Positions 1-64,000 of a DNA stretch of 64,000 nt are shown piece by piece. Source of the DNA: Candidatus Latescibacterota bacterium. Lineage in GTDB: Bacteria > Latescibacterota > UBA2968 > GCA-2709665. The position numbers and the translations under genes were made by a program. The stretch lies in NCBI GenBank assembly GCA_965248435.1, contig OZ252100.1, forward strand, positions 3,200,001 to 3,264,000. The letters run 5' to 3'. Under the pieces are notes generated by a model that had not been told where the DNA came from, did no database searches, and was given only the letters and a program-made list of their open reading frames with translations. Position 1 is the stretch's first letter; each line of letters opens with the position of its first letter.

Positions 1-206
1 CTTCCTGCGTGACTCGCGAAGTAGAGATAATAAGCTCCAAGCCTGTTATCGAGCCAGCCGGGCACGCGAATCAGAGAGGGTCCGGTAATGTTTGCGCCTA
101 CCCTGGGATGCGTCTCAGGCGTGATGATCGGTTCGTCACAGAGTCTTTTTATTTGCATCGCACCGTTTGCTGTTTGTTGTAGATCGCTAATGTCGTCTTC
201 CGACAT
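1..206 (-). CDS. Partial CDS (runs off window start), GH43-like/beta-propeller hypothetical protein
   Basis: Own translation from ATG at 206: MSEDDISDLQQ...EPIITPETHPRVGANITGPSLIRVPGWLDNRLGAYYLYFASHAG. The NI.GPSLIRVP.W...LG.YYLYFA.H.G pattern is typical of 5-bladed propeller glycosidase-like proteins. Not in the ORF track. Confidence 0.7.
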   Translation of the reverse strand, partial: MSEDDISDLQQTANGAMQIKRLCDEPIITPETHPRVGANITGPSLIRVPGWLDNRLGAYYLYFASHAG

Positions 207-223
207 TTCAGTGCACCCAGACA

Positions 224-760
224 CTACCACGCCTTCACCTGACGCAGGAACGCATCGGCCTCTCTGGGATTCCGAAACTCAATGACCGCAGCTTTCCCTT
301 GTTCGCCCGATTCAAACCGAGATCGATGACGACGTCGTCGGCCTGTGTGCGTCGTGAGGACCCACCATAGTATGGAGTCCTTGCTGAGAAATGTCATAGA
401 GAAGGACTCCCTGTTTCCGGAAAATATCTCCTCGCGTGTTATGAGCCGTTTTACGCAGCGCCTCAGTACCCGAAAGAATGACGTGGGAAGCGAGTAGTTG
501 AGCCATATGATGGTCGATGCCCGCGGCCAGACGATATCACGAACCTTGCCGTAATTCCCGTCGATGACCCAGCGGTCTTCTGCTGCCCGAGCTTCGACTG
601 CAGCACGGAACACATCGAGTTCTCTAGGTGTCCAGTTCGGCCCCCAATGCAGGGCGTCCAGCTCCACGAAGGGCGAGTTGAGGAGCGACGCAAGATTCCT
701 GGCAAAGGTGGTTTTTCCTGTTCCGCTCGTCCCGACGACAGAGGTTCGGTCAAGCGTCAG
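224..760 (-). CDS. Adenylate kinase-like P-loop protein (FlaR/topology-modulation family)
   Basis: Walker A GTSGTGKTT, ELDALHWGPNW, WVIDGNY. The ORF-track start at 919 overlaps the upstream gene; the likely start is CTG at 760, 8 nt after GGAGG. Confidence 0.8.
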   Translation of the reverse strand: MTLDRTSVVGTSGTGKTTFARNLASLLNSPFVELDALHWGPNWTPRELDVFRAAVEARAAEDRWVIDGNYGKVRDIVWPRASTIIWLNYSLPTSFFRVLRRCVKRLITREEIFSGNRESFSMTFLSKDSILWWVLTTHTGRRRRHRSRFESGEQGKAAVIEFRNPREADAFLRQVKAW

Positions 761-819
761 CCTGACACCCTCCGACGGAACAGTGCTGTTGTTCGATGTT
801 CCACGTATGGGTCTCTTTG

Positions 820-1749
820 CTAGATCAGACCTTCCAAAGTCTCGGCGCGCTCGATGCTTTCTTGCCAGTCGCCGCCGACCTCTGCGCTCCAGCTGGCGTG
901 GAGCACGGCGGAGGCCCATCCCCAGGTCAGGATGCGGTGACGAGACATGCCGGTCTCTTCGACGAGGATTTCGATGCGTCGCGCGAGCAGCTCGCGCCAG
1001 TCTTTTCCTTTGCAGGAATTTTCTGGATAGTTTCCGAAAAGGGCGTGGAATTCGTAGCAGGGATCGCCGACGATTCCCTTGGGGTCGATCGCCAGCCAGG
1101 GTGCGCGCTCTGCGCTCAGGACATTCCAGTGGTGCAGGTCGCCGTGCAGGACAACAGGCTTTGGAGAAGTCGCGATCAGCTCGGTGAATTCGGCCTCAGC
1201 CTTCTCTACCCACGTTTCAGGGAGCGGACCTGTTCCTCCGTTGAATCGCGCACGCAGGCGTTCGAGTCCTGAGAATTCGACCTCCATAGGGCGCAGGGAA
1301 TGCTCTGGAGGCGGTTCGCGCCAGAGCTGGCGCATGATTCGCGCAAGGATCCTGGTGTTTTCATCGTCGTTCGGCTCGACGCCCACCGGCACCCCGGGTC
1401 TCAATCGTTCGAGCAACATGGCGTTCAGCGCCCCGTCGTGATCCAGCAGTTCTACGCACGCTTCTCCCCCAAAGGTCTGGAGGATTTCACGCTCCCGCTC
1501 CACATCCGGTTTGTGGGAGCCGACCTTGACGATGACTTCGGTCCCGTCCCGGCGCGTCGCGGGAGCGATGTAGTTGAATGACATCTCCGTGTAATCTTCC
1601 GTCATGGGATCATCGATGCGCAGGTCCCATCGCCGGGCGCACGCCTCAAGCAGCTCCGGCAGACGCTCCAGCCAGGCGATGCCGTCTTCCTTGTACTGAT
1701 CTGTCACGCTGCTGGACAGGTGCTTGGAGACGAATATGGGTACCGACAT
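820..1749 (-). CDS. Aminoglycoside/hydroxyurea phosphotransferase (APH(6)/StrB-like kinase family)
   Basis: WLERLPELL, LLERLRPG, Brenner motif LHGDLHHWNVL, AIDPKG..GDP.YE. Confidence 0.85.
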   Translation of the reverse strand: MSVPIFVSKHLSSSVTDQYKEDGIAWLERLPELLEACARRWDLRIDDPMTEDYTEMSFNYIAPATRRDGTEVIVKVGSHKPDVEREREILQTFGGEACVELLDHDGALNAMLLERLRPGVPVGVEPNDDENTRILARIMRQLWREPPPEHSLRPMEVEFSGLERLRARFNGGTGPLPETWVEKAEAEFTELIATSPKPVVLHGDLHHWNVLSAERAPWLAIDPKGIVGDPCYEFHALFGNYPENSCKGKDWRELLARRIEILVEETGMSRHRILTWGWASAVLHASWSAEVGGDWQESIERAETLEGLI

Positions 1750-1770
1750 ACGGTTCCTGATTCGTAAACG

Positions 1771-2598
1771 TTACGGTTTACGTTTCATGACCGCCTGCAC
1801 CACTCGCAAGCGGTTCTCCTCCAGGTTCCGGAATAGATTCTTGAATTTGGTCAGCGCTTCGTCACCCATTAAAAGATGCAATCCAAGCGGCGGCCGGCCT
1901 TCGGCCTGCATTCGCTCCAGCGCCGTCTGAAAGAAGGCGACCGACGCTTTGGTCTTGTCTTCCCATCGCGACACTTCAAAACCCAAATCGGCCAGCAACC
2001 TCTGCAGGTCTTCCTCGGTAATCAAGTGACTTATCGAATCATCCGATGCCCAGGGTACGGGATAGAGCAGTTCATCGTTCGCTTTAGAGAGGATGTCGTG
2101 AAAGGCGAACTGCCCGTCTGCCTTTAACACTCTGGCAATCTCGCCATAGAAACCGGCTTTCTCCTCGATGTTCATCTGAACGTGTTCTGTCCAAACCACG
2201 TCGAACTGACCCTCTGAGAACGGCATCTCCAACGCACTTCCCTGCCGAAAGTGGGTCTGGCCGTCCAGACCTACTCGAGTCGACAAGAGCTCGGCAACTC
2301 TACAGTACTCGTCAGTCAGGTCGATCCCGATGACCTCGCACCCTGTCGTGGACGCCAGGTAGCGGGCTGTGCCTCCCAGTCCACATCCGACGTCGAGCAG
2401 CTGATGGTTCGGCGCGATCTGAGCCCACTCTGCCAGTTCTTCCGTCGCGGACCGGCCCCGAATGTGGAACGCATCGACAGGCGCGAGGTCGTCGACTGTC
2501 AGGGCATTAAGATCTTTCCCCGAGCTTTCGAGAGCCTGGAAAACTCTGTCCCCGATGTCGCCTACACCGTAGTGCCCAGCAATTTTGCGGTCATACAT
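1771..2598 (-). CDS. Class I SAM-dependent methyltransferase (sarcosine/dimethylglycine N-methyltransferase-like)
   Basis: Motif I LLDVGCGLGG, DAFHIRGR.AT, FDVVWTEHVQMNI, YPVPWA. Confidence 0.85.
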   Translation of the reverse strand: MYDRKIAGHYGVGDIGDRVFQALESSGKDLNALTVDDLAPVDAFHIRGRSATEELAEWAQIAPNHQLLDVGCGLGGTARYLASTTGCEVIGIDLTDEYCRVAELLSTRVGLDGQTHFRQGSALEMPFSEGQFDVVWTEHVQMNIEEKAGFYGEIARVLKADGQFAFHDILSKANDELLYPVPWASDDSISHLITEEDLQRLLADLGFEVSRWEDKTKASVAFFQTALERMQAEGRPPLGLHLLMGDEALTKFKNLFRNLEENRLRVVQAVMKRKP

Positions 2599-2620
2599 AA
2601 CTTGCCTTCACTGGAAAGTG

Positions 2621-3460
2621 TCAGCTCGGATCAGGTCGCGGGAGGTTCAGATAGACCGGCTTGCGGTCCATGAAGACGACCTGAGACTGGATGCCACTCT
2701 GTGCGGCCAATTCGGAGACCTCGGCGAAATGACTGCCGACGTGCTTGCTTTGATGGGCGTCGCTTCCAAAACTGATCTTTTTGCCTCCCAACTCGGCATA
2801 TCGCTTGACCGCCCAGTCTGCCGGCATCGGCTCTCCGACAGAGTCCCGCATCGTGCTGGTGTTCACCTCGGGGACGAGCTCGGCCGCGATGGCGGTTCGC
2901 CAGATCTCATCCAGGATGTCGCGGGATGAGACGACGTCGAAGGCATTGCAGTATCTCTGGGTGTAGCGTTTTACCAGGTCGACGTGTGAGAGGATGTCGA
3001 AGTAGTGCGTGCCTGTCTCCTTGAGCTCCAGGCACATCCTTACCGCCTCCAGGACTTTGGTAAAGTAGAGCTCCGTTTCGCGCCGCCAGTCGACATTCGC
3101 CCAGTGCTCAGGCTTGTACTTGGGCTTACCGTCCCACCAGTGGATGCTTAACAGGACGACGTCGAAGCTGTGCTCATCGATGTAGCTGAGGATGTCTTCC
3201 ATCTGCTCGGGCTGGTAATCGACTTCGATGCCCATTCCCACACGCAGCCGATCACCGAACTGCCCCCTGAGCTGAGAGACCGTCTCCAAAATCCCATCGT
3301 AGTCCCAACGGGAAATCTCCCACTCGCTTGGATGGGTGTCGAAATGCTCCGTGAAAGTGAGCCCGCTCAGGCCGTTCGCTATGGCCTGTCGGCAGTTCTC
3401 GGCAGGGTCTGCCTCCGAGTCGATGGAGTGTCTTGAATGCAGATGCTGGTCGTGGAGCAT
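2621..3460 (-). CDS. PHP-domain histidinol-phosphatase family (HisK/HisJ-like)
   Basis: DQHLHSRHS.DS, FTEHFD, GIEVD, SHVD, EVNTS, GSDAH. Start reassigned to ATG 3460 (MLHDQH). Confidence 0.85.
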   Translation of the reverse strand: MLHDQHLHSRHSIDSEADPAENCRQAIANGLSGLTFTEHFDTHPSEWEISRWDYDGILETVSQLRGQFGDRLRVGMGIEVDYQPEQMEDILSYIDEHSFDVVLLSIHWWDGKPKYKPEHWANVDWRRETELYFTKVLEAVRMCLELKETGTHYFDILSHVDLVKRYTQRYCNAFDVVSSRDILDEIWRTAIAAELVPEVNTSTMRDSVGEPMPADWAVKRYAELGGKKISFGSDAHQSKHVGSHFAEVSELAAQSGIQSQVVFMDRKPVYLNLPRPDPS

Positions 3461-3485
3461 CCTAGGTTCCAAAGGAGTCCTGGCT

Positions 3486-3839
3486 TCAGGGATCGATAAC
3501 CTCGTCAGGTTCCGGCATCTCTGGAAACTGGACTGCCATAACCGTGCTCTGCCCCTCGATGAGTGCTCTGCAGAGGCGGTGGCCCCCGTCCATGAGAGAG
3601 CCGTCTGAGTTGAGGATGATAGGCCGATCGAGAGATGCCGCGTTGATGCGCTGGCAGTGTTGGGCAACTTCCCTCAGCGTCGGGTTTTTCTCCGGACCAA
3701 ACCAGCAGTCTTCGTCCAGCTCTCGAATAGACGACACCTCAACTTTGAATGGTGGAAGTGAGGCTGATTTCGCCCAGAGATTGTCAGTGTACCAGACGAA
3801 CCGCTTCCCATCTCGAATGTTGGTGTGCTTCTGGGGCAT
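3486..3839 (-). CDS. Small ParB/Srx-like domain protein
   Basis: RPIILNSDGSLMDGGHRLCRA resembles the ParB/sulfiredoxin core PI.....DG.HR; AGGAG SD upstream. Confidence 0.6.
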   Translation of the reverse strand: MPQKHTNIRDGKRFVWYTDNLWAKSASLPPFKVEVSSIRELDEDCWFGPEKNPTLREVAQHCQRINAASLDRPIILNSDGSLMDGGHRLCRALIEGQSTVMAVQFPEMPEPDEVIDP

Positions 3840-3874
3840 CTCTTCTCCTTAGGACCTCGACTGGATTCCCCGGA

Positions 3875-4381
3875 CTAAAGCGTCAATTGGGTGTACTCGA
3901 CATCCAACCAGCGCCCGAATTTGTAGCCGACTTCCTTCAGGCAGCCTACGCGCTCGAATCCCAGGGTCTCTTGAAACGCCAGGCTCGCTGGGTGTTCCGT
4001 ACACGCGCCGCCGAGGATCGTGTGATGGCCGATCTCTCTTGCGCGGTCAATGAGGTCGACGAGAAGCGCCCGCCCGATCCCCTTTCGGTGAGACTCGTGA
4101 TCTACGTAGACCGAGGCCTCGACCGAATGCAGGTAAGCACATCGCGACTTCCACGGCGACAGCGCACCCCATCCGGCGACATTTCCATCCAGCTCGGCAA
4201 CTAACACCGGGTGGGTACTCGATCTTTCGCTGAACCATTGGCCGAGTTCTTGTTCCGTCTTTTGCTCGAGGTCAAATGTGCAGGTCGAGTTGACAATGTA
4301 ATAGTTATAGATGTCACCTATCGCAGGAAGATCATCGATTGTCGCGTGTCTAACGCTCACTTCAGGTTTGGTGCTTTTCAT
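3875..4381 (-). CDS. GNAT N-acetyltransferase (phosphinothricin/methionine sulfoximine acetyltransferase-like)
   Basis: IYNYYI.NST.TFD, RCAY.HSVEASVYV, HRKGIGRALL, GFERVG.LKEVGYKFGRWLDV. Confidence 0.9.
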   Translation of the reverse strand: MKSTKPEVSVRHATIDDLPAIGDIYNYYIVNSTCTFDLEQKTEQELGQWFSERSSTHPVLVAELDGNVAGWGALSPWKSRCAYLHSVEASVYVDHESHRKGIGRALLVDLIDRAREIGHHTILGGACTEHPASLAFQETLGFERVGCLKEVGYKFGRWLDVEYTQLTL

Positions 4382-4441
4382 TGTTAAGTCACTGATTTCC
4401 AGGTAAGGGTGGTACGAAGGATTGGGACCTCAGGAATATAC

Positions 4442-4469
4442 AAAAAAAGCCTCCCTGAGAGGGAGGCTG
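4442..4469 (-). terminator. Rho-independent terminator
   Basis: Minus strand AGCCTCCC-TCTCA-GGGAGGCT followed by a T run, downstream of the 4503-5318 gene. Confidence 0.8.
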
Positions 4470-4502
4470 TGAGCTCAGGCCGCTCAGGACAGTTTGGACA
4501 AC

Positions 4503-5318
4503 TCAGCCTCCCTTTTCTGCGATGAGCATCAGGCCGTTCGGCAGCTTAGAAACAATCTCTGGCAGGTCACAATTTTCCTCGTGTGAGCCCCACGATTCGA
4601 ACTCATCCATCTCCTTGATGCAGAATCCGGCCTGTGCGATCGCATTCACGACATCGGCAAGCGGATGGAAGAACTCGACGATCTCCGGACCCTGCCAGCC
4701 ACCGTACCTGTTGGCCATCGGGGTTCCGTCGAACGGGTAGTACTCGGGCGAGCGATCGAAGTAGCTTCGCTGAATGGTGATCACGCCGCTCCGCTCTTCG
4801 AGGCATTCCGAGACCGGATTGCCGTGTGTCACGACAAGCCTCCCGCCCGGCTTCAGGACCCGGTGCCAGGATCTGCAACACAGAAAGAGGTCCTCGAACC
4901 AGCAGATATATGTGGCGACGACCAGGTCGAACTGTTCGTCTGGAATCGGAGTGAGCGTCTGTGCGTCTGCGACCTGAAACTCGACCCGAGAGCCGATCTT
5001 TTCCGCGTTTTCTCTGGCGATCTGGATGGCGACTGGACTGAGGTCTGTCGCAACGACGTTGGCTCCCAGGTTCTCATAGGAGAACGCCTGTTTCGCGTCA
5101 CCAGCGCAACAGATGTCCAGGAGATTCAGGCCCTTGACGTCGCCGATCCGCTTGAGGAAGCCTTCGTCCAAGTCTACTCCGTCGTTGGCGAAGAAGGTGT
5201 GGAAGTCAGGTCGGTCATTGAGATTGAATTCCATGTAGGCGGGATGGTAGGCATCCCAGGCCTCCCTGAGCATCTTCAGGTGTCGGCTTTTCGCGTTCTT
5301 TTGGTTCTTCTCAGACAT
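4503..5318 (-). CDS. Class I SAM-dependent methyltransferase
   Basis: VKGLNLLDICCAG, ATDLSP.AI..A, FDLVVAT, HRVLKPGGRL. Likely start ATG 5318 (MSEKN). Confidence 0.8.
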   Translation of the reverse strand: MSEKNQKNAKSRHLKMLREAWDAYHPAYMEFNLNDRPDFHTFFANDGVDLDEGFLKRIGDVKGLNLLDICCAGDAKQAFSYENLGANVVATDLSPVAIQIARENAEKIGSRVEFQVADAQTLTPIPDEQFDLVVATYICWFEDLFLCCRSWHRVLKPGGRLVVTHGNPVSECLEERSGVITIQRSYFDRSPEYYPFDGTPMANRYGGWQGPEIVEFFHPLADVVNAIAQAGFCIKEMDEFESWGSHEENCDLPEIVSKLPNGLMLIAEKGG

Positions 5319-5481
5319 TGTGTGCCTCGGGAAGGGTGAGTTGGTCGGGAGTTTTCGCCCGTCGTTTCGGAAAGAACTAATCGACATCCGTCAATTTCTT
5401 GGTTACCTTCTGCGGGAAAGTTTGACGGTTCCAGGCCGGAATCAAACACTTGCGCAGATTGTTTTCTCGGAGGAACCTGAG

Positions 5482-5853
5482 ATGCCAAAGTATCCAAAAA
5501 GCTATCCAGAAGTCGAGCAGGTGATTCAGTGCGGGCCCGTTGTCCATGTGAGAGATCCTCAGGAGACGGCTCGCTATTACCGAGACGTATTGGGATTCGA
5601 GTATGACTTTGGTGGCGAACGTTACGCCGTTGTGTGGAGAGACAACGCGGCCGTCCACTTTGCGAAGAGCGATCAGCCTGCCTCTGGTGTAAAACTCTTC
5701 CTCTGGGTCAAGGATGCGGATGAAGTCTACGAAGAGTTCAGGAACAAAGGCGCTGAGATAAAAGTGGAGATAGGCGACAGAGAATATGGAGTCAGAGACT
5801 TTGGCGTCGAAGACCTCAACGGTCTGGAGGTCGTGATCGGACAGGACATCTGA
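5482..5853 (+). CDS. VOC/glyoxalase-bleomycin resistance family protein
   Basis: YYRDVLGF, VKDADEVYEE, DREYGVRDFGVEDLNG. GGAGG SD before ATG 5482. Confidence 0.85.
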   Translation: MPKYPKSYPEVEQVIQCGPVVHVRDPQETARYYRDVLGFEYDFGGERYAVVWRDNAAVHFAKSDQPASGVKLFLWVKDADEVYEEFRNKGAEIKVEIGDREYGVRDFGVEDLNGLEVVIGQDI

Positions 5854-5881
5854 GTCCTGGATTTCAGCGAGTCTGCACGAA

Positions 5882-5922
5882 CGGAGAGGGTGGTTACGAA
5901 CCAGCCTCTCCGTTTTTGTTTT
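5882..5922 (+). terminator. Rho-independent terminator
   Basis: CGGAGAGG-GTGGTT-ACG-AACCAG-CCTCTCCG then TTTTTGTTTTT. Confidence 0.8.
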
Positions 5923-5994
5923 TCGGGCTACGGTCGCTCAATCGCCATCACGCACAGAGACGTCGACTGCAAACACTGACTTGGATGTCGATTT

Positions 5995-7464
5995 TTATGA
6001 ACTCAGCCACTTATTCACGATTCCTTCATCGGACTCGTTGTAGCCGGTGAAGCAGTTGTCCATGATCTTCCAATAGTCTATGGAAGGATTATCCCTGAGC
6101 GCGTAACTTGCATCCACATACAGGCCACGTACGGCCTGACGTCTCCACTGACGGAACGCCTCTTTGTTGTAAGCGACCAGGTCCCGATGCGTCTGTTCGT
6201 AATCGACGATGGACCTCAAGTCCTCGTCCAACTGCTTGACGACGTCGGGTCGTTCTTCACTCAAATCATACAGCTCCTGCGGGTCGCTCTCGATGTCGAA
6301 CAACTGGGGAGAAAAGCCTACGAATGCGACATACTTCCACCTGTCTTTACGAAGCATATAGGCAGATGTGTTCAGCGTAATGCCCGTAAAACAGGCATAG
6401 GCCCAGTCACGGCTCTCAGTCGTGTTCCCGTTGGCGAGGGGCAGAAGAGACTCCCCATCCAAACCGCCGCGTGGTGAAAGGTTTCCCATCTGCATGAGGG
6501 TCGGACATATGTCGATCAACGATACCAGGTTCGACACTCGCAGACCCTGCTGGACACCGGGCCCTGTGAAAACCATGGGCACTCGGACAGATCCCTCGTA
6601 CATGGACATCTTGTACCACTCCTGGTGTTCCAGGGCCATCTCCCCGTGGTCTCCGGCGAACACGAAGTACGTATTCTCCGCGAGTCCCAGCTCGTGCATC
6701 GCATCGTAAACGGTGCCGACAAGGGCGTCCGCTTCCGCACACATCGCGAAGTAAATTCTGCGCAGTTGTCTCACCGTTTCGGGATCGAACCCAAAGCGCC
6801 ACCCTTTGGTCATCCGTTGATACAGCCTCACAGGATGATCGGTCTCGTCTAATTCGGGGATGTCCACGGCCTCCGATGCGATCTTTTGCAGCCAGTGTTG
6901 ATTCGTATTGAACGGGGCGTGCACGAGCGACGTGCTGACGTATAGGAAGAAGGGTTTCTCACTTCCCCGCTGATGCTTCAAAAAATCAACTGCGTGATCC
7001 ACGTGCTGCCAGTCCCCCTCGTGGCAACGTATGTCCTCGCTGTCTGCGACGCTGAAGCACTGAGAGGGGTCCTTGTCGTGGATCGGTCTGTTGATTCCGG
7101 ATGTTCCCAGCCAGGCTCCGAGTCGGGCCAATTGCGTATGCTTACCCGACGTGTAGTCAAGCTTCCCGAAGGTGCCGAGTGTATGCGTCCTGGGCAACTC
7201 ATCGGGTAAAGACCACATGCCCGGCTCCAGGCCTTTGTGGTTGTTCCAGCTCTCGCAATGGTGGGTATACTGCCCGGACCACATATTGGCTCGAGACGGA
7301 CAGCAGATGGGGTGAGAGCAGTAGGCATTCTCGAACAGCGCACCAGATCGAGCGATGCGATCGATGTTCGGCGTGGCGTCCTTGAGTGCGGGATGTCCCA
7401 TAGCGCCGAGCATGCGGCCATCCCAGCTATCGGCGTGAAAGAAGACGATGTTGCTTTTAGCCAT
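5995..7464 (-). CDS. Formylglycine-dependent sulfatase (Cys-type; choline-sulfatase/ARSK-like)
   Basis: NIVFFHADS, TPNIDRIA, CCPSRA signature (CxPxR), GDHGE, MYEGSVRVP. Start ATG 7464. Confidence 0.9.
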   Translation of the reverse strand: MAKSNIVFFHADSWDGRMLGAMGHPALKDATPNIDRIARSGALFENAYCSHPICCPSRANMWSGQYTHHCESWNNHKGLEPGMWSLPDELPRTHTLGTFGKLDYTSGKHTQLARLGAWLGTSGINRPIHDKDPSQCFSVADSEDIRCHEGDWQHVDHAVDFLKHQRGSEKPFFLYVSTSLVHAPFNTNQHWLQKIASEAVDIPELDETDHPVRLYQRMTKGWRFGFDPETVRQLRRIYFAMCAEADALVGTVYDAMHELGLAENTYFVFAGDHGEMALEHQEWYKMSMYEGSVRVPMVFTGPGVQQGLRVSNLVSLIDICPTLMQMGNLSPRGGLDGESLLPLANGNTTESRDWAYACFTGITLNTSAYMLRKDRWKYVAFVGFSPQLFDIESDPQELYDLSEERPDVVKQLDEDLRSIVDYEQTHRDLVAYNKEAFRQWRRQAVRGLYVDASYALRDNPSIDYWKIMDNCFTGYNESDEGIVNKWLSS

Positions 7465-7545
7465 TATTTCTCCTTCGGACGGGTCGTTGCGCACGCCAGA
7501 CCTTGATCTCGTTTCACGGGATGCGCGAGGATCGGGAAAAGAATG

Positions 7546-8696
7546 CTACGTCTGGAGATAGATGAGGTCTCCCTCTTCTACCAGGTGATGGAGACTGACG
7601 ACCTGACCGGGCTGCACTACAGAGCTTCCCCACACTCTGGCCGATTTTAGGGGTGTGTCTCTCAGCAAGGTCGATTCGGCCGCAATCTCTTCCACCGAAC
7701 TCGCTCGGGGCTCGAGGTGCGGTGTCCGCTCGGCATCGGTCGCTGGTTTCTCGGCAATGTAGACACGAATGAGCCCGAGCAGCTCCAGCAAGGCTTCGAG
7801 GACCTGCTCAGACTGGGCTTCGCCAAAAAATCCGTCTGCAGTATCCGATAGTCCGGGTAGGCAGCACGGAGGGATTCTGTCCGGGCTTCCGCATCGGCGA
7901 CATCGCGCTTGTTCGCGAGGATGATCGCTGGAATAAGCTTCTTGTGCTCGATGTGTGCACGGACTTCGTTCTCGCGAAATCCGGACCTTATGACGACCTC
8001 GGCGTGGTGGACGCCGGCTTCTGTAAGGATCGTGCTCGCCGTATTCTGTTCGGCGCGCGGGATCTCCTGCCCGGTGAACCGGACACCACCCCGTCCCTTC
8101 AGCCGGATCGTGGTCGCCAGAGGACCGGGTATGGGCTCGATGTGAGCGGCGGACAGTTCCTCGCGGACAGATTCCATCTGCACGCGCGGGTCTCCCGACA
8201 GGTCCGCCACGATCGCGACGGCATCTGCAGATCCGATCAGGTGAAGCAGCGCCCGACCAGCGCCCTCACCCTCGGAGAGCCCCGCTACGATCGGAGGGGT
8301 GTCCACGAGCTGGAGGGCGCCGCCCTCGCAGGCCAACATTCCGGGTACCGGCTGCTGCGTAGCGAAGGGGTAATCGGCGATAACTGTCGGCGCGCCCGTG
8401 AGCGCGTAGACCAGGGCAGACTTGCCGCTGTTGGGCATGCCGATCATTGCAACCTGGGCCGCGCCCTGACGTTTGACGTGTAGCGAGGCGGTGTGGTCGC
8501 GGGACCGCACGGATTGAGTGGTTTCGAGCTTCTGCGCCAGTTTGAGCAGTCGCTTCTTCAGATCGGCATAGGGGCCCCTCCACGAATCGTGCCAGCCGTC
8601 GAGGTAACGCTGCACGATGCGGAGTTGCTCGCGCTCTGTTTTGTCGCCGATCTCCTTCTGGATTTTCGTCCACAGATCTCTGGCCGGCATCGGCAT
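7546..8696 (-). pseudogene. DRG/Rbg-like OBG-family GTPase with C-terminal TGS domain, frameshifted near 7826
   Basis: G1 GMPNSGKS, DYPFAT, QLVDTPP, G4 NKRD in 7662-8696. The TGS-like tail LGLIRVY...SARVWGSSV..PGQ.V...H....GD is in another frame (7546-7791); the junction lies at a T6 run. Confidence 0.8.
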
Positions 8697-8702
8697 GTCG
8701 AT

Positions 8703-9671
8703 TCACTCCCCAGACGTCGCGCTCAGGATACGTCGCCTCTTATCCTGGTCCTCCGCCTCGTAGTACAACCTGCATCGGCCGTCGTCGAGACCGATGACGC
8801 AGGGCTCCGATACCATACCGCAGTCGAGTGGGCGGTCGAGATCCAGGAGCGGGCCTGCATCCTTCATCCAGTTCAACCCATTCGTGGAAGAGCCGCTGAA
8901 GATCCCACCGCGTATTTTGTCACTCCAGCCCGAATAGTAGATACGATAGCTGCCGTCGGCCAGGCGGATCACCTCTGGCGCATAAACCGCGTAGGATTCC
9001 CGCTCCGCGTCCTCCTGCGGAACGCGAATACCGGGCTCGATCTCGAACTGCAGGCCATCGCCCGAGACAGCGCTGATGATGTGGTTCCGAGCTCCGAGAC
9101 CGGATTGCATCGGGTAGGAGTAGTGATGAAAGTAGAGCCGGTAACCCAGCCCTGTCGGTGATTCGGGATCTTCCACATAGATACACCTCGGGGAACCGAA
9201 GGACCACTCAGGATCTGCGACTCGAACGCCTGCTTCCCGTTCCCATTCCAGGCCGTCTGTGGATATGGCGCTGAGGACCACTGACGGCCCCTTGCTCGAT
9301 CTGGCCTCGAAGTACATTCGCCAGCGACAATCCGGAAGCGGGATCACGTCGGGGCAGAGGACCCTGCGCGATGCGTTGGGCTCGTGGGCGTCCAGCCTGA
9401 TTCCTGGCTCTTTCTGCCAGTTCAACCCGTCAGTCGAAAGAGCGCTGAGAATGTAGCCCTGCGAAGCTTCTACGGGTCGTTCGGGGCCGAGGCCGGTGTA
9501 GTAGATGCGAAATCCGCCCTGCGGGAGTCGCACGACATTGGGCGTGAGGATGCTGAGTGAATCGAGGGGTGAGTCGGGGCCGATAGAGACCTCCGGGTCC
9601 TTTACCCAGATCAGTCCCGGATCGTCCGCAATGTAGTGAACCGACTGGAGGCCTGAGAAATCGGTGTTCAT
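8703..9671 (-). CDS. Five-bladed beta-propeller glycoside-hydrolase-like protein
   Basis: Repeated P.V..L.DG.(F/Y)R.YY and SA.S.DGL.W..E.G.R blades. Confidence 0.7.
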   Translation of the reverse strand: MNTDFSGLQSVHYIADDPGLIWVKDPEVSIGPDSPLDSLSILTPNVVRLPQGGFRIYYTGLGPERPVEASQGYILSALSTDGLNWQKEPGIRLDAHEPNASRRVLCPDVIPLPDCRWRMYFEARSSKGPSVVLSAISTDGLEWEREAGVRVADPEWSFGSPRCIYVEDPESPTGLGYRLYFHHYSYPMQSGLGARNHIISAVSGDGLQFEIEPGIRVPQEDAERESYAVYAPEVIRLADGSYRIYYSGWSDKIRGGIFSGSSTNGLNWMKDAGPLLDLDRPLDCGMVSEPCVIGLDDGRCRLYYEAEDQDKRRRILSATSGE

Positions 9672-9675
9672 GATC

Positions 9676-11271
9676 TTACTGACCGCTCACCTGTAACGAA
9701 TAAAGCCTTGCGTCTCGCATCCTGAACCGGATCCGTAAGGGGAAGAGCCCGCCGATATCCTCTCGCCCTTTCCAGGAAAAGGTATGCCGGATGCTGTCGC
9801 CCGTAAATGCGTCGCAATCTGCCTGCCCGAATCCCTGGATGACCCGACCGTCAGAGTCGGTGAGTTCCGCAGTGATATACTCCTTCGTTTCCGCGTTGAC
9901 CACCAGACGATTCCCAGTGGACCAGAGCGGCCTGGTGAGCAGCGTAGATTGATATGGCACGCCCTTTGAGTCCTCTCCCTTCCGTTTGATTCCATCCAGG
10001 GACACAAACCCGTCCAACCTGAGCGTGGCCAGGCCGATCGATTGACAGGCGTAGTCGTTTCGCAGGGTGAAGCCGGTATAGTAGATGTGAATCCTGTCAT
10101 CCCGGACGACAAAACAGCTCGGCTGGTTGGTCAGTTCCTCCCATCCCGCGTCGGGATCCGGCACCATGAAACTCTTCCGCTCGCTCATCCGTTCCCAGTG
10201 CAGTCCATCCCGGCTGTATGCCAGCTGGTTGTTGGAGGCATTGCCGAAGCCATCCATCCGCCGGTTCACGCCGAGCACCGCGAGGTAGAGGCCCTCGTAG
10301 CAGAAACCGGTGATCGTCTCGAACTCGGCGTCCATCGAGTCGTCCCGGTCCGGAGCGAGGACCTGCCTGGGATGGGACCAATGGACCAGGTCTTTTGAGA
10401 AGGCTGTCGTATAGATCCGGTGCGTCCTCAATTGCAGAAAGGTGTGTCGTCCGTGGGCCGGTTTTTTGTAAAGGTTACGTGTAAACCCGACATAGAGGCT
10501 GTTTTGCCGATCGTAGAAAAACCCCACGTTCTCGTCGCCGATCCGCTGGAAGGTTCCGATGATCTCCCAGTGCAGGCCGTCTGGGGAGACCGCCACGCTC
10601 TGGTCGGGCTTTGTCTTCACAAAGCCTTTGTAACGCCATTTGCCCGGCTCAGCGTCGTGGGGATCTTTGACAAAATTGGGAACCAGGTAACAATATGTAA
10701 CACCATCCTTCTTGTAGACAATGTTGTTGGCTGCGCTGCCGTCAAACTCGACCAGGCCCAAATCGGGCTTCTCCCATTCAACCCCATCTTTTGACGTGGC
10801 ATAGAGGGTAAAACAGCCGACGTTTGCCAGATCTCCTTTCGCGTCACTGCCGCCTCCTTCGAGCCCGCCGAGGGTTCCGTACCACATCTTCCATATCTCT
10901 TCTTCCTCGTCGAACATCACGAAGGGATTCAAAATCTGCCATCGCTCCGCCGAAGGACCCTCCCAGGGACGGTCTCTCGTCACGATCGGATTTCCTGGAT
11001 GCTTCACGGGACGATGCTGGGTGCGGCGAATGTGATGCGTCCCCATCAGCACGTGTCCCGGAATTCCTGCCGACAGATCCGTACCTCTATCCGATTCAAC
11101 ACGGTGTAGGGCCTCCGTTTCCTTCGGGGTCTCCACAAGGAGCGCGGCAGACTTGCTTGGGTGCGGAGTAACCCAGCGGCGGGTCTCAATGATCTCGTCG
11201 TCGAAAAACAACTGTTTTCGACTACCGACATTTATGATGTGTTCAGACCCAGGTACCTCGGTCCAATTCAA
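9676..11271 (-). CDS. GH32/GH130-like beta-propeller hypothetical protein
   Basis: KQLFFDD, KHPGNP, YATSKDGVEWEKPDLGL, SRDGLHWER, GLATLRLDGFVS, RIRFRMRDARLYS; TTG start. Confidence 0.7.
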   Translation of the reverse strand: MNWTEVPGSEHIINVGSRKQLFFDDEIIETRRWVTPHPSKSAALLVETPKETEALHRVESDRGTDLSAGIPGHVLMGTHHIRRTQHRPVKHPGNPIVTRDRPWEGPSAERWQILNPFVMFDEEEEIWKMWYGTLGGLEGGGSDAKGDLANVGCFTLYATSKDGVEWEKPDLGLVEFDGSAANNIVYKKDGVTYCYLVPNFVKDPHDAEPGKWRYKGFVKTKPDQSVAVSPDGLHWEIIGTFQRIGDENVGFFYDRQNSLYVGFTRNLYKKPAHGRHTFLQLRTHRIYTTAFSKDLVHWSHPRQVLAPDRDDSMDAEFETITGFCYEGLYLAVLGVNRRMDGFGNASNNQLAYSRDGLHWERMSERKSFMVPDPDAGWEELTNQPSCFVVRDDRIHIYYTGFTLRNDYACQSIGLATLRLDGFVSLDGIKRKGEDSKGVPYQSTLLTRPLWSTGNRLVVNAETKEYITAELTDSDGRVIQGFGQADCDAFTGDSIRHTFSWKGREDIGGLFPLRIRFRMRDARLYSLQVSGQ

Positions 11272-11379
11272 AATAGCCCCCTTCTTCTTGTAGATGGAGT
11301 ATAGCGAGAAATGCGGTGAGAATACCGCCCACGGGCAGTCCAGGTTGTCGCAGAACGGCCCTTATTTATCCCGAATGAA

Positions 11380-12960
11380 TCAATCTCCTAATTCCGTTTT
11401 AACTTTAGCCGCAAGAACGCCCGCCAGGCCCTTGCCCATGCGACTTTCGAATGCGGCGGCGAGTTCGGTTTCGGTCTTGTCTGCTGCGAAGTTCTGGAGG
11501 AAGCGGTCCTGGACGTCGAAAGCCCGACGGGTGACTTCTTCGGGGTCGACCTGGCTGTGGAGGATGGTTTCGAGATCATGAACGATGTTCTGGACGTCGG
11601 GATCATCGATGCGGTTGTCGAATTCGTCGGGGTCCTCTTTGAGGTTGAAAAGGAGGTCGTCGTACCAGGTGAAGTGGATGTTTTTCCAGTCGCCTTTGCG
11701 GATCATAAAGGAGCCGGTGCAATTGCCCTGGGAGTGGTTTTCGGTGTAGGCGAAGCCGGGATGATCGCCGGAATCGCCGTTGAGCATGGGGAGGAGGGAG
11801 TGGCCTCTGAGTTCTGTGGGTCTGTCCTGTCCGGCGAGGTCGAGCATTGTGGCGATGAGGTCGACGTGGGCGACGGGGGTGTCGATGGTTTGCCCGGATG
11901 GGACGCCTGGACCGGCGATGACGAGGGGGATGTGGGCTGAATTTTCGTAGAGGTTGTTCTTGTTCCACATACCGTGTTCGCCCAGGCTCTCGCCGTGGTC
12001 CGAGGTGTAGATGAAGAAGGTGTTGTCGAGTTGGCCGGTTTGTTCGAGGGCGGTGTAGACGTTGCCGATGTATTCGTCGAGTTCGGTGATCATACCGTAG
12101 TAGCCGGCCCGGGCGCGGCGGATGCGGTCTTCGGCGATGGGGGTAGCGACGAGCTTGAAGTGGCGGAGGGCCTGGTGGACGAGGTGGAGGGTTTCGAGGT
12201 CGTCCTGGCGGAGGTCGGGCATGTCGATCTGGTCGAGGGGGTAAAGGTCGTAGTATTCCTGGAGGGCGACAAAGCCGGGGTGGGGCTGGCTGAGGCCGAG
12301 GTGGAGGGCCCAGGGGCGATCCAGGGTGCCGGCTTCGCGGGTGATGAAGTCGACTGCAGTGGCGGTTTTTCTGGCGTCGTAGGGGTGGCGGGTGTCCCGG
12401 GGACGGCCATCAACCATCGGTCGGGTGTTGATGCGGTAGGCCACAGCGCGGCGGAAAAGGGCGGCGATGTCGGGGGAGTATTTGTGGCCGTGGCTGGTGT
12501 CCACTTCTTCAAAACCCAAGTCGAAGGCGTCGTCAAGGTCCAGTTTGCCAATGGCGCGGCAGTAGTAACCGGCTTCTGTGAGGTGGGTGCCCCAGGTAGG
12601 GTGGGAGCCGTCCCAGAGGGTGGAGTTGCAGAAGGAGTTGCAGTCGGAAGGATAGACGCCGGTCATCAGACAGGCTCTGCCGGGGACGCAGACGGGACTG
12701 CCGCAGTAGGCACTGGTGAAGACGGTGCCCTGCCGGGCGATGCGATCCAGGTTGGGCGATTGAACAAGGGGGTGCCCGGCATACCCGGTGTATTTGTGGG
12801 CGTGCTGATCGGAGCAGAAGTAGACGATGTTGGGACGTTTGCGAGGGCTCTCGGCGGCATCGACCCGTCCAGAGATGCCCGTCATAACCGCAACTCCGGA
12901 CAGGGCGCCCGTAAATTCGCGGCTAATTTTGGATAAGTGTTCAATGTGGTTTTTAGGCAT
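11380..12960 (-). CDS. Formylglycine-dependent sulfatase (choline-sulfatase-like) with degenerate Tat-like N-terminus
   Basis: RPNIVYFCSDQH, SPVCVPGRA (CxPxR), YYGMITELD, YTSDHGE. Confidence 0.9.
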   Translation of the reverse strand: MPKNHIEHLSKISREFTGALSGVAVMTGISGRVDAAESPRKRPNIVYFCSDQHAHKYTGYAGHPLVQSPNLDRIARQGTVFTSAYCGSPVCVPGRACLMTGVYPSDCNSFCNSTLWDGSHPTWGTHLTEAGYYCRAIGKLDLDDAFDLGFEEVDTSHGHKYSPDIAALFRRAVAYRINTRPMVDGRPRDTRHPYDARKTATAVDFITREAGTLDRPWALHLGLSQPHPGFVALQEYYDLYPLDQIDMPDLRQDDLETLHLVHQALRHFKLVATPIAEDRIRRARAGYYGMITELDEYIGNVYTALEQTGQLDNTFFIYTSDHGESLGEHGMWNKNNLYENSAHIPLVIAGPGVPSGQTIDTPVAHVDLIATMLDLAGQDRPTELRGHSLLPMLNGDSGDHPGFAYTENHSQGNCTGSFMIRKGDWKNIHFTWYDDLLFNLKEDPDEFDNRIDDPDVQNIVHDLETILHSQVDPEEVTRRAFDVQDRFLQNFAADKTETELAAAFESRMGKGLAGVLAAKVKTELGD

Positions 12961-13060
12961 TTGCGGATGTAATCACGAACCAATGGAAAATCAGACGCAG
13001 CCGAAGCCCATGATCGGGCTCGGGTTTGGATTCCATGAGCCTCGGCAAATGCTTCTGTCC

Positions 13061-13558
13061 TTAAAGCTTTTGGTAAAGCCTAACAACCGGTAATTCTGTG
13101 ACGAACCCGACCTTCCGGTAGGCCCCATAGGCGGGTGCGTGTGCAGGATCGCCGCCTGTCTCGACCTTGACGTGGCGCATGCCGGCCTCTCTCAGATCCT
13201 GGATGGCGGCGTGATACAAGTCGGAGGCAATGCCGCGTTTCTGGTAATGAGGGTGAACCGCATTATTGCCAATCTCTCCAACTTGTGTTTTGTCATCCGG
13301 GTAATATGAAACGAACCCGACGACTTCTCCAGCGAGCTCAGCTACGAGGACGCGGGCGTTTTGTTTGCCCTCGCATGCCTGCTGGACCTGTTCCCTCTTC
13401 CTGTCTTCCCAATTGGTGTAGAGTGAGGCATAGAGGTCAGCATCCAGTGTATCCTTGCGAAACTGGTAAATCGGCTGCCAGGCCGTGACCGCAATCTCGA
13501 GAACTTTCTCGAGATCACTACCCTTGAACGCTCTTAGTGAGACAGTTATCGAATTCAC
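13061..13558 (-). CDS. GNAT N-acetyltransferase
   Basis: VGFVSY, GEIGNNAVHP.YQKRGIA acetyl-CoA motif, Y.KVGF; GTG start. Confidence 0.85.
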   Translation of the reverse strand: MNSITVSLRAFKGSDLEKVLEIAVTAWQPIYQFRKDTLDADLYASLYTNWEDRKREQVQQACEGKQNARVLVAELAGEVVGFVSYYPDDKTQVGEIGNNAVHPHYQKRGIASDLYHAAIQDLREAGMRHVKVETGGDPAHAPAYGAYRKVGFVTELPVVRLYQKL

Positions 13559-13587
13559 TTTTGATACCTTTCATAAGGAAAAGCGTC

Positions 13588-13851
13588 CTAGACGTCTATT
13601 CCGTTCTCTTTCAGAAACAGGATGACTTGGTCAAGGTCCTGTACGTCATGATCGATGACTGCTTTGTAAATATGTATCCCGCTGAACATCGGCGTGCGAC
13701 CCTCGGAAGTAAGGAGACGCTGTTTAAAGTCGAGAATTCTGTGGCGGTGTTCGGCGGTCATGCGCTCTTTATAGTCGATTAGGACGGCCTGCTTCTTCTG
13801 TATGACGGACTCCGGCAGAGACCAGATGTCGAATCGAAGGGGGGTTGGCAT
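13588..13851 (-). CDS. C-terminal fragment of a split nucleotidyltransferase-like gene with a new N-terminus
   Basis: MPTPLRF|DIWS...MTAEHRHRILDFK...IYKAVIDHDV reads as the continuation of ...PWKI at 15107. Confidence 0.55.
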   Translation of the reverse strand: MPTPLRFDIWSLPESVIQKKQAVLIDYKERMTAEHRHRILDFKQRLLTSEGRTPMFSGIHIYKAVIDHDVQDLDQVILFLKENGIDV

Positions 13852-13877
13852 AGGAGGTTCCGGCTGGTCGGCGTACG

Positions 13878-13906
13878 AGATTAGCCGCGACTCCCCCTCC
13901 TGTCAA
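13878..13906 (-). promoter_or_regulatory. Sigma70-type promoter
   Basis: TTGACA-N17-TAATCT on the minus strand, about 27 nt upstream of ATG 13851. Confidence 0.6.
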
Positions 13907-13922
13907 GCGACAATTCCCTGAA

Positions 13923-14855
13923 CTAATCTGGGACGAGCTCGTGCAGGTCTTCGATCCACCGAAAGCCGGAGCCGTCCGTCCGCCGGTGGGCTCCTCCCAT
14001 TACAAAAATCCGATTGTCGACAAGCGCAGATGCCATCCAGCCCTTTGCCACGGGCATCGGCGTTTCGGACGACCAGGAGTCTTCATCGACGTCGTAGACC
14101 TCCACCTCATTGTAGTAGTGCGTCGGTCTTCGCCCTCCGAACACATAGATCTTCCTGCCCGCGGCCAGCACCCCTGGGCTGCCCCGCCCCGTGGGGATCG
14201 GAGCGAGCGACTCCCATTCCTCGGAAGGCGGTTCCAGGACGAATGTTTTGTCGCACGGCTCCCTGTTCGGACCGCCGAAGCCGGCGGTGACGTAGATCCG
14301 GTCGTCTATCGTTGCCACCGCAGGACCCTGTAGACCCAGCGGCAGGGAGGGACCGAGCTCCCAGCCTCCGGTTGCTGGATCGAACACCTCGACGCTGTCC
14401 AGATGCGTTCCGTCGTTGGACCTCTCGTTGTCCATCGAGTTGCCGCCGATCGCGTAGATCTTTCCCTTGCAGACCGTGGCGACGAGTCCAGCCCGCGGTC
14501 GGCTCAGCGGGGTCTCAGAAGACCACGTTCCCTTCTCGACGTCGAGCCGATCCACGGTGTTTCGGATCACGAACTCTCGGTCGTCGCCTGTTTCACGCCT
14601 TTCGGACTCCGGGCGGACCCGCTTGCCGGCGATCGCGTAGATGGATCCGCCGAGAAGGGCCGCTCCGAACCACCCGCGACGCGTGGGGATCGAGGGACCC
14701 GGTGTCCAACTGTCCGATTCCGCATCGTATACTTCGACGACGCTCAGGGTTTCGTCATCGGCTCCAGAGATCGCGTAGATCTTCGAGCCGACGGCGACCG
14801 CCTGCAGATCGTGGCGCGGCGTCGGCATCGATCGACGCTGTACCCAACTGCTCAT
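13923..14855 (-). CDS. Kelch-repeat beta-propeller protein
   Basis: About six repeats of PT.R...a.....kIYaiGG.....VEvYD.....W. Confidence 0.9.
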   Translation of the reverse strand: MSSWVQRRSMPTPRHDLQAVAVGSKIYAISGADDETLSVVEVYDAESDSWTPGPSIPTRRGWFGAALLGGSIYAIAGKRVRPESERRETGDDREFVIRNTVDRLDVEKGTWSSETPLSRPRAGLVATVCKGKIYAIGGNSMDNERSNDGTHLDSVEVFDPATGGWELGPSLPLGLQGPAVATIDDRIYVTAGFGGPNREPCDKTFVLEPPSEEWESLAPIPTGRGSPGVLAAGRKIYVFGGRRPTHYYNEVEVYDVDEDSWSSETPMPVAKGWMASALVDNRIFVMGGAHRRTDGSGFRWIEDLHELVPD

Positions 14856-14883
14856 CGCGACTCCGCTGGTTCCAGGACATTCC

Positions 14884-15066
14884 TCATGCGATTCCGACCC
14901 TCAGTTGCTGGACCTCGGCCAGCATATGCTGGAGCTTCGCTGCATCGAACGGCTTTGCAACCACGACGTCGATGCTTGGGCTCTTCTCGGCATCCGTGCC
15001 ATGGTACTCCCAACCCGAACCTTCCAGCTCCTTGACATCGAGATCAGGCAGTTTGGTCGTCGCCAA
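14884..15066 (-). CDS. Small hypothetical protein (60 aa)
   Basis: TTG start after AGGAG; fills the gap in a co-oriented run; no recognisable motif. Confidence 0.35.
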   Translation of the reverse strand: MATTKLPDLDVKELEGSGWEYHGTDAEKSPSIDVVVAKPFDAAKLQHMLAEVQQLRVGIA

Positions 15067-15100
15067 TACTCCTAAAGAAGAGAATTATGACAGTCCTTGC

Positions 15101-15430
15101 CTAGACAATCTTCCAGGGACGCTCCCAGCCCCCTCTTTCGATGACCGGCTTGAGATAGAGTCCATCCTTCAGATCGTCTCTACCGCGCTTTTGAAAGTTG
15201 ATTTTCTTGACGCAATCCAGACGCGAGAGCTGAGCCGCCACGGCCAGGAGGTTCTCGGAAGTCGTCATCGGGAGATAGAGATCTACATCGGGGTAGATCA
15301 TGAGGTCGAGAAAGTAGCTGCCAGTCGGCAGGATCTCCCCAATGCCGGCACAAAGATCACGCAGACGGATGAAATCGAGAAGTTCGTCTGCTTCTTTTAT
15401 AAGCGCTGCCGACCTTTCGGACGCCGTCAA
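15101..15430 (-). pseudogene. N-terminal fragment of a Pol-beta-superfamily nucleotidyltransferase-like gene
   Basis: TGSYFLDLMIYPDVDLY (GS...DxD), DGLYL, ends abruptly at PWKIV* just before the expected third acidic residue. Confidence 0.6.
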
Positions 15431-15432
15431 GG

Positions 15433-16371
15433 TCAGAGGGGCTCCCTGGCAATCGGTTTGGCGGGGTCACGCTCTTCGGCCCAGGCCCTGAGCGGGACGT
15501 CGTCCCAGTTCCCGGTGATCCAGTACTGTGACGCCGGATAAAACTCGGGAGTTTTGCCCAAAGGATCGGGACTCACGGCCATCGCGCCGAGCAGCTGGCG
15601 CCTAATGGGCGAGCTGCGCTCGATCAGCTCCGGGGCCTGCTGAATGTAGTCGGTGGGACGGAGCCATCGGTAGTGGTAGCCGATGTGCATGACCTTTCGA
15701 ATCTTGTCGGACAGGTTCGGCCCCACGGTGTGCCAGGTGGCGGTGCGCCAGAGGACAGCTGCGCCCGGCGACAGCTTCAGCTCGACCGCTTCCTCGGGAG
15801 CGATCTTCCGGTGGGTATCGCGCAGTTCCTGCGGCTTACGTTTGTGACTGCCGGGCACCATCCAGAGGTTTCCGGAGTTGGACTCGCTGAGATCGGACAG
15901 CACGTAGAACGCCTTCACTTCCATAAAGGGGAGCCGGCCGTCGAGCGAAGGCGCCTCGAAGAGGAAGTCGCCCGCCAGGTCGGGATGCCAATGGATATTG
16001 CGATAGCCGGCCTGATTGTCCTCGCCGTGTCCCCTGCCGACGTCGCCGGTCTGCATTTCCTTCGGGTAAGGCGGCCGGTAATCGAGGTGAGAGGTCCGGA
16101 TCTGGATATTCCACCCGATCGCGTCGACGACCAGAGGCAGCATTCGGGGATGGTCGATCAGGTCCAGAAAGGCGTCGTGGTGAGCAAGCAGGTTGCGAAT
16201 TGCGAAGGGGTCGTTCGTTCCCAGGCCCTCGGCTTTCTGAATCCGCTCGGTGACCTCGTCGACAGCAGAGAGGAGGCGCTCCAGTTCCTCCCGGGTAAAG
16301 AACCCTTCGAGGATGATGAATCCCTTCTCCTCGAAATCTCTTTCCTGCTGTTCGGTCATCGCGATCGACAT
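15433..16371 (-). CDS. Phytanoyl-CoA dioxygenase (PhyH) family Fe(II)/2OG oxygenase
   Basis: FEEKGFIILE, WHPD (HxD), GNLWMVPGSH, distal WH, N.S...R. Confidence 0.85.
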   Translation of the reverse strand: MSIAMTEQQERDFEEKGFIILEGFFTREELERLLSAVDEVTERIQKAEGLGTNDPFAIRNLLAHHDAFLDLIDHPRMLPLVVDAIGWNIQIRTSHLDYRPPYPKEMQTGDVGRGHGEDNQAGYRNIHWHPDLAGDFLFEAPSLDGRLPFMEVKAFYVLSDLSESNSGNLWMVPGSHKRKPQELRDTHRKIAPEEAVELKLSPGAAVLWRTATWHTVGPNLSDKIRKVMHIGYHYRWLRPTDYIQQAPELIERSSPIRRQLLGAMAVSPDPLGKTPEFYPASQYWITGNWDDVPLRAWAEERDPAKPIAREPL

Positions 16372-16572
16372 GTCACCCTCTCCAGAAGTGTTTTAGACTT
16401 AAACACCCTGACCTTATCCAATTCACTGTCCTTGTGAGTTCAAAATGAGCCTAATCACAACATTTCCTACTAAATTTGTCCTTTGGATAGTAGGCTGGAT
16501 AAATTGTGCCCCCGGGGGCACTCCGGCACCTTCTTCGGTGCGTTATGATTTTCAATATACTCAAAAGTCACT

Positions 16573-16605
16573 TTTTCGTGAACCCAATTCAGATCCTGGA
16601 TCATT
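16573..16605 (+). promoter_or_regulatory. Candidate ECF autoregulatory promoter 1
   Basis: TTTTCGT-GAACCC-AATTCA-GATCCTGGA-TCATT, 8 nt before ATG 16614; GAAC is the typical ECF -35 core. Confidence 0.45.
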
Positions 16606-16613
16606 ATTGATAG

Positions 16614-17771
16614 ATGCGGCACGACTCCTCAAAACTAACGCAGTCTACCCGTCCTGAGCGGGCACCAGACGCTGAGCTTGTCCAGCTTACGCTTCAGGGC
16701 GCAGATGAGGCCTTCGCAGAGCTTGTGAACCGGTATAGTCGAATGGTTTTCGGGACAGCGTGGGCGGATTTGAGACAGGTAGAGGACGTCGAGGACGCGT
16801 TGCAGGAGACGTTTCTCCTCGCCTATCGGTGCCTCGGGGATCTACGCGATCCTGGAAGGTTCGGGTCGTGGCTATACGCGATAGCGAGGAACACCGTCCG
16901 TAAGGCACTGGGCAGGAGGCGACTTAAACTCGCTGAGCAAGAAGAGGTTACGCAACGGGAGAGAGAAAACGAGAACGCTGAAGAGGCCATCGCGCATCTC
17001 ATTCCGGCAATGGAAGTGATGACCCCGGAGGATCGGTCCGTAGTCGTGTTGTTCTATCTCGTCGGCATGAGTCAGAAGAGAATCGCACAGTTGATCTCGG
17101 TTCCGGAAGGGACAGTCAAGAGCAGGCTTTACCGTGCCCGAAAGATCCTTAAACGGAGGCTACTCGACATGGCAAAAGAGCGTTTGAATTCAATCGGACC
17201 GCACGATGACTATGGCCGGGACATCATCGGTGGTATGCGCGGAGAGATTCACTGGAGGAGGCTACTCGAAGGGAAGGGACTGGAGAATTGGAGGTGTTCT
17301 GAGGAAGAGATGGAGGCCTGGACGCGGTCGGACCAGGCGATCGTCGGCGAAGTTCCGGATGAACAGGGGTCCAGGCTCTTCACGGGGGATGAAACCTGGA
17401 GAAACTACGAGCTATCTGTTCTCGTCACGCCAATATCTGGCGGAAACGCCCAGATCCAGTTTCGGATCACCGAGGATCGAAACGGATATTACATGATGGA
17501 CTTTCTGCTCGGTTGGCGCGCTATTGCCATCAGCAGGGGGACGTCGGGTTTCCCCGGCGTGGAAAAGCTGAGCGTTGTCAACTTCCCCGCAGAACGCGGC
17601 CGTGAATACAACGTCCAGATTGCGGCCCGCGATTCATCTCTGACGACCTACGTGGACGGAAAGCTGGTGAACCAGTTGACCGACGCTTCGTTCGAGTCTG
17701 GCCCCATCGCCCTTTGCGCCTGGCACTCGAAGACCGCATTCCGGGATCCGCGAATTCGGCATCTTCACTAA
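16614..17771 (+). CDS. ECF sigma-70 factor fused to a C-terminal DUF1080 (3-keto-disaccharide hydrolase/LamG-like) domain
   Basis: Region 2 AFAELVNRY, EDALQETFL, FGSWLYAIARN; region 4 IAQLISVPEGTVKSRLYRAR; C-terminal GLENW, WRNYELS, YVDGKLV, SGPIAL, FRDPRIR. Confidence 0.85.
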   Translation: MRHDSSKLTQSTRPERAPDAELVQLTLQGADEAFAELVNRYSRMVFGTAWADLRQVEDVEDALQETFLLAYRCLGDLRDPGRFGSWLYAIARNTVRKALGRRRLKLAEQEEVTQRERENENAEEAIAHLIPAMEVMTPEDRSVVVLFYLVGMSQKRIAQLISVPEGTVKSRLYRARKILKRRLLDMAKERLNSIGPHDDYGRDIIGGMRGEIHWRRLLEGKGLENWRCSEEEMEAWTRSDQAIVGEVPDEQGSRLFTGDETWRNYELSVLVTPISGGNAQIQFRITEDRNGYYMMDFLLGWRAIAISRGTSGFPGVEKLSVVNFPAERGREYNVQIAARDSSLTTYVDGKLVNQLTDASFESGPIALCAWHSKTAFRDPRIRHLH

Positions 17772-17782
17772 CTCAAGGGATA

Positions 17783-19976
17783 CTATGCCACAGCGCCGTT
17801 CGCCTTCAGAAGGGCCTCGACTTTGGTGTGGCCTTTTCGCTCTGCCCAAAAGAGAGGCGTGGCCCACGGTTCGTCATCAGGAAGGTTCGGCTTCGCCCCG
17901 TGCTCCATGAGCCACCCGGCCATATCTGCGTGCCCGTTCATGGCGGCCCAGGCGAGCGGGGTCGCTTTGTAGACGTCGTCTCGCGCGTGGATATCCGCCC
18001 CGTATTCCAGCATCACATCGAGCCCATCGGCATTCCAGACGCTCCTGAATGGGTGTTCCCCGAAGCCCAGCCGCGCCATGACGTGAAGGATGAACTTCCC
18101 GCCCCGAGCCTGCACGTTTGGGTCCACACCGTTCTCGAACAGTTCACGAAGCACGTTCGGCCAGTTGCGGGCACGATACAGCGTCCATTGACTCACCTTC
18201 TTCGCGTCCGCACCCGCACGAAACGCCATCCGCACGATTGCGAGAGGTTTTTCTTCGGGGAGCTGCTCGTCGAACGTCGAGATGAACTCGTCGGCCAGTG
18301 ACGGATCAGCCTTGAGAACCGCCGCCGCCACGGGCAGGTCACCCTTTTGCGCGTAGTAATAGGAATACACGCTGCCACCATACGACGCGAGGAGATCGGC
18401 CATCTCTGAGAACCCCTTGTTAAGGGCCCAGCTCATCGCATTCCCGCTCGAATCAGACCACGCGTCCGGATCTGCTCCCGCTTCCAGCAGGAGACGCCCC
18501 GACTCCAGGTCGTTGTGAAACGATGCCATAAACAGCGGGTACGCGCTGCCCTCTAGCCTGCGTCTCCTCCTCTGCATTCGGATCGGCACCCGCCTCCAGC
18601 AGCAGTTTTACGATGTTGCTTCGTTGATAGATCGCTGCATAGCTCAGAGGTCGGATACTGCAGGTGTCCGGCGCGTTGGCCCGTGACCTGTCCTCTTCCA
18701 AGAGGAGCTCGACACGCTCGCGATCGCCAAGCGCAGCGGCGATATGAATCGTCAGCTCCGCACCCTTCTCTACGAAATAACGGGTCACATCCAGACGTCG
18801 AAATCCGGATCCCCGCCAGGGGCTGTTGCTCCAGATCGTCAGGTGAATCGGCTGATACCCCAGGAAGTTCTTCGCTTCCAGGTCGGCCCCGCTTTCAACA
18901 AGGTGATCGATCAGGGTCAGGGGGGCGTTCTCGATTTGCGCAGCTCGATGCAGGAGTGTATTGCCGTCATCATCGGCCGCACGAACCCGGGCGGGGTCTT
19001 CTTCGACCAATGCGGATATCTGATCGAAATGCACGTCGGTCAGCTCCCCGGGCGGCAGCGCCAGAAGTTCTCGAATCGGATCCTTTTCGGATACCTTGTC
19101 CTGATCGGATCTGCGAGCAGTTTCCAGCAAGGTCACGACTTCGTCGAATCCCCTCAGTCGGGCGATTTCGAGCGTCGTAATCCCTGCGTGATTACGAAGC
19201 ATGTGCTCATACGGGTCCGGGTTCGCGCCCCTTTCAAGCAATACCCTGACGACTTCGGTGTGGCCTTCACGGACGGCGTAGTGCAACGGTGAGAAACTGT
19301 CCCTACCATCCTCCTTGAGCAGATCGGGCTGATCATCAAGAAGCTTCGTTACCGCATCGACATCGCCGGCCTTGCACGCATTGATGAGGTAGACTTCAGA
19401 AGCGAAGGTGTCGTCAACAAACGATGTCTTCTCCGGTTTGACCTTCTTCGCCATCGCGGACATCCTCTCTTTGATCATCCGTCTGCCGGAACGCAGCCGG
19501 TTCTTTACCGTGGAAACTGGTATCTCCAGAAAAGTGACGATCTCTCTCTGGGAGTAGTCGCCGAAGTAGAACAGGCTGATGACTTCCCGCTCAGAGTCAG
19601 GAAGTGTTCGAAGCGCGTTGAGAACCGCCGTCCGATCCTCCTCGGCCTCCATCAACAAATCCTGACCCGGCTCGCTCGTTGGAATCTCAGAGGTCTCCTC
19701 CAGAGAGACCGCCTGCTGAGATGCCCCACGTGCCCTCTTGCACTGGGTGACCAGGATTCGGCGAAACCAGGAGGCAAAGGCTTCTGGCGCCTTCAGGCTC
19801 GGCAGGCTCCGATACGCGGCCAGAAAGGCCTCCTGGGCCGCGTCTTCCGCCAGATGATAGTCGCCCAACACAGAGAACGCGTAGCCCACGGCCATGTTCT
19901 GAAACCGGCGGACAATGGCGTCAAAGGCTACAAGATCCCCGCTGCGGGCGCGACTAATGAGCTCGGTCAGTTGCAT
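17783..19976 (-). pseudogene. ECF sigma-70 factor fused to a long ankyrin-repeat extension, frameshifted near 18550
   Basis: Sigma regions AFDAIVRRFQ, AEDAAQEAF, STVKNRLRSGR, followed by ankyrin repeats (SPLHYAVREGH, RPLSYAA..GADPN). The repeats resume in the +1 frame (YPLFMA..GADPD, TPLAWAA.NGH, TPLFWAE.KGH). Confidence 0.8.
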
Positions 19977-20013
19977 GGGTTGGGCTGGAGATGACTTTGG
20001 CCAATCATCTAAA

Positions 20014-20046
20014 AAGAGTCCAGAATCGTGTAGAGGTGTACGAAAA
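20014..20046 (-). promoter_or_regulatory. Candidate ECF autoregulatory promoter 2
   Basis: Minus strand TTTTCGT-ACACCT-CTACAC-GATTCTGGA-CTCTT; aligns without gaps to 16573-16605. Confidence 0.45.
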
Positions 20047-20113
20047 GATTCCGAGTGACGTGGGCTAAGCCCAAAGGTCCCATTTTTAGCCTTCTCAAGA
20101 AGATTTTCCAGGC

Positions 20114-20148
20114 AAAAGAAAGGGCGACGGCCCTTAAACCCATCGCCC
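20114..20148 (-). terminator. Rho-independent terminator after the ankyrin gene
   Basis: Minus strand GGGCGATGG-N9-CCGTCGCCC-TTTCTTTT. Confidence 0.75.
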
Positions 20149-20167
20149 CCTCTGGACTCTGAAATCG

Positions 20168-21742
20168 TCAGTCAGAAATCGCTTTCCTCTCTCCCAATAC
20201 GCGATCCACAACCTCGTGCCCCGTCGGAAGCTGGATCCTCCCGTAATCCGCTCCGGCCTCGATCAGCGCATCGATGATCCCTTCCGCCTCCCGATCGTTC
20301 CCCTTCCCGGTCACCCATCCGTAGATCGATGAGCTCAACGGCGTGCCGTTGAAGTCGTGGGTTGCGGTCAGATCCGCACCGCGGTCGATGAGCAGCTTCA
20401 CGATGTCCAGATGCCCGTACCATCCCGCCTGATGGAGCGCCGTGAATCTATACTGCCCTCTAGCCTCGATGTCGAATCCCAGGTCCAGCATCAGGTGGAC
20501 TGCGTCGGCGTGTCCCTGAACGGCGGCGTAGGTCAGGCAGGCCTGGTCGGATTCGGTCAGTTCGCCCAGGACATTGGGTGCCGTCTCCAGAATCTTCCGG
20601 GCGCCTGGTTCATCGGCCATCGCGCACGCTGAGACGAACTGTTCCTTCGTCGTGGGGGTTCCGGCAAACCCGCGCGTCTGGATCGAATCCATCACGTCTT
20701 TCCGTCCTCTGACGGCCGCGAGCACGAAGGCAGACTGTTCGTCTACCTCCAGGTTGGGATCGGCGTTAGCGTCCAGGAGCGTGTCGATGATTTCGATAGA
20801 ACGGTAGCGGATGATCGCGTGCTGCAGCGCGGTCTTGCCGAATCGTCGCGCATCGTTTGGATCGGCGCCCATCTCCAGCAGTGCACGGACGGCATCCTGT
20901 TCCTCGAAGTCCAATTTTCGAAACAGGGTCGTCGTCAGATGCTCGCGATCGAGCCCGTGGTCTGCCAGAGCCCGGGCGCACGCGATCGGTGCTTCACCTG
21001 CGTGGTAGTAGGCCTCGTCGTCGTCCAGGTTCGCGCCGCGCTCGAGGAGCAGGCGGGCAAGGTCCGGGTTGAGCGACACTCCGATTGCGCCGAAGAGCGC
21101 GGTCCCCGCACCTTCGTCCAGAGGAAACCAGGCATTCGGGTCAGCTCCATTGTCGAGCAGCAGCCTTGCGATCTCAGTAAGCCGCCGGGGATAACCCCTA
21201 TCTGTGTGGCGATGGAGGCGCGAGTAGCTCGCGTAGAGGATCGGCGACCATCTCCGCACACCGCAGGGTGTCGTCGCGACGGATGCATCGTTGCCGATCG
21301 CCCGCGCCACGGCCTGGACATTCCCCGTGACGATCGATGTCTCGAACGTCTCCGACGACAACTTGGGATGAGTGGCCAGCATGTCACAGGCTTCCCTGAA
21401 CTCTGTCGCATGAAGATGGTCCTCCGCGTTGCAGTTCGTCGCAACAGCGCGGTCGATGAACCTCTCGACCGTCACGGCGTCTGCGTCACCCTTCATCTCA
21501 CCACGCGCGGCCAGATGATCCATCAGGGCCCGCCAGCTGTCGAACCCGAACTCTCTCGCGATGACCGACTGGGCATCTGCGAGGGAGGTGTCGGCGTCTT
21601 GCGAATCCGCGTACTTGGGCAGGACGGCGCCAAACCGCTCGAGCGCCTCACTGTCGCGCGCACGAAAGGCCTTCAACAGGCGTTTGGCCTGATTCCGAAG
21701 GTGCTCCGCGTTGGGTCTGGGAGGTAGATGCTTGGAAGACAT
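20168..21742 (-). CDS. Ankyrin-repeat protein with N-terminal helical LPxRP..E.L..QAK.LL / AQ..IARE.GF.SW domain
   Basis: N-terminal LPPRPNAEHLRNQAKRLL...LADAQSVIAREFGFDSW; ankyrin repeats LLDNGADPN, TALQHAI, TALHQAGWYGH, GTPLS. Confidence 0.85.
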   Translation of the reverse strand: MSSKHLPPRPNAEHLRNQAKRLLKAFRARDSEALERFGAVLPKYADSQDADTSLADAQSVIAREFGFDSWRALMDHLAARGEMKGDADAVTVERFIDRAVATNCNAEDHLHATEFREACDMLATHPKLSSETFETSIVTGNVQAVARAIGNDASVATTPCGVRRWSPILYASYSRLHRHTDRGYPRRLTEIARLLLDNGADPNAWFPLDEGAGTALFGAIGVSLNPDLARLLLERGANLDDDEAYYHAGEAPIACARALADHGLDREHLTTTLFRKLDFEEQDAVRALLEMGADPNDARRFGKTALQHAIIRYRSIEIIDTLLDANADPNLEVDEQSAFVLAAVRGRKDVMDSIQTRGFAGTPTTKEQFVSACAMADEPGARKILETAPNVLGELTESDQACLTYAAVQGHADAVHLMLDLGFDIEARGQYRFTALHQAGWYGHLDIVKLLIDRGADLTATHDFNGTPLSSSIYGWVTGKGNDREAEGIIDALIEAGADYGRIQLPTGHEVVDRVLGERKAISD

Positions 21743-21875
21743 GTCAACCCTCTCTCGGAAAGTCGCCCGGGGCCCGCACGCTCAGGCAGAGAAGAAGGTT
21801 GATAATAAGATGTATTGCAGAGGAGGGTGGGCTTTGCCCTTTACGCGGACCTGGAGGCGCCCCTTGCGCGCCGAT
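21743..21875 (-). ncRNA. Candidate structured cis-regulatory 5' leader RNA
   Basis: Hand-paired stems GGUCCGCGU/GUGCGGGCC, CGCCU/GGGCG, hairpin GGGC-AAA-GCCC, and an anti-SD UCAACCUUCU complementary to AGAGGGUUGA. Confidence 0.55.
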
Positions 21876-21880
21876 GGTGC

Positions 21881-21909
21881 AATATAGCGCCATCCAGGAT
21901 TCGCGTCAA
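21881..21909 (-). promoter_or_regulatory. Sigma70-type promoter of the ankyrin gene
   Basis: TTGACG-N17-TATATT, defining a leader of about 130 nt. Confidence 0.65.
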
Positions 21910-21918
21910 GCAGGGTCG

Positions 21919-22293
21919 TTATCTGATGCCAAGCCAGATCAGGACTGCGATTACCAGGAGGACACCCCACGAGAAGTGCCTGCCTCTGGATACGGCGAAC
22001 GACACGATTGCTGAGGCGAGGAAGGTAAGCGCGATTGCGCAGACCAGCTTTTGAATATCTTCACCCGCTGGCATCGACGCCAGAAGAACCAGCAGCGCGC
22101 TGAAGCCCCACCAGGAGACACTCACGATATGCCAGAACAGGCGCAGCACCCTGAGCGTGAACACCGAGGATCCGAGGGTTTCGGGCAGTCCCTCGGTCGC
22201 CAGTTTCGAAAGAATCAGGCGCTCTCCAAGGACCGAGTGCAGCAGGCCCCCTACCGCGCTCAGGCCTGCGGCCACCAGAAGGGGCGTGTTCAT
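21919..22293 (-). CDS. Small four-TM membrane protein
   Basis: Start ATG 22293 overlaps the upstream stop (ATGA); hydrophobic segments, HSVLGE, WH..S, SRGRH..W. Confidence 0.7.
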   Translation of the reverse strand: MNTPLLVAAGLSAVGGLLHSVLGERLILSKLATEGLPETLGSSVFTLRVLRLFWHIVSVSWWGFSALLVLLASMPAGEDIQKLVCAIALTFLASAIVSFAVSRGRHFSWGVLLVIAVLIWLGIR

Positions 22294-23120
22294 CCTGTTC
22301 CCTCCACAGAGGTCAGCCGACCGGCCGGGTTGGGTTTTCCCCAAACGATGTCCGAAGTGCACCTGCCCTGAATCCGGCCATCGATCAGGTTGACCGTTCC
22401 CTCTGCTGCCTGTTTTTCGATCCGATCGCGAACCAGGTCGTCGAAGGCGTTTGCGCGCTCCTCTCCCATCCTGTCTCTCGACAGGCCGTTTTGAGAGTGC
22501 CGACACTCCAGGTATACTTCGACGGTCGGACACCAGGCGGTAGATCCCAGATCGACCTCACCGACCCGTTCGAAAAGGTCTGCTTCCTGAACCGCCTGGA
22601 CGTGATTCCACGGAAAATATTTCTGGTTGGTAGAGTATTCGGCGATGAACTCATTGTCCTTGATTCCGGTGACCCAGTCGCGTTCGACGATGGCCAGGTA
22701 ACCCTCAGGAGAGAGAAGATCGGCGAACCGCGGCATCACCAGATTCAGGTCGAACCAGTGCAGACAGGCGCCCGCTGTGATCAGGCCGTAGGGACCCGTG
22801 ACCGGCGCGGTCTCGATGTGCGAGGCCACCCACGTGATCCCCGGATGGTCTCCTCCCGCGAGTGTTCGAGCTCGCGCGATCATCCGCTCCGAGAAATCCA
22901 CCGCGTCAACGCGTGCGACGCGCTCGGCCATCGGCCGCGCGATGTCGCCAAGTCCGGTGCCGACATCGAGCAGGGCATCGACCTCCGGATCGATCAACTC
23001 CGCCAGCTTGTCGTAAACCTCATCGGGATAGGGCGGCCGGGCGTGATAGACCTGAACCACGCTGGCGTCTTGAAAGGTCCTGGCGTATTCCTCGCCCCGA
23101 AACTCTGGTTTGTTGAGCAT
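22290..23120 (-). CDS. Class I SAM-dependent methyltransferase
   Basis: YHARPPYP, LLDVGTGLG, VDAVDFS..MI, CLHWFD. Confidence 0.85.
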   Translation of the reverse strand: MLNKPEFRGEEYARTFQDASVVQVYHARPPYPDEVYDKLAELIDPEVDALLDVGTGLGDIARPMAERVARVDAVDFSERMIARARTLAGGDHPGITWVASHIETAPVTGPYGLITAGACLHWFDLNLVMPRFADLLSPEGYLAIVERDWVTGIKDNEFIAEYSTNQKYFPWNHVQAVQEADLFERVGEVDLGSTAWCPTVEVYLECRHSQNGLSRDRMGEERANAFDDLVRDRIEKQAAEGTVNLIDGRIQGRCTSDIVWGKPNPAGRLTSVEGTG

Positions 23121-25127
23121 TCAAACTGTCCGATAGAACCAGATGGCCGCGCTACGTTTCGGTAGGGTAAATGTGAAACCCTCCTGGTTCAAATCCTCTC
23201 CCGAGATCTCCCTTGTTTCACCCGATTCGGGATTCTCGAACGCATAGGTCACGCCGGGATCGACCTCCTGAGGGTGGATCGTGAGCGTCTCCTCGGGGGA
23301 TTCCGGCAGCCGAAATCCCTGAACAAACCCGCTGCCTCTTTCGGGACGGTCGAACTGCCTGGCGACCCATTTTTCCGGACTGCGATGGAACGGGGTGAGC
23401 GGGTAGTAGTCCCCATACAGGATGAATTCCGACGCCCTGCGCCAGATGTCGATCATTCTGTTGGCGAGATCGTAGTCGTAATCGTCCCGACGGATGTCCA
23501 GACTCGCGAAGAGCATGGCGGCCATGCCGCTGTGGAAGGCGTAGCTGTCTACGCGGGGGTCGTATCTCGCCCCGCCGTCGATATCCCACGAGCTGCTGTG
23601 GGACTTGAAGTAGGGGATCCACTCGAAGAGCGTACGGTGGTATGCCAGCTTGACGGGATGATCCCCGTAGGCGTGGTCGGAATAGTGAAGCGGAACAGAG
23701 CGACGCATGGTTTCGAAATCATTCCGGCGTCCCCCGCCCGCGCAGGAATCGATCCAGAGTCCCGGGTTTCGTTCCAGCAGGTCATCATAGTACTGAAGGT
23801 AGCCCTGGGCGTGCAGGTTCTCGTTCATCCCCTGGCGGTCCGGACCCTCGTTCTCACGCCAGTATTGAAGCGGCTCGGTGCCTGCATCGTCCACGAAGTT
23901 GAGATCCTGTCTGTAGATCTTGATGCCGTTCTCCCTGATCAACCGGCAGACGTGGTCGGTGAGCCACTGGCGGCATTCCGGGAGGGCCAGGTTCAACAGC
24001 CTGGCGTCGACGCCCTCTCTCCTGAGCAGCCAGTCCGGGTGTTCTGTATCGATCCTGGTGCCCTCCCAGACCCTTTCCGGCTCGAACCATAGCAGCAGGT
24101 CGGCGCCGCTTTGAGCCGCAGCGTCGGATATCGCCTTGAAGCCGTTCGGGAACCTCTTTGGATCGGGCTCCCACGTGCCGATGCCTCTGCTCCATGCGCT
24201 TCTTCCAAGTTCTTCGATGTAGCACGGGAACCAGCCGGCATCGATCCACCAGACGTTAAACGGAAGGCCGTGCCGCCTGGTCTTTTCGATATACTTCAGC
24301 TGGTTCTCTTCCGTGGCCTCCGTCCATTCCTTGCCTTCATCCGTGCCGCCGAAGGCCAGCAGCGGTTTCAAGGGCTGACCGTCGGGCCTGGGGAGGATGT
24401 GGGTTAAATACCACCGGCGCCACAGGTTCACCGCCCTTGTGACATCCCCTGTCCAGGAGAGGAGGGTGATTCGCGGCGTGCGGATCGTTTCGCCGGGCTG
24501 GAGGCGCAGATGCGTCACCTCCTGACCCGCGCGGATGCGCACGCCTTCTTTGAGCCGTTCAAAACGGACCGACCACTGTCCGGGCCAGCCGATGGCCATC
24601 GTTAGACCACAGCCCTCGAACATCACGCGGTAGTAGGGAAAGGCGTGGTCGCAGGGGCGGCCTCCCACAGGGGCAAACTCGAGCGTGTCTCCTGCGTTCA
24701 AGGGAGTCTCGACAGGTTCGTAACATTCGTCGCTATGGTAGTCGCCGTTGCAGTGATACACGGCGGGAGAAGCACCTGTGAACGCATCATCCATCGCAAG
24801 GATGTCGCGGATGATCGGGGTGGGCTCGTCGCCCTTGTTCGTAAACCACGCCACCCATTCCACGACCGGGAAATCTCGGTAGACCGTGCACTCGACTCTG
24901 ACGTTCAAACCGGTCCGGGTGTCATTGCCTTCGAACACCGTTTCGGAAATGTTGGCGTCGATGCGGCGCCATTTTGAAGACGGATTCCAGTCCTCCGGAA
25001 TACCGGAGATGGCGCGCTCATCATACGTGAGCGAGATGGGAAGCGCGGCGGGGTTGGAGATGAATCTGCTCGTCCACTCCCGACTCTGCTGCATGTCTTC
25101 AGGGCGTGTCGCCTGTGTGACATTCAT
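23121..25127 (-). CDS. GH36 alpha-galactosidase-like glycoside hydrolase, copy A
   Basis: WWIDAGWF, PD..RFP.G, LWFEPERV, YRQDLN (nucleophile Asp), IDSCAGGGRRND, GDYYPL. Confidence 0.85.
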   Translation of the reverse strand: MNVTQATRPEDMQQSREWTSRFISNPAALPISLTYDERAISGIPEDWNPSSKWRRIDANISETVFEGNDTRTGLNVRVECTVYRDFPVVEWVAWFTNKGDEPTPIIRDILAMDDAFTGASPAVYHCNGDYHSDECYEPVETPLNAGDTLEFAPVGGRPCDHAFPYYRVMFEGCGLTMAIGWPGQWSVRFERLKEGVRIRAGQEVTHLRLQPGETIRTPRITLLSWTGDVTRAVNLWRRWYLTHILPRPDGQPLKPLLAFGGTDEGKEWTEATEENQLKYIEKTRRHGLPFNVWWIDAGWFPCYIEELGRSAWSRGIGTWEPDPKRFPNGFKAISDAAAQSGADLLLWFEPERVWEGTRIDTEHPDWLLRREGVDARLLNLALPECRQWLTDHVCRLIRENGIKIYRQDLNFVDDAGTEPLQYWRENEGPDRQGMNENLHAQGYLQYYDDLLERNPGLWIDSCAGGGRRNDFETMRRSVPLHYSDHAYGDHPVKLAYHRTLFEWIPYFKSHSSSWDIDGGARYDPRVDSYAFHSGMAAMLFASLDIRRDDYDYDLANRMIDIWRRASEFILYGDYYPLTPFHRSPEKWVARQFDRPERGSGFVQGFRLPESPEETLTIHPQEVDPGVTYAFENPESGETREISGEDLNQEGFTFTLPKRSAAIWFYRTV

Positions 25128-25138
25128 TGCGGTCCCCT

Positions 25139-27193
25139 TTATTCGGACTTCCTTCGATAGAACCAGATGGCCGCGCTGCGCTTCGGAAGCGTAAATGTGA
25201 AACCCTCCTGGCTCAAATTCTTTCCTGAGATCTTTGTGGTTTCACCCGATTCAGGGTTCTCGAATGCGTAGGTTGCATCTGAACTGATTTCCTTTGGATG
25301 GATCGTGAATTTCTCGTCCGGGGACTCTGGAAACCTGAACCCCTGAATGAATCCGCTGCCTCTCTCCGGGCGGTCGAACTGCCTGGCGACCCATTTTTCC
25401 GGACTGCGATGGAACGGGGTGAGCGGGTAGTAGTCCCCATACAGAATGAATTCCGATGCCCTGCGCCAGATGTCGATCATTCTGTTGGCGAGTTCGTAGT
25501 CGTAATCGTCGCGGCGGATGTCCAGAGACGGGTGCAACATGGCTGCCATGCCGCAGTGGAATGAGTAGCTGTCTATGCGGTCGTTGTATCTACCCTTCTG
25601 AGGGAGTCCATCGCGAACCGGATTTCTTCGTTTCCCCTGCGCATCGAGATCCCAGGAGCTCGTGCTCGACTTGAAGTAGGGGATCCACTCGTAGAGCGTA
25701 CGGTGGAATGCCAGCTTCACCGGATGGTTTCCGTAGCCGTGGTCAGTGATGTGCAGCGGCACGGAGCGCCGAAGGGTTTCGAAATCATTGCGGCGTCCGC
25801 CTCCTGCGCAGGAATCGATCCAGAGGCCTGGGTTTCGTTCCAGCAGGTCATCATAGTACTGAAGGTAGCCCTGGGCGTGCAGGTTCTCGTTCATCCCCTG
25901 GCGGTCCCGGTCATCATTCTCACGCCAGAACTGCAGCGGCTCGGTGCCTGCATCGTCCACGAAGTTGAGATCCTGTCTGTAGATCTTGATGCCGTTCTCC
26001 CTGATCAGCCGGCAGACGTGGTCGGTCAGCCACTGGCGACATTCCGGGATGCCCAGGTTCAGCAGCCTGTTCTCGCTAGTGTCATCTCTCCTGAGCAGCC
26101 ATTCGGGATGTTCCTTATCGATCCCGGTGCCCGGGTGTACCCTTTCCGGTTCGAACCAGAGCAGCAGGTCGGCACCGCTTCGAGCAGCAGCGTCGGAGAC
26201 CGGTTTGAGGCCATCAGGGAATCTTTCAGGATCCGGCTCCCACCTGCCAGTCACACCCCACTTCCTCGTCACACCGTCCTCCGTGTAGCAGGGGTACCAG
26301 CCGGCATCTATCCACCAGATGTCAAATGGAATGCCGAGTCTCTTGGTCTTCTCTATGTACCGGAGCTGGTTTTCTTCGGTGGCTTCTGTGAATTCCGAAC
26401 CCTCATCCGTGCCGTTGCAGGCGAGAAGCGGCTTCAACGGCTGGCCTTTGGGCCTGGGAAGGATGTGGGCGAGGTACCACCGCCGCCACAAGTTGATTGC
26501 CCTCGAGGTATCCCCCGTCCAGGACAGCAGGGTGATCCGCGGCGTACGGATCGTTTCGCCCGGCTGGAGACGCAGGTTGATCACCTCCTGCCCCGCCCTA
26601 ATGTGTACACCGTCTGCAACCGACTGGAAACTGACCGACCACTGTCCGGGCCAGCCGATGGCCATCGTGAGACCGCAGCCCTCGAACATCACGCGGTAGT
26701 AGGGAAAGGCGTGGTCGCAGGGGCGGCCTCCCACAGGGGCAAACTCGAGCGTGTCTCCTGCGTTCAGGGGGGTCTCGACGGGTTCGTAGCACTCGTCGCT
26801 GCGGTAGTCCCCATTGCAGTGGTAGACGATGGGAGCGGCGCCGCTGATCGGTCCATCGATCGCGAGGATGTCTCGGATGATGGGAGTGGCCCCGCTGCTC
26901 TTATTCGTAAACCAGGCGACCCATTCCACGACCGGGAAGTCGTGGTAAACTGTGCACTCGACTCTGACGTTCAAGCCGGTCGCAGCGTCATTGCCTTCAA
27001 AGACTGTCTGGGAGATGTTGGCGTCGATCCGACGCCTTGTGGAAGACGGATTCCAGTCTTCCGGAAGCCCTGTAACGGCTTTCTCGTCGTAGGTGAAAGA
27101 GATGGGAAGCGCAGCGGGTCCGGAGATGAATCCGCCCGTCCAATCCCTGCTCTTCTGCATGTCTTCAGGGGTTGTGGCCTGTGTAGCATTCAT
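25139..27193 (-). CDS. GH36 alpha-galactosidase-like glycoside hydrolase, copy B
   Basis: Same motifs as copy A, with a loop insertion AQGKRRNPVRDGLPQK. Confidence 0.85.
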   Translation of the reverse strand: MNATQATTPEDMQKSRDWTGGFISGPAALPISFTYDEKAVTGLPEDWNPSSTRRRIDANISQTVFEGNDAATGLNVRVECTVYHDFPVVEWVAWFTNKSSGATPIIRDILAIDGPISGAAPIVYHCNGDYRSDECYEPVETPLNAGDTLEFAPVGGRPCDHAFPYYRVMFEGCGLTMAIGWPGQWSVSFQSVADGVHIRAGQEVINLRLQPGETIRTPRITLLSWTGDTSRAINLWRRWYLAHILPRPKGQPLKPLLACNGTDEGSEFTEATEENQLRYIEKTKRLGIPFDIWWIDAGWYPCYTEDGVTRKWGVTGRWEPDPERFPDGLKPVSDAAARSGADLLLWFEPERVHPGTGIDKEHPEWLLRRDDTSENRLLNLGIPECRQWLTDHVCRLIRENGIKIYRQDLNFVDDAGTEPLQFWRENDDRDRQGMNENLHAQGYLQYYDDLLERNPGLWIDSCAGGGRRNDFETLRRSVPLHITDHGYGNHPVKLAFHRTLYEWIPYFKSSTSSWDLDAQGKRRNPVRDGLPQKGRYNDRIDSYSFHCGMAAMLHPSLDIRRDDYDYELANRMIDIWRRASEFILYGDYYPLTPFHRSPEKWVARQFDRPERGSGFIQGFRFPESPDEKFTIHPKEISSDATYAFENPESGETTKISGKNLSQEGFTFTLPKRSAAIWFYRRKSE

Positions 27194-27204
27194 TGCGGTC
27201 CCCT

Positions 27205-29220
27205 TTACTCGGACTTCCTTCGATAGAACCAGATGGCCGCGCCGCGTTTTGGAAGGGCAAATGTGAAACCTTCTTGGCTCAAATCCTCTCCTGAAATTTC
27301 CGTGGTTTCACCCGACTCGGGGTTCTCGAATGCGTAGGTCGCATCTGAACTAATTTCCTTCGGATGGATCGTGAATCTCTCGTCCGGGGATTCTGGAAAC
27401 CTGAATCCCTGAATGAATCCGCTGCCTCTCTCCGGGCGATCAAACTGCCTGGCAACCCACTCATTGGGACTGCGATGGAACGGGGTGAGCGGATAGTAAT
27501 CCCCATACAAGATGAATTCCGACGCCCTGCGCCAGATGTCGATCATTCTGTTTGCGAGCTCATAGTTGTAGTCGTCGCGGCGGATGTCCAGAGACGGCTG
27601 CAGCATGGCGGCCATGCCGCAGTGGAAGGCATAGCTATCTACGTCGTGGTCATATCGATTCTCTCCATGAACATCAAAAGCGCGTGAGGAAGACTTGAAG
27701 TAAGGCATCCACTCGAAGAGCGTACGGTGGTAGGCCAACTTCACGGGATGATCACCGTAGGCGTGGTCGGTGATGTGCAGCGGCACGGAGCGCCGCAGGG
27801 TTTCGAAATCGTTGCGGCGTCCTCCGCCCGCACAGGAATCGATCCAGAGTCCGGGGTTTCGTTCGAGCAGGTCATCATAGTACTGGAGGTAGCCCTGGGC
27901 GTGCAGGTTCTCGTTCATCCCCTGGCGGTCCGAGTCCTCATTCTCACGCCAGAACTGCAGCGGTTCGGTACCCGCATCGTCTACGAAGTTGAAATCCTGT
28001 CTGTAGATCTTGATGCCGTTCTCCCTGATCAGCCGGCAGACGTGGTCGGTCAGCCACTGGCGGCATTCCGGGAGGGCCAGGTTCAACAGCCTGTCGTGGT
28101 TTCCCTCTCTCCTGAGCAACCATTCGGGATGTTCTGTATCGATCCTGGTGCCCTTGTATACCCTTTCCGGTTCAAACCAGAGTAACAGGTCGGCGCCGCT
28201 TCGGGCCGCAGCTTCGGATATCGCCTTGAAGCCGTTGGGGAATCTCTCAGGATCCGGCACCCACGTGCCGACGGTCCTGCTCCACGTCCTTTTTCCTAGC
28301 TCCTCGACGTAGCAGGGATACCAGCCGGCGTCTATCCACCAGACGTCGAGCGGAAGGCCGTGCCGCCTGGTCTTCTCCATATACTTCAGCTGGTTCTCTT
28401 CCGTCGCATCGGTGAACTCCTTCCCTTCATCGGTGCCGGTGCAGGCGAGCAGCGGTCTTAAAGGTTGACCCTTTGGCCTGGGAAGGATGTGGGTGAGGTA
28501 CCACCGCCGCCAGAGGTTCACCGCCCTCGCGGCATCCCCTGTCCAGGAGAGGAGGGTGATCCGCGGCGTGCGGATCGTTTCGCCCGGCTGGAGGCGCAGA
28601 TGCGTCACCTCCTGACCCGCGCGGATGTGTACTCCCTCTGCAAGTCTCTTGAAACTGACCGACCATTGTCCCGGCCAGCCGACCGCCATCGTCAGTCCGC
28701 AGCCCTCGAACATCACACGGTAATAGGGAAACGCGCCATCGCAGGGGCGGCCACCTCTGGGGGCGAATCCGAGCGTTTCCCCCGCGTTCAGGGGTGTCTC
28801 GACAGGTTCGTAACACTCGTCGTTCCGGTAGTCGCCGTTGCAGTGGTACACGACGGGAGCGGCGCCGCTGATCGGTCCATCGATCGCGAGGATGTCTCGG
28901 ATGATGGGAGTGGCCTCGCTGCTCTTATTCGTAAACCAGGCGACCCATTCCACGACCGGGAAGTCACGATATTCCGTGCACTCGACTCTGACGTTCAAGC
29001 CGGTCCCGGCGTCATTGCCTTCAAAGACTGTTTGGGAGATGTTGGCGTCGATCCGGCGCCTTGTAGAAGACGGATTCCAGTCTTCCGGAAGCCCTGTAAC
29101 GGCTTTCTCGTCGTAGGTGAAAGAGATGGGAAGTGCCGCAGGTCCGGAGATGAACCTGCTCGTCCAATCCCTGCTCTTCTGCATGTCTTCAGGGCGTGTC
29201 GCGGATGTGGGTATTGTCAT
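27205..29220 (-). CDS. GH36 alpha-galactosidase-like glycoside hydrolase, copy C
   Basis: Same motifs; start reassigned to ATG 29220 (MTIPTS) by alignment with copies A and B. Confidence 0.85.
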   Translation of the reverse strand: MTIPTSATRPEDMQKSRDWTSRFISGPAALPISFTYDEKAVTGLPEDWNPSSTRRRIDANISQTVFEGNDAGTGLNVRVECTEYRDFPVVEWVAWFTNKSSEATPIIRDILAIDGPISGAAPVVYHCNGDYRNDECYEPVETPLNAGETLGFAPRGGRPCDGAFPYYRVMFEGCGLTMAVGWPGQWSVSFKRLAEGVHIRAGQEVTHLRLQPGETIRTPRITLLSWTGDAARAVNLWRRWYLTHILPRPKGQPLRPLLACTGTDEGKEFTDATEENQLKYMEKTRRHGLPLDVWWIDAGWYPCYVEELGKRTWSRTVGTWVPDPERFPNGFKAISEAAARSGADLLLWFEPERVYKGTRIDTEHPEWLLRREGNHDRLLNLALPECRQWLTDHVCRLIRENGIKIYRQDFNFVDDAGTEPLQFWRENEDSDRQGMNENLHAQGYLQYYDDLLERNPGLWIDSCAGGGRRNDFETLRRSVPLHITDHAYGDHPVKLAYHRTLFEWMPYFKSSSRAFDVHGENRYDHDVDSYAFHCGMAAMLQPSLDIRRDDYNYELANRMIDIWRRASEFILYGDYYPLTPFHRSPNEWVARQFDRPERGSGFIQGFRFPESPDERFTIHPKEISSDATYAFENPESGETTEISGEDLSQEGFTFALPKRGAAIWFYRRKSE

Positions 29221-29231
29221 TTCGATTCTCT

Positions 29232-30050
29232 CTAGCGAAGAATGCGCTGGTCTCTCAGGTCCTTGTTTCCAACGCTCCTGACCAGGGATGCGCCGACGTA
29301 TTCCTTGACCTCGAGGTCGGCGAAGGCGTTGACGATCGGATAAAATGTGGGGAGGTCCTCCCATCTCGCTCGATGCCATTCGACCGTTCCCTCACCCTCC
29401 CAATATTCCAGGACTCTCTCGTTGCTTGCAGCCGGGGTGATCACGGCATAGCAGGCATCCGGAGTCCCCCAGTCGCCGGTCTTGGGCATGTATTTGTAAT
29501 GGAGCGTGCCATCCACCGCCTTATCGGAGATTTCGTTGGCGGGTTTCTGAGTCAGGCCTTTGACGCTCAGGTCCATAAACTTGAACCCCAGCCAGCCGGC
29601 GGTGGCGTGGGCTTCGCCGTGACAGATGCGGGGCTCCGGGAGCTCGCAGTAGATCTTGGAATAGCCCAACTCTTCCCGACCGGTAATGATGGGATCAGCC
29701 AGGTTTTCCCAGAGCACCGTAAGGAACGGTCCGCGTGCGATGTCTTCCTTGCCTTTGAAGATGGCGGGAAAGGTAAGGCCGAGGATGTTGTAGCCGCGTC
29801 CGGCCAGCCACTCGATTTCTGTCATGTAACCCGCGGTGACTGTAACCACGGGCTCGCCGACTTCGAAACCCTCGGGTAGGAGGGTGTCGAGCTGGTCGGG
29901 ATTGGACCGAAAAGAGACGGAAATCGAGGTTCGCTTCGGATCGTCTTCGCAAGCGAACCTCCTCCCTTCGGGACCCTGACGGGGACCCAGCGCAGGACCA
30001 AAGTGTGTGGGCATACGGTACATCATACCAGACTGGAAAGTGTATGGCAT
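29232..30050 (-). CDS. Acetoacetate decarboxylase-like (ADC superfamily) protein
   Basis: YRMPTHFGP, EIEWLAGRGYN, VLWENLADPIITGREELGYSK (Schiff-base Lys position). Start ATG 30050 after AGGAG. Confidence 0.85.
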   Translation of the reverse strand: MPYTFQSGMMYRMPTHFGPALGPRQGPEGRRFACEDDPKRTSISVSFRSNPDQLDTLLPEGFEVGEPVVTVTAGYMTEIEWLAGRGYNILGLTFPAIFKGKEDIARGPFLTVLWENLADPIITGREELGYSKIYCELPEPRICHGEAHATAGWLGFKFMDLSVKGLTQKPANEISDKAVDGTLHYKYMPKTGDWGTPDACYAVITPAASNERVLEYWEGEGTVEWHRARWEDLPTFYPIVNAFADLEVKEYVGASLVRSVGNKDLRDQRILR

Positions 30051-30079
30051 GGGGTCTCCTTGTAACTGCGGGTCGTTCT

Positions 30080-30913
30080 TCAGGCACGGTAGAAGGGCGC
30101 ATCCCCCTTGATGGTCACACGCAGGCCGCGCCGTCGATTGGGAAAATAGTCCCACATGGCGTGGTGCTGGGCACAGCGATTGTCCCAGAATGCCACCGAG
30201 CCCGGCTGCCACTGGAAGCGGCAGTGGAACTCCGGCTGCTCGATATGCTTGAAAAGCAGCTCGAGCACCGAGTCGCTTTCGTTCTGGTTGAGTTGAACGA
30301 TCCGCGTGGTGAAGGTGCGGTTTACGTAAAGCGCCTTCCGCCCGCTAACCGGGTGCGTGCGCACGACGGGATGCTCCGATCTCGGATAGGATTCGTCTCT
30401 CGGCCTCGCATCATCCCCATAGCGACGATATACGTGCTCGCCGTCGTGCTCCGCGGTCATTCCCTCAAGAAAGTGCTGCATCGATTCTGACAGGGACTCG
30501 AAAGCGGCATACATGCTCGCGAAGAGGGTATCGCCTCCCACGGGCGGTGTCTCCAGCATGTAGAGGATCGAACCGAGCGGCGGTTCGGCGTCGCAGGAGA
30601 CATCCGAGTGCCAATCCTCACCGGCGATCCTTCGGGTGTTCTCGTCAGCGTAGATCTCCATGACTTCCGGGTGTCCTTCGAGCAGTCTAGGAAAGGCGGG
30701 ATGGATGTGCAGTTCACCGAAACGACGGCCCAATGCCTTTTGTTGATCAGGCGTCATACTTTGATCGCGAAAGAAGAGTACGCAGTGCTCGGCGAGCGCT
30801 GAAGTGAGTGTCTCGATCGTTCCCTCATCGAGCGATTCAGAAAGGTCGATGCCATCTACGTCGACACCGCAGTGCGGCGTCACTTTTCTAAATTCGAGTG
30901 TTTGTGGTTCCAT
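30080..30913 (-). CDS. tauD: TauD/TfdA-family alpha-ketoglutarate-dependent dioxygenase
   Basis: VLFFRDQ, WHSDVS, GGDTLFASM, HPVVRTHP.SGRKALYVN, WDNRCAQH. Confidence 0.9.
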   Translation of the reverse strand: MEPQTLEFRKVTPHCGVDVDGIDLSESLDEGTIETLTSALAEHCVLFFRDQSMTPDQQKALGRRFGELHIHPAFPRLLEGHPEVMEIYADENTRRIAGEDWHSDVSCDAEPPLGSILYMLETPPVGGDTLFASMYAAFESLSESMQHFLEGMTAEHDGEHVYRRYGDDARPRDESYPRSEHPVVRTHPVSGRKALYVNRTFTTRIVQLNQNESDSVLELLFKHIEQPEFHCRFQWQPGSVAFWDNRCAQHHAMWDYFPNRRRGLRVTIKGDAPFYRA

Positions 30914-30928
30914 AGGACTCGTGTCTCC

Positions 30929-31828
30929 TCAACTTTTGGCATCCGAATCTTCCTGCTGCTGCAGCGCGTAAAGGGACGTGTAGCCACCCGACCAGTCCGG
31001 TGGGATCAGGCAGGCCCGGGGATCGTGGTAGGCCCAGCGGGCCTGTTTGCCGCGAAGGATCGTGCCGGTGTAGCGGCTCTTGAGTGGGTTCGCCGTATAC
31101 GGAAAGGCGTCGGCCGCGGAATAAGCGAACAGCAGCAGCGGACGGCCCGCGTCGGATAAATTCTTCTTGGAACCGTGAATGACACGACAGTTATGAATCG
31201 TGATCGATCCGGCCGGACCGGTGAGATACTCGACCTTGTCGAGGTCGACGTGCGCCAGATCCTCGTTGGCGATACAGCCCACCCATTCGTCCGCTTCGTT
31301 ATACTGGTCGAAAAGATCACCTTTGTGACTGCCGGGAACCGCGCCGAGGGGCCCCTGTTCATCGCCGACATCGTAAAGATAGGTCCCGATCGTGAGGGGG
31401 CTGTAGTTCGTGTGCGGCCAGTAGGTAATGTCCTGGTGCCACTTCACCTCCTCGCCGCCTTCCGCCCACTTGAAGTTGAGTTTGGAGTGATGGTACTTGA
31501 CGTCCGGCCCCACTAGATCCGCCACCACATCGGGAAGAACGGACTCGGATGCATACTCCCAGTAGACCGGATGGTGGTCCACCGCGTTTGACAGTCTGCG
31601 GAGCCTTGGGTTGTCTGCGGTATGGCCGGGCTCCAGATCGAACACCTCGTCCGATTGCGTTAATGAACGGCTCTTGTCAACCATCTCATTCGTCGTGTGA
31701 AGCAGACGATCAATCCAATCGCGAGAGATGATGCTCTCCACCAGCAGGTACCCCTTCTCGAAGTAGAACCGTCGCTGTTCGTCCGTCAGGACTTTGGGCT
31801 CGTGAGACAGGACCTCTTCCGGTGTCAT
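30929..31828 (-). CDS. PhyH-family Fe(II)/2OG dioxygenase
   Basis: HHSKLNFK, KWHQD, PGSH, GSITIHN.R.IHGS..N.S...R. Confidence 0.9.
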   Translation of the reverse strand: MTPEEVLSHEPKVLTDEQRRFYFEKGYLLVESIISRDWIDRLLHTTNEMVDKSRSLTQSDEVFDLEPGHTADNPRLRRLSNAVDHHPVYWEYASESVLPDVVADLVGPDVKYHHSKLNFKWAEGGEEVKWHQDITYWPHTNYSPLTIGTYLYDVGDEQGPLGAVPGSHKGDLFDQYNEADEWVGCIANEDLAHVDLDKVEYLTGPAGSITIHNCRVIHGSKKNLSDAGRPLLLFAYSAADAFPYTANPLKSRYTGTILRGKQARWAYHDPRACLIPPDWSGGYTSLYALQQQEDSDAKS

Positions 31829-31866
31829 GGATTGACCCCTTTCGGTTAGAAATTGAATCCGCTCGC

Positions 31867-33129
31867 CTACTTGACCCTTTGGCCTGCTTGAAAGACGGCG
31901 GCGACCCTGCTGAATGCTTCGACATCCTTAGTCGGGTCCCCGTCGAAGGCGACAAGGTCCGCGATTTTTCCAGGCTCGATTGTGCCGATCTGATCGCTTA
32001 ACCCTGCGGCTTCGGCAGAGATGCGCGTGGCAGCGACGAGGGCCTCGCCCGGGGTAAACCCGGTGCGGATCAGGAGCTGCAGGTCATAGTCGAGGTGGCC
32101 GAACGTGAGGTTCGAGACTCCGGAGTCGGTGCCGGGGACGATGCGGTCGCGGACCCCGTAGTCGAGCATTTTCCTCACGATATCCAGTTTGAGCTCGGCA
32201 TTCTCCTCCAGAGTATGGAGCTCCCTCTCTTCAGCGGACGAGATGGAACCCATCTCACGCTTCTTCTTGAGATGGACGATCGTCTGGTAGCTCGTGAGGG
32301 CCTGGAGTGTGGGACTGATCCAGATGCCGGATTCGGCCATCATCTGGGCAAGCTCCGGGTCGAACCGGACCTGGTCGTCGGGGTCCAGGAATTCAGCGTG
32401 TTCCATCAGGTCGATGCCCGCGTGGACGGCCCGGAGCATGGACTCTTTGGCCCTGCAGTGCGCGGCCGTGAGCCGATGGAAGTTGTGGGCCTCGTGCACA
32501 GCGGCTCCCAACTCTTCCGTGGTGTAGGTCGCCACTCCGGGGATCGTGCCGACCGTACCGCCCCCGGAGGCCATAATCTTGATGTAGTCAGCGCCCTCGT
32601 GAACGAGTCGGCGGACGGATCTTCGAATCTCTGCCTCGCCGTCGGCGATCTCGTTGCAGAAATGGAAATGACCGCCCGTGCAGGTGATCGGCCTTCCGCT
32701 CACGACCATCCTCGGTCCGGGGATGTAGCCCCGGAGGACCCCCTCTTTCAGTGTGAACCCGATCCGATTTCTGGCCCCGTGCTCGCGGATCGTGGTGATT
32801 CCGGCGTTCAGGTGGCGCTGCAGGTTCAGCGCACCGGCGAGGACCATCACTTCGTCGGAATCGACGATGTACTCGGCATAGGTGCGGCCGTCACCGGCGA
32901 GACAACAGTGCGTGTGACCGTCGATGAGGCCGGGCGTCAGGCAGACAGATCCCAGATCCACTTTCTCCGTGTCCGGGGGGGCGTCTTTCAGGACGGCCTC
33001 GCTCGGTCCGACGGCGTCGATGATGCCGTCTCGAATCAGGACGGCCTGGTCGGCCCTTGATTCCGTGCCGATGCCGTCGGCGAGACAGTCTGCCTTTATG
33101 CAGAGCGGCCTGGGAAGGGTCTTGTCCAT
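31867..33129 (-). CDS. Metal-dependent amidohydrolase (imidazolonepropionase/Xaa-Pro dipeptidase-like)
   Basis: PGLIDGHTH, GADYIKIMASGG, AAH, EHA, GTDSG, GTIEPGKIADLV. Confidence 0.9.
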   Translation of the reverse strand: MDKTLPRPLCIKADCLADGIGTESRADQAVLIRDGIIDAVGPSEAVLKDAPPDTEKVDLGSVCLTPGLIDGHTHCCLAGDGRTYAEYIVDSDEVMVLAGALNLQRHLNAGITTIREHGARNRIGFTLKEGVLRGYIPGPRMVVSGRPITCTGGHFHFCNEIADGEAEIRRSVRRLVHEGADYIKIMASGGGTVGTIPGVATYTTEELGAAVHEAHNFHRLTAAHCRAKESMLRAVHAGIDLMEHAEFLDPDDQVRFDPELAQMMAESGIWISPTLQALTSYQTIVHLKKKREMGSISSAEERELHTLEENAELKLDIVRKMLDYGVRDRIVPGTDSGVSNLTFGHLDYDLQLLIRTGFTPGEALVAATRISAEAAGLSDQIGTIEPGKIADLVAFDGDPTKDVEAFSRVAAVFQAGQRVK

Positions 33130-33413
33130 GTTAAATCGCCTTTGAAAATGTTAACAGGCTTCGGGATCGCCCCGAATATATAGCCTTGCAGCAGTGCGTG
33201 ACAGGGATTATTCAGGGCGTGATTCTCTCCTCAGAATCGGCTTGCGGTCCTGGTTCGGCGCTCACCTCCGGGGAGATTCTATCAGCCTGCCGATATGACC
33301 GCGACGGGTAGACCAAGTGATATCGCGTGATCTGAGGTGGCTCGAAGTCATACGACTAATCATGCTATAACCCTTTATTTTTTTAGATATTTCCGCTGGA
33401 GCGGCCCGGGATT

Positions 33414-33719
33414 ATGCCGATGTATATTAGCGAAACAAGACCTGAGGGGAAGGGAGGTCCGCCGCAGGTTACCCACGTTGTCCCTCTCCAATCCCACCAC
33501 ATCAAGCTCCTATCTCCTATGAATTCAAGCGTCCGTCCCAAACCGTCCCTGATCAACGGGAACGATGAGCCCAACGAGACCCGGAAGGAAAAACTTAGGC
33601 GGATCCAGGCCCAGGTAAGCAAGGGTTTCTATTTCCGGTCTGAGATTCTTCTGGACGTGGCGGATGCCCTGCTGATGAACCCGGACGCGTTCGAAAGCTT
33701 GAATGAGAAGAATCCATAG
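33414..33719 (+). CDS. Small protein with FlgM-like (anti-sigma-28) C-terminal helix pair
   Basis: Low-complexity N-terminus then RKEKLRRIQAQVSKGFY..SEILLDVADALL, matching the FlgM pattern R.EK+..I...+..G.Y....+A..+L; followed by a terminator. Confidence 0.5.
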   Translation: MPMYISETRPEGKGGPPQVTHVVPLQSHHIKLLSPMNSSVRPKPSLINGNDEPNETRKEKLRRIQAQVSKGFYFRSEILLDVADALLMNPDAFESLNEKNP

Positions 33720-33751
33720 AGATCGTTGAAGAGAAGGATGAGCTGTCTGAC

Positions 33752-33782
33752 GGGCCGTTGCTTTGCAACTGGCCCTTTTTTT
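33752..33782 (+). terminator. Rho-independent terminator
   Basis: GGGCC-GTTGC-TTT-GCAAC-T-GGCCC then T7. Confidence 0.8.
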
Positions 33783-33834
33783 GTTGACAGAAAGCGGGAT
33801 TCGCTTGCATGTTCGGCCTCAGCGAAAGGCGAAC

Positions 33835-35922
33835 ATGGGGAAATATAGAGCAGGGATCGATATCGGAGGGACGTTCACCGACGTCGTGCTTCTGGGGGAC
33901 GATGGCAGGGTGATTGTCAGAAAACTGGCAAGCACACCCGATGATTATAGCCGGTCGGTCCTGGAGGGACTGGCCCATGCGATGCGGGATCTCAACGTCG
34001 AGCCCGCGGAGATATCGGAACTGAGCCACGGCTTCACGGTAGCCACAAACGCGATTCTGGAGGGCAAAGGGGAGCGTACGGCGCTCGTCACGACGGAAGG
34101 GTTTCGTGACGTGCTGGAGATCGCGCGCCTGCGTGTGCCGAGGCTCTACGACCTGGACTACGAGAAGCCGCCTCCCCTGGTCGAACGACGACTGCGTTTC
34201 GAAGTAAATGAACGGATGAATTTTCGTGGGGAGGTGATCTCACCGCTCGATCCATCGGATGTAGAGCGAGTGGCCGACGCGGTTTCGGAAACGGGCGTGA
34301 GGTCTGTGGCGATTTCGCTTCTTCATGCCTACGCGAACCCGGCACACGAAACCCGGATCGCTGAGGTGATCCGATCCAGGATGCCGGATGTGGACCTGTC
34401 GGTATCGAGCGAGCTGCTGCCGGAAATGCGAGAGTATGAACGGACGAGTACGACGGTGATCAATGCCTATGTCAAACCCGTCGTTTCGAGCTACCTGACG
34501 CGATTGAAGCGTGGGATTCAGGATATGGGTATCCAGGTACCCATGACCGTGATGCAGTCGAACGGGGGCTTGACGCCAGTGAGGGCCGCAATCGATAGAC
34601 CGATCACCTGTATCGAGTCGGGCCCTGCGGCTGGTGTTGTCGGGGGGTTTCATCTCGGGAAGCGTCTTGGTGAAGAGAACCTGATGACGTTCGATATGGG
34701 GGGGACGACCGCGAAGGCATCGATCATCGAAGCGGGTCGGATGCTGCTTTCGCAGGAGTATGAGGTGGGCGGTGGAATGAGTGCCTCACACCGCCTTATG
34801 AAGGGTTCTGGGTACGTTCTGCGAGTACCGGCGATCGATCTGGCTGAGGTGAGCTCCGGGGGTGGGAGCATCGCCTGGGTGGACAAGAGCGGCTCGTTAC
34901 AGTGCGGACCTCAGAGTGCAGGTGCGATCCCTGGGCCGGTCTGTTACGCAAAGGGCGGCGAAGCACCGACAGTTACGGACGCGAATGTGACGCTCGGTTT
35001 CCTGAACCCCGAGCACCTGCTGGGAGGTTCGTTTCGGCTGGACGCGGACGGAGCTTCGCGTTCGGTGAAAGAGAAGGTGGGCGGCCGGCTTGGACTTTCA
35101 GAAAGTGAAGCGGCCTACGGGATTCACCTTCTTGCCAACTCCAACATGGCCCGGGCGCTGAGGGCGGTGTCCAGCGAGCGGGGAAGGGATCCGAGGCGGT
35201 TTACGCTGATGGCGTTCGGCGGGGGTGGGCCGATTCACGCGGCGGGCCTCGCGGAGATGCTGGAGGTGTCCCGAATCCTTATTCCCCCCCATCCGGGTGT
35301 GTTCAGCGCATTCGGCCTGTTGTTCGCCGACGTGGAGCACCACTTCGTGCGGAGCCATCACCGTGCGTTTTCCGAACTCGATCTGGACGCAGTCAACGGG
35401 ATCCTGCGTTCCTTGCTCCAGGAGGGCACCCGACTCCTTCTGGAGGAGGGATTTTCGGAGGCTCGCCAGCTCCTGCTCGCACAGGTGGATATGAAGTACG
35501 AGGGTCAGACTTCTGAGCTGACGGTGAACGTCTCGGACAAAGAATTTACTCCTGAGAGCCTTGCGAAACTGGGCGAGGCGTATCACCAGGAGCATGAGAA
35601 GACGTACGGTTACCACGTGGACGAACCGTTTCAGCTGGTCGGCATCCGCGTGATCGCAAGGGGCATTTCAGAGGCGCAGCGCGTACCGGAACGGATCGAG
35701 ATGGACAGCGATCCCGGATCCACGAAGCCAGATAGGCGCAAGGTCTACTTCGGCCCGAGGGACCAGTGGATCGACACGCCTGTCGTGCCTCGAGCAGGAC
35801 TACGCGACGAAAAGATCGCGGGCCCCCTTGTGGTCGAGGAATACGATTCGACGACGGTGGTTCCGCCTGGCTGGGAGGCGTCGTTGGATTCGGCGAATAA
35901 TATCGTTTTGACACTGGCGTGA
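33835..35922 (+). CDS. hyuA: Hydantoinase A / 5-oxoprolinase ATP-binding subunit
   Basis: GIDIGGTFTD, HGFTVATNA, REYERTSTT..NAY, ESGPAAG, DMGGTT, GPQSAGA.PGP.CY. Start ATG 33835. Confidence 0.92.
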   Translation: MGKYRAGIDIGGTFTDVVLLGDDGRVIVRKLASTPDDYSRSVLEGLAHAMRDLNVEPAEISELSHGFTVATNAILEGKGERTALVTTEGFRDVLEIARLRVPRLYDLDYEKPPPLVERRLRFEVNERMNFRGEVISPLDPSDVERVADAVSETGVRSVAISLLHAYANPAHETRIAEVIRSRMPDVDLSVSSELLPEMREYERTSTTVINAYVKPVVSSYLTRLKRGIQDMGIQVPMTVMQSNGGLTPVRAAIDRPITCIESGPAAGVVGGFHLGKRLGEENLMTFDMGGTTAKASIIEAGRMLLSQEYEVGGGMSASHRLMKGSGYVLRVPAIDLAEVSSGGGSIAWVDKSGSLQCGPQSAGAIPGPVCYAKGGEAPTVTDANVTLGFLNPEHLLGGSFRLDADGASRSVKEKVGGRLGLSESEAAYGIHLLANSNMARALRAVSSERGRDPRRFTLMAFGGGGPIHAAGLAEMLEVSRILIPPHPGVFSAFGLLFADVEHHFVRSHHRAFSELDLDAVNGILRSLLQEGTRLLLEEGFSEARQLLLAQVDMKYEGQTSELTVNVSDKEFTPESLAKLGEAYHQEHEKTYGYHVDEPFQLVGIRVIARGISEAQRVPERIEMDSDPGSTKPDRRKVYFGPRDQWIDTPVVPRAGLRDEKIAGPLVVEEYDSTTVVPPGWEASLDSANNIVLTLA

Positions 35923-35980
35923 GTTCGCCCGGGGGCCGAACGCCAACCCTATCTCGTCGGGTGACGAGGTAAAGGATCGT

Positions 35981-37774
35981 ATGGAGAAACGCGACAAGGT
36001 GGATCCGATTACCCGCGAGCTGATCCGAAACGCGCTGAGCGGCGCGGCGGACACGATGACCGTGACCGTCATTCGCACTGCGCGATCCGCCGTCGTTAAG
36101 GACGGCATGGATTTTTCAACGGCGGTGTTCAACGCGGTTGGCGAGCAGGTGGCCCAGGGTCTGACGCTGCCCCTGCACATGGGGGCGATGCAGCCTGCGC
36201 TGGAAGGGGTACTGAGAAAGTTCGGGGATGACGTGAAGCCGGGGGACATTTTCGCGAACAATGATCCGTATGAGGGGGCCAGTCACCTTCCTGACATCTT
36301 TCTGTTCAAGCCGGTTTTTTTCGACGAGACACTCACGGCGTGGCTCTGCGTGATCGCCCACCAGACAGACATCGGAGGACGGGTCGCTGGAGGGAATGCT
36401 TGCGACAACACGGAGATCTATCAGGAGGGCCTGCGCCTTCCCCCCCTCAAGCTGCTCGAGCAGGGTGTTCTAAACGAGGCGATCTGGCGCATCCTCGAGT
36501 TGAATGTCCGGGTCCCGGGCATGGTGCTGGGCGATGTGCAAGCCCAGATTTCGGCGCTGCGCCTCGGGGAAAGAGAGATCCTGAAGCTCATAGAGGCGTA
36601 TGGTCCCGATCTGCTCCAAGTCTACATGAATGATATCATCGACACGACGGAGACGCTTACCCGAGCGGAGATCGAGGCCCTGCCTGACGGGTCGTGGTCG
36701 TTCACGGATTTCGTGGACGACGACGGTTTCAGTCCGGACCCGATCGCGATTCGAGTGGCGCTGACGATCGATGGCGACGAGATGCGGGTCGATTTCGCCG
36801 GGACGTCGCCGCAGGCCAAGGGATCCATCAACCCGAACTTCGCGTTCACGAAGTCGGCCGTCTATGCGGTTCTGAAATGCCTGACGGACGCCACGCTCAC
36901 GGCGAACGCCGGTTTCTTTCGACCGATCGAGATCGTTGCGCCCCCGGGCTGCTTCGTCAACCCGCAGCACCCCGCACCTGTCGCGGCGCGAGGACTTGCT
37001 GGATTCCGCGTCTGCCAGACCGTGTTCGGCGCGCTTGCCAGGGCCCTTCCCGACCGGATTCCCGCCGCCTGGGGGGGCGGCGAAGTAGGATTTACGTATG
37101 CTGGATATCAGAACGGGAAACCGTTCGTGTTTCTGGAGTTCAACAACGACGGACCGCGAGGAGGCGGGCCCCATCGAGACGGTGTTGACGGGGCAAGCAG
37201 TCCTATACATAATATGGCAAACACGCCGATCGAGAGCATCGAGGCGGAGCAGCCCCTGTTGATTCGACGCTACGAATATGCCCCGGATTCGGCAGGTGCG
37301 GGCAGGCACCGGGGCGGCCTCGGCATGGTTCGCGAGTATGAAGTACTCGCTGATGAGGCGATGGTGCAGCTTCGCTCCGATCGCACCAAGTTTCTGCCGT
37401 GGGGCGCTCAGGGCGGGAAGCCGGGAAGCCGCACGCTGAACATTCTGAATCCGGGTAGAGATGAGGAGGCGCTCCCCTCAAAATTTATGAGGTGGTTGAA
37501 GAAGGGAGAGGTCTACCGGCTGATACAGGCGGGGGGCGGGGGTTGGGGGGATCCGCTGGATCGAGATCCTGAGGCTGTGCTGGCCGACGTCATCCAGGAG
37601 AAGGTGACACGTGAGCGGGCGAGGTCGGATTACGGAGTTGTGATTCAGCCGAGTCCCCAAGTGGTGGACGTGGACGCCACCCGGCAGCTTCGTGGGCAGA
37701 TCCGAGGCGCGCGGGGGACCATCAGCCTGGAGCCCCGAGCGTGCCCGGTGGAAGAATCAGGATCGGGACGATAA
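35981..37774 (+). CDS. hyuB: Hydantoinase B / 5-oxoprolinase subunit
   Basis: DFSTA, NDPY.G.SHLPD, AHQTDIGG, EIYQEGL, DSAGAGRHRGGLG, GGGGWGDP. Confidence 0.92.
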   Translation: MEKRDKVDPITRELIRNALSGAADTMTVTVIRTARSAVVKDGMDFSTAVFNAVGEQVAQGLTLPLHMGAMQPALEGVLRKFGDDVKPGDIFANNDPYEGASHLPDIFLFKPVFFDETLTAWLCVIAHQTDIGGRVAGGNACDNTEIYQEGLRLPPLKLLEQGVLNEAIWRILELNVRVPGMVLGDVQAQISALRLGEREILKLIEAYGPDLLQVYMNDIIDTTETLTRAEIEALPDGSWSFTDFVDDDGFSPDPIAIRVALTIDGDEMRVDFAGTSPQAKGSINPNFAFTKSAVYAVLKCLTDATLTANAGFFRPIEIVAPPGCFVNPQHPAPVAARGLAGFRVCQTVFGALARALPDRIPAAWGGGEVGFTYAGYQNGKPFVFLEFNNDGPRGGGPHRDGVDGASSPIHNMANTPIESIEAEQPLLIRRYEYAPDSAGAGRHRGGLGMVREYEVLADEAMVQLRSDRTKFLPWGAQGGKPGSRTLNILNPGRDEEALPSKFMRWLKKGEVYRLIQAGGGGWGDPLDRDPEAVLADVIQEKVTRERARSDYGVVIQPSPQVVDVDATRQLRGQIRGARGTISLEPRACPVEESGSGR

Positions 37775-37856
37775 GATTTTCGGGATTGACTCCGCAGTCC
37801 GATTGTAACACTTTTTAGGTATCGGGCTGTTCAAAAGTCGGAGGAGGTAACTACGC

Positions 37857-38978
37857 TTGGACACGACGAATAACGCGCATCCGATCAACTATGGCATGTT
37901 CATCATGCCGTTTCACCCGTCGAGCAAACCGCTGTCAAAGTGCTTTGACGAGGACGTCGAACTGGTCATCCGGGCAGAAGAGCTGGGCTTCGACGAGTTC
38001 TGGATCGGCGAACACCATACGATGAAGTACGAACCGATCGTGGTACCCGAGGTGTTCATCGGCCGCGTACTCGGAGAGACGAAGCGAATTCGTCTGGGTC
38101 CCGCACCCGTCTGCCTCAATCAGCACCATCCGGCCTACGTCGCAACGCGGCTGGCCTTTCTGGATCATCTCTCCAAGGGACGGCTCAACCTCTGCTTTGG
38201 TCCGGGCAGTGTCACTGCAGATATGGAACTCTACGGTCTGAATCCGAAGGACGGCGGCGCGATGACGTTCGAAGCGATCGACGTCATCCTGAAGCTGTGG
38301 GCGTCGGACCCGCCCTACCACCACGATGGCGAATTCTGGCAGATCTCGCTCGAGAAACACGTCGATGAGGCAACGGCGATCGGGTTCATCCACAAGCCGC
38401 TGCAGCAGCCACATCCGCCGATCGCCATGCCCGGCATAAGCCGCAACTCTTACAGCCTCAAGGTGGCCGCCCAGCGCGGGTTTTCTCCTTTCTCGGCCGC
38501 TCTCGTGACCGGTAATGTCCTGGCCGACAACTGGGCGACCTACGCCGCCGCGGCCGCCGAAGCCGGACGCGTAGCCGATCCGGCGAGCTGGAAGGTCTCG
38601 AGAGCCATATTCCTCGCAGACACGACCAAGGAGGCCGTGAAGCTCGCGCGCAGCAACACGGTGGGCCAGAACTACGAGTATATCGCCTCCCTGATGGACA
38701 ACGCGCTCGGGAAGCGGGACATCCTGAAGCGCGACTTGGATATGCCGGACGCCGACTGCAACATGGATTTCTGGCTCAAAGAGCAGATCATTGCCGGCGA
38801 CGTCGACGAAGTGCTGCAGCGGCTGCTGGCGCTGATAGAGGAGTGCGGGCCGTTCGGCACGCTGATTCTTATGGGTTTCGACTGGGACGACAGGGAAAGC
38901 TGGCTTCGCAACCTGGATCTGTTCGCGAATGAGCTGATGCCCGCCTTGAACAGGGCAGTATCAGGTGTCGCAGCCTGA
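37857..38978 (+). CDS. LLM-class (luciferase-like) flavin-dependent monooxygenase
   Basis: YGMFIMPFHP, AEELGFDEFWIGEHH, LDHLSKGR, KPLQQPHPPI; TTG start after GGAGG. Confidence 0.9.
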   Translation: MDTTNNAHPINYGMFIMPFHPSSKPLSKCFDEDVELVIRAEELGFDEFWIGEHHTMKYEPIVVPEVFIGRVLGETKRIRLGPAPVCLNQHHPAYVATRLAFLDHLSKGRLNLCFGPGSVTADMELYGLNPKDGGAMTFEAIDVILKLWASDPPYHHDGEFWQISLEKHVDEATAIGFIHKPLQQPHPPIAMPGISRNSYSLKVAAQRGFSPFSAALVTGNVLADNWATYAAAAAEAGRVADPASWKVSRAIFLADTTKEAVKLARSNTVGQNYEYIASLMDNALGKRDILKRDLDMPDADCNMDFWLKEQIIAGDVDEVLQRLLALIEECGPFGTLILMGFDWDDRESWLRNLDLFANELMPALNRAVSGVAA

Positions 38979-38998
38979 AAAGTCAGGAGGGACGGAAC

Positions 38999-39871
38999 GT
39001 GCCGGACGCACGGGATATAGAAGCCTTCGATTCAGACGGATACTTGGTGGCTCAGGGTCTTTTTTCCGAAGCGGAGACAGACTTGCTCCGGGACCATTAC
39101 ATGGCGGTTCGGGCCGCGGGCTCCTATCCAGGAGACAATCACGGAACGCAGTCCAGGCCCGACGATCCGCTCAGGAAGTTTCCGCGGCTAATCCATATGC
39201 ATCGATGGGATGAGCTCAGCCTGGGATTTCTTCTGGATCCTCGATTGCGGCGTTGGACCGAGGCGCTCATGGGTATTGAGCCCTTCGCCGTTCAGACAAT
39301 GCTCTACTTCAAGCCGCCGGGTGCACGGGGGCAATCTCTCCATCAGGACAATTTCTTCCTGAAGGTTCAACCCGGGACCTGCCTGGGGGCCTGGCTAGCG
39401 CTCGACAAGACGGATGAGGAGAACGGGTGCCTCCACGTCGTTCCAGGCACACACCTTCAGGAGATTCTCTGTCCGAGAAACGCGGATCTTGAACAGAGTT
39501 TCAGCAGGATCGTCGTTCCGATTCCTGATGATCTGGCACTCGTTCCATTGGTGATGGACCCGGGCGATATGTTGTTCTTCCACGGATCGCTGATTCACGG
39601 CAGCTTTCCCAACAAGAGCAAGGAACGTTTCAGGCGGTCGCTGATCGGTCACTACATTTCTGGCGAGGCTGAGGAGGTGGCGAAGTTCTATCACCCGGTG
39701 CTGCGGATGGATGGGACGGAGGTGGAGCTTGGCGAGACTGAACTCGGGGGATCGTGTGGCGAATGGGCGGATGAGGAGGGTGAGCCGGTCGTAAAGATGG
39801 GGAGTCAGGAAACAGGATTCTGGGATTCGATGGGTCGGTATCATCCACCAGATTCGGAAGAGGAACTCTGA
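38999..39871 (+). CDS. PhyH-family Fe(II)/2OG dioxygenase
   Basis: QTMLYFKPPGARGQSLHQD, ENGCL.VVPGTH, FFHGSLIHGS.PN....FRR. Confidence 0.9.
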   Translation: MPDARDIEAFDSDGYLVAQGLFSEAETDLLRDHYMAVRAAGSYPGDNHGTQSRPDDPLRKFPRLIHMHRWDELSLGFLLDPRLRRWTEALMGIEPFAVQTMLYFKPPGARGQSLHQDNFFLKVQPGTCLGAWLALDKTDEENGCLHVVPGTHLQEILCPRNADLEQSFSRIVVPIPDDLALVPLVMDPGDMLFFHGSLIHGSFPNKSKERFRRSLIGHYISGEAEEVAKFYHPVLRMDGTEVELGETELGGSCGEWADEEGEPVVKMGSQETGFWDSMGRYHPPDSEEEL

Positions 39872-39904
39872 CGAAACGCTTAATCGAGCAACGTCATAAC
39901 AGAG

Positions 39905-39939
39905 AAGCGGCCGAGTCGAGTTTTTTCGATCGGCCGCTT
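39905..39939. terminator. Hairpin between convergent genes (possible bidirectional terminator)
   Basis: AAGCGGCCGA...TCGGCCGCTT perfect 10-bp stem. Confidence 0.55.
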
Positions 39940-39968
39940 TGTCGTTGCTTCGAACCAGGTGGCGTCTT

Positions 39969-40232
39969 CTAGATCTGAACCTCGCGGTAGGTGTCGATTT
40001 GATCCCGGAGTCTGGGGACGACATAGATGTCCTCGATCGGAAGACGCCCGAACTCCCTTGAAAAGAGCTCGATCTGGCTGGTGACATCGAGCCTGTAGTC
40101 CAGTATGAAGCGGCTCTCGCCTTTGAACGTGCAAAGGCCCCCGGGTCCGCCTGCCAGGTCTTCGCGAGAGACACGGATCCCAAGCCTTTCGGCAAGGGCC
40201 TCACATTCCTGTAAGAGTTGTGTGTCGGTCAT
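39969..40232 (-). CDS. Hypothetical protein (87 aa)
   Basis: LAERLGIRV.RE....GGLC..KG....I+D...IY+.P.+R pattern; sits 14 nt after the cyclase gene. Confidence 0.65.
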   Translation of the reverse strand: MTDTQLLQECEALAERLGIRVSREDLAGGPGGLCTFKGESRFILDYRLDVTSQIELFSREFGRLPIEDIYVVPRLRDQIDTYREVQI

Positions 40233-40246
40233 ATGCCCGGAATGTC

Positions 40247-41167
40247 CTATGCCTCAGCGTTACCCGAGACCGTTTGATTTCGCCCGGCACGCTTCGCCTC
40301 GTAGAGCCTCGTGTCAGCAAGATTGATCATGGACTCCACGCCCATAATACCCTTGTCCTCGGGATAGGAGGCCGTCCCGGCGCTCAGGGTGAGTCTTAGG
40401 GATTTCTTTTCATGATTGAAGATGTATGAGTCGACCTGAGTCCGCAGACGCTCTGCGAAGACGTGGGCGCCTTTCTTGTCTGTGTGAAAGATGATGACCA
40501 GAAACTCCTCCCCCCCGTACCGAATCAGGGCATCTTCCTCACGGCAGTGAAGTAGGGTGAGGGTCGTAACTTCACGAAGTACGTGGTCACCCGTCAAGTG
40601 CCCATGGTTGTCGTTGACGAGCTTGAAGAGGTCGATGTCGAAAAGGACGATGGAGACCGGCATACCGTAGCGGGAAGACTCCGCCAGTCTGGCCTTCAGC
40701 AGTCTGTCGAGCGCTCGCCGGTTGTAGGCACCCGTTAACGGATCCGTAAGGGTGAGCTCGGAGAGCCGGGTGTATTCTTCGGAGAGGTGGTTCTGCTGCT
40801 TCTTGAGTCTGAGCAGGGCCCGAACCCGGGCCGCGAGTTCAGTAGGATGGATGGGTTTTACGAGGTATTCCACTGCCCCGAGGTCGAGACCTTTGACCTT
40901 GGCGTCCAGTGCGTCATCGGCGGAGAGAAGAATAACGGTAAGGGGGTCGTAGTTACGATCTTTGCGGATGGTCTCGAGGACCTCGAAGCCGTCCGTTCCG
41001 GGCAGCATCACGTCCAGGATCAGGATGTCAGGAAGGGCCTCGAGGAGGCGCGCAATCGCGCTCTCGCCGTTCGACGCCGTGTCGACCTCATACGATTCGT
41101 CTTTGAGGGCCGAGGCGACAAAAGTCAAGATATTGGGGTCGTCGTCAACGACCAGGACCCTGGGCAT
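40247..41167 (-). CDS. REC-GGDEF diguanylate cyclase response regulator
   Basis: LVVDDD, phospho-Asp LDVMLP, YLVKP; TDPLTG, FKLVND..GH..GD, I-site REED, RYGGEEF. Confidence 0.92.
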   Translation of the reverse strand: MPRVLVVDDDPNILTFVASALKDESYEVDTASNGESAIARLLEALPDILILDVMLPGTDGFEVLETIRKDRNYDPLTVILLSADDALDAKVKGLDLGAVEYLVKPIHPTELAARVRALLRLKKQQNHLSEEYTRLSELTLTDPLTGAYNRRALDRLLKARLAESSRYGMPVSIVLFDIDLFKLVNDNHGHLTGDHVLREVTTLTLLHCREEDALIRYGGEEFLVIIFHTDKKGAHVFAERLRTQVDSYIFNHEKKSLRLTLSAGTASYPEDKGIMGVESMINLADTRLYEAKRAGRNQTVSGNAEA

Positions 41168-41261
41168 GGAATTTTCCTTTAAAGGCGCTCCACCAGTTAT
41201 CGCACCTAGGTCTAGTATAGGGCAATGTCGGCGACGGTGTCAAGCGATAAGCCAAGTGAAT

Positions 41262-41780
41262 TCAGCACCTTTTGCTGGAGATCGATGTCATCAGGGCTCT
41301 GAGGCGTTTGTAGTGGTCGAGCTTTTCATCCCGTCGGATTGGCAGTGCGCCGCTCGTCGACGGAGCAACGAAGACCGTTGCGCCCTCGAGGGCATTTTCC
41401 TGGAGACCGTAGCTGCACGACTCACTAAGGATGCTCCTGTATCCTGTCTTCCCATTAAAGCAGACGACTCCGGGTCTGAACGTTTCCAGCTTTTTCCGGA
41501 GGGGATGGAAGCCGGACCTGAATTCTTTCCGATTCAGATCTGCAATTCCTGAGGTCGGACGCTTGACCAAATCCGTGAGCCCCAGGTTGTAGGTAAGGAT
41601 CAGGCCGTCCTCTTGAGGGGTGAGAAGGCGGTCCGTGAACCCAGCCTCGTGGAGGAACGGCCAGAACTGATTTCCTCTTCCCGCGTAGTAGTGACCGATT
41701 CGGGCAGATGGGAGACTGGGGTTGAGGCCGACGAAGATGACATCGAGTCCAGGTCTGAGATAGTCGGGAAGCGTTTGCAC
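41262..41780 (-). CDS. mug: G:T/U mismatch-specific DNA glycosylase
   Basis: FVGLNPS..SA..GH.YA.RGN.FW, GLTDLVKRPT, PSTSG; GTG start. Confidence 0.9.
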   Translation of the reverse strand: MQTLPDYLRPGLDVIFVGLNPSLPSARIGHYYAGRGNQFWPFLHEAGFTDRLLTPQEDGLILTYNLGLTDLVKRPTSGIADLNRKEFRSGFHPLRKKLETFRPGVVCFNGKTGYRSILSESCSYGLQENALEGATVFVAPSTSGALPIRRDEKLDHYKRLRALMTSISSKRC

Positions 41781-41805
41781 GACTGCCCTGTTTCATTAGC
41801 GCAAG

Positions 41806-41834
41806 TTGACAGACGGGAGCAATTGATTTAATTT
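41806..41834 (+). promoter_or_regulatory. Sigma70-type promoter for ilvD
   Basis: TTGACA-N17-TAATTT. Confidence 0.6.
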
Positions 41835-41942
41835 ACGTCTCCTGAACTCATTAATATACAGTGAATTCCAGAGGTTTCAAACGCACACTTCATTCCGCGG
41901 CAAGGGAACAGACCCCGTGAGAAGATGCAGAAAGGGTTCGAT

Positions 41943-43613
41943 GTGTTGAACAAATTCAGTTCTCGAGTGACGCAGGTGAAGGCCCAGGGCGCCTCTCAGG
42001 CCATGCTGTATGGAACGGGTCTGACAGAGGCGGATATGGATAAGGCCCAGGTCGGCATCGCGAGCGTCTGGTACGAAGGCAACACCTGCAACATGCACCT
42101 GCTTGATCTGGCCGAGAAAGTCAAGCTGGGGGTGACAGAGGCCGGTCTGGTTGGGATGCGATTCAATACGGTCGGGGTAAGCGATGGGATATCGATGGGC
42201 ACGGAGGGCATGAGTTACTCTCTGCAGTCGCGCGATCTCATCGCTGATTCGGTCGAGACGATGATGTGTGCCCAGTGGTATGATGCCAACATTTCTATTC
42301 CTGGTTGCGACAAGAACATGCCGGGCTGTCTGATTGCGATGGGGCGCGTGAACAGACCTTCTCTAATGGTGTATGGCGGCACGATAAGAGCCGGCTACTT
42401 TGAAGGAAATAAGCTGGATATCGTGTCCGCATTCCAGAGCTACGGGGAAGTTATCGCCGGCACTCTGGATGAGGCGGGTAGAACCCGCGTCGTTCAGAAT
42501 GCCTGTCCCGGGGCGGGTGCGTGCGGGGGGATGTATACGGCAAACACGATGGCGTCGGCGATCGAGGCGATGGGGATGTCGCTGCCTTACAGCGCATCGA
42601 ATCCTGCCGAGGACCACAAAAAGGTCGAGGAGTGTCGGGCGGCCGGTGCTGCCATTCGAATGCTGCTGGAGAGAGACCTGAAACCCCGGGATATTATGAC
42701 GCGGGAAGCGTTCGAGAATGCGATGGTGGTCGTGATGGCGCTGGGAGGGTCGACGAACGCCGTCCTGCACCTCATCGCGATCGCAAGATCTGTGGGCGTC
42801 GATCTGAAGATCGATGACTTCAAGGCCGTGAGTGAGCGCGTGCCCTTCCTGGCAGACCTGAAGCCGAGCGGGCAGTATGTTATGGAGGACCTGCACCACG
42901 TCGGAGGGACACCTGCAGTGATGAAGTACCTTCTGCACGAAGGGCTTATGAATGGAGACTGTATGACGGTGACGGGACGGACGCTGGCTGAGAATCTGGC
43001 GGACCTGCCCGGGCTTGAGGAAGGTCAGGATGTAATTTATCCGGTGGAGCGCCCGATTAAACCGACCGGACATATCGAGATCTTAAGAGGGAACCTGGCT
43101 CCGGAGGGAGCGGTGGGGAAGATTACGGGGAAGCAAGGGACAAAGTTCGAAGGCCCGGCCCGCGTGTATGATTCCGAGGAGCAGGCGCTGGAGGCGCTGG
43201 AGCAACACAAGGTCCAGGACGGGGATGTCCTGGTGATTCGGTACGAAGGACCGAAGGGAGGCCCGGGGATGCCGGAAATGCTGACGATTACGTCGGCGAC
43301 CGCGGGTGCCGGACTCGTTCAGTCCGTGGCGTTGATCACGGACGGACGGTTTTCGGGTGGGTCTCACGGATTTCTCGTGGGACATATCACACCGGAGGCG
43401 CAGGAGGGGGGACCGATCGCCCTGATTCAGGACGGGGACCGGATTACGATCGATGGAGATGAGAACGAAATTCACGTAGACCTGACCAACGAGGAGCTGG
43501 ACCGTCGACGGGATGCGTGGAAGGCTCCACCCTACAAGGCGACGCGAGGCACCCTCTACAAATATATCAAGACGGTAAAATCGGCCTCTGAGGGTTGTGT
43601 GACAGACGAATAG
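41943..43613 (+). CDS. ilvD: Dihydroxy-acid dehydratase
   Basis: [76 protein letters not shown]...V.SAS.GCVTD. Confidence 0.97.
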
Positions 43614-43615
43614 AC

Positions 43616-43801
43616 TCGTATCTCGTATCTCGGGGCCAGGTTCGTGGCGATGCGAAATGCGGTAATTGACAGGCAAGCAACGAGCCCACTGTACCCGGTA
43701 CCCGTGTTTTGATTTCCTGGGGCGACCCAGCTGTCGCCCCCAAACCGTAAGATCCCTGTAACCTATCTACCTATCCCGGTACCCGGTTCTAACGAGATAC
43801 G
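43616..43801. repeat. Heptamer-bounded (TCTCGTA/ACGAGAT) intergenic element with internal palindrome
   Basis: Left (TCTCGTA)x2-TCTCGGGGCCA, right ACGAGATACG; internal GGGGCGAC-N6-GTCGCCCC (43719-43740) and CCGGTACCCG repeats. Confidence 0.6.
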
Positions 43802-43831
43802 CGTAGGTGACCTCATGATTGGAGCACGCAC

Positions 43832-44113
43832 ATGAAGGCGGTTTGGAAGGAGACGATCGTCGCGGAGAGCGATCGGACAGTCGTCGTTGAAGGCAATCAT
43901 TACTTTCCCGGGGATTCGATTCGGAAAGAGCACTTTCGGGAGAGCGAGACGCAGACGAACTGCCCCTGGAAGGGGGTGGCGAGTTACTACGACCTGGTTG
44001 TCAGCGATGAGGTGAACGGGGATGCGGCCTGGACCTACCCGGATCCGAAGCCAAAGGCGCTCGAGATCAAGGACCACGTTGCCTTCTGGAAGGGTGTGGA
44101 AGTGACGGGCTGA
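43832..44113 (+). CDS. DUF427 (NTP_transf_9) family protein
   Basis: AESD.T.VVEGNHYFP, CPWKG.ASYY, DAAW.YP.PK, I..HVAFWKGV. Confidence 0.92.
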   Translation: MKAVWKETIVAESDRTVVVEGNHYFPGDSIRKEHFRESETQTNCPWKGVASYYDLVVSDEVNGDAAWTYPDPKPKALEIKDHVAFWKGVEVTG

Positions 44114-44225
44114 AGCAAAAACTGCTTGTGTTTGTGGTCTCGATTCTTTATTATATCGTTGTCAGGGATAGACTTACGATACCAAGAGATACTAAGCTCA
44201 TCCCACCCCCCGTGGGAGGCTCTCG

Positions 44226-44438
44226 ATGCCGCTTCGAGTCTCTAATGTTGATTTAAGTCCCAGAAGTCTGCTGGACAACGCCGCGATTCCGACCGGACCG
44301 ATTCCGCCTCCGCGAAATGTGGAGGGGGGAGCTGAGAGACCGCGTGAAGTGAGCACCAACCTGCTCCAGAACACGTTTATACAGCTGAATGCATCCAAGC
44401 AGGACGGCGTCGGCGGCCGGATCGATCTTTTAGGTTAG
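44226..44438 (+). CDS. Small hypothetical protein (70 aa), YjfB/motility-protein-like C-terminus
   Basis: GGGAGG SD; ends GVGGRIDLLG; upstream TTGTGT-N17-TATTAT. Confidence 0.45.
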   Translation: MPLRVSNVDLSPRSLLDNAAIPTGPIPPPRNVEGGAERPREVSTNLLQNTFIQLNASKQDGVGGRIDLLG

Positions 44439-44489
44439 TGATGCATTTAGAGGCACAGTAGTCAGCCTCGCTAAAACCAGGTTTTACAT

Positions 44490-44520
44490 ATCGGGATGGA
44501 CCACACGGGTCCGTCCCGAT
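44490..44520. repeat. REP-like palindrome
   Basis: ATCGGGATGGACC-N5-GGTCCGTCCCGAT. Confidence 0.6.
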
Positions 44521-44606
44521 TTTGTTCTACCTGACCCCCCCGGCCCCCTTGCTCCCTAATCTGTTCGTCCCACCCCAGAACCCCATGCCTCCGACGGCCG
44601 GAAACC

Positions 44607-44733
44607 CGTATCTCGTATTTCGCATCTCGTATCTCGGGGCCAACACCGGAGCTCACCAGAACTCGTCGACACCTCGCGTAGTGAATTTGCAAGATACCTC
44701 GGACGAGATACGCTTCACGAGATACGAGATACG
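44607..44733. repeat. Second heptamer-bounded element (inverted TCTCGTA arrays)
   Basis: Left CGTA-TCTCGTA-TTTCGCA-TCTCGTA-TCTCGGGGCCA; right ACGAGAT-ACGCTTC-ACGAGAT-ACGAGAT-ACG. Confidence 0.7.
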
Positions 44734-44866
44734 TTCATCAGGTGGTTGCAAGGGAGTCCCACACCGCGGTCCGGATGGCATTCAGCGGTGCAAAAGAGTT
44801 CATTAGGTTGACCCCAACATTCAGCGAAGAACCTTCCCTAAAGGGAAGGGGGAGCAGGCCCCAAGT

Positions 44867-46351
44867 TTACCTCAGGCCCAGCTCGACCAGGCGCGCTTCA
44901 TCGCCGAGCGGGAACCCTCTCTGTAAGAGCTCCTTCTGGAGCTGCTTGACGTTCAGGTCGCGCGGCTGGACGCCTTCCTTTACGGACATTGCGGCGGCGA
45001 CTCCGGCTGCCTCGCCCAGAAGCATCAAGGCCCCCCTGGCGCGGGCGCTTCCGGGGTCGTGTCCCCGGCGGACGTAAGAGGAGGCCCTTCCCGTGACGAG
45101 GAGGCCGTCCAGGCCCTTGGGGAGGAGGGTCCTGTATGGGGTATCGAAACCTGAGGCTTCCGCACGACGATAGTTGGCATCGTGCGTGTTCCTGAAGAGG
45201 GTGTCATCGAATCGTCTTCCGATTCGGATGTCCTCCGGTGTGAGTACCACCTCCCCGTCGATAAACGGTCCGCCGCGGGAGCCGAGGTAAGGCGCAATCA
45301 GAATAAGGTAGGCGTCCTCGAATCCCGGGATGTAGTTTCGGAAAAACTGGACCGTCTCAACGACGTGCGCGCGGATGGATGACTCCAGCCTGGAGTTCTG
45401 CACCATGTCCTCTCGCCGAATCTCCCCGCCCATGTTGATGCGGCTTCCTACAATGCCACTGGCCGTCGGCTCTCCGATGTCCTGGACGGACACGTGCACG
45501 TTGTGCTCGACAGACTTCTGGTAGTAGTAGTCACCGCGCTCCCACGCCTTCCTGAACAGGGGCACGAACGGATCGGGAAATCGCAGTCCCCGATAGGCCA
45601 TGCCCTCGTGAACAAACTGGTTTCGCTCGTCCAGCCAGGCCTGATCCGCATCGCTGAGTGTTGTCTTCTTGTTTCGAAACTCCCCGAACGCTTTCGCATC
45701 GATGTTCGCGACCGCGTAGAAGATGCCGGTATCGTTCCAGACCTTGTACTCCTCGTGCAGATACTGAGGTTTGATGACCGGATCGTAGGATGGATCTGCA
45801 GGGACGCTCATGATGACGGGTACTCCGGCCCTGCGCGAGATGTCCGCATCGGCTGAGCCATCGATGACGACCCTGGCCTTGACGGCGACCCTTCCAGATT
45901 TGCCTTCCACAAAGAGCCCGACCATGCGGTTCTCTTCGATGATGGGATCGGCTGCCCATACAGAGAGGAGGAGCTCCACGCCGGCCTCCTCGGCCATCTG
46001 TGCCCCGAGATAGGAGATGATGTTCGACTCTTCGGCGTAGTTGGGTTGCAGGTTTCGCTTCAACTGGTCCATCCTCGCCACGAGTTCCTTTGGAATTCCG
46101 ACGAGGCCGTTCGGCAGAGTGATCGTGGATTCATCGTAGACGGAGCCCCCCACGATCATCGCGGGACCCAGGTTTCCTCCAACGACACCGAACCTGTCGA
46201 TCAGGAGGGTCTTGACGCCGAGACGTCCGGCGGCGAGTGCAGAGAAGAGACCGGACAACCCCGCACCGACCACGACGACGTCAACGTCGTAGGCAACGGG
46301 CACGTCCTTTTGGGGTTCGGTCACAAAGCCCAATGGATCGGTTTGCGTCAT
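44867..46351 (-). CDS. FAD-dependent oxidoreductase (FAD_oxidored/HI0933-like family)
   Basis: DVVVVGAGLSG..SA..A.R.G, VIDGSADAD, PYR.LLPK.LDGLLV.GR, GEAAG.AAA, LQ..L...G. Confidence 0.88.
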   Translation of the reverse strand: MTQTDPLGFVTEPQKDVPVAYDVDVVVVGAGLSGLFSALAAGRLGVKTLLIDRFGVVGGNLGPAMIVGGSVYDESTITLPNGLVGIPKELVARMDQLKRNLQPNYAEESNIISYLGAQMAEEAGVELLLSVWAADPIIEENRMVGLFVEGKSGRVAVKARVVIDGSADADISRRAGVPVIMSVPADPSYDPVIKPQYLHEEYKVWNDTGIFYAVANIDAKAFGEFRNKKTTLSDADQAWLDERNQFVHEGMAYRGLRFPDPFVPLFRKAWERGDYYYQKSVEHNVHVSVQDIGEPTASGIVGSRINMGGEIRREDMVQNSRLESSIRAHVVETVQFFRNYIPGFEDAYLILIAPYLGSRGGPFIDGEVVLTPEDIRIGRRFDDTLFRNTHDANYRRAEASGFDTPYRTLLPKGLDGLLVTGRASSYVRRGHDPGSARARGALMLLGEAAGVAAAMSVKEGVQPRDLNVKQLQKELLQRGFPLGDEARLVELGLR

Positions 46352-46435
46352 CCGCTCTCCTTTCAGTCAGAAGTCCAGACTGCTTTCTGTATTTCGTAGG
46401 TGAGAAATATTACTCATATGATACCAATTATGTCT

Positions 46436-47170
46436 TTAAGGAGAGTTCCATTTCTTGAGAGATATCTCTCCGTTTTCCATGACCGCGTAGTGGTCTTCGT
46501 AGAGCCAATCGCCCAGGACGACGAAGGTACCGCCGTCCATCCTGGTTTGAAGCGGACGGTGAAAATGTCCGCAGACGACGATATCGAATCCTCGTGTGAT
46601 CTTTTCGCGAATGACCGGCATGGGGATTTCCCGAGTCGGATTGGCTATGCTGCGTGATCGATAGTTGGAGAGGCGAGAGGTCGTGCTCGCCAGGAAGGCA
46701 CCCAGGTCAGGATGGAGCAGGCGGAAGAGCACGATGCATACCGGGTTTTTCAGGATCCATCGCTTGAGCCGGGCTTTCCAGCTCTCTCGAAGCTCATCTC
46801 CGTGGGTAACGTAAACCCTGCGTCCCTGGTGCTCGACTGCGATTGGCCCCCCAGGGAGGTGCAAACCGACCTGCCCAGACAGGTAATCACCCAGCCAGAT
46901 GTCGTGATTTCCCGGAAGGTAGACGACCCGAACCCCGTCCTGCACGAGCGCGTGAAGGGCGAAGATCACCTTGCCCGCCCGAGCGGGTACGACGGTTCGA
47001 TATTCGAACCAGAAGTCAAACAGGTCCCCGACAATGTAAAGGACCTCCGCATCTTTCCGGATCGAACGAAGGAAGGCGACGAGGGATTCTTCCTGATCCC
47101 GATTCGAACGACCCGAAAGACGGGTACCGAGATGGGCATCAGAGATGAAGTAGATTCGATTTCGGGGCAT
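46436..47170 (-). CDS. lpxH: UDP-2,3-diacylglucosamine diphosphatase (LpxH family metallophosphoesterase)
   Basis: FISDAHLG, GDLFDFWFEY, GNHD, THGD, CGHFHRP, LGDW. Confidence 0.85.
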   Translation of the reverse strand: MPRNRIYFISDAHLGTRLSGRSNRDQEESLVAFLRSIRKDAEVLYIVGDLFDFWFEYRTVVPARAGKVIFALHALVQDGVRVVYLPGNHDIWLGDYLSGQVGLHLPGGPIAVEHQGRRVYVTHGDELRESWKARLKRWILKNPVCIVLFRLLHPDLGAFLASTTSRLSNYRSRSIANPTREIPMPVIREKITRGFDIVVCGHFHRPLQTRMDGGTFVVLGDWLYEDHYAVMENGEISLKKWNSP

Positions 47171-47205
47171 CAAACCTCTGCTATGATCAGGGTTGCGTTT
47201 TTGAC

Positions 47206-49257
47206 TCAGCGAGGATTATCCTCACGCCAGCTTTTTATGGCGTCCGCCTTAGAGAATTCCGGATTCAGTTTCAACACCTTTTCAAAGAGGGCTCGGGCTG
47301 CTTCTATCTGTTGCGCATCCAGGTAGGCGATTCCCAGATTGTAATAGGCCTCTTCGAAATCGGGTTCGATCTCGATCGCCTTCTGATAGCTGGAGATCGC
47401 CCTCTGGATCTGACCCAGGCTCGAACTGGCATTCCCCAGGTTGGCGAAGGCCCGCGAGTGGTTGGCGTTCAACGATACGGTTTTCTCGTAAGCTTGAATG
47501 GCCTCCTCATAACGGCCAAGGCGGTTGTAGGCGTTCCCCATGTTGTAATAGCCGTCGGCATACGCAGGCTGGATGCCAACGGCCTTCTGATAGTATTCGA
47601 CCGCGTTTTCGTAGTCGCCTGTAAGGAAGAACACGCTGCCGACATTTGCGTAGGCGCCCACGAAGTCCGGATCCAGTTCTATGGAACGCCGATAGGCCTC
47701 CAAGGCCTCGTCATATTGTCCCAACTTGAGCCGACAGTTCCCGAGGGAGCTCCAGTGTCTGGGATTGTCGGGGCTCGCATCCAGGGCACGGCTGAAGGCT
47801 GCGCTTGCATTCTCTATCTCTTTGTGATCGAGGTAATGGCGCCCCAGGGTTTCCCATCCATAGGACCGAGCAGTCGGCGAAAGCTGTGTCCTTTGCATCA
47901 AGAGGTCTGAGAATCTGTCGACGGCGGATTCTGGTCGTGCACTGAGCCCGATCCAGGAGGCCGTGTGGAGGCCAGCAGCCAGAAAGATGATGATCCCGAG
48001 TTCGCGCGCTACTCCGGTCCTTCGGTTCCGAGCGATGAAGGATCGCGCCGACCAGAGGGTGAATGGAAGGGCAGCGAAAGCAAGCGCATCCCAGTCCCGG
48101 AAGGCGCCGATTTCGGGGTTCACGAGGAGTGTGAAGGCAATCGGAAAGATCGCGGCCGCGAGGAAGAAGGTGCGGATCGAATCTGGGGGTAATCTGCCCC
48201 TCCGGAAGGTGCAGATTGCGATTAACGCCGCGGGAGCCACGAGGAGGTACTGGTTGAATATGGCAAGGATATGTGCGGGAGAGAAGAGGGTGTAGGGCTG
48301 ATCAGGGCCGTCCTGCCCGAAAATCGAAAGGAGGTGGGAGGGCCTCACGTTTTCCGTGTAGGCGGGGAGACTGAAACCGATCATCCAGAGGATGAGGAGG
48401 GCCAGGATGGGCGCGACACCGATCGCGAGCCCGTTCATCGTCACGGCCCTTACGCGCGAACGGTCTGGTTCAGGATCGCTGGACTGTGCCGAAAGCAGGA
48501 AAAGGGACGGAGCGAGCGTCACAGTGACGAAGTGCAAAGGGAAGAGCACCCCCAGGACGACGGCAGGCACCCAAAGCGGAAGTCGTTTCTGAAGGACGAG
48601 GGACCCGGTCCAGAGGTAGAGGAGGATGACCGGAGGCAGGATGGCATAGGTCTCCACGTATCCGAAGAAGAGCTGAAGGAAGCCCGCGGTGAGCAAGAAC
48701 CCGAGCGTGACAAGCCGCTCGGCAGCGTTTTGGCCGAGTGTGCGGGCGACGGGGAACGCTAGCGCGGAGTAGAGGATCCCGGATGCGGTGCTCCAGGATC
48801 GGTAGACGGTCTCTGGCGAATCCAGCGTGCTGGTGGCGTATCCATAGATGGCCTTTATGCTCCAGTAGCTGAGTGGGGCATTCACACCTTTCCACGTCAC
48901 GCTGGGCTTGAAGAAGGTTAGGTCGCGCAGTAGAAGAGATCCGTCCCCGAGGAGGTGCAGCGCCGATCTGAAAGTGAAGAAGAGTATGGCGCCCACGATC
49001 GCGAGGATGACGGAGGAGAGGATGACTGAGCGGACCGAACGCCAGGGATCGAGAGTGGAGATCGTATTCACGAGCGTGTTGATGAGTATCGTCCTGATCG
49101 GGGGCAAAAGAATAATCAAGCTCAAGAGCATGAAGAAGATCAGCCCACGGGTTGAAGTATAGGCCAACATGTTCGCTCCCCACAGGCAGAGCGGATCCCA
49201 GTAGGCCAGGAGGAGGTGGAGGGTGAGGAAACACGAGACAACCGAAATCGGTCTCAT
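47206..49257 (-). CDS. Polytopic membrane protein with C-terminal TPR repeats (paralog 2)
   Basis: About 12 hydrophobic segments, HLLGDG, FFGYVETY, NPEIGAFRDWD, then several TPRs (AY.NLG..Y). Start 49257 or 49296. Confidence 0.8.
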   Translation of the reverse strand: MRPISVVSCFLTLHLLLAYWDPLCLWGANMLAYTSTRGLIFFMLLSLIILLPPIRTILINTLVNTISTLDPWRSVRSVILSSVILAIVGAILFFTFRSALHLLGDGSLLLRDLTFFKPSVTWKGVNAPLSYWSIKAIYGYATSTLDSPETVYRSWSTASGILYSALAFPVARTLGQNAAERLVTLGFLLTAGFLQLFFGYVETYAILPPVILLYLWTGSLVLQKRLPLWVPAVVLGVLFPLHFVTVTLAPSLFLLSAQSSDPEPDRSRVRAVTMNGLAIGVAPILALLILWMIGFSLPAYTENVRPSHLLSIFGQDGPDQPYTLFSPAHILAIFNQYLLVAPAALIAICTFRRGRLPPDSIRTFFLAAAIFPIAFTLLVNPEIGAFRDWDALAFAALPFTLWSARSFIARNRRTGVARELGIIIFLAAGLHTASWIGLSARPESAVDRFSDLLMQRTQLSPTARSYGWETLGRHYLDHKEIENASAAFSRALDASPDNPRHWSSLGNCRLKLGQYDEALEAYRRSIELDPDFVGAYANVGSVFFLTGDYENAVEYYQKAVGIQPAYADGYYNMGNAYNRLGRYEEAIQAYEKTVSLNANHSRAFANLGNASSSLGQIQRAISSYQKAIEIEPDFEEAYYNLGIAYLDAQQIEAARALFEKVLKLNPEFSKADAIKSWREDNPR

Positions 49258-49304
49258 CCCGACTGTTGAACTCTTTGGATTGATTCGATCGTGCATTGAA
49301 TTTC

Positions 49305-51284
49305 TCAGGGATTCGAACTCAGCCACGCCCGAATTTCATGCCTGCCCCAATGGGAGGGATCCAATTCCAAAAGTGTAAGGAAATAGTGGCGGGTACTGTC
49401 GATCTGCCCCTGTTCCATGTAGATACTTCCGAGGTTGTAATAAACTTCTGAGTAATGGGCATCGAGTTCGATTGCCCTCCGAAAGGCATTAATGGCCAGT
49501 TGCTTCTCACCCATGCCGCGAAGGGCTGCGCCAAGGTTGTTGAAGGCAATCGCGTAGTCTGGGTTTATTTCGAGTGCACGTCGTAGAAGATCAAGTGCGT
49601 TCTCTGGCCTGCCTAATTCGACATAGACGCCTCCCAGGTTCGTGTGAGCTTCGAAGTAACGCGGATTGATCTTTATCGCCTGCTGGAAATTGCGTGCAGC
49701 ACTTTCGAACTGTTCGTCTTGGACCTTCAGATTGCCAATAGCCATCCAGTAGCGGGGGTTCTCAGGGTTCGCGTCCACGGCCATCCGATATGCGTTCAGG
49801 GACTCCGTCTCCCGACCGGAATCGCGATAGTAAACACCTATCGTTTCCCAGCCAAAAGCTCGTGCGCTGGGTGAGAGCGGGGCGACCTCAAGATTCTGGA
49901 TGAACCGGTCTTCGGTACAGGCCTGGCCCGCATTGAGGCCGATCCATAACGATGTATGGAGGGCTGCACCGCCGCAAATGAGTATGCCTGCGTGGGCGAG
50001 TCGAGTGTTGTCCCGGACCCGATCGGTGAGCGAGAGGGCCGCCCAGAGGGTGAGCGGCAGGCTGGGGAAGGCCATCACGTCCCAATCTCGAAAAGCGCCG
50101 ATCTCGGGGTTTCCCAAGAAGGTCAAAAGGAATGGAAAGGCGCCTGCCCAAAGGAGAAAGGTTTGTTCCGGTCTCTCGGGGAGTTTGGTTCCCGGCCGCA
50201 GGAAAAGCACCATAAGGAAGGAGGAACCCGTGAGGAGGAATTGGTTCAATACATCGAGCATGTGGGCGGGGTCGAAGAGCCGGTAGGGTAAAGAAAAGCC
50301 CGGCGCTGAAAGCAGGGGCAAAAAGCTTCGTCCGCCTACTGTAGCTGCATAGGCCGACGGATTGAATCCGAGCGAGAGCAGGAGGATCAGTGCCACGGCC
50401 GGCGCGGTGGCGAGTGTGGCGAGCGTCTTGAGGAGGGCAGGGAACGAAACGGGGCGAGTCTGGGACGGGACTTCGTCGATTCTGCCCTGGGGACGGGCGG
50501 GCCGCACAGATGACCTATTCAGGTGAAGAAAGACGGCCAGCAGGAGGAGTGACGGCGAAAGTGAGATCGTTTTGAGGTGTAAGGGGATCAGGAGCCCCAA
50601 CAAGAGGGAGGGGACCCAAAGAGAGATTTTTCCACGCAGGGTCTCGATCCCGATCAGAAGGTAGAGAAGGGTCGCCGGGAAGAGGATGGGATAGGTTTCA
50701 ACGTATCCGAAAAAGAGGAGCAGGAATCCGGCGGTGAGCAGGAATCCGAGGATAACGACACTCTCGGTATGTGAACGGCCAAGCTTTCGAGCCATCAGCC
50801 GGCTGAGAAAGACGTAGAAGATCCCCGAGAAGATGCTGCACGCTCTGTATGTAAATTCGGCGGAACCCGAAAGAGAATGGCTAAGCGCGTGGAGCTTTCC
50901 GATCAGCCACAAGAACAGGGGCTTGTTGCTCCCCGTGTGGATCGAGGTATCCAACTCCCTCACCAGGAGGTAGCCGTCGCCGAGGAGATGGGTCGCAGAG
51001 CGAGCTCCAACAAACGCGACAGAAGCAACAACCAACAACAGGAGCATCGATCCGCGTCTTTCCAAGAAACCATCGGCGACCGGAAGCTTTGCCGAGAGCC
51101 GGACCAGATAAAGACGAGTTCTGGGAATCAACAAGAAGGCTGTCAGGGCGAAAAAGGCGGCGAGCGCCCCATCCGGGAGGAAGCGCAGCGTGTCCACGCC
51201 CCAGAGGGGGAACGGATTCCAAAACGCAGACATCAGGTGAAGCCCGAGGAACACACCCACGATGACGGTCAGTCTGGTTATCAT
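49305..51284 (-). CDS. Polytopic membrane protein with C-terminal TPR repeats (paralog 1)
   Basis: Same motifs HLLGDG, FFGYVETY, NPEIGAFRDWD, GWET.G; ATG 51284 overlaps the helicase stop (ATGA). Confidence 0.8.
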   Translation of the reverse strand: MITRLTVIVGVFLGLHLMSAFWNPFPLWGVDTLRFLPDGALAAFFALTAFLLIPRTRLYLVRLSAKLPVADGFLERRGSMLLLLVVASVAFVGARSATHLLGDGYLLVRELDTSIHTGSNKPLFLWLIGKLHALSHSLSGSAEFTYRACSIFSGIFYVFLSRLMARKLGRSHTESVVILGFLLTAGFLLLFFGYVETYPILFPATLLYLLIGIETLRGKISLWVPSLLLGLLIPLHLKTISLSPSLLLLAVFLHLNRSSVRPARPQGRIDEVPSQTRPVSFPALLKTLATLATAPAVALILLLSLGFNPSAYAATVGGRSFLPLLSAPGFSLPYRLFDPAHMLDVLNQFLLTGSSFLMVLFLRPGTKLPERPEQTFLLWAGAFPFLLTFLGNPEIGAFRDWDVMAFPSLPLTLWAALSLTDRVRDNTRLAHAGILICGGAALHTSLWIGLNAGQACTEDRFIQNLEVAPLSPSARAFGWETIGVYYRDSGRETESLNAYRMAVDANPENPRYWMAIGNLKVQDEQFESAARNFQQAIKINPRYFEAHTNLGGVYVELGRPENALDLLRRALEINPDYAIAFNNLGAALRGMGEKQLAINAFRRAIELDAHYSEVYYNLGSIYMEQGQIDSTRHYFLTLLELDPSHWGRHEIRAWLSSNP

Positions 51285-54200
51285 TTGATGGGAGCTGCCG
51301 AATGAGGAACCGTGTCCAGCGATTTCTCCGGAACGGTCGCGTCGATTGGGGAGGGATCCATTCCGAGGTCTCTCCAAAATCGTGAAGGAACGAGGTCTCG
51401 ATTCGCGCGACGCCGGACCCGAGTAAGCGTAAGCCTGTCCTTCGCCCGCGTCATGCCGACATAAAGCAGACGGCGCTGTTCCTCCATCTCGCCGGGATCA
51501 CCGCTTCTGATTGCCCGGTCGTTGGGCAGCATGCCGTCCTCCAGCCCGCAGATGTAGACCTCCCTGAACTCGAGGCCCTTTGCCGCGTGGAGCGTCAGGA
51601 GGCTGACCGCTTCACGCTCCTGGGCCTCATCTTCGGAACGATACAGATCGGCGAAGTCCAGGAATCTTTCGATCTTCTCACGAAGGGTGCGACGAGCAGA
51701 ACTGAACTCCTGGGCAATATCCCGAAAGCGCTGAACCTGCTCGGGCGCCCGGGTCGCGATGAGTTCGGGGCTGGGTTCTTCCCCGAGCCTCGTGTGGACC
51801 TGGTCGGTGAGGCGGTGGAGGTCGAGGCGCGGAAACTGCAGGGTCAGATCCTTGAGGCAGCGGTTGCCTGGAGTGAGAAGACGCTGAGCACCCAGGTTGA
51901 AATGGAGCTCCTCTTCCTCGGCGAATCGGTCGTGCCGGCTCGAGGGCTTCTGGAAGAGCATACAAAGCGCGACCCTGTCCAGCAGCCTTTCGTGTGAGGT
52001 TCGTCTGGAGCGCGCTGCACGCTCCCGCTTGAGTCCTTTGAAGACAAGGTGGAGATAACGGGCATCCTCCAGGGCTCGGTGACGCCTTTCTGACTTCTGG
52101 ATCTCGTAACGCTCGCACAGTGCGTCGATGCCATGCGAGGCCCTCGGGAAATAGCTGCGCGCGACGGGGAGGGTATCGAGCGTCGCGTTGGGGATCCTGG
52201 GAAGGCCTTTCCGTCGCGTTTCCCTGTGGAGGACCTGAAAGTCAAACCGAAAGCCGTTGTGGGCGACCAGCAGGTCGGTACCCACGAATTCCCTGAATTT
52301 GGGGTAGACCTCCTCGAGCGGTGAAGCCTGCGCGAGCTGGGTTTCGTCCAAGCCGTGGATCGCACTGGCCGCCGGTGAGACGGGATCTACCGGACGGACG
52401 AGGGTTTGGAAGGTGTCTATCTCACGTCCACCTCGCACTCGTACTGCACCGATTTCGACAATTTCGGCCCGATCCAGGTCGAGATCCGTCGTCTCGATGT
52501 CGAACGCGACGTAGTCGGGGAGGTAAGGTAAAGTGTCGGCGCGAACGATCGCCTGGCAGAGCTTCAGGGCGACTAGGGCTGGGCCGATCTCTGCCTGCTC
52601 CACGATTCGACCGAGGTGGATGAATCTGGCCGCGGTGGGAGGCTCGAGGTCGAAAGAGAGCACTCGCGAGGTGTCGGCAAGTTCCAGCCGGCTGACCGGC
52701 GGGGGATCCAGGACCGCGAGACCGGGTCGCGCGAGTGCGAGTCGGATGATCTGAGCGAGGGTCGTGCGGAGGATCTCATCCCTGCAGGCGACGTAAAGGG
52801 TGCCTCCGTTCTTATAAAGGGGGAGAACCTCGGAGATCACCTCTTCGAAACCGGGCAGGGAAAGAGGGTCCTGGATACGATCCAGGTGGTTCTTGAGGGA
52901 CATTCCGGACGCGGTGTTCAGTTGATCCAGTACGTCATTGACCAGGTCGCTGAAGGAGGCGTCCGACCCCTTTGTCACCGCACTCGCCACAGTCCCGGCG
53001 AGTCCGAGGGCACGTTCGACTTCGCTGTTTTCCTCAGCCGACTCCTTTAGATACAGGAATGCCGCCTGTTTGAAGCTTTTGATGGCGTGCTTTTCCTGGA
53101 GCGAGCGGATCGCAGGATAGAGCGTGGGGTCAACAACGTCCAGCTCCTTTCTGAGGAAGAGTTCCAGACTGGCTTCATTTCCTCGATTCAGGGCGTAGCG
53201 CAGGATGGAGAGAACGCGCCGAAGGTCAGGCTGATCGAAGAGACCACGTTTTCGAGACATGTGACAGGGGATGCCTGCCGCCATGAATGTGCGCTCGAGC
53301 TGCTTGCCAACGGCGTGCTGAGGGTAGAGCACGGCGATGTCCCGACAGGAGAGGTCGGGGCACTGTGTGAGGCGGTTTCGGATATCTTCAGCAAGGTACG
53401 AACCCTCTTCTTCTGAGGTTTCGAACGCAAGGCCCGAGACGCCCGCACCTCGTCTCCGGGGGTTCAACTCGCGTTCGTAGCTCGCAGCGCTCTCTGGCAA
53501 CACCTGTCTGGCGAGTTGGAGTATTTCGCCGGTCGTGCGGTAGTTCTGGTCGAGTAGAATCGGTGGTTCCCCCTGGAGAAAGTCTTCCTCGAACCGGTGC
53601 AAGTTCTCCGGATCCGCATTTCTCCAGGCGTAGATGCACTGTTCGTCATCGGCAACCACGAAGAGGCTCCGATGAGAAAGCGCCAGCTGGCGGATGAGTT
53701 CGTACTGGACCTGGTCGGTGTCCTGAAATTCGTCGACAAGGATGTGCAGGAATCGGTCGCGAAGCGACTCGAGGAGGTGCGGAAAGTTTTCCAGGAGGTC
53801 GTGCGTAAGGAAGATGAGGTCGTCGAAGTCGACGAGGTGATTGGCCCGAAGTTCGGCCCTGTATGATCGAAGGAGCTTTGCGTCTCCAGGGGAAGTTTGG
53901 GCTTCTTGACTTCGCCACATCGTACGCCGGACCTTTTGGACGTGGCGGAGCGCGTTGGTTATACTGCCCGCTTCGGCGCTCATTTTCGGAAGCGCTCTGT
54001 GGAGGACGACGCGCTGGAGGTCTTCGTCCGCGACGGTGAAGTGTGGCGAGAGGCCGGCCGCGCTATGGTGTTCCCTCAGGACGCCGATGCAGAACCGGTG
54101 AAAGGTCCCCACGGTGGGCATGGTCGGGCCGCGATGGGAGGCTTCGAGCCGACTCGCCATTTCCCGGGCCGCCTTGTTCGTGAACGTGAGGGCCAGAATC

Positions 54201-54376
54201 TTGTCCGGGGGGATGCCGTATGCGGTGACCAGATAACGGATTCGCTCCGTCAGAACGAGGGTCTTCCCAGCCCCGGGTCCAGCCAGGACGAGGTGCGGTC
54301 CAACCGGCGCGGTCACGGCAGCCAGCTGTCGAGGGTCCAATGTCAGGTTGTATGCATTCGCGTATTGGAGATTCAT
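51281..54376 (-). CDS. UvrD/PcrA-like SF1A helicase with inserted DnaQ-type DEDDh 3'-5' exonuclease
   Basis: AGPGAGKT, TFTNKAAREM, DEFQD, NYRT, TLHAAKGLEF, RRLLYVGMTRAK; ExoI FDIETT, ExoII AHN..FD, ExoIII HRALEDA. Confidence 0.9.
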   Translation of the reverse strand: MNLQYANAYNLTLDPRQLAAVTAPVGPHLVLAGPGAGKTLVLTERIRYLVTAYGIPPDKILALTFTNKAAREMASRLEASHRGPTMPTVGTFHRFCIGVLREHHSAAGLSPHFTVADEDLQRVVLHRALPKMSAEAGSITNALRHVQKVRRTMWRSQEAQTSPGDAKLLRSYRAELRANHLVDFDDLIFLTHDLLENFPHLLESLRDRFLHILVDEFQDTDQVQYELIRQLALSHRSLFVVADDEQCIYAWRNADPENLHRFEEDFLQGEPPILLDQNYRTTGEILQLARQVLPESAASYERELNPRRRGAGVSGLAFETSEEEGSYLAEDIRNRLTQCPDLSCRDIAVLYPQHAVGKQLERTFMAAGIPCHMSRKRGLFDQPDLRRVLSILRYALNRGNEASLELFLRKELDVVDPTLYPAIRSLQEKHAIKSFKQAAFLYLKESAEENSEVERALGLAGTVASAVTKGSDASFSDLVNDVLDQLNTASGMSLKNHLDRIQDPLSLPGFEEVISEVLPLYKNGGTLYVACRDEILRTTLAQIIRLALARPGLAVLDPPPVSRLELADTSRVLSFDLEPPTAARFIHLGRIVEQAEIGPALVALKLCQAIVRADTLPYLPDYVAFDIETTDLDLDRAEIVEIGAVRVRGGREIDTFQTLVRPVDPVSPAASAIHGLDETQLAQASPLEEVYPKFREFVGTDLLVAHNGFRFDFQVLHRETRRKGLPRIPNATLDTLPVARSYFPRASHGIDALCERYEIQKSERRHRALEDARYLHLVFKGLKRERAARSRRTSHERLLDRVALCMLFQKPSSRHDRFAEEEELHFNLGAQRLLTPGNRCLKDLTLQFPRLDLHRLTDQVHTRLGEEPSPELIATRAPEQVQRFRDIAQEFSSARRTLREKIERFLDFADLYRSEDEAQEREAVSLLTLHAAKGLEFREVYICGLEDGMLPNDRAIRSGDPGEMEEQRRLLYVGMTRAKDRLTLTRVRRRANRDLVPSRFWRDLGMDPSPIDATVPEKSLDTVPHSAAPIK

Positions 54377-54451
54377 AGAACTATGCTTAACCTAGGAATA
54401 TGGCCGGTTTTCGACCCAGATTGAATCTCGAGACCCACACAGGAGACATCG

Positions 54452-55231
54452 ATGCCAGACCTGAATGCAATGGACCTCTTTCGACTGGATGATCGTGTTG
54501 CGATCGTGACGGGCGGATCCAAGGGGCTGGGATTCAACATTGCCCTGGGTTTGGCACAGGCGGGAGCAATCACCGTTGTTTGTTCCAGACACGCGGATGA
54601 GAGTGAAGTAGCCTCCAGCAGGATCGCTACGGATACCGGTCGTGACAGCCTTGGACTCGACACGGATGTGAGTGTGGAAGTCGAGGTGGATGGGCTTGTC
54701 GACCGGGTCATGGAGGAGTTTGGACGCATAGACGTCCTGGTCAACAATGCAGGAATCAATTCCAGGCACCCCATCGAATCGTTTCCGATCGACGAATACA
54801 GGCAGATGATCGATGTCAACCTCACCGGCACGTGGTTGTGCTGCAGGGCCGTGGCTCCGGTTATGAAGCAGCGGGGGCGTGGAACGGTGATCAACGTGGC
54901 GTCCACACTGAGCGCCGTCGGGATCGCCGAGATGAGCGCCTACGCCGCGTCAAAGGCGGGCGTGGTCGGATTGACAAGATCTCTGGCGCTGGAGTGGGCG
55001 CCATCCGGCGTGAGGTGCAACGCGCTCTGCCCCGGTCCGTTCGCGACCGAGATGACGGAGCAGTCTCGGCAGGACCGGGAAAGGTCCGCGTGGGTCGCCC
55101 GAATGACAGCGCTCGGTCGGTGGGGAGAGGCACACGAGATCCGTGGAGCAGCGCTTTTCCTGGCGGGGGATGCATCCACATATGTCACGGGCTCCACTCT
55201 GTTTGTGGACGGGGGATGGACGGCTGCGTGA
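54452..55231 (+). CDS. Short-chain dehydrogenase/reductase (gluconate 5-dehydrogenase/FabG-like)
   Basis: TGGSKGLG, LVNNAG, YAASK, VDGGWTA. Confidence 0.92.
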   Translation: MPDLNAMDLFRLDDRVAIVTGGSKGLGFNIALGLAQAGAITVVCSRHADESEVASSRIATDTGRDSLGLDTDVSVEVEVDGLVDRVMEEFGRIDVLVNNAGINSRHPIESFPIDEYRQMIDVNLTGTWLCCRAVAPVMKQRGRGTVINVASTLSAVGIAEMSAYAASKAGVVGLTRSLALEWAPSGVRCNALCPGPFATEMTEQSRQDRERSAWVARMTALGRWGEAHEIRGAALFLAGDASTYVTGSTLFVDGGWTAA

Positions 55232-55234
55232 CCC

Positions 55235-55600
55235 TCACGGTTTGCCCGTTCTGGCGTTGTATACCCGAAGGCGTTCCTCCGCCGGGAGCTTCATCAAGCG
55301 CTGGTGCTCTTTGAGGGAGAAGGACGGTTTCCGTCCGGCGTCTGGTTGTGACGCCTCGGACATCAGGACTTTGAGTCGGCAGTTCAGGGCCCTCGCGATG
55401 CGGAGGAGCATCGAGAGGGAATGCCCGCTATAGCTCGGGTCCTCCAGGCGGCTGATGACCGACTGGGTCGTTCCGATCTCTCGGGCAAGATTCTGTTGCG
55501 TCAGGCCAGATTCTTTTCTCAGCCTCTTGACGAGCTGCGCGACCTCCGCATTGACGGTTTCTGCGGCCGAGGCCCCTTGTGTCCGTTCTTCTTGCATCAT
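55235..55600 (-). CDS. XRE-family HTH regulator (HigA antitoxin-like)
   Basis: RLRKESGLTQQNLAREIGTTQSVISRLEDPSY.GHSLSML.RIARAL. Confidence 0.85.
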   Translation of the reverse strand: MMQEERTQGASAAETVNAEVAQLVKRLRKESGLTQQNLAREIGTTQSVISRLEDPSYSGHSLSMLLRIARALNCRLKVLMSEASQPDAGRKPSFSLKEHQRLMKLPAEERLRVYNARTGKP

Positions 55601-55644
55601 CTTACCCTTTCACCACAACCACGAAGATAGAGATTATCGTAATA

Positions 55645-58600
55645 TTATGATATTTCTTGAAAAGCACCGATTTCTGTCATCCAGAATCCTCGCACCGCAA
55701 CCCTCTCGTCGGTAATCGATCCCCAATGTCGGGCATAGGCGTTCAGCTGGTCGGTATACCGAAGCGGGATACTCGCTACGTCTGCGTCCGTCTTGTAGTC
55801 GATCATCTTCCAACCCACGGGCGTGCGGTAGATCAGGTCGATTCTCCCCCGTTCCACGTTTACCCCGCTGTTTCGGGAGTCGCCCACTGCCAGCGGCACT
55901 TCGGTATAGACCGCGCTGGAGGCCTGGATCTCGCCCCATTCGGCTGAGTTACAAAAGGTCGCCAGCACGGCTCCGACCTCCTCTTCCAGCGCACGGTCCA
56001 GGCCGGATGCGTCCAGCAGATGGTGGATGTAGACGTTCCCGTTTTTGGGTAATCTGTGCTTTACCGCCATCTCGAACAGCCGGTGGATGACCCTTCCATA
56101 CTCCATTCCTTTTCCCTCGAACGCTCTGTAGAGGTCCCCCTCCGGTTCGTCTTCCGTTGAGACGGTAGCAAGGGAAAAGGACGGCTGTCGGACCGCTTCC
56201 CAACGTTCTGCCCTATCCTCACTACACGCATCCCATTCGCTATCATCGACAGAAGGATCGATCCGGGCCTGCACGGCGGCTTGGACAGCGGGGAGCTCAG
56301 GCACCTCCTGCAGGAAGGGGTAGAGCGGTGCCCACGGGCCTTTGTCGGTTTTGCCGTTATAGCGGGAGACGACCAGGAGATTGCGAGCGCGCGTCGCGGC
56401 GACGTAAAGCAGCCGGAGTTCCTCCGCTTCGAGGAACCGACCCTCCTCCGCCTCGTCGTCTTCCCAACCCTCAGGTTCAGCGATGACCTCCTCACGAAAC
56501 TGTCCCACCCGTTTCTTGGCGGGCAGGGAAAGAAATGGGGTCGAGGCTGTCCTGGAGACGTGGAACTCCACGCCGTGACGCTCGGAGCTGGTGTCGCAGG
56601 GGTCGGCCAGAAATACGACATTCGCCTCCAGCCCTTTCGCCTGATGAAGGTTCATCAATCGAACGACCTCTTCCTGCCCTGTCTCCAGGGTCATTCCCTC
56701 GACTTCGTAGCCTGGTTCCTCGAGCAGGGCGCGCAGCTCGGTCATGACCTGTCCCCAATGCATCCCCTCATCCTCCCAATGCTTCACGAGTTCAAAGACT
56801 CGAAGCAGGCAGCCTGCGCGCGAAGAGCCTTCCTCTGATGCGGCCGAAAAGGGGACGATACCCAGGTCTTCAGCTACCTTTTCCAGGGCCGCTGCAGCTG
56901 TTTTCCCCTTCAACCAACCCTCGGCACGGTTGAGGTGGTCGAAGGCGCCCGTGATCTGTCCGACGAGCTCCTTGGGCAGGCCCTTCGGCAGGGGAATTCT
57001 GTAGTTGAAGGTCCCCCCAGAACGAGAAAATTCATACAACTCGTCGTCCCCCAGCCCGACGAGCGGGCCTCTCAGGTAGGCGACAAGGGGTACGGGATTC
57101 TCCGGCGCGTGGATCGATTCGAGCATTTCGACCAAGGCCCGAAGCTCTAAGGAATCTCCCAGCCTTCGGCCAACGACGTCGTAAGGGATGCGGTTCCCCT
57201 CGAGCGCTCTGGCGTAAACCCCGAGGAGGGACCGCGTGGGTGTGATGATCATGAAGTCGCTCGCACTGGCGCGAGCGGCCAGAATTCCCCCTTCTCCTGA
57301 TCTATTAAATTCTGTCTCTCCCTGGATGGCGGCAGCGATGAAGTCCGCGATGCGAGCTGCGTCGCGGGCAGCGACTTCGGGGCGTGCGTGTCGAGGGACC
57401 TTGTCCAGGGAGATACTGCGCACGCCGACGGGATCGTCCCCATCGGGTCGGATCTTGGATAGCGGGGCGAAATCGGCCTGATAGTTCGGATCGCCATCTG
57501 CGAAGAGGGAAGAGAAGGTGTGGTTTATCCAGTCACAGAGTCGACCCTGGGAACGGAAACTGGTGTCGAGCTGCAAGACCTGGCCCCCGGCCTCCACAAC
57601 GCGATCCTTCACCAGGCGGAACGTCTCCACATCGGCCCGGCGGAATCGGTAAATGGACTGCATCTCGTCGCCCACGATGAATAGGCTGCCTGGGCGCGGT
57701 TTGAGCCGGCGCCAGTCCCTCTGGGCGAGGTCCTCCCCGGTGAGATAGAGGAGCAGCTCCGCCTGAATGGGATCGGTGTCCTGAAATTCGTCAACGAAGA
57801 TACGATGATAGCAATTTTGCAATGTTTTACGAACGATCGAATCTTCTTTCACGAGGGCAGCCGCCCTTGTCAGGAGGTCTTGAAAGGTCAGCTTTCCGGC
57901 CAAACGTCGCTGGTTTTCATAATAGGCCATCGCGTCGTCGATGAATTCTGCGACCAGAGGGTACAGGTAGCGCCGCCATCTGGAGAGGGCAGGCTTCAGG
58001 ACGTCATCTTGAAGCCGGGGGAGGAGGACGTCACGCACCGTTCGCGCGAAGGTCTCATTCGGGCGCCAGCTCCTCAGGGTCACGGCAGAGTTCGCCGATT
58101 TTGCGCATAGGAGAGCAAGGAGCTGACTGCGGTCACCGTGGGTCGTCAGCCCCCGGTTCATCAGCAGGGTGCGGGCCTTCATAAGTCCATCGATGAGTGG
58201 GTCTGCGCGGCTTTCGAGAGGACTGGGGATCTGTGCAGACACCACTTCTACGAATTCGGCCGCTGCTTCGGCTGCAGCCTTCAGATCGGGGCGATCAACC
58301 GGGCTCGTTTTGAGGGAAAGATCATCAAAAATGATCCTTGCCTCGAAGCATTGCAGGAGGTCCTGAGTTCGAAGTCCCAGCGTTTCGAATCTCTCCAGGC
58401 GCGCGTCCTGCTGGTCCTGGCAATGCTCGAGGAAGCGGTGCCAGGCCTCCCTGCGTAGGGTCCGTTCCTCACGTTCATCGACTTCTGTGAAGTCGGGAGG
58501 AAGCCCGGCCTCCAGGGGCCGCTTTCTGAGGAGCTGGGCGCAAAAGGCGTGAATCGTTCCGACAAAGCAGCGGTCGATCCGTTCCAGGGCCCGGGCAAGC

Positions 58601-58869
58601 CGACGGGCTTCCGGTCCCGAGGCGCCCTCGGCCTCCTCCCTGAGGCTCTGTTGGAATCTGCCGTGCATCTCCGCTGCGGCCTTGTTCGTGAATGTGATGC
58701 CCACCATCCGGTCCACCTCCACGGACCCGGAGGCGATGCTTTGCACCATCCGCTGGGTGAGGGCGGTGGTCTTTCCAGACCCTGCCCCGGCGATTACGAT
58801 CGCATTGAGAGACAGATCCGATAGGATCCGGTCGCGTGCCGGTTGATCTGTCGGCGTCGGGTCAACCAT
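55645..58869 (-). CDS. addA: AddA-like ATP-dependent helicase/nuclease subunit A
   Basis: AGAGSGKT, TFTNKAAAEM, DEFQDTDP.Q, VGD..QSIYRFR.AD, HQAKGLE, RLLYVAATRA, nuclease GRIDL..IDYKT. Confidence 0.9.
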   Translation of the reverse strand: MVDPTPTDQPARDRILSDLSLNAIVIAGAGSGKTTALTQRMVQSIASGSVEVDRMVGITFTNKAAAEMHGRFQQSLREEAEGASGPEARRLARALERIDRCFVGTIHAFCAQLLRKRPLEAGLPPDFTEVDEREERTLRREAWHRFLEHCQDQQDARLERFETLGLRTQDLLQCFEARIIFDDLSLKTSPVDRPDLKAAAEAAAEFVEVVSAQIPSPLESRADPLIDGLMKARTLLMNRGLTTHGDRSQLLALLCAKSANSAVTLRSWRPNETFARTVRDVLLPRLQDDVLKPALSRWRRYLYPLVAEFIDDAMAYYENQRRLAGKLTFQDLLTRAAALVKEDSIVRKTLQNCYHRIFVDEFQDTDPIQAELLLYLTGEDLAQRDWRRLKPRPGSLFIVGDEMQSIYRFRRADVETFRLVKDRVVEAGGQVLQLDTSFRSQGRLCDWINHTFSSLFADGDPNYQADFAPLSKIRPDGDDPVGVRSISLDKVPRHARPEVAARDAARIADFIAAAIQGETEFNRSGEGGILAARASASDFMIITPTRSLLGVYARALEGNRIPYDVVGRRLGDSLELRALVEMLESIHAPENPVPLVAYLRGPLVGLGDDELYEFSRSGGTFNYRIPLPKGLPKELVGQITGAFDHLNRAEGWLKGKTAAAALEKVAEDLGIVPFSAASEEGSSRAGCLLRVFELVKHWEDEGMHWGQVMTELRALLEEPGYEVEGMTLETGQEEVVRLMNLHQAKGLEANVVFLADPCDTSSERHGVEFHVSRTASTPFLSLPAKKRVGQFREEVIAEPEGWEDDEAEEGRFLEAEELRLLYVAATRARNLLVVSRYNGKTDKGPWAPLYPFLQEVPELPAVQAAVQARIDPSVDDSEWDACSEDRAERWEAVRQPSFSLATVSTEDEPEGDLYRAFEGKGMEYGRVIHRLFEMAVKHRLPKNGNVYIHHLLDASGLDRALEEEVGAVLATFCNSAEWGEIQASSAVYTEVPLAVGDSRNSGVNVERGRIDLIYRTPVGWKMIDYKTDADVASIPLRYTDQLNAYARHWGSITDERVAVRGFWMTEIGAFQEIS

Positions 58870-61800
58870 CGATCCATCTCCTGAGGCTTGACATCAGGTC
58901 GGGGAGCCGGGAGGTGGCAGAGCAGGTCTCATCGAGATGTTTACGTGCGCGATGCTCCGGAGCACAGATCGGCCCATATTCACAAAATTTACACTGTCTC
59001 TCTTTCTGAAAGTGGAAAAATCCGCCTTGAGACACCATCTCAAACATCGGTTCGAGCAGCTGAGCCAGTGCGGACTTATCGGGGAGCATAGCAGAGGTGC
59101 GACGCCCATGCTCCCGATCGCTAATAAACAAGTATCCTGATGTTTCAACCTCTTTCTCGTGCTCCCGAACCCCCAGGATCTGATTCATGGCGTAGGCGTA
59201 GAGGGCCCACTGGAGGTTCAGGCCACCTCTCATCAGGTCGCCCTCCGGATACGGAAGGGAGGATCCAGTTTTGTAATCCCAGATCTGGATCCCCTGCTCC
59301 ACCTGATCGATCCGGTCTATTCGGCCCCTTAGGAGCAGGCTTATGGACTCCGAGAATTGGAGCAGGACGGGGTCAGGTTGATTCAGCCCAGCCTTTTCCT
59401 GAAACCCGAAACCGACCTCGAAGTCCAGGGGTTCGACCCCGCTCCGACCGGATTCTGTTCGAAGGAAGACCTGGCAGACGCGTTCCAGTCTCCTCAAGTC
59501 GGTCTGATAGGTCACCTCACTCGGCGGGGGTACGTGCTCCGCGCATTTGGATACATGCTCCCGAAGCATGGAAAGGAGCAGATCGATGTGTTTGTCCACA
59601 TCCGGCCTCTCATTCTTCGCCTTCAGTGCGAGCATAAAGTCGCGAAACAGGTCGTGGATGAGGCGGCCGAATTCCAGCGGGGAAAGCCAGCGGCTGGGAT
59701 CTTCGTCCGGTTCGTCGGGCGGGGCGACACGGAGGACATATTTGAGGAAGTAACGGTAGGGACACCTCGTCAGGGTCTCCAGCCGGGAGGCCGAGAGCAG
59801 GGCCCGTCCGTCTGAGATGTTAAGCTCGGGCGTAGACCGCCCCAGCCAGCCGTCGAAGCGGGTCAGTTCGGGCCGGTCGCGAGACTGGACGGCTTCCCGT
59901 CCGCGGACGAGCCAGGGGTAGGAGAGGCGAAGTCTCTCCTGGATCAGGGGCGAATCGCGGGTGGCGAGCAGGGCTTCGACTTCATCCAGGGACGCATCGA
60001 GCCGGGGCGTGATCCCCTGGATCTTGGTGCCTGCAAGGGCGCCGGGTCGGGCGGCTGCCTGACCGAGCATTGCACAAGGATAGCTTTCGCCGCCCTCTGC
60101 CGGACCCCCGGAACCGGTAAGAAAGGTTATGCTGCGGAAGTTCAGACCCAGTAGTCGCTCGAGCTGCCAGACTTTGCGGTCGGGCGCGATCGATTCGAGG
60201 GGCAACTCTCCCGGCAGCTGGGCGCGCTCATCGTCGCGGAGGATCGGATCTTCGAGCGCCCTACCCGGGAATGAGGCTGCATCCATTCCGAGGACAAACA
60301 GGTGGTCGCGGGCGGTGTATCCGGCCCGGTCCAGCGGGACTACGTTGAGGTGTCCCGGCCTTGCCACGGAGGCCCCAGCCTTGTGCAGCCCGAACAGCCC
60401 ATTCAGGTGGCCCACGACCGATTCAAGCGCAGCTCCCATTTTGACGGTCCGGACGATTTCCCCTAAACGGTCCTTCAGGGACTCGAGAGCCCTGGCGTCC
60501 AAATCGCTTCTAAGGGGGGCGAACTCGCCCAGGAATGCCACGGATGCCCGGCAGACGGCCTTCAGGGTCGTCCGACTCGGGGGAACCAGGTCGAGGAGTC
60601 CCTCGATCGATTTCAAAATTCGCTGCCTGGACGGGCAGCCCGCATCGGGGACGTCTGTCTCGAGGAGGCGATGCAGGGCTGGGAGGACCCTGTCCCTGCC
60701 TCGTCGGACCCGGGCGCGCTGCAAGAGGGCGGATAGGTCGTGGGGCTGGACCACCTCTCCGAAGTCGAGCCCTCTCGCCCGACAGAGGCTAATCAGTTCC
60801 GCCGAGGAAAAACCGGACAAGATCCAGGAATAGAATCCCACGAGGGCTTGACCAGGTCTCGTAAACCTGACTGGGAGGCCTGAAGCAAACGTCGCGGGCA
60901 GATCGTAGCGCTCCGTCAGATTGTAGAGCCTTGCCAGGTAGGGCCTTTCCGATGTATAGGCAATCTCGACGTGGTCGAAGGGGATTCGGCCCTGGATGAC
61001 CTCCCTGAGTACGGCGTGGATCTCAGAGCGTGCTCCCAAAGGTCGGATCAGATGGAAGTCTGTCGATCGGGAGCACGATAGCTCACCAAATCGTGCTCCC
61101 GCACTCGCCCCTTCTGGTTCCAGACACGGACGATCCAAAAATTGCACGGCAGTAGCGTCTTTCGGGGGTTCGGACTGGAAACCGGCCCTGCCGATCCTGA
61201 CGATCTTGTCCCCGCAGAGGGCTTTTAAAAAGCGATATCCCAAATTTGGGAGCACGGTCTCGTCCAATGCGGCGTAGAAATGCTCCCGACCGAGACACCC
61301 ATGCTCCTGAGGCAGATTCTGGATCGCACGTTCGTAGAGATAGGCGAGATCATAGAGCCGTTCGTCCGTCAGCCTCTGGCAATATGCACCATAAAGCGAA
61401 GCCAGATGCCGTGCTCTCGAGCTTGTGGCGTTTTTCAGGACTTCTGGCAGGAGTCCTCCAAGGCGGAGGGCGTGGAAAGTCCTGATCAGGGATCGCCTGA
61501 GTCCTCGGCTGTGCGAAAGCGGAGCGAAGAACGGAACGGGATCCGAGTTGATCGCTGGAGCAAGCAGGTCATCCAGGAAGAAGAGGTCGGTATCCTGGAC
61601 CAGGGGACTCCAGCCTTCGGCCTGGAGCAAGGGCGCCGCGAGCTCCTCCGCCAGCCCAGCGGGGGTAAGCGCCCGAAGGTTGACCCAGGAAACTCCCTGC
61701 GCAGCCAGGGCGGTTGTGAGGTTGTAACCGACTTGAGGACTTGGGACGAAAAGGATCTTGGGCTCGGCAGGATGCATCCTGCAAAAGGCAGAGAGCTGGT

Positions 61801-61876
61801 CTATGGGGTATGGGCTCGGTGTTCGGGCGGTTTCCGACTCCGAGGGGAGGGTCAGTTCCATCTGCGTCGACGACAA
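58862..61876 (-). CDS. addB: AddB-like subunit with PD-(D/E)xK nuclease and Fe-S cysteines
   Basis: LSASRLE...CPYRYF, GRIDRID, WDYKTG, LQ..LY, CKFCEY..IC; overlaps the addA start. Confidence 0.85.
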   Translation of the reverse strand: MSSTQMELTLPSESETARTPSPYPIDQLSAFCRMHPAEPKILFVPSPQVGYNLTTALAAQGVSWVNLRALTPAGLAEELAAPLLQAEGWSPLVQDTDLFFLDDLLAPAINSDPVPFFAPLSHSRGLRRSLIRTFHALRLGGLLPEVLKNATSSRARHLASLYGAYCQRLTDERLYDLAYLYERAIQNLPQEHGCLGREHFYAALDETVLPNLGYRFLKALCGDKIVRIGRAGFQSEPPKDATAVQFLDRPCLEPEGASAGARFGELSCSRSTDFHLIRPLGARSEIHAVLREVIQGRIPFDHVEIAYTSERPYLARLYNLTERYDLPATFASGLPVRFTRPGQALVGFYSWILSGFSSAELISLCRARGLDFGEVVQPHDLSALLQRARVRRGRDRVLPALHRLLETDVPDAGCPSRQRILKSIEGLLDLVPPSRTTLKAVCRASVAFLGEFAPLRSDLDARALESLKDRLGEIVRTVKMGAALESVVGHLNGLFGLHKAGASVARPGHLNVVPLDRAGYTARDHLFVLGMDAASFPGRALEDPILRDDERAQLPGELPLESIAPDRKVWQLERLLGLNFRSITFLTGSGGPAEGGESYPCAMLGQAAARPGALAGTKIQGITPRLDASLDEVEALLATRDSPLIQERLRLSYPWLVRGREAVQSRDRPELTRFDGWLGRSTPELNISDGRALLSASRLETLTRCPYRYFLKYVLRVAPPDEPDEDPSRWLSPLEFGRLIHDLFRDFMLALKAKNERPDVDKHIDLLLSMLREHVSKCAEHVPPPSEVTYQTDLRRLERVCQVFLRTESGRSGVEPLDFEVGFGFQEKAGLNQPDPVLLQFSESISLLLRGRIDRIDQVEQGIQIWDYKTGSSLPYPEGDLMRGGLNLQWALYAYAMNQILGVREHEKEVETSGYLFISDREHGRRTSAMLPDKSALAQLLEPMFEMVSQGGFFHFQKERQCKFCEYGPICAPEHRARKHLDETCSATSRLPDLMSSLRRWIDG

Positions 61877-61917
61877 TCCAGGATCCTTATCGCAAAAACA
61901 CTATAAGTAAGATCGCT

Positions 61918-62748
61918 TCAGTCTCTGACCCGTGTCTTTTCGTCCAGCTTCGCCAGCTGTAGCACTTTCATCGTGATCCCGACGGCGTTTCTCAGGTCCG
62001 CCCCTCGCAGGTCTGCACCTTCCAGCTTGACCTTGTAGAGGTCCGTATTTTGCAGATTGGCCTTTCGGAGGTCCGCATCTCGCAGGTCGGCCTGAACGAG
62101 GTCCGCATCCTGAAGCTTTGCATTTCGCAGGTCTGCACCCCGAAAATCCACATTTTGAAGGTTAGACTCTCGCAGGTTGGCCCCCTTGAGATTAGCTTCC
62201 CGCAGATTCGTGTTCAGGAGGTTGGCGCCCTGGAGGGTTGCCCTCGAAAGGTCGGCCCCCGAGAGGTCGGCCTCTCGCAGGTTGGCCCTCTGCAGGTTCG
62301 CCAAGTGGAGAGAGGCCTTTGTGAGCGAGGCCAGGCTCAGGTTGGCCAGTTCCAGGTCGGACGGCGAGAGCTGGGCCCCGTCGAGTTTGGCCTTCTCCAG
62401 GTTGGTGTTCTGGAGGCTGGTTCCGCTGAGATCCGCACCCCTCAGATCAGCCTCCCTGAGGTCGGCTTCATATATCCTGGCCCGCTGGAGGTTCACCCGA
62501 CGAAAGTCTCCCGCCCGCAAAGTCGCGCCGCTCAGGATGGCTTCGCTGAGCTCGGCATCTCGCAGATCGGCCCCGGATAGGTCCGCTCTTCCAAGATTCG
62601 CCCCGTGGAGGGTGGCTTTTTGGCCTTTTTCCCCTCCGGACCCCAGCCAGTCACCGTGGGCACGGAGGACCTCTCTGATCTGTGGTGGGGAAAGCGGCAA
62701 ACGAGGGTTATTCTCCGCTCTCGACTCTCGTTGTTCGTCGTTCGCCAT
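61918..62748 (-). CDS. Pentapeptide-repeat protein
   Basis: Long run of A(D/N)Lxx repeats after the L..H..WL.S.G..G cap. Confidence 0.92.
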   Translation of the reverse strand: MANDEQRESRAENNPRLPLSPPQIREVLRAHGDWLGSGGEKGQKATLHGANLGRADLSGADLRDAELSEAILSGATLRAGDFRRVNLQRARIYEADLREADLRGADLSGTSLQNTNLEKAKLDGAQLSPSDLELANLSLASLTKASLHLANLQRANLREADLSGADLSRATLQGANLLNTNLREANLKGANLRESNLQNVDFRGADLRNAKLQDADLVQADLRDADLRKANLQNTDLYKVKLEGADLRGADLRNAVGITMKVLQLAKLDEKTRVRD

Positions 62749-62987
62749 TAGCTATCAGGGAAAAGTTCGCGAGAAACCCGCGGCAACCAGGTTTCAGGAG
62801 CCACTTCTTAGAAGAACGGGGACCTTTTCGTAGAATGGGGAGACTTGCGCGGGGAATTCGAGAGGAGAAGAACGTCTCGAAGTAAAGTTAGCTCCTGAGC
62901 GAAAAGATTGCAAACGCTTAAGTGAAAAATATCGCTTTTTTCCGTTCAAGTCTAAACTCCAATTTCGGCGGGCTTCAGATTTCTGCG

Positions 62988-63016
62988 TTGCAAAGTTGAA
63001 GCGGTTTATTTATACT
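62988..63016 (+). promoter_or_regulatory. Sigma70-type promoter
   Basis: TTGCAA-N17-TATACT in an AT-rich divergent intergenic region. Confidence 0.6.
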
Positions 63017-63102
63017 CACACATGAGCCCCATTAGAGAAAAGTAGGCTCGAGCGCTACAGCAACCGCTTTTGTCTGTTCAAACTTTGCAAGGAGAGCGTG
63101 AC

Positions 63103-64000
63103 GTGGCTTCTTTGTCTCAGGCGGTCTTGGAGGAGTTCGACGAGCGGGGATACGTGGTTGTAAAAGGGTTGCTCGACCCGGAGACCGACCTGAAGCCGCT
63201 AAAGGATGAGTATGCGGGTCTAGTGGATTCACTCGCGGAAAGATGGGTCTCGGAGGGGAAGCTCTCCTCAACTTATTCTGAGCTGCCTTTTGGTGAGCGT
63301 GTGACGCAGATCATGACGGAAGGGCAAGGGCTTTTTCAGCACTTTGATATCTCTCTGCCGCCGACATTGACCAAAGAGACGCCTATTCATACCGGGCCAG
63401 CTGTGTTCAATTTGCTACGTCACCCCCGATTGCTGGACGCAGTCGAGTGTTTTATCGGGCCCGAGATCACCTGCAACCCGGTACAGCACGTTCGTGTCAA
63501 ACCGCCCCAGCGGCTTATTCCCAAAAACTTGCTGAATGGGCTGGTGGTGTTCAACGATTGGCATCAAGACGTGGGGGTCGTGAATACAACCGCCGATTCC
63601 ACCGATATGCTTTCCGTGTGGATTGCTGTGACGGATGCGACACCCGAGAACGGCTGCATGGAATTCATACCGGGAAGTCACCGGAACGATAACGTCGCAC
63701 TCCATTGCAAAACGAAGCTGGAAGGAAAGAGCGGGTTCAGGTCCCGCCTCGCGATTCCGAAAGCGCATCGCGGTCCAAACGAACCCGTCCCCGTACCGAT
63801 AAGCGCCGGGGATGCGATCTTTTTTCATCGGCGAACGATGCACGCATCCCTACCCAACAAGAGCGATGGGATTCGCTGGAGCCTGGACCTTCGGTACAAC
63901 CCGACGGGCCAGCCCTGCGGGCGGGACTGGCTTCCAGGGTTTGTGGCACGGAGCCGTGCGCATCCCGAAACAGAGTTGGCCGACGCCGGGGCCTGGACTC
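63103..64000 (+). CDS. PhyH-family dioxygenase, partial (runs off window end)
   Basis: Own translation from GTG 63103 after AGGAG: MASLSQAVLEEFDERGYVVVKGLLDP...HVRVKPP...WHQD...ENGCMEFIPGSH...H.SLPN.S..IRWSLDLRYNP. Not in the ORF track. Confidence 0.88.
   Translation, partial: MASLSQAVLEEFDERGYVVVKGLLDPETDLKPLKDEYAGLVDSLAERWVSEGKLSSTYSELPFGERVTQIMTEGQGLFQHFDISLPPTLTKETPIHTGPAVFNLLRHPRLLDAVECFIGPEITCNPVQHVRVKPPQRLIPKNLLNGLVVFNDWHQDVGVVNTTADSTDMLSVWIAVTDATPENGCMEFIPGSHRNDNVALHCKTKLEGKSGFRSRLAIPKAHRGPNEPVPVPISAGDAIFFHRRTMHASLPNKSDGIRWSLDLRYNPTGQPCGRDWLPGFVARSRAHPETELADAGAWT

Follow-up and report, generated by a model that had tools for sequence, protein, structure and literature searches.

In the current analysis the stretch immediately upstream of an ankyrin-repeat gene (21875-21737, minus strand) has been identified, with a probability of roughly 0.85, as the 5' leader of that gene and as a member of a widespread, unannotated class of folded leaders whose six-helix body occludes the Shine-Dalgarno (SD) sequence and would represent a translation-OFF state acting in cis. 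Positions are those of the window, the whole stretch of 64,000 nucleotides of DNA that was analysed. The leader and the N-terminal domain encoded behind it rather probably constitute either an unrecognised RNA-protein module that spans phyla or a new riboswitch class for a signal to which the protein family would respond. In the first case the protein would recognise the double pseudoknot in its own mRNA by means of its N-terminal 'handle', either free or still nascent, and translation would be gated in this way for a 'handle plus binder' family that exceeds 10,000 sequence clusters; either reading, if true, would give a new regulatory RNA class and a first functional clue for an uncharacterised domain.

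Conserved knotted leaders occurring in many phyla are rare, and the earlier ones have mostly proved to be riboswitches or autoregulatory operators that led to new biology, as exemplified by the sensing of fluoride, guanidine and ZTP. The present class is new relative to Rfam 15, and the protein family downstream is large and wholly uncharacterised. The two candidate partners, RNA and domain (80 residues), are both small and easily made and therefore offer a direct experimental handle. Even the conservative reading, that of an orphan cis-regulatory RNA class, merits a family entry and bench work.

The covariance model R1 matches the leader over its full length (model positions 1-133 of 133 aligned) and has no second match in the 64-kb window. 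The leader of about 135 nt is comprised of six helices (Table 1), all of which can be formed on the sequence of the window. Four are nested, namely P1, P2, P4 and P3, the last of these joining anti-SD and SD, and two are the pseudoknots PK1 and PK2. P1 enters the model in a 4-bp register (21869-21866 with 21860-21857). PK1 has nine pairs in the window, three of them G-U, and P3 has 13 pairs and one bulge.

Table 1. Features of the leader and of the gene behind it, in the order in which they are read
Feature	Positions	Strand	Details
Sigma-70-like promoter	21881..21909	-	-35 TTGACG 21909-21904, 17-nt spacer, -10 TATATT 21886-21881; 10/12 matches
Leader RNA, whole R1 match including ATG and 3 further bases	21737..21875	-	83.5 bits, E 1.5e-17
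P1 hairpin	21856..21872	-	GGCGC 21872-21868 with GCGCC 21860-21856; loop ends in AAGGG
PK2, 5' strand AGGG, 3' end of P1 loop	21861..21864	-	partner CCCU 21827-21824
PK1, 5' strand GGUCCGCGU	21843..21851	-	conserved core GUCCGC 21850-21845
P2 hairpin GGGC-AAA-GCCC	21829..21839	-	conserved AAA/AAG on 5' side, conserved A on 3' side
PK2, 3' strand CCCU, bases after P2	21824..21827	-	covariation count
Variable linker, pyrimidine- and A/U-rich	21803..21823	-	neither sequence nor length conserved in alignments
P3, 5' strand, anti-SD UCAACCUUCUUCUC	21789..21802	-	minimum-free-energy fold and covariation
P4 hairpin	21765..21787	-	GCCUG 21787-21783 with CGGGC 21769-21765; loop carries PK1 3' strand GUGCGGGCC 21779-21771
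P3, 3' strand GAGAGAGGGUUGA, contains SD	21744..21756	-	ends 2 nt ahead of ATG 21742-21740
Regulated gene, 524 aa	20168..21742	-	N-terminal helical domain, residues about 1-82 (21742-21497), then ankyrin repeats
Terminator-like hairpin and T run	20120..20135	-	33 nt past stop codon; weak

A preliminary description of this DNA had placed a promoter TTGACG-N17-TATATT ahead of a leader of about 130 nt. Sequence and coordinates agree with the site found here, from which transcription is predicted to start near 21874, just 5' of P1, giving a leader of about 132 nt up to the ATG. Two promoter-like sites were found between 19900 and 22400 against 0.5 expected. Among homologous leaders a sigma-70-like site lies at most 50 nt upstream of P1 in 50/135 cases, versus 2/135 control windows, the -10 hexamer ending 5-11 nt ahead of P1. 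Twelve of the 150 loci (L007, L023, L025, L026, L031, L032, L081, L093, L115, L124, L132 and L141) failed a looser pattern or the start rule and stand outside the promoter and protein counts; L132 has the appearance of a chance match. The gene had also been credited with a terminator of its own. The hairpin is indeed there, but such sites show no enrichment (2 versus 1.8 in shuffled sequences).

The conservation of the fold has been examined in an alignment (A7) of 55 leaders, all found by protein or covariance model and none by DNA pattern. They represent 55 of 70 such loci, near-identical copies from genus g3 and three loci without a match having been left out. In A7 95.1% of the cells pair, versus 86.0% in shuffles and 42-52% in slid controls; double changes occur at 23 of the 30 pairs, and none of 500 shuffles attains any of these measures. 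The subset of leaders found by protein agrees with this; conservation and covariation are present upstream of the domain genes, where the preliminary description had proposed to look for them. Loci L033-L152 had been found by a DNA pattern fixing CCGCGG, AAGG, CCTTCTTTC and GCGG, and conservation at these bases is therefore built in. The seed of R1, alignment A3, was drawn from these loci (28 of 43 leaders of the same geometry, near-duplicates removed); the covariation counts relied on are those of A4 and A7, which contain none of them.

P1 (helix 1) is 97.3% paired with changes on both sides in all four pairs, P2 (helix 3) 98.2% with double changes in 3/4 pairs, P3 (helix 4) 94.3% with 9/10, and P4 (helix 5) 96.6% with 4/5. 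PK1 (helix 2) is 92% paired, its core GUCCGC pairing with GCGGAC in the loop of P4, and is found in the compensated variants GCCCGC/GCGGGC, AUCCGC/GCGGAU, GUUCGC/GCGAAC and GCUCGC/GCGAGC. One P3 pair of A7 is UG in 26 leaders, UA in 18 and CG in 10; the many G-U pairs are consistent with an RNA read from the minus strand. PK2 is a second pseudoknot, absent from the preliminary description, and was scored apart from the 30 pairs of A7. The mean run of contiguous pairs in PK2 is 3.76, versus 2.76 +/- 0.09 in 1000 shuffles (maximum 3.07), and by a second count none of 500 shuffles attains the leader value. Its third pair is AU in 24 leaders, GC in 19, GU in three, CG and UG in one each, and is unpaired in four. 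Near-invariant unpaired bases, namely CC before PK1, GG-N-AAG before P2 and A after P2, are shared by about ten phyla.

It is this comparison, and not the folding of a single sequence, that establishes the conserved RNA fold predicted here. The folding energy of the single sequence is not better than that of shuffles (z = +0.47), a measure that is uninformative because the pseudoknots lie outside the folding model.

The long-range helix, the hairpin GGGC-AAA-GCCC and the crossing helix that had been proposed from hand folding correspond to PK1, P2 and P3 at the same coordinates, and all three are conserved and covarying in relatives. An extension of the long-range helix, CGCCU/GGGCG, has been rejected: comparison assigns its bases to the 3' strands of P1 (21860-21856) and P4 (21769-21765), two covarying helices with which the extension clashes. 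The preliminary description had left a choice between a pseudoknot and mutually exclusive ON/OFF folds. The pseudoknot is retained and exclusivity given up: PK1 and P3 share no bases, PK1 using the P4 loop that lies inside P3, and hence they can coexist as parts of what is, on the comparative prediction, one knotted fold. Two other candidates were also considered. P2 plus ACC as a mimic of the tRNA acceptor end was dropped, the base after CC being mostly U or C. The idea that the P1 loop presents a GGA site of the CsrA type was rejected, since PK2 pairs this loop and GGA varies among the leaders.

The structured leader covers the ribosome-binding site. P3 is part of the minimum-free-energy fold. 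The SD bases are predicted to be at most 2% unpaired, and the P3 hairpin alone reaches -27.3 kcal/mol. Transcription would start a few bases before P1, and the RNA would fold to one compact body of P1, PK2, PK1, P2, P4 and P3, in which the anti-SD tract ACCUUCUUUC is predicted to pair with the SD in a helix of 10-14 bp that stops 2 nt short of the AUG. In the folded state the SD would be out of reach of the 30S subunit and translation of this single gene would be OFF in cis. From the position of P3 we infer translational control by SD sequestration, both the effect and its direction.

The leader occurs in records whose titles name about ten phyla. The genome of 5.67 Mb has two copies by the covariance model, each directly upstream of a gene with the N-terminal domain. 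These are the only two genes of the genome that carry this domain, and the paralogue is a glyoxalase-fold fusion. Among 61 related genomes 48 of the 57 domain matches have the leader directly upstream, one of the nine others being at a contig edge. Conversely, a domain gene comes directly after the leader in 58 of 64 cases, in ten of which the domain is visible by profile only (at least four of these ten are frame-broken or partial). Both counts bear out the preliminary description, which had suggested that leaders of this kind stand before genes encoding the N-terminal domain. The remaining six leaders precede FliG-like ORFs (L162, L167), a small ankyrin ORF (L166) or short remnants (L155, L160, L168). 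In genome G049, which is 88% complete, two leaders were found but, by profile, no domain. For four genomes from other phyla the leader accompanies each of the strong domain matches, and the linkage is independent of the C-terminal part. The count for acidobacterial relatives, 11/40, includes two matches in the unpublished genomes G138 and G142 and is 9/38 without them; no other claim rests on these genomes. No conserved neighbour genes were found in 114 loci, the recurrent clusters being antisense ORFs over the gene itself.

Ankyrin-repeat proteins are encoded by 68 of 80 genes behind the leader. The 524-aa protein of the window belongs to the ankyrin families of Pfam by its scores for Ank_2 (90.3 bits, cut-off 27.3) and Ank (81.6 bits, cut-off 21.1), with matches within residues 280-470 or so. 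Its N-terminal domain of about 80 aa is helical and unannotated, has the motif LPxRPxLxxLKKQAK ... AQxxIAREYGFxSW, and belongs to a family of 11,169 representative clusters (E up to 1e-3) in which the fusion partners include ankyrin, TPR, LRR, Clp_N, ClpX zinc finger and the glyoxalase fold. The domain is mildly basic, with a median net charge of +3 per 80 residues and a positive charge in 75 of 93 sequences. Close orthologues of the whole gene were not found in 60 related genomes, where only the N-terminal domain matches (35-50% identity), and the comparison was therefore run across paralogues and phyla.

A structure model of the domain (pLDDT 75.7) has five helices and no significant neighbour among PDB folds (E up to 0.001; best E 1.4). 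No relative was found by PDB sequence profile; the best match, to a coiled helix in a clock protein (E 0.012), was taken as chance. In the ESM Atlas the domain matches only 'hypothetical protein' clusters, and in NCBIfam its second half weakly matches the N-terminal end of the entry PRK05973, 'DNA helicase' (E 6e-7, Amycolatopsis homologue). Assignment to the Legionella Dot/Icm ankyrin effectors or the MzaA sigma factor of NCBIfam (cut-offs 450-1400 bits) was rejected, the best score being 41 bits against a cut-off of 600 and due only to generic ankyrin repeats. The PADLOC matches are likewise ankyrin-only.

The best explanation taken as a whole is offered with a confidence somewhat short of even. 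Its most tentative part, and the mechanism preferred here, is that the product's own N-terminal domain sets the state of the leader by negative feedback, which is possible but carries less than an even chance. The domain of about 80 aa would bind the double-pseudoknot core and lock the OFF fold or speed its formation, and the feedback would act on a protein family that combines a common 'handle' with varied binding modules. We infer the domain as effector from its linkage to the leader, the lack of conserved neighbours, the lack of association with metabolite-type genes and its mildly basic character.

Some observations speak against such feedback. Nothing in the domain model or in the PDB comparison marks it as RNA-binding, and the adjacent leader and domain may be a plain co-inherited 5' module to which swapped 3' parts are joined. 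The linkage has exceptions both ways (nine domain matches and six leaders), as well as genome G049. With its 130 nt, two pseudoknots and unpaired bases that are near-invariant across phyla, the fold resembles a metabolite aptamer more closely than leaders bound by proteins mostly do. P3 is so stable alone that a repressor would hardly seem necessary, and the reading offers no account of how the gene would be switched on.

A riboswitch, in which a small molecule or ion binds the double-pseudoknot core, stabilises the fold and stops translation, the domain being linked to the leader only through a function related to the ligand, is rather unlikely. The large knotted fold with its near-invariant unpaired bases across about ten phyla points to it, as do an SD built into the fold in the manner of SAM-II, preQ1-II and guanidine-III, the intact leaders before genes without the domain (L162, L167, L166) and the one genome with leaders and no detected domain. 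However, the enzymes, transporters or biosynthetic genes usual for metabolite riboswitches were not found among the regulated genes, whose products are repeat or binder proteins and whose only common denominator is the N-terminal domain. The 114 loci share no neighbour, and no ligand can be proposed. The one candidate for an alternative, ON-state helix, in which GGNAAGGG would pair with the anti-SD, is pairable in 87.1% of cells, a value equalled by 500/500 shuffles and by slid controls.

It is quite unlikely that the leader responds to another input, be it temperature, a global RNA-binding protein, a helicase, a small RNA or RNase processing, or that it provides low constitutive translation with stabilisation of the mRNA. 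Since P3 is very stable, an active factor or heat may be required to open it; the helix contains conserved G-U pairs and, in the window, a bulge, and the unpaired pyrimidine-rich linker could be a ribosome standby site. Thermometers and standby leaders are, however, usually simple and poorly conserved in sequence, whereas here two pseudoknots persist from phylum to phylum together with about 40 near-invariant positions. The thermometer families of Rfam have no match, and the P1 loop, the possible site of a GGA-binding protein, is paired in PK2.

That the conservation stems from a DNA operator or promoter element, a repeat or an unrecognised coding region rather than from RNA structure, as the shuffle-like single-sequence energy and the adjoining conserved promoter might suggest, is extremely improbable in view of the compensatory changes in all six helices including the long-range ones, the G-U pairs that work on the minus strand only, a genome copy number of just two, and an element that lies downstream of the -10 box and extends to the ATG.

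The preliminary description could assign the leader to no known riboswitch class, and the Rfam search agrees with it: the whole window has no match among the 4227 models of Rfam 15, which include all curated riboswitches, ribosomal-protein leaders and thermometers. When E values up to 10 were admitted, the region 21500-22200 matched nothing but an miRNA model, by chance and within coding sequence, and 13 homologous loci gave, at the gathering score, only a tRNA elsewhere. No description of the leader motif or of the domain was found in a literature search that covered texts other than the survey supplements, where motifs are listed. The word 'ankyrin' does not occur in the main texts of survey papers of 2010, 2017, 2019, 2021 and 2024, the supplements of which may hold the motif. 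A preprint of 2026 describes a covarying motif (cluster #630,527), termed 'a common 5' leader', immediately upstream of glyoxalase, flavin monooxygenase or NmrA-like genes (bioRxiv 10.64898/2026.10.21.760802). At the level of their descriptions, the two are alike in that the paralogue behind the leader in this genome is a glyoxalase-fold fusion, and differ in that the present leader stands mostly before ankyrin genes, which that description does not mention.

The leader of the E. coli alpha operon (rpsM-rpsK-rpsD) forms a double pseudoknot at the ribosome-binding site of the first gene, where S4 binds and blocks initiation. The present leader resembles it in having a double pseudoknot around the ribosome-binding site. 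It is unrelated in sequence and family, its fold is larger and the SD is buried in a long helix; the protein does not belong to the ribosome and is not known to have an RNA target, and binding by the product is in this case only proposed.

SAM-II/SAM-V, preQ1-II and guanidine-III riboswitches act on translation and hold the SD within a conserved, pseudoknotted aptamer of 35-80 nt that has a short SD helix. The leader shares with these an SD within a pseudoknotted fold, a wide distribution and invariant unpaired bases. It is different in its length of about 130 nt, its SD helix of 10-14 bp and its two pseudoknots, has no match in Rfam, and the genes behind it do not point to any ligand.

The yjdF, raiA and DUF-named motifs of the Breaker and Weinberg surveys are orphan leaders that have been named after the uncharacterised gene family downstream. 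Like these motifs, the present leader has been found by comparison, shows strong covariation and is associated with one gene family of unknown role.

The ankyrin protein encoded in the window has no close orthologue over its whole length in 60 related genomes, and no Pfam match has been found in its first ~270 residues. Its first ~80 residues, a helical domain of the pattern LPxRPxLxxLKKQAK ... AQxxIAREYGFxSW, recur in 23 of the 61 genomes (57 matches), nearly always at the start of the ORF, and the rest of the ORF differs. In these related genomes the remainder comprises ankyrin repeats, a glyoxalase fold, TPR plus pentapeptide repeats, a FliG-like region, a peroxiredoxin or nothing known. 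The 170 nt 5' of the domain genes are strikingly similar, exceeding the likeness of the proteins (35-50% identity).

Folding energy of the single window leader (21875-21737, minus strand) is not better than that of its shuffles (z = +0.47), and no model of Rfam 15 matches it or 13 homologues, in line with the preliminary description, which could assign it to none of the known riboswitch classes; the case therefore depends on comparison. Over all 64 kb of the window, no Rfam model scores at or above its gathering threshold. A covariance model of the leader class, R1, was built from 28 de-duplicated leaders (alignment A3) and then used to align only leaders not ascertained by a DNA pattern. In the 27 leaders found via the protein (A4), 96.0% of the cells pair and double changes are seen in 17 of 30 pairs, values attained by none of 500 shuffles. 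In 55 leaders ascertained via the protein or R1 (A7), 20 of them from relatives of an Amycolatopsis genome, 95.1% of the cells pair as against 86.0% in shuffled alignments and 42-52% in slid controls, with double changes in 23 of 30 pairs, again attained by 0 of 500 shuffles. Covariation, which had been suggested as a check on the fold, is thus present in both alignments. G-U pairs are frequent, indicating an RNA read from the minus strand.

Features of the leader and its gene in window coordinates
Feature	Position	Strand	Remark
Promoter, sigma-70-like, TTGACG-N17-TATATT	21909-21881	-	10/12 matches
P1	21872-21868 with 21860-21856	-	window copy
PK2	21864-21861 with 21827-21824	-	window copy
PK1	21851-21843 with 21779-21771	-	window copy
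P2	21839-21836 with 21832-21829	-	window copy
P3	21802-21789 with 21756-21744	-	window copy
P4	21787-21783 with 21769-21765	-	window copy
Ankyrin-repeat ORF, 524 aa	21742-20168	-	Pfam ankyrin repeats in C-terminal half
Terminator-like hairpin	20135-20120	-	downstream of window ankyrin gene

Across the leaders P1 is a hairpin of 4-7 bp and P2 is GGGC/GCCC, while P3 pairs ACCUUCUUUC (anti-SD) with GAAAGGAGG (SD), is often lengthened toward the AUG and encloses the hairpin P4. PK1 joins GUCCGC, shortly 3' of P1, to GCGGAC within the P4 loop. It corresponds to the long-range helix of the preliminary description, all sequences and coordinates of which proved correct on re-reading the window, and is kept through the compensated variants GCCCGC/GCGGGC, AUCCGC/GCGGAU, GUUCGC/GCGAAC and GCUCGC/GCGAGC. 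The proposed extension of this helix by CGCCU/GGGCG is unsupported, as it needs bases that belong to P1 and P4 (the 3' strand of each). PK1 and P3 had been read as forming either a pseudoknot or mutually exclusive ON/OFF folds; they have no bases in common, so the pseudoknot is retained, as one knotted fold, and the exclusive folds are dropped. A sixth helix, PK2, which had escaped the earlier reading, pairs the 3' end of the P1 loop (3-5 bases) with bases 3' of the conserved A after P2 (GCAGG/CCUGC, GAAGG/CCUUC, ACGGG/CCCGU, GCCGG/CCGGC, UUGGG/CCCAA, CGAGG/CCUCG). Its contiguous run averages 3.76 pairs, compared with 2.76 +/- 0.09 over 1000 shuffles, its score is attained by 0 of 500 shuffles, and its third pair is AU in 24 cases, GC in 19, GU in 3, CG and UG in 1 each and unpaired in 4. 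Of the unpaired bases, CC ahead of PK1, GG-N-AAG ahead of P2 and the A after P2 are almost invariant. In five acidobacterial leaders (L035, L051, L069, L095, L108) the linker just 5' of P3 carries GAAGG, 7-8 nt before the anti-SD CCUUC; this element, not present in the window leader, could form a small SD-freeing hairpin (anti-anti-SD) in that subfamily.

The interval of ~132 nt between promoter and ATG is without a notable ORF, and the window gene looks monocistronic. Promoter-like sites occur no more than 50 nt before P1 in 50 of the 135 leaders, compared with 2 of 135 control windows, with 5-11 nt from the end of the -10 box to P1, suggesting that the RNA starts at the fold. Directly 3' of the gene are an ECF-type sigma factor (regions 2 and 4) with C-terminal ankyrin repeats (18453-19976, minus strand) and, overlapping its end, an additional ankyrin-repeat ORF (17783-18589, minus strand), making three consecutive ankyrin proteins; the R1 scan found no leader before either of the latter two.

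In the 5.67-Mb source genome R1 has exactly two matches, the window leader and one (76.1 bits) preceding the only other domain gene (locus L002, G000:C1:939563-939957, minus strand), whose 210-aa product has the domain fused to a glyoxalase/bleomycin-binding-like fold. The 61 related genomes hold 64 R1 matches in 24 genomes. Of the 57 domain matches, 48 have a leader no more than 250 nt upstream; one of the nine others is at a contig edge. Conversely, the domain follows 48 of the 64 leaders by single-sequence search and 10 more by profile, several of them frame-interrupted or partial. Of the six leaders left, L162 and L167 stand before FliG-like ORFs, L166 before a small ankyrin ORF, and L155, L160 and L168 before short remnants. 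In four genomes of other phyla all strong domain matches (E below 1e-13) have a leader and two weaker ones do not. The linkage of leader and domain is thus near one-to-one. The leaders L162, L167 (genome G053) and L166 are intact at 55-79 bits; the ORF of L162 retains just ~14 residues from the start of the domain and that of L166 is 75 aa long. G049, the 88% complete genome of L162, has two leaders and no domain found by profile, and in G003, which carries L166, three domain genes lack a leader and one leader lacks the domain. At one domain gene without leader (L026, genome G006) the expected site looks, by eye, like a tRNA gene.

A DNA pattern of four conserved leader blocks, run over one-genome-per-species contigs, matches in at least 120 places. 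Record titles among the matches listed include many Acidobacteriota, Amycolatopsis, Actinopolymorpha, Inquilinus, Sulfitobacter and other Alphaproteobacteria, Gemmatimonadota, Latescibacterota, Poribacteria, Chthonomonadales, Truepera, Planctomycetota, one Chloroflexota family and delta- and gamma-proteobacterial bins. With these organisms assigned to the phyla to which we take them to belong, the class is spread over about ten phyla. R1 has hits in 19 of the 41 genomes related to an Amycolatopsis genome and in 11 of the 40 related to an acidobacterial one (9 of 38 excluding two unpublished genomes).

Where the leader had been found by the DNA pattern, 68 of the 80 complete and distinct ORFs that follow it have ankyrin repeats. 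With an E limit of 1e-3 the domain profile matches 11,169 representative clusters, and with a limit of 1e-10 it matches 6,407 (1.84 billion searched); in the best 150 of the 11,169 the match lies almost always at residues 1-90. Partners in the top 120 representatives (P0001-P0120) of this metagenome-wide set are mostly protein-binding modules: ankyrin (39), Clp_N (14), Glyoxalase_8 (9), LRR (6), ClpX zinc finger (3), FliG_C (3) and FliM (2). Clp_N and the ClpX zinc finger are partner-binding domains of AAA+ unfoldases, and these fusions hint that members of the family act as adaptors or decoys. The domain is mildly basic and is predicted to form five helices (pLDDT 75.7), with no significant neighbour in structure and sequence searches of the PDB. 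Its second half (AQxxIAREYGFxSW, residues ~47-80 in the window protein) has weak similarity to the N-terminal end of NCBIfam PRK05973 ('DNA helicase') and to a stretch of the Pfam family Glyoxalase_8 (PF20066), and tandem duplication of the domain or of this half occurs in many members. No neighbouring genes are conserved at the leader/domain loci.

The conserved fold encloses the SD and reaches 2 nt short of the AUG; for the window copy, calculation puts the P3/P4 hairpin at -27.3 kcal/mol and leaves the SD at most 2% unpaired. Initiation would be blocked in this state, and the domain of the gene's own product may feed back on the leader and set its state, as the preliminary description had proposed. 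We give this feedback a probability of about 35-40%, favouring it because what the regulated genes share is the domain and not a metabolic role, although adjacency alone could explain the linkage. A riboswitch for a small ligand is somewhat less probable: the fold resembles an aptamer, and real exceptions to the linkage count against feedback, but the regulated genes are without a common metabolic role. Some other trigger, or a constitutive role of the leader, is unlikely, and conservation that is not RNA-based is highly improbable. Opening of so stable an SD helix is unaccounted for by the proposed fold; an ON-state alternative, in which SD-like GGNAAGGG pairs with the anti-SD, can form, with covariation not above controls. 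The observation of the preliminary description is confirmed, and extended by the second pseudoknot, the distribution over about ten phyla and the near one-to-one linkage to a hitherto uncharacterised domain; its interpretation is partly supported.

A search of the literature, covering the main texts of papers, found no published description of the leader. One sentence in a 2026 preprint (bioRxiv 10.64898/2026.10.21.760802) mentions a leader common to glyoxalase, monooxygenase and NmrA genes, which could or could not be related to the present one. With moderate confidence we consider the leader an undescribed class among the SD-sequestering structured leaders, themselves a known kind. Nearest in working principle are presumably the E. 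coli alpha-operon leader, whose double pseudoknot is bound by S4, and those pseudoknot riboswitches that contain the SD; the likeness is one of principle, and the leader is a member of neither.
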